DNA from: Octopus vulgaris
Lineage: Eukaryota
Direction: 5' to 3'
DNA: 64,000 nt
Assembly (NCBI GenBank): GCA_951406725.2
Contig: OX597822.1
Coordinates: forward strand, 101,680,001 to 101,744,000
Shown: positions 1-64,000 of the stretch, one piece after another
Layout of the letters: each line of letters starts with the position of its first letter
How positions within the stretch are numbered: the first letter of the stretch is position 1
Notes under the pieces: model-generated
Told to the model about the DNA's origin: nothing
Databases searched by the model: none
What the model saw: only the letters and a program-made list of their open reading frames with translations
Translations under genes and position numbers: made by a program

Positions 1-1295
1 TACATACATACATACATACATACATACATACATACATACATACATACATACATACATGCATACATATATATATACACACGATTTCAATAACGAAATTTTT
101 TTAGCTACGATCAAATCAAATATAGGTATAGAATTAATGATGCTTATAGTTAGCAACATTACCATATAAAGCTACAAAAATGTCAGATTAGCCTCTTGTG
201 TTCATTCAATCCTATTTCATTGAGACAGGTTTTCAAAAATCCAATTATTTATTATCAAAGTATGTACCTGAATATTCCAACGTTAAAATGCAGTGGAAAA
301 TATGATAAAAGCTGTCAGATTCAGGCAAGTTTTAAAAGAGAAAATATAATATGCTTAGTAATAATTTTACTAAATCTAGACTCAAGATATAGTTAATTCT
401 AAAGGAATAACGTTTTGATATTCGCGTATTCAGGGACAATATCAATGCTTATTAGTTCCATTCTATAGAAAGAACTTCAATATGCTTCTCTTGTCAAAAT
501 CTTTGATGTTTTACATCTCGCTAGAAAACATGGAATGCGTAAAATATTTGATGTCTGAAATATTTCCAATTATGCGTATATATGTTTGTTTTCTGGGGAC
601 ATTTCAAGAATCGACACACAATTTGAACAAAAGATCAAAAGAAAATAATTCCCTGATTCCTACTGTAAATCCAGTGATTCTTATATCTATTCCATTATAT
701 TCCTTATCAAAATTAAATTACTTTAATTTCTATTATAATCCATTCCCTATTCAAATTTGTGAACAGATGTACTTTTGTCCTTTGAATTTTAGTGGAATAA
801 TTCTCTGACTCATGCATGCGGAATTGGAATAAAGGTTCTTGGCAAGCAAGAAAATTTGGTATTATTTATAATATATAATGATTACTATCGGATTGATGTA
901 TGTGGAAGATCGTAGGTGTTCAGAAAGAGATTCATAGAAAATCCATATTCTCTTTCAATCAGAAGGTACGACATTATTTCCGCGCAAATTAAGTACTGTT
1001 TCCGCCGTAATATTTTCTGAAACATAAAACTGGAACAATCCCTCTTTTATAAAAGTATGAATTAATCAGATGTCAGCACATTTTATGGCTAACGTATTAA
1101 AAAAAAAAAGACTTCAATGGGATCAATCAGTTATTCCGGAATCGAAAAATAATGTTATTCGATGAATAACACATTTTTGTCGTTTCCCACCACAAGGGAA
1201 GGGGACTCTAGACAACTTTAATATACGTATGTACGTATGTATGTATGTATGTATGTATGTATGTATGTATGTATGTATGTATGTATGTATGCATG

Positions 1296-1344
<49 letters not shown>

Positions 1345-1491
1345 GAAACTTACATATACACCATTCTGCTTAAATAATGGAACTGCAAATACAACATCCT
1401 TACGTATCTCAATTCTATTTTCATTCCTTCACTTCCCTCTGTATTTCATATCTTCTCTACAATAATCATTACTTCAACATTTTCTCACACC

Positions 1492-1539
1492 GTTTCTGAT
1501 GAATGGATATATAAAATATCCCGGTAACAGCCGTAAGAC
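1492..1539 (+). ncRNA. Degenerate minimal hammerhead ribozyme motif in a PLE-like remnant
   Basis: GTTT-CTGATGA-at-GGATAT-ataaa-ATATCC-cg-GTAAC-agcc-GTA-AGAC. Stem I and stem II pair, but GAAAC is mutated to GTAAC. Confidence 0.55.
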
Positions 1540-1616
1540 CTTCTCTTTATAAATGTTCAGAAAACTATTCTCAGCCTTGGATTTTTTATCTCGTTCTGTT
1601 AATCATATATATATAT

Positions 1617-2374
1617 ATGAGAGACCTGGGTATCGACATTAGTGATGATACCTCTTTCCAAGTGCACATTACCAGGATGGCGACAAAGTGCAGACGACTG
1701 GCTGGGTGGATCCTAAGGACATTCAGAACCAGAGATAACGAAACCATGATGGTCCTCTGTCGGACATTCGTCCTCAGCCGCCTGGATTACTGCTCCCAGC
1801 TATAGTCAGCCACCAGTGTAAAATTAACAGCGGACCTTGAAGCAATCCAGAGAAGATTCACAAAGAAAATCGTCTCTTTGCAACAGCTCAGCTACTGGGA
1901 AAGGTTGAAACAGTTAAGACTCTACTCCCTGGAGAGAAGACAGGAGAGGTATGCAGTAATATATGTCTGGAAGATCCTGGAAGGAATTGTGCCAAATTTT
2001 GGCATTGTAAGCTACACCAATGCTAGAACGGGACGACACTGCATAATGCCAAAGATCCCAGCAATGCCATCACGCTTCAGGACCAGCTTCTGCAACAGCC
2101 TGGGTTTCAAGGGCCCACAGCTTTTTAATATTCTCCCAAAGAGTCTGAGGAACTTGCACAAAGTAGATGTAGTGGTTTTTAAATCAAAGCTGGACATCTT
2201 CCTGTCAAGAGTCCCAGATGAACCTACCTCACGGCAAGAGGTGCAAATGAAGGTAGCTATATCAAACTCCATTCTTCACCAAGTGCCACATATTAGACGA
2301 GGTTCTTCGCAATAACAGAGTAGCACAAAACGGCGGTGCATCAGCATGGCCCCAGCTCTGAGCTGAAACTAGAG

Positions 2375-2378
<4 letters not shown>
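1617..2378 (+). mobile_element. 5'-truncated CR1/L2-group LINE (RT C-terminus plus 3' UTR), with in-frame stop
   Basis: RDLGI..F..HI..., LDYCSQL*, YWERLKQLRLYSLERRQERY..., FKSKLDIFL..VPDEP are typical post-RT motifs. It ends in a stem-loop, AAAC and an (AT)n tail, and is the same family as 55800-57395. Confidence 0.9.
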
Positions 2379-2432
<54 letters not shown>

Positions 2433-2738
2433 GTGTCGTGAAGAAGACCCAACCTTCTGAGTACTTTTACAGGGTTTACAAAAACTGAAGGCCCGCTCCA
2501 ATGTGTGTGAAACTGAAAGAGGAACATGTATAAATTAACTGATCGTTCCCTAATTCTTTTTCACCCAAAGCCAGAAACTTTTAACCACCTCTCATATATA
2601 TATATAACACTTTGAACATATACTTCAAACTATATATCAACTATACATGAACTCTAAGATGTCTGACTCTGTTGTGTATTATAAATGAATTTCTTGTGTT
2701 TGACGGCATGAGCTGTCTTTTTTTATATATAACTTTTT

Positions 2739-2772
2739 TTGATAAGGTTCATTTCAGGAACTGAAACATGTT
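2739..2772 (+). ncRNA. Minimal hammerhead-like motif with U3-A8 core
   Basis: TTGATAA-GGTTC-atttcag-GAACT-GAAAC-AT-GTT. The flanks TTTTATATATA and TATATATAAAA are complementary. Confidence 0.45.
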
Positions 2773-2838
2773 ATAATGTATATATAAAAATTAAAAATTG
2801 TATAATACAGCAGCATTTTCGAACTTCATTTTTTACAA

Positions 2839-2905
<67 letters not shown>

Positions 2906-2974
2906 TGTGTGTGCGTGTGTGAGTGTGTGTGTGTAGAAGGTTGAAAAGGAACACACGTGTTAATATATATGTAA

Positions 2975-3359
<385 letters not shown>

Positions 3360-3616
3360 CATATATATGTATATACATATATGTGTGTGTGTGTGTGTAA
3401 GGTAAATAAGACAAGGTAGAGAATGGTAAACTAATTTTATCATGAAGAACATTTTAGTACCAGTTTCAGACTTGGCGACTTTTTCAACTTAGAGTAAGGC
3501 ATGAACAACAATTAAATTGTGGAAAAATGAAATTTAAAAAAATATTTACATAGTTGTCAAATATATATATGTGTTTGTGTATGTGTGTGTGTGTGTATGT
3601 GATGGTGGTGGAGGTG

Positions 3617-3730
3617 TTTCTTGTACTTGTTTCAGTCATTAGACTGCAGGCAGTCTAGGACACGGCCTTGAAGAATTTCAGTCGAAGGAATTGATCCCAG
3701 TACTTATTTTTTAAAGCTTGATACATATTC
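3617..3730 (-). mobile_element. 3' remnant of SINE family A (older subfamily)
   Basis: Reverse complement of the tail CAGTC-TAAT-GACTG-AAACAAGTA. Confidence 0.7.
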
Positions 3731-5350
3731 AAATTTAAATAAATATTAGTATTAAGTAGATGTATTATAAGCTACATATTCTGTAAGAAATTAATGGAAA
3801 TGTTTATATTTGTATCTGCTCGTAATATTTCGCAATGTAAAGTGTATTGTGTTAATATATTCCGCTTAATATATTCACTGCTATATATCTTTCCGACGAG
3901 CAATGAAATCAATACTTATGCAAGAAGGCTTTAGTCGATATTCTACACCCAACTGATCACAGCCTTCAGCGAGAAGATCGAAATGTTTTCCTGTTAAAAC
4001 AGTGACTTTACAATACTTACAATGTTTATTTTGAACAAAAGAGAATGTAAATATAATCTCAGCGCACAGAATATGCAACATGAACAAACATTAGGTAATA
4101 CCATAACGTAATTCAGTCGTTGATGAATATGAAACAAAAGGCATTGTTTATAAGCGAAATTGCTATAAAAATAAAAGCTAAAAGCCTCCTTCTCTTGTTT
4201 CCTCACCCCAGAATCACTAATGAAATCTAGTCGAGCATAGAAATAGAACGATAGCAATATATTAAGAATAATCAGTGATTATACTGATGTTAGTATCAAC
4301 GCTTTGATCTCGTTATGGCATAGCTCTAAGAATTATTATTCATCTCCAAATGATTTACTGTTTATGAGCTATTTGGAGCTAATATTTAATACAGCGGCAT
4401 CAGTAAATCTAAGCGCGAGAAATGATAACCAGTGATATCAAATTCTACGATACAATATGAATAAATTCCACTCATGCGGTTAATATCCATAATTTAATGC
4501 TAAGATTTATACACACCAGATATCGTATGAATTATTAGCAAATCGTAGAAGCGAATTGTTTAACACGATATACAATATGTGCATATAGTTTATATCATTC
4601 AACATCGAATTAATCCATGCTGTATAAAAAAAATTTAAACGCATGTATGAAATCATCTACGTATTTTTCAAAGAAAGAAGTTAAATTGTATTTTAGCTTG
4701 GTCAAATACACAAATTCCATTCCTTGTTATCCTATGTCTATCTCTACGTATAATCGAAACTACGCCAGCCTTTTCCTTCACTGCTTGGAACATGCTAAGC
4801 AACTCAAATCTCACACCAGCCGCTACAGGATCCAATTTTGTAGAATGGAATAGAAAGTTAAGATATACCTCACATCGCGTCATATAACAACAGAATTCCT
4901 GAGGGAATGAAAGTACAAGGAAAAGAGAGAGAGAGATGAGAACAGAAAAACATGTGGCTTTCTGTGTTGACGGGACTATCTGCAGGATTTGACGTTGCCT
5001 AACAATATTTATCTTTAGGTATATTACGCTCAATACATGCTGGCTGGACTTTCTAAGGGAGATTCTACATATTTGCATGATAGGATAAAACTCGCAACCG
5101 AATATCGCTCAAATACCACCCTACTCTTTTAAGTAAAGGATAAAATTTAGCTTCTCGGAGAGTCAGGGGATAGTAACGACTGGAATACCTTTTGTAAAAA
5201 GTTTGAACTGGGTGTCTCAAACGGCTTACAGCTTGCAGTCTGGAGCATCCCCAGCCTTTTCACCTGCATCGTTCTAAATCCTTGGGATCGTGCATAGCGA
5301 AGCAATTTAATATATACTTATTCCTTCAGCTCAATGGAGAGAGTAACTCT

Positions 5351-5905
5351 AGGCGTGGCAGTGTGGTAAGAAGCTTGCCTCCCAACCACATGGTTCCGGG
5401 TTCAGTCCCACTGCGTGGCACATTCAGTAAGTGTCTTTTTATCATAGCTTCGGACCAACCAAAGCCTTGTGATTGGATTTGATAAACGGAAACTGAAATA
5501 ATCCTGTTGTATGTATGTGTGATAAGTAGCTTGCTTACGAACCACATGGTTCTAGGTTCAGTCCCACTGCGTGGCACCTTGGGCAAGTGTCTTCTACTAT
5601 AGTCTTGGGCCGACCAATGCCTTGTGAGTGGATTTGGTAGACGGAAACTGAAAGAAGCTCGTCGTATATATGTATATGTATATATGTATGTGTGTGTATA
5701 TGTTTGTGTGTCTGTGTTTGTCCCCCCCCCAACATCGCTTGACAACCGATGCTGGTGTGTTTACGTCCCCGTAACTTAGCGGTTCGGCAAAAGAGACCGA
5801 TAGAATAAGTACTAGGCTTACAAAGTATAGGTCCTGGGCTCGATTTGCTCGACTAAAGGCGATTCTCCAGCATGGCCACAGTCACATGACTGAAACAAGT
5901 AAAAT
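5351..5905 (+). mobile_element. tRNA-derived SINE family A with a tandemly repeated 5' half
   Basis: The head (TGGCAGTGTGG A-box-like, GGTTCAGTCCC B-box-like) runs 5351-5520 and is repeated from about 5521, followed by the body, central microsatellite and 3' tail. Confidence 0.85.
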
Positions 5906-6020
5906 ATTTATATATATATAGTCAATCTAAACGAGAACAAGCAAGAAAATACAACAACGCGAGGTCGTGGTACAAGTACTGTGTTATTGGACGCTCAGGA
6001 AAGGAAAGAAAAGAAAGCTG

Positions 6021-6055
6021 ATTTGACGTTTCGAGCAGAGCTCTTCATCGGAAAT
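6021..6055 (-). ncRNA. Minimal hammerhead motif (U4>C) in a PLE-like repeat at about 5920-6120
   Basis: Minus strand ATTT-CCGATGA-A-GAGC-tct-GCTC-GAAAC-GTC-AAAT. Stem III is the loopless palindrome ACGT. Confidence 0.65.
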
Positions 6056-6321
6056 ATAGAAAAAGTCCAAAGAAGAGAAGACAGAGAAAGAAAATCGCCA
6101 ACGATACACACGCGGTCATATATTTATAATGTATATATATATGCATGTATTTATATATTTGTGCGTGTGTGGGGGGTCTGTTCGTCCCCCACTTGACAAC
6201 CGATGGAGGTGTATTTATGTTGCCGTAGCTTAGCCGTTCGCCAAAATACACCGGTGGAATAAGTACTAAACTTGCAAAGAATATGTTCTGGTGCTCCAGT
6301 CAAATGACTGAAACGAGTACA

Positions 6322-6368
<47 letters not shown>

Positions 6369-6676
6369 GAAATAGAAACCATATCAACTCAAACATCTCT
6401 AAATTTTAATTCCTAATCCTTGCGAAAGCTGCGATAAGAAATCAACAGAAGATTAATTTTGACCCCATACAACATGCAATAACCTGTGGAAAAAGAAATT
6501 TCTCATGAGTACAGAATAAATTTCTCCTGTGATTCTATTGAATATATACGCACGTACACTTGCACTCTGCGAATTTATTAAATCCACAGAGCACTTTGAA
6601 TTTACGCACACACTTTTAACTTCACACTCATATATCTCTGATGAAAATTCTCCCTTTAAAACTAACGACCACATGT

Positions 6677-6898
6677 TCTCTTTACTCTCTTTTACTCTTT
6701 TACTTGTTTCAGTCATTTGACTGCGGCCATGCTGGAGCACCGCCTTTAGTCGAGCAACTCGACTCCGGGACTTATTGTTTTTGTAAGCCCAGTACTTATT
6801 CTATCGGTCTCTTTTTGCCGAACCGCTAAGTGACGGGGACGTAAACACACCAGCATCGGTTGTCAAGCAATGCTAGGGGAACAAACACAGACACACAA

Positions 6899-6950
<52 letters not shown>

Positions 6951-7113
6951 CGACAGGCTTCTTTCAGTTTCCGTCTACCAAATCCACTCACAAGGCATTG
7001 GTCGGCCCGGGGCTATTGCAGAAGACACTTGCCCAAGATGCCACGCAGTGGGACTGAACCCGGAACCATGTGGTTGGTTAGCAAGCTACTTACCACACAG
7101 CCACTCCTGCGCC
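6677..7113 (-). mobile_element. Full-length SINE family A
   Basis: Head GGCGCAGGAGTGGCTGTGTGG, B-box GGTTCAGTCCC, CORE-like GCATCTTGGGCAAGTGTCTT, central (AT)/(GT) tract and (GAGTAAAA)n tail. Confidence 0.92.
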
Positions 7114-7812
7114 TATACGTATACAAGCCTATACGTATCAAACTATCACAGAATTTTGCAAAAACTCAAACACCTTTCATTTTCGAACTCCAAATTTCTT
7201 CATTAAAGCAAAATGTTCTGCATTATCATACACATATGATATACATATTTTATCTTCGAGCATCTGTAAATATTTATCTCAAATACAAACTCAGTCTACA
7301 CTAATTCTTTACTGATGTAGCATACGTTTATACACAACTAAACACTAACACAAGGAGTAAATCAATAATAAACAAATATATTTTTAAAAAGAATTTTTTT
7401 AGAAATCGCTCCTAGAAGCAGATTCAAAACAAACTTAAACAAATTGAAATGGTATTCAAATTAATTAATAGACATTTTGTAAAGCTCGAACGTGTTTGTT
7501 CTTCAAATACTGGTCAACACCACCACCAACAACAACCACGGCAACAACAACAACAACAACAACAACAATAACAACCACGGCAACAACAACGACCATCACA
7601 GCTGTAGACATAATCTGTTTCGCAAAACAACAATCACCATACCAACAACAACAACAACCACAGCAGGAACAACTGACCCAACCTCAACCTTCAGCACTCC
7701 TTAATTCAACTATAATTGATGACCTATTTAATGAAACGGTCAACTTCTCAGATTCCATCCGCTCACAGCCCATTCAACCAGAGCTTGTTATCTACCCATC
7801 AACAGCAGCAAC

Positions 7813-7950
7813 AGTGGAGGCGCAATGGCCCAGTGGTTAGGGCAACGGACTCAGTGTCGGGGGTTGACCTGCTTTCTCTTCTGCGGCTCTTACGAATAGC
7901 AAAGGACCACGTTTCGGACTTCTCCCACTGGGACGAAGACCACTTCGCTC
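7813..7950 (+). mobile_element. Family B tRNA-like head fused to a different body
   Basis: GTGGAGGCGCAATGGCCCAGTGGTTAGGGCAACGGACTC matches the head at 18852 and 63945, then diverges. Confidence 0.6.
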
Positions 7951-8076
7951 AACAAACAAACAAACAAACAGCAGCAACCATTTCAGCAACAAGAATCACA
8001 ACAATATCAGCAACAACAGCTAAAACAACCACCTCAAAAACAGTAACATACACAGCTTCGCCCTACTACCATCCCA

Positions 8077-8185
8077 GGGATACAGGCATCCAGCAACAGG
8101 ACCTCCGTAATGCCATGATGGACCGTGAAGTCTGGCGTAGCATGGTAAGTTCCATTGTCTCGACCACGGTCGAACAATGATGATG
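8077..8185 (+). mobile_element. Extreme 3' fragment of an RTE-type LINE with a 9-bp TSD
   Basis: Encodes RDTGIQQQDLRNAMMDREVWRSMV (RTE C-terminal DR..WR motif) with a (TGA)n tail. The TSD ACCATCCCA lies at 8068-8076 and 8186-8194. Confidence 0.8.
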
Positions 8186-10364
8186 ACCATCCCAATTTCT
8201 GATCAACCAACTAAATTCTTACTTGAAAACCCCTTAATGAATTTGCCAGACACAAATGTACACAAATTAAAATCTATGCCTCTCACTGCCTTCACACGAA
8301 ACCCCAAAATATGCCGCTATTCACTACGCAACAGGCTGTGCACTGACGCTGATTGCAAATTCACTCATTTACCAGGGACTAGGCGCTCAATTCCTACTCA
8401 CAACAGGCGCTTACCATCAAAGTGCACAATCTAAAACAACGCTACTACCACCACTGCTATCATTCTCAGCAAATACTAAATCAAATTTGAAAAAAAAAGC
8501 ACTCATGTTACACGGAACCCTGAGTCTGCTGCCATTCCCAGCGAAACAGATTATGTCTACTGCATAATTGTCCATTTCCCCATCACTCGGGGACTCGTGC
8601 ACAAATAAAAATATAAACGGGACCCCCTAACCAATACAAAACCCACAACCACAAACATTTCCAGTTCTCCGAACAGAATACTTTTTAGCCATAATGAATC
8701 TGGCAAAAGAGCTACAAAAGTACATTCTAGGTATCACATAAGGCCACACCCACCGCCACCCTATCGCACAAACTCCCATTGCTGCCATTAACAAGCAAAT
8801 CACCAAAACAGTTAAAACTAGTCACCACTGTCACCCCAGCAATTTTGCTCAATGCACAAGGCATCAGCCCTTCCAACAATGCCCAGAACTTGAAGATCCA
8901 ACTTATTGAGGACTGGGTTAATGACCGTCCACACCATATCCCTTCCAGTGAACTACCGTCCAATTTCACTCACTTCTCATATCATTAAAGTATTTGAGAG
9001 GGTGGTGAGGTCGCGAATAACTCACTTCCTCGAAGAAAAACCCCAACCAGCATGGTTTCCGTGATGACAGGGACTGCCTGTCGCAGCTTCTACAGCACTT
9101 TGATGACATCTTAAAAACGTTCGGATAGGGCTGCAACACTGACGTCATATACCTTGATTTCAGCAAGGTATTTGATAGAGTGGACCACAAAATCCTGCTG
9201 AAGAAACTGTTCAACATTGGAGTCCCTTGAAAGCTGCTGCTGCAGCAGATAAAGTGTTTCCTGACAAACAGAACCCACCGTGTTGTGTTTGAGGGAATAG
9301 GATCCAGCTCAGCCAAAATCAGTAGTGGTGTCCCACACGGGTCTGTGTTGAGCCCACTCCTCCTCATTATTTACATCAGCGACATAGTAGATGTCATCAA
9401 ACATTCTATATTGAAAATCTTTGCAAATGTTTCCAAACTCCAGAAAGCCATAAACGACATGAGACCGAAAAGGCTTTCAGTCAGATCTGTTTGCTATTGC
9501 CCAATGAGCGGAAAAAACAATATGCTTTTAAATGAAGAAAAGATTGATTTGATCTACTTTGGGAAAGAGGTAACTCTGAAATTACCATATGCTCTTCCCT
9601 CGGGCGACTCCCTAGTGTCATCCAACAAAACCAGAGATCTTGGAGTAATTGTTGATAACAATCTAAGCTCGAATTACCGCAGAAACAGTAAGGTTGATTT
9701 GGCCCGCAAGATGTGCTCCTGGATTCTGAGAACTTTGTGGTCTAGAGATGCTTATACCATCATCATTCTCTACTCTACCTTTGCCCGACCCCACCTTGAG
9801 TACCGTTTCCCACTGTGGTCCTCGCATACGAAACAACTCATTATGAAAGTGGAGGCACTCCAGAGGTCCATAACAAGAAATATAGACGGCACGAGAGGCA
9901 TTGATTATTGGGGTCGACTAAAAAACCTCAATCTCTACTCTCTCCATCGTCGCCGGGAACGCTACATCATTTGTGTAATGTGGTAAATATTCCATCAATA
10001 TTGCACAAATAACGTTGGCATCAATTTTAAAATCCATCCAAGACTTGGCCCCCGTGCTATCCGCCCACTACAAAATCGAAATCGGAACACATAACCACAT
10101 TACATCACAATTACTTTACCTCAACCGGTCCAGCTCTTTTTAATACCATACCAAAATACGTCAAAACGGAAACGGATCCCATAAAATTCAAATGTTCACT
10201 GGACAAATTTCTTCAAAAAACCCCGGACCACGCAGATATGTCTCCAACAATAATAACTCTTTGCTAGAGTGAGCTATGGTGCACCATATGTGACTAAAAA
10301 CCTCACCAGGTGATGCCTGGGCCTATTCTGGCCGAAACCTATCAATGTTAAGTATATATATACA

Positions 10365-10760
10365 TTTGATCTTTTGCTTGTTTCAGTCATTAGACTGCGA
10401 TCTGGCTGGGGCAACGCCCTGAGGAATTTTTAGTCACATGAATCAGCCCCAGTACTTATGGTTTTTCTAAAGCCTGGTATTTATTCAATCGGTCTCTTTT
10501 GCCGAACCGCTATTATGGAGACGTAAAGACATCAACACCGGTTTTCAAGCGGTGGTGGGGTATAAAAAAGACACGAACACACGAATATATATATACATAT
10601 ATGACAGGTTTCTTTCAGTTTCCGCCTACCAAATACAATCAGAAGGCTTTGGCCGGACCAATGCATTAGTAGAAGACACTTGCCCAATCTGCCATGTAAT
10701 GGGACTGAACCTGGAACCATGCAGTTTGGAAGCACGCTTCTTGTCACACAGCCACACCTA
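10365..10760 (-). mobile_element. Older, diverged SINE family A copy
   Basis: Colinear with family A from head to tail with many substitutions. Confidence 0.8.
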
Positions 10761-11165
10761 TTCTTTCAGGAAAGTGCTCAAATATGTACCAAATAAGTAT
10801 CTTAATTAAGTCATTATTTTCATAACGATACACTGACAATTTAACAAGACAAAATCTATAAATTCACTATAGCTGTTTTTTTATAATCTAACAGCAAGCT
10901 TCATAACCAGCCCTTTTTTATATTACATTTATTTTGTTATTTTCTTATCTCTAGTTTTCAGTTCTCTTAATACTACATAAAAGCTATTTCTATTTTTATT
11001 TTATTTGTTCTGTGAGCGAAACAAATCCTTACTCAGTAAGGTTTCCTCCGACTATTATTTCTTTTGTGTATTTAGAAATTCCCCATATAATATTATTTAA
11101 TAAGATATTACTTGCATAAGGGTATACGGAAACATTACCTAGGCTGCAATTATAGATTTACTATA

Positions 11166-12420
11166 CGAAGAGTGTATGGAAAGTTTTGAGCTTAACCTTG
11201 AAACAGCACTGCTAGATAGCTGAGACAATCTTTTCCGGTAAGTACAGTAATTTCAAAGTATTCTTGCTCATTTTCATGATTCTGATATTTTAATTTTTTT
11301 TTTCTTGCTGTAGATTTTTTGAATAAACAATGTGTCGAGGTTACAAGGAAAATGGAGAAAACTGATTATTGTTCTGTCATAAAGTACCTTCATTTGAAAG
11401 GCATAACTCCATCAGAAATCCATGACGTTATGGTGAGAACAACAGACAATACTCCTTCATATGCAACAGTCAAAAGCTGGGTAAATGAAGTCAAGCGTGG
11501 CAGGGAGAGTGTGGAAGATGATGCCAGACCAGGGCGACCGCCATCTGCAACCACCAAGGACAATCTTGACCTTGCTCTTGGCATGATAATGCAAGATCGC
11601 CGAATATCATGACGTCAGATAGCCGAGAGATTGGGTATATCAATTGAAAGAGTAGACAACATTGTGACAAAGAACTTATGTTCTCAAAGGTTTTCATAAG
11701 ATGGGTCCCTCGCCTTTTGACTCCTGAACAGAAACGCACCAGGTGCACTTTGTCCACAAGCAATCTGCAAATGTTTGAAGCCAATGAAGAGAATTTTCTT
11801 GCTCGTTTCATTACTTTGAAATGAAAGTTGGTTTCATCGCTAACAAACTGAAACCAAAGAACAATCAAAGCAGTGGAAGCACACATATTCTCCTACTCCA
11901 AAGAAGGTCAGGGTCATTCCTTCAGCTGGCTAGGTCATGGTGTACGTTTTTGGGGATTTTCAAGGTGTCTTTCTGATCGATTACCTTGAAAAGAGTCACA
12001 CCGTGACAGGACTATTATTCTCAGCTACTGAAATGCCTCCGAGAAGCAATCAAAATAAAAAGGCCGGGAATGCTCACCAGAGAAGTCATTTTTCATCACG
12101 ATAATGCTCCAGCCCACACCTCAGTAGTTGTCATGGCAACAATTCGTTAATGTGGATACGAACTTGTTCCTCATCCGCCTTATACGCCAGACTTAGCCCT
12201 CTGACTTTCATCTATTCCACAAAATTTTGCCAGTGATAATGACATCATAGATACTATAGGAAGTTTCTTGAAGTCTCAAACAAAAGAGTTCTCCAGTGAT
12301 TCTGCACCCCCCGAGAGAGAGTTCAGCCATCGAGGGGGAGGACTGAGTTGAAAAATAAATCATCAGAAATCTTGTACCATGTTTTGTTTTTTAGGCTCAA
12401 GACATTTCATACACTCCTCG
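11166..12420 (+). mobile_element. Full-length defective mariner transposon (irritans/Hsmar2-like)
   Basis: TA-flanked TIRs of about 30 bp (CGAAGAGTGTATGGAAAGTTTTGAGCTTAA, and reverse complement CGAGGAGTGTATGAAATGTCTTGAGCCTAA). The transposase at 11352-12358 has RWVPRLLT, HHDNAPAH and PHPPYTPDLA motifs, with stops and frameshifts. Confidence 0.93.
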
Positions 12421-12916
12421 TAGTTACATTTTAACAATCTTAACTTTAACTCATTTATTGTTAATTCAATTCCCTATCTCTTAATTACACTTCATCTATT
12501 TATCCTGAGAATCCTTTATATCTGTATCCTATATGGCATGTGAACGAAACATATGTTGCCCTTCTCTGACTACTAAGTCTATTTTGATGCTATTCCCTTT
12601 AACACCTTAAGGGTCAATTTAAATTTAAATGATAACGGATTTTATCGCCAAATCGCATTTCGCAACATCCACTGCTATCCTTTGCGCTGAACTTACATAT
12701 CTCCCACCCAAATCATAACTACAATAACACTATCAAAAACTGAGCTCTTCAGTTCACATCAGAGACTTGTAATGGTAACATCTTGTATAAAGCTGCATGG
12801 ATACGTTTACCCTGGATGAACTTTTAATGCCATTCAACAAACACGATGCAATTGGATGCCACATCTTAGGACATCTATGCTGTAGAAACATCTGTCGATT
12901 TAAGTGAATGGACTAT

Positions 12917-13320
12917 ACTCTTTACTCTTTTACTCTTTTACTTGTTTCAGTCATTTGACTGCGGCCATGCTGGAGCACCGCCTTAAATCGAGCAACTCGA
13001 CCCCGGGACTTATTCCTTTGTAAGCCCAGTACTTATTCTATCGGTCCCTTTTGCCGAACCGCTAAGAAACGGGGACGTAAACACACCAGCATCGGTTGTC
13101 AAGCAATGCTAGGGGAACAAACACAGACACACACACGCATATATATATACATATATACGACGGGCTTCTTTCAGTTTCCGTCTACCAAATCCACTCACAA
13201 GGCTTTGGTCGGCCTGAGGCTATAGCAGAAGACACCTACCCAAGGTGCCACGCAGTGGGACTGAACCTGGAACCATGTGGTTGGTAAACAAGCTACTTAC
13301 CACACAGCCACTCTTGCGCC
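12917..13320 (-). mobile_element. Full-length SINE family A
   Basis: Near-identical in structure to 6677-7113. Confidence 0.92.
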
Positions 13321-13486
13321 TATATATAATATTGCAACAAACAAGCAGCTGCGGATATACAATTCTCCGTTCTTATTTCTGATGTGTTGAATATATAACG
13401 AACAAAAAGTTTTGAATGGTACAACAATGCACTATAATACAGACAATGGGTTATATACCTGTTGTAATTTAGTCATCCATAGTCTG

Positions 13487-13523
13487 ATATGATATTTCGG
13501 AATAATATTCCTTCTTCAGATAT
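13487..13523 (-). ncRNA. Minimal hammerhead ribozyme motif with canonical core
   Basis: Minus strand ATAT-CTGAAGA-A-GGAAT-att-ATTCC-GAAAT-ATC-ATAT: intact CUGANGA and GAAA, 5-bp stem II, AUC triplet. Confidence 0.7.
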
Positions 13524-13763
13524 TCTTAGATGGAGTCGTTGCTACAATCCGTTTTCTAACGGCTTTTCTTTTTTATTTTTTTTTATACTTTGTGCACTGT
13601 ATAAACTCAATGTGGATTTATCTATCGGGTAAAATACCGTGTAATTGTTTACCTTAATCAATTTTTCGTTCTTCCATAACACTCTACATGATTAGCCGGG
13701 GGTTGGTTTACACTAGAAGACTTCTATGGTACCTACCCTGATTCAATGTCCCCAATGTCCCTA

Positions 13764-13794
<31 letters not shown>

Positions 13795-13795
13795 C

Positions 13796-13831
<36 letters not shown>

Positions 13832-13884
13832 ATATATGTCTGTGTGTATATACATATATGTATATACACATATATATATATGTA

Positions 13885-13957
<73 letters not shown>

Positions 13958-13997
13958 CATACATATATATTATATATATATATATATGTATATGTAT

Positions 13998-14054
<57 letters not shown>

Positions 14055-14800
14055 CAGAAGGAAATCAAAATTATATTTAAACAAATTATTACGTTTTTAA
14101 TGTGAAATGTCCTCATTGAAACTTATTAGTCAGTTTTGCTTTCACAATCCTTGTAATGAAATTTAAAATTGTATTACATATTCACACTCGATGAAAGTTG
14201 ATAACGAGAATAAGGATTTCTCAACTCACATAAGCCTGAAGAATGAATAAAGAAACAGAAACCTGTTCCGTTAAAGCAACGTTACATACGCAAAATCAAA
14301 AAAACTCAGAGCAGAATAGTTTGTTTTTTTTTCTATTATTTGCGAAAAGTACTTATTTTCTGATTTCCCCGAGATATTAAATAGAATATAACTTCTACGT
14401 TTTAAACGTGTTAAGCATTGATTGTACTACATTCTGGAAAAAAATATCTACAAGATGTTTAAAGCCATTACATTTGTCAATGATATACATTCTTGAGCTT
14501 TGTCAAAATTCAAAGGTAACAAATTAGTATGGTATTTTAAAAACCGTACTTTATTATCACAAGTGATATTCTATAGATGATATTCAATAGTGATATTCTA
14601 TAGATGACAAAGTATATATTTTAAAGCTCTACATACCGTGTGTATAGTTGCAGACACCTGTCTCTTAGTTTATAAAAGTTGGATGAACCATTCCATGTCT
14701 TTTATTTAAATTTATTATTTACTATTCAAAAAGACTTCGTTGTATGACATATAAAAACAAGGAAACTATGTTATATGTTAGCATATGCTACTACGTATTG

Positions 14801-14857
<57 letters not shown>

Positions 14858-14974
14858 CTGTAGTAGTAGTAGTAGTAGTAGTTGTTGTTGTTGTTGTTCC
14901 TGTTGTAAAGAACATTAGTAAAGAACGAAAGTTTGTTACATATTCCTAACAAATGCTATCTTAATATCTTCATA

Positions 14975-15139
14975 GGCGCAGGTGTGGCTGTGTGGTAAGT
15001 AGCTTGCTAACCAACCACATGGTTCCGGGTTCAGTCCCACTGCGTGGCATCTTGGGCAAGTGTCTTCTGCTATAGCCCCGGGCCGACCAATGCCTTGTGA
15101 GTGGATTTGGTAGACGGAAACTGAAAGATGCCTGTCGCA

Positions 15140-15188
<49 letters not shown>

Positions 15189-15392
15189 ATGTGTTTGTGT
15201 GTCTGTGTTTGTCCTCCTAGCATTGCTTGACAACCGATGCTGGTGTGTTTACGTCGCCGTCACTTAGCGGTTTGGCAAAAGAGACTGATAGAATAAGTCC
15301 TGGGGTCGATTTGCTCGACTAAAGGCGGTGCTCCAGCATAGCCGCAGTCAAATGACTGAAACAAGTAAAAGAGTAAAAGAGTAAAAAAAATA
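14975..15392 (+). mobile_element. Full-length SINE family A with a 19-bp TSD
   Basis: TSD CTATCTTAATATCTTCATA at 14956-14974 and 15393-15411. Confidence 0.95.
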
Positions 15393-15754
15393 CTATCTTA
15401 ATATCTTCATAAGTTTTTATTTTGGCCGATATTCAACTTTCTTGGTTAAAATAAAGTTTTGATTCTTTTATCTAAGTTAATTATGACTTCATCGGAGTGA
15501 ATTACTTTTCCGATGAAGGGTTTTACGCTTAATGACGGGAATCTTGTCCCTCCCTTACGACTCACGAGCTTTGTTTTATAGCTTTTCACCAGCACAGACC
15601 CTCCTTTGCTTATTCAAACTTTGGGTTTTATTTTATTCTTGTTATTTTGTTTTGGTTGAATATGATGAAAATATGAGGTCAGGCGTTATCAAACACATCA
15701 GCCAACACATATACAGTAAAGATTTGGTTCAAATTTTGGCCCAAGGATAGCATG

Positions 15755-16050
15755 AGGGACGACTACGTCCATTAAATTGCCTCCAATGTTCAACTGAAAC
15801 TTATGTTGTGGACCCGAAAGGATGAAAGTCAAAGTCGACCCCGGCGGAATCCGAACTCACGAAGTACAGACGGACGAAATACCATATTTTGTTTGATGTA
15901 CGTACTAATGACTCTGCCAGTTTGCCACCTACCAAATATAATCAGAAGGTTTTGACTGGACCAGTGCATTAGCAGAAGACACTTGCCCAATGTGCCATGT
16001 ACTGGGACTGAACCTGGAACCATGCAGTTTCGAATCAAGCTTCTTGTCAC
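15755..16050 (-). mobile_element. Degenerate family C SINE followed by the head of an old family A SINE
   Basis: Reverse complement of GTCGACTTTG..TTTCATCCTTTCGGG, then reverse complement of the GGTTCAGTCCCA head. Confidence 0.65.
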
Positions 16051-16246
16051 ACAGACACACCTATTCTTTCAGGAAAGTGCTCAAATATTTACCAAATAAG
16101 AATTTTAAACAAGTCATTACTTTCACAATATGTTTCAACACACGACTTCACATCAGGAATCTTGCAACTCAAATTCATTAACATAAAATACGCAGACAGC
16201 AAGCAGATGTATTAGTTTAACGCTTGGGAAGAAAGGAAAAGTTTTT

Positions 16247-16274
16247 GATGTTTCGTAACTATGCTCTTCGCCAG
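16247..16274 (-). ncRNA. Degenerate hammerhead motif, related to the 6021 copy
   Basis: Minus strand CTGGCGA-AGAGC-ata-GTTAC-GAAAC-ATC, with A6 mutated and stem II broken. Confidence 0.4.
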
Positions 16275-17061
16275 AAAGAATGTGTAGGGATTAACGGTTT
16301 CAACATGATGAAATGACCGGAAGAAAGAGGCTGAGTGAAAGGGAGATGATAGCAGTGACACGGCTGAACCAGGTTGCACAAGCGCTTAAGTGCATGTAAG
16401 AAGGGCTCATGCGAATGTGTGTGGGCGAGCTTAAAATTATGTGGGCATATGTATGCGTATGGGAGTGTGTGTATAAGTAACCTAGTGATGTGTGTTTCGT
16501 GTATTTGTATTGTGTGTGTGTGTCTGTGTGAACATATAGTGTACGTGTGTATTGTGTATGGCTATAAGGTACATATGTATAATACACATGCAAAACAATA
16601 CTACACATCGTCATATATATTGTAATGCATGCATACATAAATACATGTTGCATTTTTATTTGTTTGGTTTTTTTTTTTCGAAAACAAATATATATACACC
16701 TAAATAAATAAAAACATATGTAAACTGATGCTCTTATATCAGTTGCATACTGTGTATTTACACGATATTGCATCCTTCTGCCCATTGATTGAATATATAT
16801 ATATATTCAGTTGAATTCATATAATCATGTAATGGAAAGTATGAGAAGTCGTTGCTACTGCTACGGTCAAAGCATAGCCATCATGAATTGTTTCAGTTAA
16901 CTATATCTTACCACCGATGTATTGTAAGCAATGTAATTTTAGGTTATGATATACTGCACTTTGCTTCTTATAAAGTGTTATAATGCAAGACAATACACCG
17001 AAAAAAAATAATAAAATCCCAGCTTTTTGCAATTAGCTTCCAATTCATATATTAGATTCAA

Positions 17062-17439
17062 CTAGCAGTATGTAAGGGAAATAACTATATAAGCATTTTT
17101 AGAGATGTAAAGTATAATAGCCATCTCAATATGGCTAACCACAAAGGGGGGGGGGGTGTTACTGTAGCTTTTTACGTTCTGAGATTTAATAATAAATTTT
17201 TAGAGAGTTACTTCCCTTATATATGCCAAAAATGCATTAAAAATGAGAAAAATTGATGGGAATTTTTTTTTAAATCGTAGACTCATCGTAGACGCGCGCT
17301 AATACCCAGAAGGGCTCGGTATGAATCACGACTATAAGACACCCGGTTTTGGTTAAACTGCACCGCAAAATGTGGGAGTAGTTAGGAATCTAAATCGTAG
17401 GAGACAGACAGCACACAACCTCTCTTTTATATATAAAAA
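17062..17439 (-). mobile_element. Non-autonomous Helitron-like element, copy 1
   Basis: Homologous to 53978-54357. The minus strand ends in CTAG followed by T, and the 3' hairpin is deleted in this copy. Confidence 0.7.
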
Positions 17440-17736
17440 TATTTCAAGAACACAGTTGAATATATTATGCACTCATTTTCGGGGTTTCATTACTAAAAGT
17501 TCCACGCAAACTATGTACACCGAGTTTTTCTTTTATATTTTTACCGAAATTACAAAAATATGAACACTTATTTTACCTTAAACGATGCAATGTAGGTATT
17601 ACTTGTACATTAAATCTCCCTCTCTATAGTACTTATACAAACACACACACATGCGTGCACGCGTACAAATACATGCACCCTCAACAGTCATGATGTTATA
17701 GCTATTTTTTAAGCGATGTGTATGTTTATATATATG

Positions 17737-17842
17737 TGACTGACCAGGCTATCAGATGTTGCTACACATCGCTGGTCACAATGCTTTTCGCATTGTTTTA
17801 GCATTTAAATAACGCCATTCCGCTGGCTAAGCGAGCAGGCCA
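17737..17842 (-). mobile_element. 3' fragment of SINE family B
   Basis: Reverse complement of GCATTGTGACCAGCGATGTGTAGCAACATCTGATAGCCTGGTC. Confidence 0.8.
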
Positions 17843-18271
17843 TAAAAAGACGGAAGAAATACCACAAGGCATTTTGTTCGATGCCCTATCGATTCTGCGT
17901 ATATATATATATATATTCTTTGATTATCTTACTTGTTTCAGTCATCTGAGCAAAAATCATTCGAATGTTTACATTCGAAATAAGACGTAACTTTTGTTAA
18001 TACCATCTATGGCAACTATTATAAATCCATTAGCCCTCTGGCTTGTCTTGCGGCAAAAACCAGCAACGCATGGTGCAAAATATTTAAGAGCAAAAAACAT
18101 TCCAATGTTTACGTTCGAAATAAAATATTACCATTGTTAATACCATCTATGGCAAATAGTTTTGAATTTATAATATTAACAGCAGTAAGCTACAAAATAT
18201 AAAATTACCATGAGGCCTTAAGGTTGCAGTGAACATCAACCTATTTAGAAATGAGAACTAAGGTCTCAATT

Positions 18272-18310
<39 letters not shown>

Positions 18311-18312
<2 letters not shown>

Positions 18313-18515
18313 TGTAGGAGTGGCTGTGTGGTAAGTAGCTAGCTTACCAACCACATGGTCCCGGGTTCAGTCCCACTGCGTGGCACCTTGAGGAAAGTGT
18401 CTTCTACAATAGCCTCGGGCCGACCAAAGCCTTGTGAGTGGATTTGGTAGATGGAAACTGAAAGAAGCCCATCAACTATAAGTATATATATGTATGTGTG
18501 TGTTTGTGCGTCTGC
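18311..18515 (+). mobile_element. 5' half of SINE family A
   Basis: Head and body up to the central microsatellite, followed by unrelated sequence. Confidence 0.85.
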
Positions 18516-18851
18516 GTGGCATTTCAAATTTAGTGGGTTTTCGCATTGCCTACTGGAGGGTTTTTTCCCAAATTGGAATTATTCTCTGTTCGCTTTATAT
18601 TGAAGATGACTGATTCCTTCTCGGCATGTGACTACAGGATACACGTCATTGACAAGCCCCAAGAAAGGCGATGCGCAGCTGTTGTTCGTGTGAATCACCC
18701 CCAGCACGACCTTCGTCTCGTTTCGAAGCACACTATGTCTTCAACACAGTGTGTCCATGAAGAGATTTTATGTCAGACCGTAATCACAGCATCATACTTG
18801 TCAGTGGAGTACATACGCTGTATATGATTTACTGATGACATATACATACAT

Positions 18852-19145
18852 GTGGAGGCGCAATGGCCTAGTGGTTAGGGCAGCGGACTCGCGGTCATAG
18901 GATCGCGGTTTCGATTCCCAGACTGGGCGTTGTGAGTGTTTATTGAGCGAAAACACCTAAAGAAGCTCCACGATGCTCCGGCAGGGGGTGGTGATCCCTG
19001 ATGTACTCTTTCACCACTCTTTCTCCCACTCTTTCTTCTGTTGGCCTGCTCACTTAGCCAGCGGGGCAGCGTCATTCGAAGGCTAAAACAATGCGAACGC
19101 ATTGTGACCAGCGATGTGTAACAACATCTGATGGACTGGTCGGTA
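18852..19145 (+). mobile_element. Full-length tRNA-derived SINE family B
   Basis: A-box TGGCCTAGTGG, B-box-like GTTTCGATTCC, pyrimidine-rich centre and tail GTGACCAGCGATGTGTAACAACATCTGAT. Matching copies at 31693, 59459 and 63945. Confidence 0.9.
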
Positions 19146-20984
19146 TGCATACATACATACGTATGTGTGTGTGTGTGTGTGTGTTTACGTAAATGTATAT
19201 GTGCATTCATGCGAGTGTGCGTTTGTGCGAGTGTATATATGTATGCACATATATTAGTACGCATCATTTCTGTTCGTCTGCCTGTCTGCGTCAATCAAAC
19301 GTTTAATTTCTCAAATACGTGATTCTACACTGAAACAAATAAAAGTCACATAAATTAGAGACAAAGTTATTAACACGTTTGATCTTCTTCTTCGTAATTC
19401 GATTCTTGATTCAAGCCCTTTTGACAAACAATATGCCCCGTGTAGGAAAGGTTTCACTACGACAAAATAATCAATATATTTCCCTATAATACAGTTACTG
19501 CTATTGTAATAGGCGGTTACTATTTTACTTACACTGCTAATGACAAAAGCATGAAAATCACTTAACCTCATACTGCCTCTCCATATCTTTCAGTATGTTT
19601 GCTTACATAGGAACATATATTCAATGTGATTTGTTATATAGGAATAATGTCCAGTATTTGAATTGATGCCAGCCAGACCTTTCCTCTTTCTTCTTTCTCA
19701 CAAAGAGTCATGCTTGAAACGTCACACACCCTCTCTTTGTACCATCTTAAACTGAGTGTCAACATAATAATAATTCACTGTATACGTCCTATTGGCCTTT
19801 GTTGTTTCCTTTTGCTTATCGGTTTGCCAACATATATAATTTGATTTGGCAAGTATAGACGCAGTCGTATGCCTTTGATAAGCTTTAGATTACTCGAGAA
19901 ATATACAGAATTATCTAACTAAATACCATTTAATGAAAGCGAAGTTGTTTCTTTTTAATCAATTTATGCTTCAATGTTTATTTGCAATATCTTTCGGAAA
20001 CAAAAATGTTACAATCATATTAATCAGACAATTCCGTGTCTTTAACACAATGTCGGAAATGTTTGAACATCCGATAAGAGAAGTGAATGGATTTAAAGAA
20101 TAAAGCGTTAATGGTAGTCTCTAAACAACATTAGTAGGGAAGATAACAAAATTTGTCAGTGACATTTCGGCAGAAAACTGGAATCTTCTATTGAAATTGC
20201 TGTGTAAAATTGTGCAAAATAAATTAAAACAAAATTAAATACAGGGTCAATTAATTTTAAAGTCGTAATTTAGTTTTTCAAAATAAACATTATTAATGTC
20301 TGCCAAAGCATAAAACTGACAACGTAATTTTATTCTTGTTCTTAAGACCTTTCAATAGTTTGTGGCTATTTTATTATAGCTTGCTAGTGTTAATGAATTG
20401 GTTTTCCTATAGACAGAATGACAACAAATGTGGGTTGTTTGAATAGATTATATTGCTAGTTTATTGTCTTTATTAACGGTGTTAACATTTAATTGGATTG
20501 TATGTCACTACTATTTCGTTTAAGCTTGTTTATCGAACTGACGTACCTGTGTAAGAGACCTACAAGTACGTTTATAAATGGAACAATTATTGGGTGGAAA
20601 TTACAGTCCTTTCATCCGCCATTACTGCTGCCGCTGTTGTTCTTCTTCTTGTTGTTTAGCCCTGGGTTAGCTCAAATGAATCGAACATATGCTAAGAGCG
20701 ATTCTATCAGTTCCTATCCTACCTTTCTTCTTGCTTTTCCGACATAACGTACATTATCCGATGTTCGCTTGATTCAGGTAGCATTCCTAGTATGTGTAGC
20801 AACTATGTCGGTGTTCACCTGTTTAATAACTATAATGAATATACAATTATACGCCACAAACTATAATTATACTCCACAGACATCTATTAGAACCCAATAT
20901 TACACCTATAAATATATAGTATTGAATTTATCAGATAAACTTGGAAACATAACCACCAATAAAATATATGTATATCTATATATG

Positions 20985-21256
20985 ATGGCCCCTCCTGTCG
21001 AAGATGACGGATGCGCGTTCAGCTTTTGTCAGATGACGTGCACAGAGGATTTGTTTATAGTAACCAAATGTTCGTGTCACACATTAGCTCGCTCAAATTG
21101 ACGTTGCTTGGACAGGTGTACGGTGTAACACGCGTCAGGTGTCGAAGTGATTACATAGCAACGTGAGAGGAAGTGTTTTGCTCAAGAACACAACGTACCA
21201 CCCGGTCTAGGAATTGAAATCACAATCTAACGATCGCGAGTGCAACGCCCTAACCA
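20985..21256 (-). mobile_element. Old tRNA/CORE-like SINE related to the family B head
   Basis: Minus strand GGTTAGGGCGTTGCACTCGCGATCG...GTTGTGTTCTTGAGCAAAACACTT. A similar remnant lies at about 48340-48520 (+). Confidence 0.6.
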
Positions 21257-22225
21257 AAAATCCGTAAATACACACACACACACACATTTACACACACACT
21301 CACACGCACACACACACAAATGCATAACCATTAAGGCTATCCATTTAAACGCAGTCTTTTTTATTGTTGAGAAAATTACCATTGAATAACGGGCGTATCT
21401 CCTGCAGAATCTATTGTAAACAAGGTATTTTTCAAGATAAATCGTTATCATAATTGCTGCATTATTCTACGTCTCTTACCAATCTTGTTAGTTTGTAGAA
21501 AAGATGCGAGACAGTAGAAACGAATTGTAAACAGAACCAACACCTAAAGGTATACAAAATAACATAGATATATATTTGGTATATATGTGTTTCAGATGAT
21601 ATTAAAACATTAAATCAATACGTGAGTACGCAGGCCCTATAACCATGAAGATAAAAATGAAACGATCGAAGCGACATATATTTAGAATGATATATCTGAA
21701 AGAAAAGTGTCGCATAAATAGACGTATGATTGGAGGAAATCATATATATAAATACGATGGAAATAAATTGATATAGAAATTCTTTAAAATGTGTCTGTTT
21801 CGAAAACTTAAAAGAGAAAAAGCTGCCCCAGAAATCAAAGGTGAACAACCGCCATTTGGTTTTCTTTAAAGAATAAAATTGATGCGAGACGAAATATATT
21901 CCTGAACACTGTAACACACAGACACAGACGCGCGCGCACACACACGCACACATACACACACACACACACCACAAATAGCCTTATATCCTTTACACAATAG
22001 ATGGGTACATCCGCAATTGTACACGTATATATGTGTGTATGAGTGTACGACGTGTACGTGTGTGTGTATGTGTGTGCATGAGCATTCATGTTTGTGTACA
22101 TATACATATACAGACGCGTATTTACACACACATATATACGTATACCCTTGTAAGATATTCATACAATATAAGTGTGTGTGTGTGTGTGTACGTATATATG
22201 TATGCAATGCATGTGTTCTTATATA

Positions 22226-22593
<368 letters not shown>

Positions 22594-23049
22594 TGTATGC
22601 AATGAGAGAGAGGAGAGACATTGAAATGTTGAAGACACACGAATGAGAGGGGAAAACGAAGAAAAACAAAGCAATTTATCGTATGCTCTTTGAACGCCAC
22701 AGAGCTTTGGCTCAGGTGTTCCATAGTGAGACTGGAATCAAATGAATCTACCGTGGGAGTAAATATTATTTATGGACATTTCTTTCTGTCCGAAGTCATC
22801 AACAAAGGCATTGAGAAACGTATAAACACCTGAATAACTATTGAATAAATAATTCATTATGTTTATAGATATTTCTAAAGTTGTATACGTCTAACATCCA
22901 TTTACACACACACGCGCGAGCGCACACACATATACACTTAAACAAACTTCTACACACATCAACATATAGCATGTATGTATGTGTGCACATGAATCTATAC
23001 TATAGACGTTTAGAGATTGGGAGAGAGCATGAATGTATATGTATGTATG

Positions 23050-23106
<57 letters not shown>

Positions 23107-23179
23107 GTATATATATATGTATGTATATATATAAACGAGAAAAAAGACACAAAAGAACGCGAGGGTGTGATACATGCAC

Positions 23180-23259
<80 letters not shown>

Positions 23260-23265
23260 TATATG

Positions 23266-23376
<111 letters not shown>

Positions 23377-24899
23377 CATATATATATATTGGTAAATACG
23401 TGTTGGGGTGATGTGTGTATGCAACGCTTTATTCTTTTAGTATTTCAATCGCCCACCACACAGAATAACATTTTTTTTTCTTTTTGCCAAGCACAAATCT
23501 ATCATATTTGCAGGGGAAAAAAATTCGAATGTCCGGAATTCCATGTGGAGCGTATAAAAAAACAGTTTCACTTAATGGTTAAATATGCTTCAATTGATAG
23601 TTTAAAGTGCATCACTGGCTAACAACAACTTGATCTACATCATTCGATATAACATGTTGATAATACTTACGTCGAGGCATCTATAGTTCTCTTCTATTTC
23701 AAGTGAATTATCCATATATGTTATTTTTTGTTAGAAAGCAAAATACATTTGGAAAACTATACTGAAGCCCCATGTGTCTGTGTGTTTATACCTTCATATA
23801 GATCACTAGTCGTAAAGCATTTTCCTTGCTCGTGGCCAACGTTTGAACTTATCTTCCAGCTGTGCATAGAAGCTTAGTTAAACATATACGCATATATTAT
23901 CATTTACAACGTATTTTTACCAGTTGTGTCATATAACAACAAAGATATGTTACAAAAACCTGTAGCGATTTTTGACATGCTTCAAAGAGTTGTCCAAATA
24001 TAAATAATTCCTCAGTCCGTTGATTGCTGTTTCAAATTTGCTTTCAAATTTCACAGAGAAAATCCTTGTTTAATTTATATTTGAATGTCAATAAATTTCG
24101 TTAGATAAAGGTGTAACGAAATTTTAATTCTGTTTTACTTTTTATTTATTTATTTCTTTTTTTTTCTTTTTTGCTTCTATTTAGAAATCAAAGAAAATTA
24201 CTACTATTCCTTTCAAAGTTTGATTTTGTGACCTGGACATCAGTGTTTTGAGACTGACTTATTTCCATTACATTTCAGAATGTCCGCGCTGAGTTGCTGC
24301 GACAAAAATATTGATATAGCAAATATTCTGCTTAATACCACAGATTTGCTTGTTAGTTGCTTGTCCTTAGTCTGTCGAGCATATTCTTTAGTGACTGACA
24401 AAATATGCATCTTAGACCATGAGCAAGAGTAGTGGCGGAAGCATCATGGTTATGTGATGACAGGGATTCCTTGGGGTTTGAATAAATGTAACAAATGCAA
24501 AATTTCAAGGAAATATTAGCCATTTTTCATACTTTGTATGGGTAAGCGAATAGGAAATAACAGTTGCTACCCAAGGTCAAAATTCGTGTTACACAGTGTA
24601 ATTGTAATAATATTCCATGTTATCTCCTGGTAACAGTTAATCCAAACAAGAACACCTCCGTCGAAGTTTTTGTTTTTCTTTCTGTAGATTCGGAGGATCT
24701 AAATTTTATGGTTATACTACGAATGGGGTAAGTTTTGTCACAGGGAACTAAACTCATCCCTGAAAACTAACTCCGTTCTACTGATGAAAAATTGTTGCAA
24801 GGATCTGGAAATATATGAAAGAGGACATTGGAATTTTAATGTCAAATTGTGAAGAGGACATAGAAATATTAATGTCAAATTGTGAAAGCTCAAGAACGT

Positions 24900-25835
24900 A
24901 TAAAACTAAAGATCAAGACGATTTATAAGCTATACTTTGACTGTCCTCTTGGATATCATGACAAGTTATAGGTACCACATTTTATCGGCTCAGCTTGCTG
25001 AAATGGCTTACGTGACTGGTTCTGTAATAATAAGAAGTCCATGCCTTTTGCCATTCCAATGACATGGAGGGAGCCGAAAGACCTTTTTTAATGACTGTTA
25101 TTTTGGCAAAGTAAATGTTAAAGGATTTTCTATGACGAATAAACACAAAACTGTATCCCTGTTTGGGTTCTGCAATGGGACCTGTGCCTCACAATGGAAG
25201 CCTGCCAATTGCAGTTCCACCAGATTATGGTATTGAAACATCAGATGATGCTGAGTGTAACGATAGTGATGATGAAGACCACGTGGCTGATGACGATAGT
25301 TTTGAACCTCAGAAAATTTCCTAAGCTGAACTGAATGACCTTGTCACAGACCTATCCCTCTCAAAAGATAAAGCACAACTTTTGACATCAAGACTGAAGG
25401 AGAAGTATCTTCTAGAGCACGATGTTCGTATAACATTTTTTCGGCAGACAAATGTGTTTCAAAAAACGTGTTTTTTTCTGCTTTACTTTTGCAGTAACAT
25501 CGAAGGACTTTTCGAATGTTTATCACAAAATCATGATCCTGTTGAGTGGTGTTTGTTTATTGACGCTTCAAAACGAAGTTTAAAAGCTGTATTTTTCTCC
25601 ATAATGGTAATTTAAAGCCCTCCATTCCTATTGCACACTCCGTTCATCTTCATGAATCATATGAGAATATGAAAGTTTTACTTAATGTCATTGCCTCGTG
25701 GAAAATACTCATGAAAAATATGTGGAGATATGAAAGGCATTGGAATGTTAATGGGAATGCTGTCAGGTTTCACAAAATACTGCTGTTTCTTTATGCCTAT
25801 GGGATAGTCGGGCAACTGACAGACATTACATAGAA
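24900..25835 (+). mobile_element. Decayed Chapaev-type (CMC superfamily) DNA transposase fragment
   Basis: Manual translation across frameshifts gives MPFAIPMTWREPKD..NDCYF, SAMGPVPH..LPIAVPP, ELNDLVTDLSLSKDKAQLLTSRLKE, EWCLFIDASKRSLKAV.LHNGN..PSIPIAHS, ICGDMK and TKYCCFLCLWDSRA..HY. Confidence 0.8.
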
Positions 25836-26102
25836 GGGGACATATATGTGATCCGTGATATTTAAAAGATTGTTGTTTCCTGCCATTATGGCCGAATCAA
25901 AGGTATATTTGGTTAGATAGGAAGTGAGTGCTGAAGAATAGAGTTAATATTCTGTTTGTAGACGATTGAAGAAGTGAGAAGCAGAGACGAGCAGATCGGA
26001 AGGTACAAAAAGATTAGTCAGAAAATGTAATTGTGAAATACCGGTTGATCTGTTTATCCAATGCGTGGTACTAAGAGATTCAATTTACATACACACAGAT
26101 AG

Positions 26103-26136
<34 letters not shown>

Positions 26137-26139
26137 GCA

Positions 26140-26190
<51 letters not shown>

Positions 26191-26748
26191 GCACGCACAC
26201 ATAGATTAATGCATAGATACATACTTCTCACATACATATACTCACACATAGACAAACATACGTACACGAAGGTACACAATACACTTACACATATACACGA
26301 ACACATATAAATGTGTGTGCGTGTGTGCGTATGTGTGTGTGTGTGTATGTGTGTGTGTGTGTGTGTGTGTGCGTGTGTGTGCGCGCGCGTGTGTGTGAGA
26401 CAATGAATTTAATAGCAAATTGACATTAGACATCTGTTCAGCAATTCTGTTTTTTGTTAAAAGTTACCGTCTGATTATTTGAAAGATGCATTTAATACAT
26501 CATTAGAATACATTTATAATTTACTCAGATGTAGGACATCAATCGCTGCTATTTTCCAGCCTTGAATTGGATCCCCCCCATCCCCAACCCCCGAGGTACA
26601 TACATATGCAAATATATGTGTGTTTACGTATATTTGCATTAGAGAGATGAGAGAAAGCGAGAGATGGAGGAACAACTTAATATATACAACTATACGTATC
26701 TGTTTGTATGTACGTATGTGTATATATGTACGCACATATATATTTACG

Positions 26749-26830
<82 letters not shown>

Positions 26831-26849
26831 TAGATGGATGGATGGATAA

Positions 26850-26889
<40 letters not shown>

Positions 26890-26946
26890 ATAGATACACA
26901 TATACATATTACACATATATATACACATATATATGTATGTGTGTGA

Positions 26947-26994
<48 letters not shown>

Positions 26995-27229
26995 ATGTGT
27001 CCTTGATTGTGTTTTTGTGTGCGTGTATGAGTGTGTGCTTGTATATGATCTGAAATTTGAATAGACCATGATGAACTGTTGTTTAAAATATCTTATGCTT
27101 AGCTGTTTACAAATCTGATAAAGCTTTGAAGGATATCATGAATAACCTTACGTTAAAGATGACGTCCATTTTGTCTATTATCAAAATGGACGTCATCTTA
27201 TGTCAACAAATATTCGACAACAGCTGATT

Positions 27230-27653
27230 CTCCTGTCGCCAGATGACGGTGGGGCGGTTTGATAATATTTACGGGAGAGAGAGATGTTTGAGGCTGTTCG
27301 GGTTCTCCGGCGTGTTGGAGTTGTAACTGATGTTGTTACTATTATTTCTACCATTGACCATACTACAAGCTAACCACTCCCAGTGGTATGTTGTACTCTA
27401 GTATATCTCACTAAACTGACCTCTCACAACAACCTATTCCGTTTCAGTATCTTCGTGCATGTTGACCTCTCCTAACTAGATGTACCTCTACACAAGAGTT
27501 AGCTCGCTTTCTCAAATTGCTCTACAAAGCTGACAACTAACCAGTATTCAGTATGGTTACCAGTACTTCTTAGTATTCCATTATGGCGCATTGATCCATA
27601 TACAGGCTATCGATGAGCGGATGATTCACGTATTATTTTTGCCTGTAGTTACA
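27230..27653 (-). mobile_element. Possible LTR with primer-binding site
   Basis: The minus strand starts TGTAAC (27653) and ends CA (27244), followed by TC and TGGCGACAGGA, which resembles a tRNA-Ser-type PBS. No internal coding sequence or second LTR was seen. Confidence 0.3.
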
Positions 27654-27674
27654 CCTTAGACTCGGACTTTCAGT

Positions 27675-27812
27675 TCAAATTCTACCTAGGTCGACTTTGC
27701 CTTTCATCCTTTCGGGGTCGATAAATTAAGTACCAGTTGCGAACTGGGGTCGATCTAATCGTCTGACTTCCTCCCTCAAAATTTTGGGTCTTTTGCCTAG
27801 AGTAGAAAAGAA
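27675..27812 (+). mobile_element. 3' part of SINE family C
   Basis: GGTCGACTTTGCCTTTCATCCTTTCGGGGTCGATAAATTAAGTACCAGTTG...CTAGAGTAGAAAAGAAT. Confidence 0.85.
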
Positions 27813-28210
27813 TATATTTGTGTGACATGTCATGGTAGGACCCAGATGTATGCGTCGCACATATTTCGACATGGTTTTTGAAGTATCCTAAAAACAAGGT
27901 ATGGAATAAATTAAATGCTTAGTGTGACTCTACTCAATTCATTTCAGCTTAGCAAAGCTATGATCGCATCACTACATTTATCATTTGCTACTTAAATGCG
28001 AAAAATGAAGTTTTAAGGGAAATGTGAATAACATACTCGATTACTGTAGCTAATGAAGTTTAAGGATGCAGAACCCCATGTCCTACGGTCCGATGACATC
28101 ATTCGTAGCCCACTGGTGTATATTTCATACACATTATCTATGAGTAGAATTTCTCTCCTGAGACGATTTCCGCAGTGAAACTTTTTCCTCATTTCAAGGT
28201 TTAGTATAAA

Positions 28211-28475
28211 GGTGTTTTGTTGTTTGTTCCTTCTCGAGTCATGCCTGGCTCATAAGGGCCGGTTTCCCGGTTTCCTTGGCGTATAAGTTCCCCACCCGGA
28301 CGGGACGCCAGTCCGTCGCAGGTGAGCTGCAAGATGCAGGAAGAAAGAGTGAGAGAAAGTTGTGTCGAGAGAGTCAGCAGAGATTCGCCATTACCTTCTG
28401 CCGGAGCCACGATTCGAACCCGCGATCCTTCGACCACGAGTCCGCTGCTCTAACCACTAGGCCATGTGCCTCCAC
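28211..28475 (-). mobile_element. SINE with family B head and centre but a different 3' module (B'), 10-bp TSD
   Basis: Head GTGGAGGCACATGGCCTAGTGGTTAG, B-box GGTTCGAATC, 3' module CCTGCGACGGACTGGCGTCCCGTCC. TSD TTAGTATAAA at 28201-28210 and 28476-28485. Confidence 0.88.
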
Positions 28476-28642
28476 TTAGTATAAAAATATACACCTATAT
28501 TTCAGTCAACGTAGCTCCATATACCTCTAGTTAAGTCATATTATCTTTATGTCGTCTTCGTGTTTGGTCTCTAAACATCGATATTTACGTCTATACTTTG
28601 GTTTAATGTAAAATTTATAGATGCAGTCAGCAATAACCTTCT

Positions 28643-28707
28643 GCAGCAGCAGTAGTAGCAATAGTGGTAGCAGTAGCAGTAGCAGCAGCAGCAGCAGCAA
28701 CAGCAGC

Positions 28708-28782
<75 letters not shown>

Positions 28783-28806
28783 TGTAGTAGTAGTAGTAAT
28801 AGTAGT
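28643..28806. repeat. (AGC)n/(AGT)n trinucleotide microsatellite
   Basis: Read directly from the sequence. Confidence 0.95.
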
Positions 28807-29132
28807 CACTGTGAGTGGGGTTTGAACTAAACTTAAGGCCACATAATCGATTCTAGTAGGATTCTATCGATGCACCCACCTTGAAGAATCTAAACGTTTG
28901 TAATTTTATTATTTAGCTATCTTTATCAATATCGAACACGTTAGAAAGCTTTCAAGTAGTTTCTTGACATCTTAAGTTTAGCAGCCACCTCCAGAAAACC
29001 ACATCTAACATAATTAAAAGGGAAAAAACCGCTGGACGGCGTGGTTATAGATATAAAATAAAATAAATGATTATCATGGTTTGTATATCTGATCATAAGC
29101 CTACTTTATTCGAGCTCACTTCGTACTAAAAT

Positions 29133-29750
29133 GTTAGTTAGTTAGTTAGTTAGTTAATTTGGCTCAAAAGCAAATAGCAAGGCCATGTAGGGGGACATGG
29201 AGTTAAGTACAGGGTGGTGTTCATGTAAAGAGTTCAGGCCACTTGAGGTCAAGGGAGGCTTTGAACAAAGCGGTCGTCGGCATCTTCACCATCTCGTCTG
29301 GCAGCTTGTTCCACGGATCCGCAACCCGGACGGAGAAAGCTCCTCTCCTTCGATTGAGATGAAATCGTCGCAGGTAGAGCTTTTCGGAATGACCCCGCAG
29401 CCGACGCTCTGGAGCAGGAGTGAAGAACAGCTCTTTCGAGAGGTTATACTTTCCGCTTATGATGTTGTGAGCGAGAATGAGATCACCACGGCGGCGGCGT
29501 TTTTCAAGAGAATAAAGGTCGAGCGTCCTCAGCCTTTCTTCGTAGGACAAATTTTTGAGACCATGAACCATGCGGGTAGCCAGCTTCTGGACTCTTTCGA
29601 GATGCTGTATGTCTTTGAGGAGATAAGGAGAAGAGGCTTGAATCCCATACTCCAATATGGGTCTCACCAGCGTGACATAGAGGGGTAGGAATATGGCTGC
29701 TGTGAGCATTCCGAATGACCGTCGAATCAAGAACAGAATTCCGCGTGCGG
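29133..29750 (-). mobile_element. 5'-truncated CR1-type LINE with an uninterrupted C-terminal ORF and (TAAC)n tail
   Basis: ORF 29221-29730 encodes LYVTLVRPILEY, LERVQKLATRMV, YEERLRTLDLYSLEKRRRRGDLI, LRGH and FSVRV..WNKLP, followed by a short 3' UTR and (TAAC)n. Confidence 0.93.
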
Positions 29751-30984
29751 AAGAATTTTTCCTTTTTAAATGGTCATGTGACGGAATCAGTCATATGGAT
29801 TGCTGGTACCTAATTGATCGACTTCGGTTAAATTAATGCCAAAAGTAATGTCGGTATCATTTGAAACCAAAACCAAAATAGGAAAATGAAAAGAAAGATG
29901 GAGATGGATAGAAAGATGAATAAGAAAAAAAACTAAACAGTATAAAGCATTTAGCCTGGTTAATAACTAATTCAGTCAAAGCCATTTATATAATTACGTT
30001 TTAATAGAATTATTCTTTTATTCTCAAGTCTATTCATTTTCTATTTATCGGTGACACAGTGTCAAAAGTTCTTATAATCGTAAATGTACTAACAACAATA
30101 TAACAAAAACAACATTTGTGGAGAATTATATAAACTTGGAAATGTACACTCCATCAGAAGTTATAATAAGTTCGTTAAGAGACTCAGTAATATAATAAAA
30201 CAGACATGACTATTGCTTAGTATCGTTGAAGATTACAATTTACTCGACTAAATCAAATACAAAACATGATATTTTAAGGTTAATACAAGATTCTAAACCA
30301 TTAACGAATTCAGTTGACACCTGGTCGTTCGGAACTCATTTTACCACTAACAGAAATAAAATCGGTTGATTAGGTTAAAGACACAGCAGACAACGATTAA
30401 AAGTAGAATCATTCGTATTTCTAGTTTAACCCACGCTTCCTTGAAAACTTTGTAAAATCGAACTAAAAGTCCATTTAGTAGTTTATATTGCATGGAACTT
30501 ATATATGGCAGCAAATGATTGTTATTTAAAGAATATGGTATTTAGAAATAAAAGCTATTAAAAATACAATGACACGCTATAGCATCAACAGCTTTTGAGT
30601 TTGTTACTGAAAACATACAACGATTAAATGTGTCGACTTTGTGAAAAATATTTATTTGCTTCTTAATATTATGACCTCAAAGCAAATGAATCGCTTAATT
30701 AAAGAGAACATTTGAAAAGGAAAACAAAAGTTATATAAAGTATAAAACATAAAATATCTTTATGATTCTACTTTGTTATGATTTATTCTTTGTTCTTTTG
30801 TTTGGTTATTTGTTTAGACAAATTGCAAAAATTAATACTCAAGCTTTGTTATAAGATTTGTCATAAAAATTTAGTAAAACCTCGTCGACAAAATATGAAT
30901 AACACACTTAATTGTGTACATCTCACATTTAACAGTAAATGCATACTACATGAGTATGCGTAAATATGTCGCTGCATGTATGTT

Positions 30985-31083
<99 letters not shown>

Positions 31084-31086
31084 GTA

Positions 31087-31119
<33 letters not shown>

Positions 31120-31150
31120 GGATGTATATATATGTATATATATGTATATA

Positions 31151-31248
<98 letters not shown>

Positions 31249-31692
31249 TTTACAGATGCATAAACCATTTACATAAAATAAAATCAATTCAGTTTTGCTT
31301 TGTATAAAGGTTGTTTTCCTCACCTCCAGTTTAAAATGTGTAACTCATTACGACATGCACACGTCAATTATATTGATCATTAAGCGGAGGAACCCATAGG
31401 AAAAAATGTAGAGCATGCATTTGCATATGGACGCATAAGTAGTATTGAAGAAGTAATGATGCACTAAAGGTTTATGTAATTTATACGCGAGTCGTACAAG
31501 GGGGAGTAGTCGAAAATTATAATACGCATAATGCCGTTCTACAGTATCGATTTTTCAGAATTGTTAACAAATTTTCAAACAATGAGCACATTTTTACCCT
31601 GCCAATAATTATTATTGGGAAACAGTTTTGCAGTTTCGTGATACGCACACACACACACACACACACATGTATGCATGAATATATATATATAT

Positions 31693-32005
31693 ATCACCGT
31701 GATCACCGTAACCGACCAGGCTATCAGATGTTGCTACACATCGCTGGTCACAATGAGCTTCGCATCGTTTTAGCCTTCAAATGACGCCACCTCGCTGGCT
31801 AAGCGAGCAGGCCAACAGAAGAAAGAGTGAGAGAAAGTTGTGGCGAAAGAGTACAGCAAGGATCGCCACCAACCCCTGCCGTTGCCTCGTGGAGCTTTAA
31901 GTGTTTTCGCTCAATAAACACTCACAACGCCTGGTCTGGGAATCGAAACCGCGATCTTACGACCGCGAGTCCGCTGTCCTAATCACTGGGCCATTGCGCC
32001 TCCAC
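31693..32005 (-). mobile_element. Full-length SINE family B
   Basis: Reverse-complement match to 18852-19145, ending (CACGGTGAT)2-like into (AT)n. Confidence 0.92.
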
Positions 32006-32028
32006 ACAGACACACACACACACACATA

Positions 32029-32118
<90 letters not shown>

Positions 32119-32136
32119 TAGATAGATAGATCGATC

Positions 32137-32178
<42 letters not shown>

Positions 32179-33615
32179 CATACCAACATGTATAACTATA
32201 CAAGCATATATGTAATAAATATTACGTAACAACTATTGAAGATGATTTCCTTCGCTACTACATTATAGAGAAAAGCTCTAAGTTTAAAGTAAGATTCATG
32301 TTCACTGAGCTAATCACCTTGACAATTTACTATGAAACCTGTACGATTACCATCCCTTCGTCTCACACACCTAGAAGAAGAGAGCTATAATATACTTAAT
32401 GAAATTTGTTCAATGTAAATATTTTCCGTTTTGTGTTTTAAGTATGTATTGAGCATCTTAAACATATTATCTAAAACGTGTTCGTAAATAATCTAAATAA
32501 CATGATAGAATCCTATTAGTGTTAGTTTTACTTTGCGTACTCTTTTAAGCTAAAATTATTGAGTAATAAACTGCGTACGTTACATTTTATGTGAAGAGCA
32601 AAAATCGTTATATTTAATACAGTTGCAAATAGATTATTAAATTAAAAAATAAAATAACGCTGAAGCAGAAACGTAGCCTCAAGTTCAGACAATGTTTCAA
32701 TTACGCTGTAGCAAATTCTCTCGAATTTTAGACAAGCAGTAATATTGGCAATGCTTATTGAACCTAGCGGGTATTATAATGCAGAGAAACTATTTCAATG
32801 AGAATGAAGAGGGTCATAAAAGGTGCAATACCCGATTTAATTTCTTTTTCTTCTCGTCAACAGAATTCACATTTGTAGGAATAAATTTAATCAATATAGC
32901 TGACGCATGAAATTAATGGCTGCTGGTTAATTATCTACAGAAACAGCTGTAAATTGACCCCACAGTCTGCCGTGAACTACAACTTATAAGCATACAACAG
33001 TTACAGAATTTAAGTTTATGAAACTGCAATTAAATTACAGATATCCGGTCGATAATTTTATTGCACACACACACTGTATGTCATAAAAAAAGTATGTGGT
33101 CACATATTCAAATAATCTATTTGTAGATATTCTACCTTTTAATCAAAGGAACAACTCAACATTGATTCCCACTTCAGCCTGAATGCTTTCTTATTTTCTC
33201 CCCAGTAATTTTCGACTTTGGCTAATCGATCCCAATTTTTGTTAATCCCATCCAAATATTCCCTTCAATTTTTTAGTTGTCGCTTACTTTTTATTTTTTG
33301 AGATCCTTGAAATCTAGTTTGTCAGCTTATCTCTTCAATTTTGTCAAGTTATCCTCTAAACGTGTCGATCCCTCTAAGTCTATTTCAACGACCTTACATT
33401 ATTCACAATTATAATTAGTCTTCTTAGTCTTATGATACATTTACTTATTTGAAAGTGTTTCCTCGTTATACCCAGCAGAAAGCGTTCGAAACCGTGTTGA
33501 TTAATTTTTATGTTACATTTTATAGTATTTTACTATGCTCAATGTTTCTGAATAATGGAAAATGTTGGAGAGACGCATCAATTATAACCACTTTTAAGAA
33601 TTCTGATACATCTGC

Positions 33616-33668
<53 letters not shown>

Positions 33669-34277
33669 TTTATATATATATATATTAATTAATAAGGGTG
33701 AGAGAATTAGATACTAATTTAATAGTATATTTATTCCACACCAAGTGGTATGAATGTATGTATAGTATATATATATATATATATATATATATAATGATAT
33801 AAATAAAATTTTTCGAAAAATTTTTTTTATATATATATATATATATATATCACAAAAATTCTTCAGCGGCACATATATATATATGAAGAAAATGCCAGAT
33901 ACGCGAAACAAAAATTGTCAATAGGTAAAACGAATTTTTTGAGATTTATGTTTTTCGAGACGCATAAATGTAGTTACAAATTTTGTTTCATCTGGATTAA
34001 ATTTTTTGTCTATCTGTAAATTATATATATATATATTGTGTGTGTGTGTGTGTTTGATAATAGAAAGAATGCTTTTCGCATTGGTGGGTAAATTTTATAT
34101 CTGAGTTCTACAGAAATTGGAGATTTTCTATGTACAAAATGTGAAATGTCAGTATTCATCCCATTTGATGAGAATGAGAAATCATATGTCCGTGGCACAC
34201 TTGAACAATTGTTAACTCTTCTGAAACCATTGGTTGCCTAATCATAAATATAGTATATATATACATATATGTATATT

Positions 34278-34345
<68 letters not shown>

Positions 34346-34398
34346 TTTTTTTTGTTTATATATATATATGTATTATTATATATATATTATATATATAT

Positions 34399-34449
<51 letters not shown>

Positions 34450-34546
34450 GTATATATATACATACATACATATATATATATATATTATATGATATATATA
34501 TATATATTTATATGACATATATATATATTATATATGTATGTATGAC

Positions 34547-34614
<68 letters not shown>

Positions 34615-34654
34615 CACCCCCATATATATAAGTTTTAAATACAAAGCGATTTAT

Positions 34655-35362
34655 TCAATCAGTGACATAATTATCGTTTCGTTCCTGTATCTTCTGTTAT
34701 ATTGTGGGCAAATCTATTATTTCCTACTCAAAGTACTTCCTATCTTTAATTGCGTAGATCTCTTCCGAATGGATTTTTACATCCCTTTCAATGAATTTTG
34801 AAGAGATCGAAATAGGTGGAAGTTTTAAGTTGCCAAGTGCAACGAATATGGAGGGTGCGACAAAACTTTCCAGTCAAGCCGCAGTAACTTCTGCCGCGTC
34901 TACAAAGAGGTGTGTGTTCTGGCATTGTCGTCATGAAAACTAATTCCCTTGCGATTAGCAAATGATGGATGGTTCTGATGGATTACTGCCTTTAATTTGC
35001 CCAGTTGGTTACAGTACACCCCCGAATTGATGGTTCTGTCCGTGGGAAGAAGCTCATAAGAGACAGCACCCTTACTATCCCATTAAATTGAAAGTATAAC
35101 GATCTTAGTGTGAAGTCCTGGCATGACGGTCGTTTGTGGTTGCTTGCCCCGCTTTACCTATGATTGTTTGGGCTTCACATTATTATTAATGCCGTCACCA
35201 TTCTCTTCACAAGATGAGTTTTCTTCATATTTCTTCAACGAATCACAAATGGAAATCTGTTAGGCGAGGTTATCTTCATTCAGTTGATGTGAGTCAAAAG
35301 CATCAAACCTGGTGACGTGCCCAAGCTGATACAGTTGGTTTTCAACACTTGATTTGAGTAAT
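34655..35362 (-). mobile_element. Decayed mariner transposase fragment (different subfamily from 11166)
   Basis: Minus-strand translation gives NRKGISFHDDNARTH, LDWKVLSHPPYSLHLAT*NFHLFRSLQN and C-terminal NDNYVTD*. No TIRs recognised. Confidence 0.85.
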
Positions 35363-35773
35363 TTTTTTATCTTTTAATTACAAGCCATTTGACTGCAGTC
35401 ATGCTGGAGCGCTGTATTGAAGGAATGTAGTCGATCAGATCGGGCCATGGACTTATCTTTTAAGCCTAGTACTAAGTTACAGGACGTAAACAGACTAACG
35501 CCGGTTGTCAAATGAAATGAATAATAACAGATATTATTCATTTGATTATAATACACCTTAGGGATTCACGATACGTCCGATACCCTGGATTATGTCAACA
35601 ACGTACAATCAACGTAATGTGTTCTTGGACCAATCCCCAGGTGCTAATTACTCATTGGCTGGTTTTCTCTCTGTACACAACCGGAATATGATGAACCATA
35701 GGTGGTTACCACAGGTTTACCCAACCCTACTCGGTGCATATCTTTTCAAGTACCCGATTCTATTTGAATTTAT

Positions 35774-37378
35774 ATATGTATAATTACAGAAGTATGTACG
35801 CCCCTAAACATTTTCAGTAAAATCGCTGTTACTTTTATAATATCGAAGGAAACCAAACGAAATTTATGCTGAATAAAATATATCATACATGCAAACAATA
35901 TACAAATTTGGAACAGAAAATAAGAAACATTTTGAAAGATATGAACGAAATACATTAATTTTCAAACGATACAAAAATATGTACACCGTAAAGGATTATT
36001 TGATATATCCAATATTTGGTGTGACCGCCTTTGCTTTCAATGATTGCATTAAGTCTTCTGGGCATAACCGATGAAATAGACCTCCATTCTTCCTTAATTA
36101 TGTCTTTCAACTGTGTTACATTGCAGGTTTTTTTCTCCTCAATCATCCTTTTAAAAACATCCCACAGATATTCTTTATATTGGGTTTAAATCAGATGACA
36201 TTGTAAGCCAAGGCAATATCTTCACCTTTTTATCTGATCAAATCCTTAGTCGTCTTCTTTGAAGTATGTTTAGGATCATTATCATGTTGGAACATGGAAT
36301 GTCTTCCTAGTTCCTTGATGTTTTTCATCATCGTTTTCTGCAATACGTCACAATGTAGCTTCGAATCCATTCTTCTCTCAATAAATGTGACTCCTCCCAC
36401 ACCAGCCGCACTCATGCATCCCCAAAAGCATAGCACTTCTGCCACCGTGTTTCACGGTAGACACGGTACATTTGTCGCTGTTATCTTCACTTGGTAGTCG
36501 CCATACTCGTTTAATACCATCTGACCCAAACAAATTGATTTTAGTCTCGTCAAAAACAACAAAAAAAAAGAAGAATTTTATTCCAAAACTCTTTCCTCTT
36601 ACTCACATAGGTTTCGGCAAAAGAAAGACGACTTGATTTATGCCTTGCAGTTAGGAGAGGCTTCCTACGAGGAATGCATCCATGAAGACCACACTGGTAC
36701 AAACTTCCACGAACTGTTTGGGCGGATACGCTCTTTCCACTAATAGAAGACACTTCTTGGGCCAAAGATGAAGCGGTGCGACGCCTGTCGTCCATCACGC
36801 AACGTTGAATGTGACAAATATCACGCGCAGTTAAAATAGAAGGACGACCTGGACAATATTCGTTACTTAGCCGTCCAGTAGCTTTGTATTTCTGAATTAT
36901 TTTGGCAACTGTGTTTGTGCTAATATGTATTCTTTTGCTAATTAACTTGTATCCTAAACCATTCTTGTGCAAATTAAAAATAATTTTCTTCAAATCTTCA
37001 GACAATTGCTTTCCTTTTGGTGCCATTTTAATCACAAAACAGAATTCCTGAAGAGGGAATAATAATGACCGGTGAAAAACTGCCAGGAAAAAATAATTTA
37101 TTAGAATTGAAATTATCAGCGATTCGGTGAAATAAAAAAAAGTGGATAAGATATTGAATATAGCAAATTTTCATTAGTGTGTGCATTTTTTGTAACGTTT
37201 GAAAATTAATATTTCGTTCGTATCTTTGAAAATGTTTATTGTTTTGTGTTCTGAATTTGTAAAATATTTGAATGTATAATATATTTTATTCAGTAAAAAT
37301 TTCGTTTGATTTCCTTCGATATTATCAGAGTAATGACAATTTTACTAGAGTTTTTTGGAGTGTACATACTTGTGTGAG

Positions 37379-37385
<7 letters not shown>
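35774..37385 (-). mobile_element. Full-length defective Tc1-family transposon with long IR/DR-type inverted repeats
   Basis: The transposase is in pieces: MAPKGKQLSEDLK..HTH..GRP (36550-37035), FWGCMSAAGVG..FQHDNDPKHTS (36230-36445) and MPRRLNAIIESKGGHTKY. Imperfect IRs of about 200 bp lie at about 35780-35987 and 37177-37380, each with outer and inner AA(G/A)TATGTAC-like repeats. Confidence 0.93.
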
Positions 37386-37397
<12 letters not shown>

Positions 37398-37409
<12 letters not shown>

Positions 37410-37825
37410 TAAGAGAGTTAACGATAAGTGGCTAACTCTAGTGCTAGAAATAGCTCCTTATTCTGGTATAGCCACCGAAGATATTTTCCACAGCAGAAAC
37501 AGAAACAGAAGCTAAACCACAACTATGTATGTAATAGATCAGACCGCATGGGTATTTCATCGCCCGTGTGGGTCTGATAAATTGTATCGAGGACAAATAC
37601 TGCTGATGAATTATAGACAAATATGTGAGTATGATTACATATTATGTTGATAAGGAAACAATTGTTCAGTATTGATCTATCTTTTTGTTGTATTTCGCTT
37701 CCCCTACGTTGAGGGTAATGCTGTTTCTGCTGTGGAAAAAATCTTCGGTGGCTATACCAGAATAAGGAGCTATTTCTAGCACTAGAGTTAGCCACCTATC
37801 GTTAACTCTCTTATATTTATATATA
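37398..37825. repeat. Near-perfect inverted-repeat cassette (about 105 bp arms, about 215 bp spacer), PLE terminal-repeat-like
   Basis: About 37398-37503 and about 37721-37825 are reverse complements with only a couple of differences. The spacer holds a hairpin and a hammerhead. Confidence 0.9.
37596..37673 (+). ncRNA. Type-I hammerhead ribozyme, best-preserved copy
   Basis: Perfect 7-bp stem I AATACTG/CAGTATT, CTGATGA (37603-37609), long stem II (TTAT/ATAA, AATATGT/ACATATT), GAAAC (37655-37659), palindromic stem III ACAATTGT and a GUU cleavage triplet. Confidence 0.8.
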
Positions 37826-37918
37826 AATTTGCACTCCCTGGTTTCTATGTGCTAGGCCACTTGGTGTTAAACTGACGGTATTATTAAATTAATATCTAAT
37901 TTTTCACCCTCATTTATG

Positions 37919-38021
<103 letters not shown>

Positions 38022-38250
38022 ACAGTCCCATGAAGGGAATCACACTACAGTATACAACTACTTTATCGTACTACTCCTTAGGCTTAGCTGAGTGTTATCC
38101 GGTAAAGAAACGTTTAGAAGCCTTCCGTCCTTAAGGTACATTGTGCAATGTGTCCCTCCTTTTGGAAAGCAGCAGGGTAGGATCTAACAACATTTTTTCC
38201 TGCCGTTTCTAATAAGTAGCGGATTCCTATAGAACCCTCATTGATTCATA

Positions 38251-38441
38251 TACTCTTTACTCTTTTACTTGTTTCAGTCATTTGACTGCGGCCATGCTGG
38301 AGCACCGCCTTTAGTCGAGCAATCGACCCCGGGACTTATTCTTTGTAAGCCCAGTACTTAGTCTATCGGTCTTTTTTGCCACACCAGCATCGGTTGTCAA
38401 GCAATGCTAGGGGGACAAACACAGACACACAAAAACACACA

Positions 38442-38487
<46 letters not shown>

Positions 38488-38651
38488 TACGACAGGCTTC
38501 TTTCAGTTTCCGTCTACCAAATCCACTCACAAGGCATTGGTCGGCCCGAGGCTATAGCAGAAGACACTTGCCCAAGGTGCCACGCAGTGGGACTGAACCC
38601 GGAACCATGTGGCTGGTTAGCAAGCTACTTACCACACAGCAACTCCTGCGC

Positions 38652-38652
<1 letters not shown>
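38251..38652 (-). mobile_element. SINE family A with a small internal deletion
   Basis: Colinear with other copies but lacks the GAACCGCTAAG...GTAAAC segment. Confidence 0.9.
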
Positions 38653-38705
<53 letters not shown>

Positions 38706-38749
38706 AAGATAAAGATATAAATATATATATATATCTTTATCTTTTATTT

Positions 38750-38951
38750 TTCGTGTTTTACTTGTTTCAGTGATTAGTCTTCAGCCATGCTGGAGCACTT
38801 CCTTGAAGAATGTTAGTCTAACGAATCGATCCCAATCCTTATATTTTAAGCTTCGTACTTATTTTATTGGTCTCTTTTGCGGAACCGCTAAGATACGGGG
38901 ATATAAACATACTAACACTTGACATGCGGTGCTGAGGGACAAACGCATACA

Positions 38952-38989
<38 letters not shown>

Positions 38990-39012
38990 TGCACACACAC
39001 GCATATAGACAT

Positions 39013-39058
<46 letters not shown>

Positions 39059-39332
39059 TTGAAGCGTGGAAGGTGTTTGTAAGCTATTTAAGAAACACAC
39101 AAAAGCCGTTCGATTCACTTCAACATTTAAGTCTAATTTGTCAAAATATTTTCGTTGGTAAAATCCGTGACCTGTTCACTGACAAAAATCTTTTGACAAA
39201 TTAAACTGTTGAAGTGAATCGAACGGCTTTTGTGTGTTTCTTAAATAGCTTACAAACATCTTCCACGCTGCAATTGTTTTCGTTTCAGCACACGATCTCA
39301 GATCAAATCACTTGCTATGCAAGTACATCTCC

Positions 39333-39389
<57 letters not shown>

Positions 39390-39567
39390 TGCGCGCGCGC
39401 GTGTATATATATACAACGAGCTTCCTTTAGTTTCCATCTACCAGATCCACTCATAAGCCTTTGGTCGAGTCGAGGCTATTTGTAGAAGACGCTTTTCCAA
39501 GGTGCCATTCAGTGGGACTGAACCCGAATCGTGTGATCAAGAAGCAAACTTTCTACCACACAGCCAT
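38750..39567 (-). mobile_element. Old family A SINE split by an insertion in its central microsatellite
   Basis: The 3' half is at 38750-38940 and the 5' half at 39412-39567, with an inverted-repeat cassette between them. Confidence 0.7.
39056..39276. repeat. Inverted-repeat cassette (about 85-90 bp arms) enclosing a G3-C8 hammerhead-like motif
   Basis: Arms 39056-39146 and 39191-39276. Minus strand 39137-39186 reads TTTGTCA-GTGAACA-(19 nt)-GAAA-ATATTT-TGACAAA. Confidence 0.8.
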
Positions 39568-39582
39568 TCACACACACACACA

Positions 39583-39669
<87 letters not shown>

Positions 39670-39671
<2 letters not shown>

Positions 39672-40062
39672 CGCAGGAGTGGCTGTGTGGTAAGTAGCTT
39701 GTTTACCAACCTCATGGTTCCGGGTTCAGTCCCACTGCGTGGCACCTTGGGCAAGTGTTTTCTACTATAGCCTTGGGCCGACCAAAGCCTTGTGAGCGGA
39801 TTTAGTAGACGGAAACTGAAAGAAGCCCGTCGTATATATATATATGTGTGCGTCTATGTTTGTGTTTGTCCCCCTACTAGCATTGCTTGACAACCGATGC
39901 TGGTGTGTTTATGTCCCCGTCACTTAGCGGTTCGGCAAAAGAGACCAATAGAATAAGTACTGGGCTTACAAAGAATAAGTCCCGGGGTCGAGCTGCTCGA
40001 TTAAAGGCGGTGCTCCAGCATGGCCGCAGTCAAATGACTGAAACAAGTAAAAGAGAAAAAGA
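39670..40062 (+). mobile_element. Full-length SINE family A
   Basis: Complete from head to tail and flanked by a direct duplication of about 57 bp. Confidence 0.92.
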
Positions 40063-41152
40063 CAATATATATATATCGTGTGATCAAGAAGCAAACTTTC
40101 TACCACACAGCCATTCACACACACACGATATATATATATATATTTATACACATAGACATTTATAAATAGTGTAGCTAATATAGAACTATACACATGAATG
40201 CTAAAAACACGATATTGAAAACCTTTGAAATGCTGGTCGTTCCTGCAGTTTCTCCATATTAATGATTAAAAAGTGAGAGAGCCTTCAGTTTGATTAATAT
40301 CGAAATGTCTACTTTTACTTATATACCAAGGATAATAAAAAAACATTAATGACAAATATTTATGCTACACAGTTATATATTAATAAATTGTAGTCAGATT
40401 CAAAGAAACCTTGTTTTTTCTTAGCTTGTCCAGCACCAAAACGAAACTTATTGATTTATTCTTAACCGTATTTACGTAGCAATATAGAATTAACATAAAA
40501 TTAAATGCCTGTACATATTACATTAATTTCTCTTAATTAAAAACTTGTACAAACTAGCTAGCTTAAAATATAGCGCGGCCAAAATTAGTACTAAGACTCT
40601 TTTCATCTTTTATTCTTTTATCAATAAGATTGAGGTCATGCTGGAGCAGAGCCTTCAAGACATTAATCATTTAAATCACCCCTTCTGCTATTTTTTGTCT
40701 ATTCATATATTTCTTTATTTCCTAATTTATTTAATTATTTATTTTTTAAGTCTGATACTAGTTCTATTAGTTTTGTTTGCCGAAACGCGAACTTACAAGG
40801 ACATAAACAAACAACCACCGGGTTGCAAAGTGATTAGAGAGAAATACAAATATGCACACACATACAGACACACATACACACACACACACATTACACTCAT
40901 TCACACACATATACGACGGGAATTCCACACAGTTTCCTTCAGACAAATTCCCTCACTAGACATTGATCGACCCGGGATTACGCTAGAAAATACTAGCACT
41001 GTGCCCAAAATACCGTAATTGTAATTTCAAAACGAAAATCTTAACCACCCAGCCAGTTGTGGGAATACTTTCATCGCCGGTTCACAAGGAGCGAGTAGAC
41101 CCTTGTTGAAATGTACTACAACTGTGAGATTTTGATATATGTAGGTCAAAAA

Positions 41153-43760
41153 GGCGGTGAGCTGGTAGAAACGTTAGCACGCCGGGCGAAGTGCTTAGCG
41201 ATATTTCGTCTGCCGTTACGTTCTGAGTTCAAATTCCGCCGAGGTCGACTTTGCCTTTCATCGTTTCGGGATCGATAAATTAAGTACCAGTTACGCACTG
41301 GGGTCGATGTAATCGACTTAATCCGTTTTTCTGTCCTTGTTTGTCCCTTCTGTGTTTAGCCCATTGTGGGTAGTAAAGAAATAGGTATTACGTCTGCCGC
41401 TACGTTCTGAGTTCAAATTCCGCCGAAGTCGACTTTGCCGTTCATCCTTCAGGGTCGATAAATTAAGTACCAGTTGCGTACTGTCGTCGATCTAATCGAC
41501 TGGTCCCCTCCCCCAAAATAGTGTAGAAAAGAATTTTTAAAAATTGTAGTTGAGTATTCGGGTCAATACAATCAACTTACACCCTCCTCGAAATTGTTAG
41601 TCTCGAGGTAAAATTTGAAATCAATATATATGGAACAATAAATGATGGTCTCAAATTTTGGCACAAGGTCAGCAATTACGTGGAGGAGGCAAACCGATTA
41701 CATCGATCGCAGGGATAAACTGGGTCTTATTTTACCAACCATTTGAATTCAGAACGTAAAGTCACAAGAATTACCACTAACCACTTTTTCCAGCGCGGTA
41801 ACGATTCTGGTGGCACGCCGCCCTTGGGACAATAAGTATTGCTTTTCAATTTTGGCACAAGACGAGAAATTTCGAAGAAGGGGTTAAAAGTTGATTACAT
41901 CGATCAACAGTACTCCGCTCGAACTTGCGTATTTTATCATCCCCGAAAATATGAAAAGCAAACTCGTCCGGCGGAAATTCAACTCAGAACGTAATGACAA
42001 ACGAAAAGGCGCTAAACGTTTTGTCCGGCACGCTAACAATTCCACCTGCTCCCTGCCTTCATACAGTTATTTCAAATTTTGGAACAAGGCCAGAAATTTG
42101 GGGGCAGGGGATAAGTCGATTACATCGACCCCACTACTCACCTCGTACTTATTTGATCAACCCCGAAAGGATGAAAGACAAAGTCGGCCTCGGCGGCATT
42201 TCAACTCAGGACATAAAGACGGACAAGAAGCTGCAAAGCATTTTGCCCGGGGCGCTAACGATTCGTATTTCTTTATTGCCTACAAGGGGCTAAACAAAGA
42301 GGGGACAAACAAGGACAGACAAACAGATTAAGTCGATTACATCGATCCCAGTGCGTAGCTGTTACTTAATTTATCGACCCCGAAATGATGAAAGGCCAGG
42401 TCGACCAAGGTGGAATTTGAACTCAGAACGTAACGGCAGACGAAATACCGCTAAGCACTTTGCCCGGCGTGCTAATGTTTCTGCCAGTTCGCCTTCATGC
42501 AATCATAAATATTATCACCTAGAAAAAATAGTGGGGTCAATGAATAATACTCACGTGGGGAAAAAAAAACTTTGTGGATATCTACAGAATACGAACACTG
42601 ACAAATTATACAAACCTCTACTACCGCCACCACCACCGGCATCAACTCCACAAACACACAAATTTCACCATACCAGTAATTCACAGCACCACCAATAACG
42701 ATAAGAACAATAAGAAACCAACTATGATACCTTGCACTTGGTCTGTCAACCTTCAAGAAATAGCAGCCTACACTCCCTCATATCACACCTCGTGCTTTCA
42801 GAAGATTTATTGGCTAATGTGGTCCTGCGTGACATGCACACAGCAGATGGATGGAATGTTTACGGAATTGGAAACGCTGGTCGCTTGACTTGCTAGAAAT
42901 AGCAGCGAAATCTATTCTAAATCACTCCTTACAATCTTTAAAAAAAATAGAGAAATGAACATTTTTTGCTAGAAAGCATAGCTGAGTGGCAGGATGACTA
43001 TAACTGGAATACCTTTGATTGTTTGACTATTAAACATTAAAACAACAAAAAGGCAACTGTACGGCTCCTGTGTGGTAGAAATAGCAGCCAGGTATCTATC
43101 AAATTATTTTCCTGCTGTCTAGATTAAAGAATGGTCGTGCTGGATATTGTAATTAGCGTCGTGAAAACTGGAGACATTTATTTTTAAATAAATACAAACG
43201 ATCACGGGGTTATGAATGATAATGACAGCAACAAAAATAATTACAATAACTTCCGCTTTCTTTTCATCTTTTAGTCAGAACGGAAGACAGGCTGTGCCTG
43301 TGACCCCATTAAAAGGCTTCCAAGACAGCTGGGAGGAAATAGAGAAGGTATCCTCAAACCAGAAATCTGGCCCAAATTTTTGCAACAGAGTGGATTACAT
43401 TAAAAGCACGCAGGATGCCGAATGGTGATGTTAAACCGTGTGGTGGTTTAAATCAACCACCTGTGTAAGTCATGGAGAAATGTTTTTATCAGTCCCGAAA
43501 GGATGATAAGCAAATTTGGGCTCACAGTGATTTGAACTGAGACTGCAAAGACTTGAAACAAAATACCACGATGCATTCAATCCGAATTACTCAGTGGCCT
43601 GTCGATCAGTCTCCCGGGGACAGTACTTCTTTTATCGACCCCTGAAAGAATAAATGGAAGACTTAACTCCAGTGTCATTTGAACTAAGAGGGCAGAAATT
43701 GAAGGAAAATATCACAAAGCCGTCTATTCGTCACTCAAACGACTTTGCAAAGTCACCACG
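41153..43760. mobile_element. Cluster of about 8 family C SINE copies in both orientations
   Basis: A plus-strand dimer at 41153-41533, plus minus-strand copies of varying decay at about 41650-41825, 41850-42060, 42070-42495 (dimer), 43365-43600 and 43610-43760. All share GCCTTTCATCC..GGTCGATAAA..AAGTACCAG. Confidence 0.8.
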
Positions 43761-44144
43761 TTTAAAGTAAATCGAAGCGAAAATAGAAAAGGCAAATATA
43801 TAAAAACCGCCATATCTCGTTCTAGGAGAATATTAGTCTCGCAAATCAATTTCGATAGTTTTCCTTGGGATCGATATGTAATCAAACGTGGCGGTAAATC
43901 TCATCAACTGGTTTGGATTTACCTCCATTACACATGTGCAATGGTATTCGTTTGCTTCATTTTCGAAAGTATTATTTTCAAGAACAAGATTAGAAACGGC
44001 TATATAAAGTATTTACGCCCAGCAATCCCTATGTCAATGAAAGCTCAACACATTTCTCCATATCATATTGACTGATACGCATGTACATGTATATGCGTAC
44101 GTATTTATGTATAGATATGTATGTATGTATATATATATACAAAC

Positions 44145-44232
<88 letters not shown>

Positions 44233-44512
44233 TATATACATATATATATAGAGACATATATATTATATATATGTATCTATATAATGTATATATACATACA
44301 GATACGCACGCACAATGACACACAAATATACAGACACACACACATACACACACAAATACACACACAGACACACACACAACCACACACACATATATAATAC
44401 AGTATTGTAGATTCGTTCAGCCGATTTTACCAGGCGTTTTCACTGAAGACTTATTGTGGAACATACATATATATATATATGCACGTAAGTATGTATGCAT
44501 GTATGTATGAAC

Positions 44513-44551
<39 letters not shown>

Positions 44552-45210
44552 CATACACACACACACACGCACACAAACACTCACATGTATATATATTTAT
44601 ATATACACATTTGTGTGTGTGTGTGTGCGTGTGTGTGTTTACGTTTAGGTGGGGTTCTCTGTGTCTGAGTATGTGAGGAGCATTAATGCTTGTAGGATTT
44701 ACACAGATGATCATATTCTTTCAGGCCCGATGGATCAAACACTTTTGGCATATTGTTGTTATATTTTCTGGTGCGCAAATTATCTGACTCCTACCAATAA
44801 CTATTGTATTAGGACAACCCCCAATTCTTCTGTCACAGTTTAAAGGATCAAATGAGCTGTTTACACCCAGAATATTACTTTTGCCCATACACGCCTTTCA
44901 ACCATGTGCATACACATAGATTTATGGATGTGTACGTATGTATACAAATATATTGTGATATATTTGTGTGTGTGTGTGTATGTATATTGTCCATACAGAA
45001 ATGTTCTTCAAGTCAGGTGAAAGTAATCAATAAGACCTTATGTCTTCAAAAGTAAACTGTTTCTGTAAGAATGAAAAGTTAAGCCAATATCTCTATTGAT
45101 GATCTTCAACCAATAAAGCAGAACAGGCAATAAGGATTATGTGCACACAGACAGGTACACATACACACACGCACACAAACACATATGTTTACGTGTATGT
45201 GTATATACAT

Positions 45211-45299
<89 letters not shown>

Positions 45300-45400
45300 T
45301 GTATATATATATATACACACACACATACGTATACATACATATATATATATGTATATATATGCATGTATGTATATATATATATGTACACACACACATACGT

Positions 45401-45456
<56 letters not shown>

Positions 45457-45496
45457 GTATGTATGTATATATATATATGTACACACACACATACGT

Positions 45497-45544
<48 letters not shown>

Positions 45545-45717
45545 GTATATATATGTGTATATATGTATGTATATATGTGCATGGACATGTATGTATATAT
45601 TATATAGATATACATACAGACGTGCATATATCGCATATATACATATATACAGAAATATATATATATATATATAGTGTACGTCTGTTACTTGACTGATGAA
45701 AATCTGTATGTATACAT

Positions 45718-45753
<36 letters not shown>

Positions 45754-45868
45754 GCACATTCATATAACTATATAGTTCTTATTCAAACACCCTCACTCTG
45801 AAGATGAATTTGTGTCGGATCTGTTAATAGATGTTCTATCTTTTGTGTATGCGTGTATGTGTGAGTAT

Positions 45869-45899
<31 letters not shown>

Positions 45900-46276
45900 A
45901 GAGATAGAGACAAAGATTGAAAGAGAGAGAGAGAAGTAATGCAATGCTATTATAGTGTAACATGCATTAATACCGTGGATCCCGTTCTGGTATGAAACCA
46001 AGACACCTGCGTTATGGAATCAATACATTAATTCCCAAAACCAAATATGGAAATATATTTTTGTCTTTAATTTTATTCTATTCATTATTGTATGATAGAA
46101 GATAGATATGGTCCAAAATCTTTGTGTATAGAAATGAACTAAAGTGTGATCTGACAGAGAATTCCCTTATTGTTCAATTCAGATTGTTGTGTGTTATTTC
46201 TTGGGTGGTAAAGAAGAAATGTTAGATTCATTCTATGGAATATTTATTATTAAACAGAAACTGTTAATAATAGATA

Positions 46277-46430
46277 TTCTTTTCTACTCTTGGCACAAGG
46301 AACGAAATTTTGGAGGAAGGGACCAGTCGATTAGATCGACCCCAGTACGCAACTGGTACTCAATTTATCGACCCCGAAAGGATGAAAGAGAAAGTCGACC
46401 TCGGCGGAATTTGAACTCAGAGCGTAGGGA
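46277..46430 (-). mobile_element. Family C SINE 3' part
   Basis: Reverse complement of the family C core and AGAGTAGAAAAGAAT tail. Confidence 0.85.
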
Positions 46431-46532
46431 CAGTGGAAATATGTCAATAATAGATATTTGTTGAATGTGAGCAGATAATAGCTGGTATAATTGATGGTTT
46501 TAAATGATGGGGTTATACAGTCAGAAAATCAA

Positions 46533-47515
46533 GGCGGGGAGCTGGCACAAACGTTAGCACGCCGGGCGAAATGCGTAGCAGTATTTCGTCTGTCGTTACG
46601 CTCTGAGTTCAAATTCCGCCGAGGTCGGCTTTGCCTTTCATCCTTTCACGGTCGATAAATTAAGTACCAGTTACGCACTGGGGTCGATATAATCGATTTA
46701 ATCCGTTTTTCTGTCCTTGTTTGTAATCTCTGTGTTTAGCCCCTTGTGGGTAGTAAAGAAATATGTATTTCGTCGGCCGTTACGTTCTGAGTTCAAATTC
46801 CGCCGAGGTCGACTTTGCCTTTAATCTTTTCGGGGATCAATAAATTAAGTACCAGTTACGCGGTGGGGTCGATATAATCGACTTAATCCGTTTTTCTGTC
46901 CTTGTTTGTCATCCCTGTGTTTAGCCCCTTGTGGGTAGTAAAGAAATATGTATTTCGTCGGCCGTTACGTTCTGAGTTCAAATTCCGCCGAGGTCGGCTT
47001 TGCCTTTCATCCTTTCACGGTCGATAAATTAAGTACCAGTTACGCACTGGGGTCGATATAATCGACTTAATCCGTTTTTCTGTCCTTGTTTGTCATCTCT
47101 GTGTTTAGCCCCTTGTGGGTAGTAAAGAAATATGTATTTCGTTGGCCGTTACGTTCTGAGTTCAAATTCCGCCGAGGTCGACTTTGCCTTTAATCTTTCG
47201 GGGATCGATAAATTAAGTACCAGTTACGCACTGGTGTAGATGTTGTCGACTTAATCCCTTGTTTGTCCTTGTTTATCCCCTCTATGTTTAGCCCCTTGTG
47301 GGCAATAAAGCAATAAGAAACATTAGTACGCCGTACTAAATAATTAGCAGTATTTCGTCAGTCTTTACGTACTAAGATCAAATTCCACCGATGTGGACTT
47401 TGCCTTTCATGCTTTGAGGATCGATAAAATAAGTACCAGTGGTGTAATGGGAGAGGTAGATGTAATCAATTTACCCCTCTCCCAAAATTTGTACTTGCGA
47501 CAAAATTTTGAACTA
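46533..47515 (+). repeat. Tandem array of family C SINE units (head plus 5 units)
   Basis: Units start GTATTTCGT at 46581, 46765, 46950, 47134 and 47350 (184, 185, 184 and 216 bp spacing). Confidence 0.93.
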
Positions 47516-47518
47516 ATA

Positions 47519-47940
47519 GGCGCAGGGGTGGCTGTGTGGTACGTAGCTTGCTAACCAATCACATAGTTCTGCGTTCAGTCCCACTGCGTGGCATCTTGGG
47601 CAAGTGTCTTCTGCTATAACCCCGGGCCGACCAATGCCTTGTGAGTGGATTCGGTAGACGGAAACTGAAAGAAGCCTGTCGTATATATGTATATATATAT
47701 ATTTATATGTGTGTGTATGTGTTTGTATGTCTGTGTTTTTCCCCTAGCATTGCTTGACAACCGATGCTGGTGTGTTTACGTCCCCGTCACTTAGCGGTTT
47801 GGCAAAAGAGACCGATAGAATAAGTACTGGGCTTACAAAGAATAAGTCCCGAGGTTGATTTGCTCGACTAAAATGCGGTGCTCCAGCATGGCCGCAGTCA
47901 AATGACTGAAACAAGTAAAAGAGAGAGTAAAAGAGAGTAA
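47519..47940 (+). mobile_element. Full-length SINE family A
   Basis: Complete from head to tail. Confidence 0.92.
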
Positions 47941-48814
47941 AACTTCATCGTATTTAAGTCGGCGAGCTGGTCGAATCGTTAGCATACTGGGCAAAATGTT
48001 TATTGGCATTTCGTCCGTCTTTACTTTCTGCTTTCAAACTCCGCCGAGGTCGAGTTTGCCTTTCATTTCTCGGGGTCGTTCAAATAAGCGCCAACGAATA
48101 CGTCAAATTCCTATCCAGAAAACAATGGCATTAATTTAAAGCCTTAATTTTCCTCAAAAACATCCTGATCGTACGGAGGCGTGAGATTGATAGTGTATAT
48201 AGGTGATCCTCCGTCGAATAGCTCCCGTTTTTTGCCTAAGTAATTGCATCAAACATCCATATACATCCATATATAAGTGCATGGGTGTTTCTGGATACGT
48301 TTGTTTGTGCTGGAGTTTTCTGTAAGTTGCGGGGTCTCATGGAATTATTGGGTTGGGTGTTACACACACGATAGCGAAATCGTGGTTTCGGTTCCTGGAA
48401 CGGATGGTACGTTGTATTCTTGAAAAAAAAACCCACGCTGCCCTGCAATCATTTCGACACCTGACATGTTCAGGCAACATCGAATTGATGGAGGGAGTGA
48501 GCAAATTACAGCACAAATATTTCATCACTATATACAAATGATTTGTACAGGTTGTACAATAAGAAATTGCAAAACTGTGTCTCGCGAACTACGAGAGGAT
48601 ACTATCCTATCTGAAGCTTACTCACAGGCGAATTTGTGTAATTCCCAGATTACATAAGTAGTCAAAGTGGAAGAGCTGGAGACAGATTAACTCTGGGTAA
48701 ATACTTCAGCTCTGCATGCTTTTGAATTGAACACTTCTCAGCTTCACAACAGTGAATATGCAACATAAGTATTTACACACACGCCCACACAATCATACAC
48801 ACACACACACACAT

Positions 48815-48875
<61 letters not shown>

Positions 48876-49014
48876 ATATGTATTTATGTGTTTGTGAGTA
48901 TTTGTGTGTATATGTATGCGTGTATATATTCATAAGTACATAGTAGAGTGCGAAAGTTTATAAACGGGGGAAAATTTATCGATATGTGTACCAAATCTTT
49001 TATTTGGTTGTGTA

Positions 49015-49064
<50 letters not shown>

Positions 49065-49198
49065 TGTATGTATGTATGAATGCATATATGTATCAATATA
49101 TATATATGTGTGTATGCATATATGTACAAATATATATATATATATATATATGTGTGTGTAAATATATATATATGTATATGTATATATGTATGTATATA

Positions 49199-49268
<70 letters not shown>

Positions 49269-49292
49269 TAAAGATCTTTTATGTGCTTGTGT

Positions 49293-49341
<49 letters not shown>

Positions 49342-50381
49342 TAAAAATGCTTTTGTTTGCAAAAGCACCTTACGTATACTTCAATAAGAACATGCTTTTT
49401 ATCAAAGCAATTTTGTAGATTTACGAGAAAACACTTATATTTTTAACCTTCTACTAAAACCATGTAGATGTTCCAGAATTTGTATCCTAACGCCTTAAAA
49501 GTGTATACATCGGTTAATATGATCTTATATATACTTTATCTGAAAAGTGAGAGGATGCTTATGGCAGGAGCATCTTTAATTGTCGTCCTCCCAATGACCA
49601 AGCCCAGACTAAAAACAACTATGTTTACATAAGAACAATATACGTGAACACTGGACGTGCTAAACATAAATTAAATCACACCTTGTTTGTTTTTAATTTT
49701 TTTTAAGGGAAGGGCATATTTTACAGTACAATCCTATATTGCCATAAAATCATATTTACGATTAGAATTTCTTTGATCATAGTTTTAGTGATCAAAGTAA
49801 ATCCGAGGCGAGACAACTAGATTTATAATACTAATATATTGATTCTATAATCGCAAGAAATCTTCAACAACAAGTAGTGTGCGCTGACAAGTATTATATA
49901 CATACAATAATATATGCTACCATGTTATGGGGCAAAGAAACATCAAACGCTTGTCTAGGAGTAGTACAACACTTTCATATATATTTGCCATATACCGTTC
50001 AATATTTTTTTATCTCTCACCAACATATTTCAATTTTGCATTTCCCACACGAAACCAAGGCCACATGGGATATTCAGGATCTTAGTCGATTGAATCAATC
50101 CTCAGATTGCAAGACAAACCCAGTCACAAAAGTGCATAAATCAAGATTGACTTTAGAGAAACGAGAGTTGAAGTCAGAGTATAGGAGAATGATATAATAT
50201 TATTATGTTTACTCTGCTGCAAAAACAGTCCAATGCTCCAGTATTTTTCCTCTATTATACATACTTATTTTTATCTAATGATATATATATATACATACAT
50301 GTATACGTATATATAAGTATACATGTATATATGTATATATACAATTATATATATATAAATATATTATTTTATATATATATA

Positions 50382-50554
50382 GGCGCAGGAGTGGCTGTGT
50401 GGTAAGTAGCTTGCTAACCAACCACATGGTTCCGGGTTCAGTCCCACTGCGTGGCATCTTGGGCAAGTGTCTTCTGCTATAGCCCCGGGCCGACCAATGC
50501 CTTGTGAGTGGATTTGGTAGACGGAAACTGAAAGAAGCCTGTCGTATATATGTG

Positions 50555-50589
<35 letters not shown>

Positions 50590-50789
50590 TTGTGTGTCCC
50601 CCTAGCATCGCTTGACAATCGATGCTGGTGTGTTTACGTCCCCGTCACCTAGCGGTTCGGCAAAAGAGACCGATAGAGTAAGTACTGGGCTTACAAAGAA
50701 TAAGTCCCGGGGTCAATTTGCTCGACTAAAGGCGGCGCTCCAGCATGGCCGCAGTCAAATGACTGAAACAAGTAAAAGAGTAAAAGAGT
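50382..50789 (+). mobile_element. Full-length SINE family A inserted in (AT)n
   Basis: Complete from head to tail. Confidence 0.93.
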
Positions 50790-50843
50790 ATATATAATAT
50801 ATATATATATATAATTATATATACATATATTTACACACACACG

Positions 50844-50886
<43 letters not shown>

Positions 50887-51632
50887 GACAAATCGAATCT
50901 ACGGTACACTTTAAATTTAAATTTGATTTTAATTATTGTTTCAAATTTTGATACAAGACCAACAATTTGAGCAGGAAGCATTTGTCGATTATACTGAGCC
51001 CCATTAATCGACGGGTACTTTATTTTATCGGGACTGAAGAGATGAAAGGTAAAGTTTATCTCGGCAGGATTTGAACTCACGATATAAAGCCGGAAGAGAT
51101 GCCACGGAGAATTTTGTTTGACTGTAACAGTTCTGTCAACTAATTCCCTTTAATTTTATCATGAATAACTAGCTGTGCCCTTGGAAATTCCATGGTGATT
51201 TTAAAACTGCAACATAGTGAAAAATTTCGAGAAAAATAAGAAATATTTGTTTAAAGCAGTGGTTCCAAACTGAGGTTCATATGACCTTTTCGGGTCCATA
51301 AATGGTTTTGCTATTAAAGTTTATGAGAAATAAACTGTAGAAATATTAAAATTTCTAAGTCTCTCTAAAGGAGACTACGTCAGCGGTACTGGATATTAAC
51401 AGTTATCGCCAAGCTAATATGGTAGTCCATAAATATAAAATTAAAGCTGCCGTTGATTAGCTCCAAGAGGCCATCGCCTCTAGCTAGCTATATGACACAC
51501 GAACCTGTGTCCATCATAACCTTCGAACAGGGGATGCGGCTGACCTTCCCTGTTCGAAGGATATAATGGACAACTCCATTCTGATATCAGCACTGAAAGT
51601 ATACACCGTATGAACGAGGGAAATGACTTAGG

Positions 51633-51757
51633 ATCCATCTTTTCCGTAAATTTTGAGGTCATCCATGAATAGCAAATGGTTGACTTTTAGTTGTCTGCTT
51701 TTGAATATATATCTAGGTTTTGCTCTCCTCAGAATCAGTGTTAGTGGTATCAAGCAT
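51633..51757 (-). mobile_element. RT fragment of an R4/Dong-type non-LTR retrotransposon abutting (AAT)n
   Basis: CLIPLTLILRRAKPRYIFKSRQLKVNHLLFMDDLKIYGK contains RT motif C in the NHLL(F/Y)MDDLK context typical of this clade. Confidence 0.75.
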
Positions 51758-51758
51758 A

Positions 51759-51825
<67 letters not shown>

Positions 51826-51827
51826 CA

Positions 51828-51898
<71 letters not shown>

Positions 51899-51980
51899 GT
51901 TATTATTGTTATTATTATTATCATCATCATCATCATCATCATTATCATTATCATTATCATCATCATTATCATTATCATCA

Positions 51981-52045
<65 letters not shown>
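51758..52045. repeat. (ATT)n/(ATC)n microsatellite
   Basis: Read directly from the sequence. Confidence 0.98.
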
Positions 52046-52304
52046 TTACTTCTCAGAGTTCTCGGTTGCACTTGCTCTGGCTAATTTTGTAATTTCGCTC
52101 TCAATCTTGTTTCCTAAATTCTCCTGGATGGGTCACATTTTCACTAGACATGATGTTGCTATCTCTAATAGTAACAATCACAGGTTCAGTCTGTTGTTTG
52201 ATATGCCATCCCAATTTTGTACGATATCAGTAGAATACCACGGAAAGATATGATGGAATAGACAGGAGAAGACCGGAGAGAAGATGAGAACCGAAGAACA
52301 AATA

Positions 52305-52347
52305 GTCACTGAAGAGGTCGCAGAATGTGCGACGTGAGTTCTCTGAC
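52305..52347 (+). ncRNA. Hammerhead-like motif with mutated GAAA
   Basis: GTCA-CTGAAGA-G-GTCGCA-gaatg-TGCGAC-GTGAG-tt-CTC-TGAC. Stems I and II are perfect, and GAAA is replaced by GTGA. Confidence 0.6.
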
Positions 52348-52751
52348 AAATAAACCATTAATAATAAAGCTAAAATTATGATCAAATAAATTCATAGTCT
52401 AGAATCATATATTACTAATTTACCAGGTTGCAGGTTTGGAATAACCCTTCACAAAATATCACTTTTTTTTTTACAGGAGAATTCACTCTATAATCGAGAC
52501 GTGTTAACTTGGTAGTTATGAGTTCATTCAGCCGTATTATTTTCAACAAACAGGTTGCTACTGGCAGTCTCTCAGTAATTACGTTTCCTTACCTCTGTAA
52601 ATAAAATCGCTACAAACTATGTAAATTGTATGCATTTTCCTTCTTTAATTTATATGTAAGTGGGTGTGGGTGTATTTACGCATGTATGTAAAAGACAAAT
52701 GTTGCTGCTTACAAAATCAAGATAGTAGTCAGCATAATGTGTAGCGTTTGT

Positions 52752-52818
<67 letters not shown>

Positions 52819-52915
52819 TATACTTATATTTATATATATATATATACTTATATTTATATATATATATATACATATATTAATATATGTATGTATATATTTA
52901 AATATATATGTGTAT

Positions 52916-52975
<60 letters not shown>

Positions 52976-53977
52976 TCAGACAGATAGATGGAGAGAGAGA
53001 GAGAGAGAAAGAGAGATGAGGGGAGTTACACACATAGATTTGCATGTATATATATATATTACATAAACTCATATACACACATATGCACACACAGACACAC
53101 ACACATATCAGTCAGTCATGCAGCGACCGACAACAGAATATCTTAGTCGAGTCTTACTGCGTGTCTGACAAAATACGTATAACTTAAAAATAAAAGTGTA
53201 AGGGAGCCGTGGCCGTTTGCTTCGTGATAACGTTTTATTGATTAATTTTCAACTCAATCAACCAATGAGTGATAGTGTGGCATGCAGCCGTCTTCGAGAA
53301 TTTTGTGATAGTCATTTTCGCCTTCTTTTCGTTGCATGGTATGTCGTTTTAGATTTTGAAGGCGGCGAATTGGCGGTATGTCTCCGTATTAGAACAATCA
53401 AACATTTTTATTTTTTCTCCATTCATCCCCTTCGGCAGAAATTATCATGTTTTTACTACGCTACTAAAATTACATCTAATTAACACTGTCTGTAGCTGTT
53501 CTCGTAAATAATTAAAAAAACTTTTTCCTAACATTAAGCATTCTTGGTTTATTATTCTTGTGGAGATGGTCAATCTTCTCGCATCATTCTATAAACAAAA
53601 TGCTTCTTCGATTTCAGTTTTCTCACACTTTTATTGTAATTCAGTTTTGTATCTATTAACAAGTGATTCACCGTTCGTTTTTGTCTCTATAACCAACAAC
53701 AGTCTTTTAATAATTAGTAAATAAATAAATAAATTGCCACTGTTTCAATCTGCATACAACTTGATTTTAATGTGGGCAGCCTTACACGTAGTTTTCTAAA
53801 TATACTTAGTTCCATTATTACCCTTAATTGACTCGTAAAATAATATCTTGATATTTTTCGTTCACTATTGTAGGTAAGTTTTAATATGACAAACTTTTGA
53901 GTATTCGGTGACAATTAGATTCTTTTACTTGAATATTAATACTCTGCTTGTTTTCTCCGTCTTTGCCTGATATATAA

Positions 53978-54357
53978 CTTGCAGTATCGCCTGGCGTTGC
54001 TCGGGTTTGTAAGGGAAATAACTATATAAGCATTTTTAGAGAGTTATAGCCAAAAAATAGCAAAAAATGCATTAAAAATGGAAAGAATTATGGTAATTTT
54101 TTTTTTAAATCGTTCACTCATCGTACTTCCCTTATATAATAGCGAAACAAATGCATTAAAATAGAATAAAATGATGGTAAATCATTTTTAAAATCGTAGA
54201 CTCATCGTAGACGCGCACTAATACCCAGAAGGGCTCGATATGAATCACGACTATAAGATACCCGCTTTTTGTTACACTGCACCGCAAAATGTGGGAGTAG
54301 TTAGGAATCTAAATCGTAGGAGACAGAGACACACAACTTGACTTTTATATATAAAGA
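53978..54357 (-). mobile_element. Non-autonomous Helitron-like element, copy 2
   Basis: The minus strand begins A|TCTTTATATATAAAAG and ends with a GC-rich hairpin-like CCCGAGCAACGCCAGG followed by CAAG|T (CTAG in copy 1). No TSD. Confidence 0.75.
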
Positions 54358-54545
54358 TTTGTCGAAAATATATATAACAATAAATCACTAACTATATATC
54401 AGTAAATATATTTATTCTGCTCTGTCGTTAATGTAAACAATACTAATTATATATATTCAGGAATTGAAACGGGGTTCTTTTGATAGTGAATACATTCAAA
54501 TAATTTATTGTTCCACAGATAACGATAAACGTCGCCCTTTTCAAA

Positions 54546-54640
54546 CCTACCCAGGCTCATAGGCCCGGTTTCGCGGTTTTTGTGGCGTATGTGCCCCCCC
54601 CCCCCCGCAGCTGGACGGGACGCCAGTCCATCGCAGTGTT
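54546..54640 (-). mobile_element. Isolated B' 3' module
   Basis: Matches 28240-28325 (GGCTCATA..GCCCGGTTTC..GGACGGGACGCCAGTCC.TCGCAG). Confidence 0.7.
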
Positions 54641-55799
54641 CAACAGATAGCAGAAAAAAACAAAAAATAATGTAGAATACTTGACTTGAATAGATTTGAA
54701 CGTCTGTCTTGTGTATTTATGTGCGTGGAATGTAGATATAACAAAAACAATGTCACATTTTAAACTTGAGAAAAACCTTGCATATTTGTTCATTCCTGTT
54801 TCGTTTGAGTTTGTAAAATCCGTAAATTTCCAAGAAGAAAACGAGATCAACGTCGAAAAAGCCGTCTTAGTTATAATAGTCCATTTGAGTTTTTTTTTTT
54901 TAATTATCAAACAGCCGAAATATTGCAACATGCATCAAAGAGCCGAAATATTGCAACACGTTTGGAGAAAAAGAAGAAATGTAAATTAACACTTGATTAA
55001 AGAAAATGCAAAAGAAAGAAATATAAATGACATTGATTTCTATTAATTTTAAAGCTAAATTAAACTAGATCTGTGGGACTATACAAGAACACGCTCGCAC
55101 ACACACACAAACACACACACACAAACACACACAAACACACACACTCACACACACAAGAACAAGCACGTACGCACACTCACACACACACACTCAAACACAC
55201 AAGAACAAGCACGTGCACACACACGCAGACATACACACGTGTACCCATTAGCTGCCACAGCATTAGGGGAGATACTGTACATATATGAAATATTAAAAGC
55301 GTTGCTTTAAAAAGTACAAAACTGGAATTGAAAAATGCGCACGCTCAGAAGGGTTACAGAATGCCATAATAAACTTTAAAATATACTAGACTAGCATTGG
55401 AATCGCTAAATGTTGTACATTCTGTGGCATACTTTTATCACAAGAAATTTGTTTAGTTCATCAAAATTAAGTTATATTAAAATTTAATGAAGCTGAATTA
55501 TCGTATACTCAATTTTAACAAAACAACTGTGTACAAATATTAATGTCATCTTTAAGCGATAATTCAATCTATGGATAATAATTTTTATAAATTTACGAGT
55601 AATCACTTTAAAATAATTTCGTAATAATTTGCTTTTATTCGCATAACTATTGCATTAATGTCTGTCATAATGCGAATTATTTTCGCTTATAATTATTTCG
55701 ATTTCATACTTTCGCTCTTATATATATTCGATCTCATTATAAATCCAGTTTATTTTATTTTTAATGATGGTAATTTGCATGCAGTTTGAAATATGCTTT

Positions 55800-57389
55800 T
55801 TACAGATGAGGTGGACCGAAACTCAGCTGCCCGTCCTAATGGTTTCCCAGCAATCCTGCTCAAACCGTGTAAGCGTGCCCTGGCGGAACCACTACAGATT
55901 GTCTTCCAGAGCTTTCTTGCAAATGGCAGGCTGCCAAGTAAACTGAAGGAGGGAATGATATGCCCAGTCCATAAAGGAGAAAGCAGAGCAGATGTCAAAA
56001 ACTATAGGCCTATCTTCATATATCAGCAAAGTCATGGAACAGATAGTCAGAGGGAAACTAATCGCAATCCTTGAAGAAAATGATTTCTGAATGATACCCA
56101 GCATGGTTTTCAACCAGGTAGGAGCTGCCTGACCCAACTCTTACAGCACTATGACTGGGTGTTGAGGCACTTACTTAACAACTCAAATGTGGAAGTAATA
56201 TACCTTGACTTTGCAAAAGCTTTTGATAAAGTGGATCACGGAATGATATACCACAAACTGCGTGATCTCAGCATAACTGGAAAACTTGGAGAGTGGATAC
56301 ATGAATTTCTGTAAGATAGAAGTTAGGCAGTAATGGCCAATGGAGCCACCTCAATGAAAACACAAATAGTGAGCGATGTTCCACAGGGCACTATCTTGGG
56401 ACCACCGCTTTTCATAGTGGTCCTCTCAGATATGTCCTCAGCTGCCCGGATTGCCACCCTTCCATACGATACGAAAATCTCGTAGAAAATACAAAATCAC
56501 AGCGATGTTGCACACCTGAAGCAGGAGCTGGACTCAATTTACAGATAGTCTGAAGATAATGATATGCAGTTTAATGCTGAAAAATTCCAAGCCCTCCTCT
56601 AGCAGAGTCCAAAACTGAATATAAAAGTTACGGGGTACACTGGTCCACAGGCTATTACAATCCCAGGGCCTCAATTGGTGAGGGATCTGGGTATCGACAT
56701 GAGTGATAATACGTCTTTCCAAGTACACATTATCAGGATGGCGACAAATTGCAGACGACTGGCTGGCTGGATCCTAAGAACGTTCAGAACCAGAGAGAAA
56801 GAAACTTTGATGGTCCTCTGGAGGACATTTGTCCTCAGCCGCCTGGATTACTGCTCCTAGCTATGGTTACCCAACAATGAAGCTTCACAAAGAAGATCGT
56901 CTCATTACAACAGTTCAGGTAGTGGAAAAGGCTGAAACAGCTCTCTACTCCCTGGAGCGAAGGCGGGAGAGGTGTGCAATAATATACATCTGCAAGATCC
57001 TGGAAGGAATTGTGCCTAATTTTGGCATTGAAAGCTACACAAAGCCAGAACGGCTCGACACTGCACAGTGCCAAAGATCCTAGCGCTTCAGGACCAGTTA
57101 CTGCAACAGCCTGTATTTCAGGAGCCCACAGCATTTTGATATTCTCCCTAAGAGCCTAAGGGACTTACACAAAGTGGATATAGGTGTTTTTAAATCAAAA
57201 CTGGACCTCTTCCTTCCGAGAGTCCCAGTTGAACCTACCGCAAGGCAAGAGGTGCAAATGAGGGTAGCGACATCAAACTTCCTTATTCACCAAATGCTAC
57301 ATATTAGAGGAGGCTCTCAATAATAACAGTGTAGCGAAACGGCGATGCCCCAGCGTGTCCACAGCTCTGCGCTGAAACTAGAAAAAGAA

Positions 57390-57395
<6 letters not shown>
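55800..57395 (+). mobile_element. 5'-truncated decayed CR1/L2-group LINE (RT domain to 3' end)
   Basis: PVHKGESRADVKNYRPI, QHGFQPGRSCLTQLL, YLDFAKAFDKVDHG, VPQGTILGP, RDLGI and LDYCS motifs with many stops. Its 3' part is homologous to 1617-2378. Confidence 0.92.
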
Positions 57396-57449
<54 letters not shown>

Positions 57450-59429
57450 GATGTGTGTGTACGTGCGTGCGTACGTACGTGTGTCATTTAACGCTAAGCT
57501 AACGTTAAATTCTTCAGTATTTAATTCAGCCTTTTTTTTAATTCACCAATGTATTTTTTCCTATTCGATAAAATAATGCATTGGAAAATACAAAAAAATC
57601 GTCTCTGGCTTCAGAATAAATCTACTCCCGTCAGATGCCTTAGAAATAGTGCTGGCAGCTACCTATTCTCGTCTAATTAAAATCCAAAAGTAATTGAAAT
57701 AGTCAGTCTTTTACAGAGGCATTTATTACTCGGGTTCTTTGAATATTAAATGTGCGTGGTTTGGATCAAACAAAATGAAATGAGAAACCTGAAGCAATAC
57801 TTCTAAAAGCTACGATTTTTTGCTTTTTCAATAATTTTATCAGCAGTTTGATTATGCCAACAGAATTATATTTTGTTGATGCAGAGATACTATTTTTGAA
57901 ATACCACGTAACACAATTTTGAACTAATATAATCTACTCAATTACAATATAATCAGTGTAAAGCACTGTTTAAAGTAAATTTTCCTCTTTCTTTTCATCA
58001 TTCTAAATTAATGATTAATTTCATGGATCGCTATTAACTTAGTACTGTTCAAATTGTTAAATATTTCATTTTTATTTTCCTATTGCCTTTACACACACTC
58101 ACACACACACATTATGTATGTATGTATGTATGTATGTATGTATGTATGTATGTATGTATGTATGTATGTATGTATGTATGTATGTATGTGTACACGAAAG
58201 TGATTTTTCCTATCTGAATGAATTTATCATGTTTTGAGAAAACAAAATTAAAAGAACTCCTACGTAAAAACTGAACTAACAACAAAAATCGTTTGAGATA
58301 TTTTGAAAGAGTAATTTTGTAACTAGATGACAATCAACCAATTAATTTCATACCTTAGACTTGATTGAAAATAATGACAATGTTCGAAGTAAAACACAAA
58401 AACACCAAGACGCAGACGATATGTCACGTATAAACGCAGACGATACATCACTTATAAAATAAAGATGGATGCGAATTTAGAGAAAAAATTCGATGATATC
58501 AACGATGATTATGATGATAAAGATAAAGATCATGACGATGGCGTGGCGGGAATAATGACAGTGATGATAAAGCTGATTAACACATAACGCACATTAAATA
58601 TTGCTATTAATATAATACAATTTAGCAAGGAAATTAGAGGTGTGAGTTTAAACAGTTCATTATATTATCAAAACAATGAGGTTTGTGATTATGAAGGCCA
58701 TGTATTATAATATCGGTGACAATTTTGAAAACAATGACTTATAACTTTTTTCTGTTCTTAGTATTTTACAAAATTGTTTCCTGGAGAATATTTCATTATC
58801 TTACTATGCAACAGATATGAATAAAATTTTACTTTGTACGAAAATCTATTTCTTTATTTTCATGATCTGAAGAAATTTTGCATAGGGAATACACAAATTT
58901 AAGAAGTGATGGATATAATAAAAGTTCACAGGTTCTGTATCTTTCCTCATGTTATTTGTTACATCATTATTTGATTTCAAAATATCATAGCTAATTTGAA
59001 ATCAAATGATGGGGCAATCCCCTTGAAGCTTTCTGTTGTCTCACGACTGAGAATACATCGATTTAAACATATATTACTTCACTATAAAATACCAAAGTGA
59101 GACTATGTTCGAAGTCTGTTTTGAAGAATTTTCTTTTTTCTTTCATAGAGCCAAACTGATTCACAGCCAGGAAAGTACAATAACCTCTTTGCTGTAGTCT
59201 GTTCTGCACGAAGTAGCAGCTAAATCTCACTTTGACAGACCCCATTTTTATAAAAGCATTGGTTAATTTGGTTCGAGATAATGTCTTAAAAGAATGTTAT
59301 AGTAGGCTTTAAAATGCCTATATTATTAGATTAGTATTTTGGATATAATTTTCTATGTGTACTCCAGTAAATAAGGTTGTCCTGCAATTGAAGTTGTGGT
59401 CCAATTGGTAAAATCCAAAATTTGTAAAC

Positions 59430-59458
<29 letters not shown>

Positions 59459-59463
<5 letters not shown>

Positions 59464-59747
59464 GGCGCAATGGCTCAGTGGTTAGGGCAGGATCGCGGTT
59501 TCGATTCCCAGACCGGGCGTTGTGAGTGTTTATTGAGCGAAAACACTTAAAGCTCCACGGGGCCCCGACAGGAGGTGGTGGCGATCCCTGCTGTACTCTT
59601 TCGCCACAACTTTCTCTCACTCTTTCTTGTTGGCCTGCTCGCGTAGCGGGTGGCGTCATTTGAAGGCTAAAACAATGTGAAGCGCATTGTGACCAGCGAT
59701 GTGTAACAACATCTGATAGCCTGGTCGGTCACGGTGATCACGGTGAT
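59459..59747 (+). mobile_element. SINE family B with a deletion in the tRNA head
   Basis: Matches the 18852 copy but lacks CGGACTCGCGGTCATAG. Confidence 0.9.
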
Positions 59748-59757
59748 ATATATATAC

Positions 59758-59793
<36 letters not shown>

Positions 59794-60296
59794 GCATATT
59801 TACTGTATTCATCCTCTGTCCATAGCTTTTCGTCTCATATGCACGTTTTTGTCATTCAGTTTTAGTCCTTGTTTGTACATCATTTCAGTGATATTCTTTT
59901 TCCATGGTGAAACTGAAGGAGTAGTACACTTGAACTTAAATTCTTTTGACTGTAATCACGCAGAAACTATGATGAACCTGGTCGCTAAGTGCGATGAAAG
60001 AATTTCTATGTCTTTAATGTTCGATATCCTTTTCAGTTAATCTTTCCCACGTTACATTTCCATTTCTTCCACTCACACTTTCTTTTTATGTGTGTATGTA
60101 CGTACACATATAAAGTTTATTGGAAGGAAAATATTGTTCTGTCGACTGGAGTTTTATGTCACAATGCAAAATTTGATAATATTTCGACAAAACATTGTTC
60201 TTTCAGACAACAGAAAGAAAATAGTTGCGTACTCCGAGAATAATATGAAAGAAGAAGCATTTGGCTAAATACAAAGTATGTCGAAATTTTGATAGA

Positions 60297-60370
<74 letters not shown>

Positions 60371-60385
60371 CTATATATATGTATA

Positions 60386-60445
<60 letters not shown>

Positions 60446-60707
60446 TCTTATGAACTAACTCTGAAATCGGGTCCGATATGGTAATAACGGAATTTTTTTG
60501 AAATTTCTGTCGGCTTTCTTCGAAACGCGTGCCTGTAGTGATAAATTACATGGTTATTGACGTTATGTCTATTTTCGGCATATTTTGGCATTATAATTTT
60601 TTCTTTTGCCCTTACTTATAAATTCTTTATAAATTTAATCTTTAAAGGTATTTTGTAATATGCTGACAATTCATAGAATTTTTTTCGAAACCTTTCATCC
60701 TACATTA

Positions 60708-60887
<180 letters not shown>

Positions 60888-61414
60888 TATGTATGTATGT
60901 ATGCATGTATGTATGTATGCAGAGAAACAAGGAAATGTATGTATACAGAGAAACGAGGAAGAATGTTGTAAGGAAATGTTTATCAATTACGAATATAGCT
61001 AAACAGACGTGAATTTCCTTTCATGGTGAATTTGTTTGATGGCCATGCATTATACTGCATCCTCGAATGAATTCTATTATATCATTCAAGTCCAATACCG
61101 GAATATTCAGTTTCAACTAAGTAAATAACAACCTGGTACTTACCCACAACTGACGTAGTACAAACACGGGAGTGACGCATAGTGAAGTGATTAAGATACT
61201 TATATTTCGTATAGAAGGCGCACTTTAGGAGGAAAATGCTTTTTATTAGATTACAGTTCAAAGATCAACCCCTCGATCCGCTGATGACTTTCTCTAAGGG
61301 AAATGGTTTCCACTAACTTCATTTCATAATAATGTATTTATCTAGTGTGTTTTTAGTGTGGATTTGAGTGATATTTTCAGACCACAAATACATGTACAAT
61401 TTAAATGCAATAAT

Positions 61415-61469
<55 letters not shown>

Positions 61470-61530
61470 GGTGTTGTTAGTGTGGATTTGAGTGAGATTC
61501 ATCAGACCACAAATATATGTACAATTTAAA

Positions 61531-61571
<41 letters not shown>

Positions 61572-62381
61572 AAAACTCGTATTTTATACCTTTGAAAGTT
61601 TTTTATGTTTCTGGAGTCCTTCATAAGAGATAGTTCAGCTTTGTTTTTTTTTTAATGAAGTAAAAATAGATTAAAAGGATATTAGCATTCTGGCCAGAGA
61701 TATATTACTCCGTCACTGACAAGATAGGAACACTGTATGTTAAAATGCACTTATATCACTTATATCAGAGGAAATGAGATAATCCCGAAAAATGACAGCG
61801 ATCGTAGCTATAGTTAGTTACGGTTATTCTCATACCACACCTGTTAATTGTTATTTTCTCAACAATAAACACTTTGCTATTTCCGTACTTTAGCTTCTCA
61901 AAAATTAAAAAAAAAAACCAATTTCATCAGCGATAATGATTTATTGTAGGCATTTATTTTTCGATTGAATAAACCATATTTTCAGGTTCAATACAAGTAT
62001 AGTGAACAACATTTGACTTTTGATTATAAGACAGTTACTTCAAATTATCTACGAAGCAATGTTCTTAACTGTAATAGCCATGTCAACTTTCGTGAGAGAA
62101 ATCATTTAACATATCACTGATTGTCTTAATTCATCATTCGTTCTCTACTCTTGCACAACATCTTGACAAATCGTCATAAATTGTTAATTCATTTTCTATA
62201 TCGACCGACATGTAAATTGTGTGACTGGGACATTATATCGAGTCATAACAGCAACAACGAATGATACAAAAATCGATATATTTAAATGGTCAAACTCCTG
62301 AGCTGAACTCGAAAACAATCTATGTATGGCTGTATATGTGTATGTATTATGTATGTGAGTGTGTATGTATTATGTATGTGA

Positions 62382-62423
<42 letters not shown>

Positions 62424-62605
62424 GCATACGCACATGCACACACACACGCACACACACACGCACGCGCATATACATTATTTTATATTTAGTTTCAGGTGAA
62501 ATTTTTCTTCTCTCGAAAATGTTAAATAAGACCGTATATAGCTACATTTCATTCAAAACTCTTTAATAAGTGTATATAATTAATAAGTGTATATATGCAT
62601 AATTT

Positions 62606-62606
<1 letters not shown>

Positions 62607-62701
<95 letters not shown>

Positions 62702-62782
62702 TGTTTCTTTATTAGCCACACAGGGCTGCACACAGATAGAACAAATTACAAGGTAGAGCTTTTCTTTTGAGGGTTAAAAAAA

Positions 62783-62827
<45 letters not shown>

Positions 62828-62836
62828 GGATGGATG

Positions 62837-62907
<71 letters not shown>

Positions 62908-62927
62908 GATGGATGGATGGATGGATG

Positions 62928-62978
<51 letters not shown>

Positions 62979-62994
62979 GATGGATGGATGGATG

Positions 62995-63053
<59 letters not shown>

Positions 63054-63070
63054 GGATGGATGGATGGATG

Positions 63071-63151
<81 letters not shown>
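62607..63151. repeat. (GATA)n/(GATG)n microsatellite with an embedded unique segment of about 85 bp
   Basis: Read directly from the sequence. The insert is at 62701-62785. Confidence 0.95.
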
Positions 63152-63152
<1 letters not shown>

Positions 63153-63315
63153 CATGTAGGTGCGTAGGTAGTGTCATAGAGAAACTGAGCAGCACAGTGG
63201 GTGCTATAGTTAACGAAAATATAAATAGTTTGAGAGAGAGAAAAAAATAAGAACGGCAACAGATCGAAAAGAAAACAAAACGAATTGAAGAAGCAAAATG
63301 GAGGCGAAGCAGTAT

Positions 63316-63733
63316 CTCTTTTACTCTTTTACTCTTTTACTCTTTTACTTGTTTCAGTCATTTGACTGCGGCCATGCTGGAGCACAGCCTTTAATCGAGC
63401 AAATCGACCCCGGGACTTATTCTTTTTTTTTGTAAGCCCAGTACTTATTCTATCGGTCTCTTTTGCCGAACCGCTAGGTGGCGGGGACGTAAACACACCA
63501 GCATCGGTTGTCAAGCAATGCTAGGGGGACAAACACAGACACACAAACATATACACACACACACTTATATATATATATACATATATACGACAGGCTTCTT
63601 TCAGTTTCCGTCCACCAAATCCACTCACAAGGCATTGGTCGGCCCGGGGCTATAGCAGAAGACACTTGCCCAAGATGCCACGCAGTGGGACTGAACCCGG
63701 AACCATGTGGTTGGTTAGCAAGCTACTTACCAC
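63316..63733 (-). mobile_element. SINE family A lacking the first about 17 nt
   Basis: Colinear with the other copies. Confidence 0.92.
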
Positions 63734-63944
63734 TGTGTTTGCATGTGTGCTTGTATTTGTCTGTGCATGTGTTTGTTGCGTGTGTGCGTACGGGTGTGTG
63801 TGTGTGTACGTGTTTGTGCGTGCGTGTGCATGCGTATGTGATTTTAATCGCATGGAATTCACTGTTAGCTTTGAATTATTTAAAACAATATAGAAAATAA
63901 AAGAAATCATTAGGTCTGATGTCTCAGTCTATCTATACTTATAT

Positions 63945-64000
63945 GTGGAGGCGCAATGGCCCAGTGGTTAGGGCAGCGGACTCGCGGTCATAGGATCGCG
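63945..64000 (+). mobile_element. Family B SINE head, cut by the window end
   Basis: GTGGAGGCGCAATGGCCCAGTGGTTAGGGCAGCGGACTCGCGGTC. Confidence 0.85.

What the first reader, a model, noticed from the sequence alone, without database searches (positions are those of the whole stretch)
37398..37825. Young foldback cassette: 105-bp inverted arms enclosing a hairpin and a well-preserved hammerhead
Seen: near-identical inverted arms and a hairpin ATCAGACC..GGTCTGAT at about 37538-37578. The hammerhead at 37596-37673 has a perfect 7-bp stem I, an unusually long stem II, an ACAATTGT palindrome and a GUU site. One A-G mismatch lies at the base of stem II. The cassette sits in (AT)n directly after the Tc1 end and has no coding capacity. 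Inference: a recent non-autonomous ribozyme-bearing retroelement or inverted PLE terminus that would give a long dsRNA stem with a self-cleaving loop.
Basis: partly seen in the sequence, partly recalled or inferred. Interest (0 to 1): 0.75.

Follow-up and report, generated by a model that had tools for sequence, protein, structure and literature searches.

The report
Penelope-copied hammerhead retrozyme, inverted insertion
This is one cut-short, back-to-back copy of a known kind of small non-coding jumping repeat that carries a predicted self-cutting RNA motif, and its ends match those of an intact Penelope-type jumping gene in the same genome, which likely supplies the copying enzyme.

Summary
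The arms, hairpin and hammerhead motif are real, but this is not a purpose-built foldback cassette. The two arms end at two fixed points ~110 nt apart: 35 of 36 classifiable two-armed insertions have one of each. [quoted passage not shown] The hammerhead is under selection (stem I covaries, core 99% conserved, cleavage base never G in 98 copies) but looks weakened: the A.G mismatch is fixed in this subfamily, U4 toggles to C, and 0 of 122 5' ends lie at the cut site. Cleavage and RNA circles are untested. Verdict: new member of a known kind (animal non-LTR retrozyme / non-autonomous PLE). The scan noted apparently the same family and end rule before on other DNA of this genome.

The parts
37379..37406 (.). 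Left (TA)n target tract
37408..37502 (-). Inverted arm: 5'-truncated copy, monomer positions 391-485, 3' end at the short end (e1) against (TA)n
37503..37507 (.). Head-to-head junction: 5 extra bases that repeat the neighbouring 6-mer (inferred slippage during joining)
37508..37918 (+). Direct arm: monomer positions 177-485, then 1-98 of the next monomer, 3' end at the long end (e2)
37538..37578 (+). Hairpin; one branch of the predicted folded monomer
   Evidence: z -5.2
37596..37673 (+). Type I hammerhead motif: 7-bp stem I, canonical core 37603-37609, ~17-bp stem II with A.G at 10.1-11.1, palindromic stem III 37658-37665, predicted cut 3' of 37666
37816..37918 (+). PLE-type tail: the ~100-110 nt between e1 and e2, present on only one of the two arms
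37920..38002 (.). Right (TA)41 target tract
35790..37378 (-). Neighbour, not part of the element: decayed Tc1 transposon (85% TIRs, broken transposase); outer limits approximate

Best explanation
This is a 5'-truncated, head-to-head insertion of a ~490-bp non-coding tandem repeat with a hammerhead motif, likely copied into a TA microsatellite by the reverse transcriptase/endonuclease of a Hydra-clade Penelope-like element, with a ribozyme that is predicted to work only weakly and as a dimer. Steps: (1) the family exists as tandem monomers with one hammerhead each (shown); (2) multimeric or circular RNA is made (inferred from known retrozymes); (3) the PLE protein nicks both strands of (TA)n and primes cDNA from both DNA ends, one at e1 and one at e2, ~110 nt apart (end pattern shown; enzyme step inferred from the in vitro work in PMC11167929); (4) both cDNAs stop early and are joined 5'-to-5', giving the inverted arms (junction pattern shown, joining inferred); (5) the Hydra-clade PLE is the enzyme source (inferred from the same end rule, the same target and one chimera); (6) the hammerhead is kept by selection but is not what sets insertion ends (shown for 5' ends; cleavage itself untested).
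For: Family: 739 candidates, 40 scored, 84-100% identical; 850 exact hits of a tail 16-mer against 1 control; 372 hits of the hammerhead 3' half against 17 controls. Tandem arrays reach 5.6 monomers at 99.6-100% identity. In 81 insertions holding the first 100 tail hits: 39 head-to-head, 0 tail-to-tail; 35 of the 36 with both ends classifiable are e1+e2 (binomial p 9e-6 against independent ends given the tail selection). A tail on one of two inverted repeats is the published PLE signature (PMC3846280; PMC8557442) and marks two internal RT start sites (PMC11167929). An autonomous PLE with many intact 726-727-residue frames has the Hydra-clade RWK, DKT, CxxC and CxH motifs, ends in (TA)n, carries its own hammerhead and shows e1+e2 in 20 of 20 complete two-armed insertions among 38 loci (counted by eye). 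Locus L308/L388: one arm is PLE ending at PLE e1; the other is PLE endonuclease sequence fused without (TA)n to a 52-nt retrozyme tail ending at e2; no PLE remainder in ~15 kb downstream. Hammerhead selection: 5 of 7 stem I pairs change on both sides, covariation 0.292 against 0.176 shuffled and at most 0.13 for slid controls; core 98.9% against 83.9% elsewhere, permutation p 0.0005, H17 never G in 98 distinct copies.
Against: Only one PLE-retrozyme chimera among 324 loci screened (overlapping fetches included). Its tail is 98% like an older subfamily and 92% like this copy, and insertion plus deletion could also explain it. PLE tail and retrozyme tail are not significantly alike by alignment (p 0.3-0.6), and the units share no convincing homology, so descent from this PLE is not shown. 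Other TA-ending PLE families (Neptune-like, older Hydra-like) exist and could be the mobiliser. Exceptions to the end rule: L260 (e1+e1), L254 (e2+e2 but interrupted), and L028/L031, a join of two subfamilies with e2+e2. The 81 include two probable duplicate pairs (L049/L053, L197/L263). Covariation controls do not remove relatedness, and the alignment was picked by core pattern. In one search, 49% of non-core positions are as conserved as the weakest core position. No evidence of transcription, cleavage or circles.
Confidence: 0.8

Rival explanations
1. The pieces are truncated terminal repeats (pLTRs) of an autonomous PLE that I did not find, not an independent non-coding element.
For: Truncated PLEs give dual hammerheads on opposite strands 100-700 bp apart (PMC4209133). 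Only three PLE groups were examined.
Against: Monomers follow each other head to tail up to 5.6 times with no frame between them. No PLE frame runs into the monomer in the family loci screened with two PLE proteins or with the Hydra PLE unit, except the chimera.
Confidence: 0.1
2. One reading: a foldback cassette whose long double-stranded stem and self-cleaving loop are the functional RNA.
For: A read-through transcript is predicted to fold into a ~105-bp stem (z -25.5) that leaves stems I and II formed (pairing 0.66-0.93).
Against: Arm length and junction differ at every locus; 42 of 81 insertions have no inverted arm. The element runs past the right arm. One dimer-type hammerhead, stem III probability 0.03.
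Confidence: 0.05
3. An ordinary MITE or an extension of the Tc1 end.
For: Inverted ends, TA flanks, next to a Tc1 remnant.
Against: Variable 5' truncation, fixed 3' ends, tandem monomers and unequal arms. No Tc1 sequence shows in the printed flanks of other copies. Structural selection acts on an RNA motif.
Confidence: 0.02
4. Same element and route, but the hammerhead of this subfamily is catalytically dead and is kept only as a folded protein-binding or dimerising module. This varies step 6 and can hold together with the best explanation.
For: 10.1-11.1 is unpaired in 24 of 40 aligned copies. U4C occurs in 27 of 98 copies and changes state at least 6 times on the tree. 0 of 122 5' ends lie within 3 nt of the cut, 1.7 expected. 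Hammerhead mutants do not affect insertion by an anole PLE in vitro (PMC11167929).
Against: H17 is U, C or A and never G; C3, A6, G8, A9, G12-A14 are 98-100% conserved and G5 96% while N7 varies. U4C keeps enough activity for viroid infectivity (PMC3088659).
Confidence: 0.2

Closest known systems
Animal non-LTR retrozymes (Cervera and de la Pena 2020, PMC7229834, passages read; Li, Clavereau and Pollet 2026, bioRxiv 10.64898/2026.07.22.740005, parts 1-2 of 5 read, supplements closed)
   Same: Non-coding, low-GC tandem monomers with one type I hammerhead each, dispersed as monomers to multimers; predicted highly paired monomer (z -4.2 to -5.2, 30 shuffles); PLE mobilisation proposed.
   Different: Monomer 490-503 bp against ~230-390 bp in coral, mussel and axolotl; ~17-bp stem II; 10.1-11.1 pair free and U4C common; regular two-armed insertions with a PLE tail; circles not shown here.
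Inverted 5'-truncated PLE insertions with a tail (PMC3846280, passages; PMC8557442, passages; PMC11167929, parts 1-2 of 4)
   Same: Head-to-head arms, tail on one arm, AT-rich target, two internal start sites.
   Different: No coding frame; tail ~110 nt against 30-40 nt; the one-short-one-long rule is near-strict (35 of 36), where the papers say 'often' or 'optionally'.
Hydra-clade PLEs, e.g. Hydra-1_Obim (PMC8557442 section 11 and supplement rows)
   Same: The candidate helper has RWK, DKT, CxxC and CxH, a single frame, a hammerhead and (TA)n insertion.
   Different: It is the helper, not the finding. Its unit is 3,431 bp against 2,507 bp listed; its linker is only CxCX5C-like; sequence identity to Hydra-1_Obim was not tested.
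Dimer-type PLE hammerheads with palindromic stem III (PMC4209133, parts 1-2 of 4)
   Same: Type I topology, enlarged stem II, palindromic stem III, predicted dimer dependence.
   Different: Lacks the conserved G10.1-C11.1 pair (kept in sister subfamily B) and the extra unpaired base after A9; stem II is about twice as long.

Membership tests
Non-LTR retrozyme | Tandem non-coding monomers with a type I hammerhead in every unit | tested here: met
   Family arrays with 2-6 hammerheads; this locus itself holds one, so it is a truncated derivative
Non-LTR retrozyme | No protein-coding capacity | tested here: met
Non-LTR retrozyme | Dispersed, recently mobile copies | tested here: met
Non-LTR retrozyme | Self-cleavage of the transcript | not testable with these tools
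   Indirect only: core conservation and NUH rule; no 5' ends at the cut
Non-LTR retrozyme | Accumulation as circular RNA | not testable with these tools
   Only assembled contigs were available; they cannot tell a circle from a tandem array
Hammerhead ribozyme, type I | Core C3-A9, G12-A14, A15.1-U16.1, H17 not G | tested here: met
Hammerhead ribozyme, type I | Stems I and II supported by covariation | tested here: met
   5 of 7 stem I pairs and 5 of 18 stem II pairs change on both sides; relatedness not removed
Hammerhead ribozyme, type I | Paired (G-C) 10.1-11.1 | tested here: not met
   A.G here and in its clade; G-C only in subfamily B
Hammerhead ribozyme, type I | Stable stem III in the monomer | tested here: not met
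   Probability 0.03; the palindrome pairs between two copies at -6.4 kcal/mol, as in dimer-type hammerheads
Hammerhead ribozyme, type I | Match to an Rfam hammerhead model | tested here: not met
   none up to E 10 in 37450-37780
PLE-mobilised insertion | 5' truncation, head-to-head inversion, tail on one arm | tested here: met
PLE-mobilised insertion | (TA)n target without a discernible TSD | tested here: met
PLE-mobilised insertion | Sequence kinship to the terminal repeat of an autonomous PLE | tested here: not met
   No significant similarity to the Hydra-clade PLE, the Neptune-like families or the older Hydra-like family
PLE-mobilised insertion | Direct link to a specific helper | tested here: inconclusive
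   One chimera, L308/L388
MITE | Constant length, terminal inverted repeats at both ends | tested here: not met

The most novel reading that the evidence does not exclude
An active Hydra-clade PLE works as a two-handed machine that primes both ends of a cut TA tract at once, one hand always at the short start site and the other at the long one, and can hold two different RNAs (its own and a retrozyme's) in one event. The retrozyme lineage repeatedly detunes its hammerhead (U4C, open 10.1-11.1 pair) so that circles or long precursors survive to be copied, and the weakest-core subfamily therefore lays down the longest arrays (3 of 17 against 0 of 64 with two or more monomers). This would be a reconstitutable helper-parasite pair for the open question of how animal retrozymes move.
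Probability: 0.3. Interest if true: 0.65.

Novelty: new member of a known kind. Interest (0 to 1): 0.42.

Why it matters
PLE mobilisation of animal retrozymes has been proposed from co-occurrence and repeat phylogeny (PMC7229834; bioRxiv 10.64898/2026.07.22.740005, parts read). Here a young retrozyme family and an intact candidate helper share target, end rule and one chimeric insertion, which names the protein and the RNA to put in one tube. The near-strict short-end/long-end rule constrains how PLE inversions form. The subfamilies also give a natural series of hammerhead cores (G-C, U-A, U.U, C.A, A.A, A.G; U4 or C4) to test how much cleavage such an element needs. I found no description of such a family in a cephalopod in four full-text searches or in passages of a 2026 octopus repeat annotation (PMC13282606: no 'hammerhead', 'ribozyme' or 'retrozyme'). 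The library lacks most subscription journals and bioRxiv supplements were closed. The locus itself is an ordinary truncated copy.

Tried and rejected
Rfam: no hammerhead match at the locus; the whole-window scan showed only below-threshold matches, mostly to microsatellites, in the 150 of 237 rows listed.

RNA: no RNA holder listed (16 holder rows are guessed RNA, all contigs). Laying X1, X6, X7, X18 (4 of 24) gave scattered family contigs, some across the predicted cut; this says nothing on expression, cleavage or editing.

Helper search: Neptune-like PLEs and an older Hydra-like family have unrelated 3' ends and broken frames in the copies seen. An HHR-like element beside the L062 frame proved to be a separate insertion. 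An apparent motif likeness between PLE tail and retrozyme tail failed a shuffle test (p 0.3-0.6). Pfam gave no hit on the 727-residue frame; its homologues carry no informative names.

5' ends at the cut site: none (0 of 122). A cluster of 5' ends in the hairpin seen among best-scoring copies was not pursued, because that set is biased by my query. Array length against core state: overall lengths do not differ (Mann-Whitney p 0.68); only the two-or-more class does (Fisher p 0.008, post hoc). G3-C8 hits inside Neptune frames are judged false positives of my scan. Look-up of earlier findings by sequence returned nothing.

Full report
Observation. The arms (37395-37502, 37721-37828; 108 nt, 97%) are real, as are the hairpin (z -5.2) and the hammerhead motif at 37596-37673 with the predicted cut 3' of 37666. 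The right boundary is wrong: family sequence continues to 37918 before (TA)41 begins. The motif alone folds only modestly better than shuffles (z -2.1) and Rfam does not recognise it. The window is G000:C9:101680001-101744000 in a 2.8-Gb genome; its repeats look octopus-like to me (recalled, not tested).

What the element is. A search of the genome gave 739 candidates, 40 scored, at 84-100% identity. Mapping 30 loci showed a tandem monomer of about 490-494 bp. The window holds an inverted piece (monomer 391-485) joined head to head to a direct piece (177-485, then 1-98 of the next unit). Related subfamilies B (503 bp; 1,917 candidates) and C (493 bp) share the layout. A tail 16-mer has 850 exact hits and the hammerhead 3' half 372; both are lower bounds. 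Arrays reach 5.6 monomers at 99.6-100% identity. Each arm of the window copy carries one substitution against the other, so the insertion is young but not new. The Tc1 remnant next door is an older, unrelated neighbour.

Insertion anatomy. 3' ends fall at two fixed points, e1 and e2, about 110 nt apart, against (TA)n; 5' ends vary. I took all 81 insertions that hold the first 100 tail hits: 39 are head-to-head, none tail-to-tail, 42 single. Of the 39, three have an interrupted end; 35 of the other 36 are e1+e2 (p 9e-6). The sample is biased towards e2, which that test allows for, and it includes two probable duplicate pairs. Exceptions are L254, L260 and L028/L031. A tail on one of two inverted repeats is the known PLE signature (PMC3846280 passages; PMC8557442 passages), and in vitro it corresponds to two internal RT start sites used by a protein that cuts and extends both strands of AT-rich DNA (PMC11167929 parts 1-2 of 4). 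The foldback is therefore an insertion by-product.

The hammerhead. In 40 copies picked by core pattern, 5 of 7 stem I pairs change on both sides and the covariation score is 0.292 against 0.176 for shuffles and at most 0.13 for slid partners (relatedness not removed). In 98 distinct copies collected without a core filter (though partly ranked by overall similarity), ten core positions are 98.9% conserved against 83.9% for 107 others (p 0.0005), the palindrome 99.5%, and H17 is U 55, C 34, A 9, G 0. Against full activity: 10.1-11.1 is G-C only in B and is A.G, A.A, C.A, U-A or U.U elsewhere; U4 is C in 27 of 98. A tree of 106 copies (20 of 126 left out for lacking a parsable core; state columns masked) puts the window copy in a derived A.G clade inside a U4C grade, with at least 6 changes at U4; the C4 state sits in a CpG, so mutation bias may contribute (inference). 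Stem III is not predicted to form within one molecule (0.03), but the palindrome pairs between two, as in dimer-type PLE hammerheads with low in vitro activity (PMC4209133 parts 1-2 of 4). No 5' end lies within 3 nt of the cut (0 of 122, 1.7 expected). This fits a report that cleavage is not needed for insertion. U4C lowers but does not abolish activity in a viroid (PMC3088659 passage).

The likely helper. Neptune-like and older Hydra-like PLEs had unrelated ends. A search on the e2 motif returned L308, where PLE endonuclease sequence abuts a retrozyme tail. That fragment led to a young PLE with many intact 726-727-residue frames and a 3,431-bp unit. It has the RWK, DKT, CxxC and CxH motifs of the Hydra clade (PMC8557442 section 11), for which an octopus member with (TA)n preference is listed (supplement rows). 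Its insertions have their own e1 and e2, 70 nt apart, with one of each in 20 of 20 complete two-armed insertions among 38 loci (counted by eye). At L308/L388 the left arm is this PLE ending at its e1; the right arm is PLE sequence fused without (TA)n to 52 nt of retrozyme tail ending at e2; no PLE remainder follows within ~15 kb. The simplest reading is one event with a template switch. It is a single case among 324 loci screened, its tail belongs to an older subfamily (98% against 92% for this copy), and the two tails are not significantly alike. The helper assignment is likely, not shown; I put it near 0.6, and the class assignment near 0.9.

Comparison and novelty. It works like an animal non-LTR retrozyme (PMC7229834 passages; bioRxiv 10.64898/2026.07.22.740005 parts 1-2 of 5) and meets the genomic criteria; cleavage and circles are untested (searches give no evidence either way). 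It is a new member of a known kind. Earlier AI notes of this scan describe what appears to be the same 490-493-bp family and the same end rule at other loci; I reached that reading before opening them, and they are not independent support.

Noticed in passing
window 39053-39327: A second head-to-head insertion in (TA)n, from another family, with a hammerhead whose C3-G8 pair is swapped to G3-C8 (minus strand, about 39141-39185; stem II decayed here). A 20-mer over that core has 5,777 exact hits, 0 controls. It also shows one short and one long arm.
   Followed up: partly
window 33671-33748: Isolated tail fragment of a related family on the minus strand, 77% identical, against (TA)n.
   Followed up: no
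window 35790-37378: Decayed Tc1 transposon: 137-bp inverted repeats at 85%, transposase N-terminal domains PF01498 and PF25787, frame broken.
   Followed up: partly
window 46581-47315 and 41202-41501: Tandem copies of a 184-bp SINE-like unit, 4 copies at 91% and 2 more.
   Followed up: no
window 38477-38698 and 39624-39845: Two copies of a common SINE-like repeat in opposite orientation, 222 nt at 94%, 925 nt apart.
   Followed up: no
L371-L387, e.g. G000:C4:134761200-134769500 and G000:C12:43652500-43661500: Young autonomous Hydra-clade PLE with intact frames, full tandem and inverted copies; its hammerhead also has an A.A mismatch at 10.1-11.1.
   Followed up: yes
L251 3295-6141 (G000:C1 near 60459000): Subfamily C array of 5.6 monomers at 99.6-100% identity with a U4C core in every unit.
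   Followed up: partly
L028 1387-2400: Subfamily A and subfamily B copies joined head to head without (TA)n, both ending at e2; possibly two different RNAs in one event. Both share the same stem III palindrome.
   Followed up: partly
L018, L045, L046, L064, L066, L091, L114, L239: Further hammerhead families with long stem II and other 8-10-nt palindromes, at least eight kinds.
   Followed up: no
L026, L173, L200, L213: Retrozyme and Hydra-clade PLE ends share one (TA)n tract as neighbours.
   Followed up: partly
L071 3' untranslated region: A Neptune-like PLE with a possible A3-U8 hammerhead core, seen by eye.
   Followed up: no
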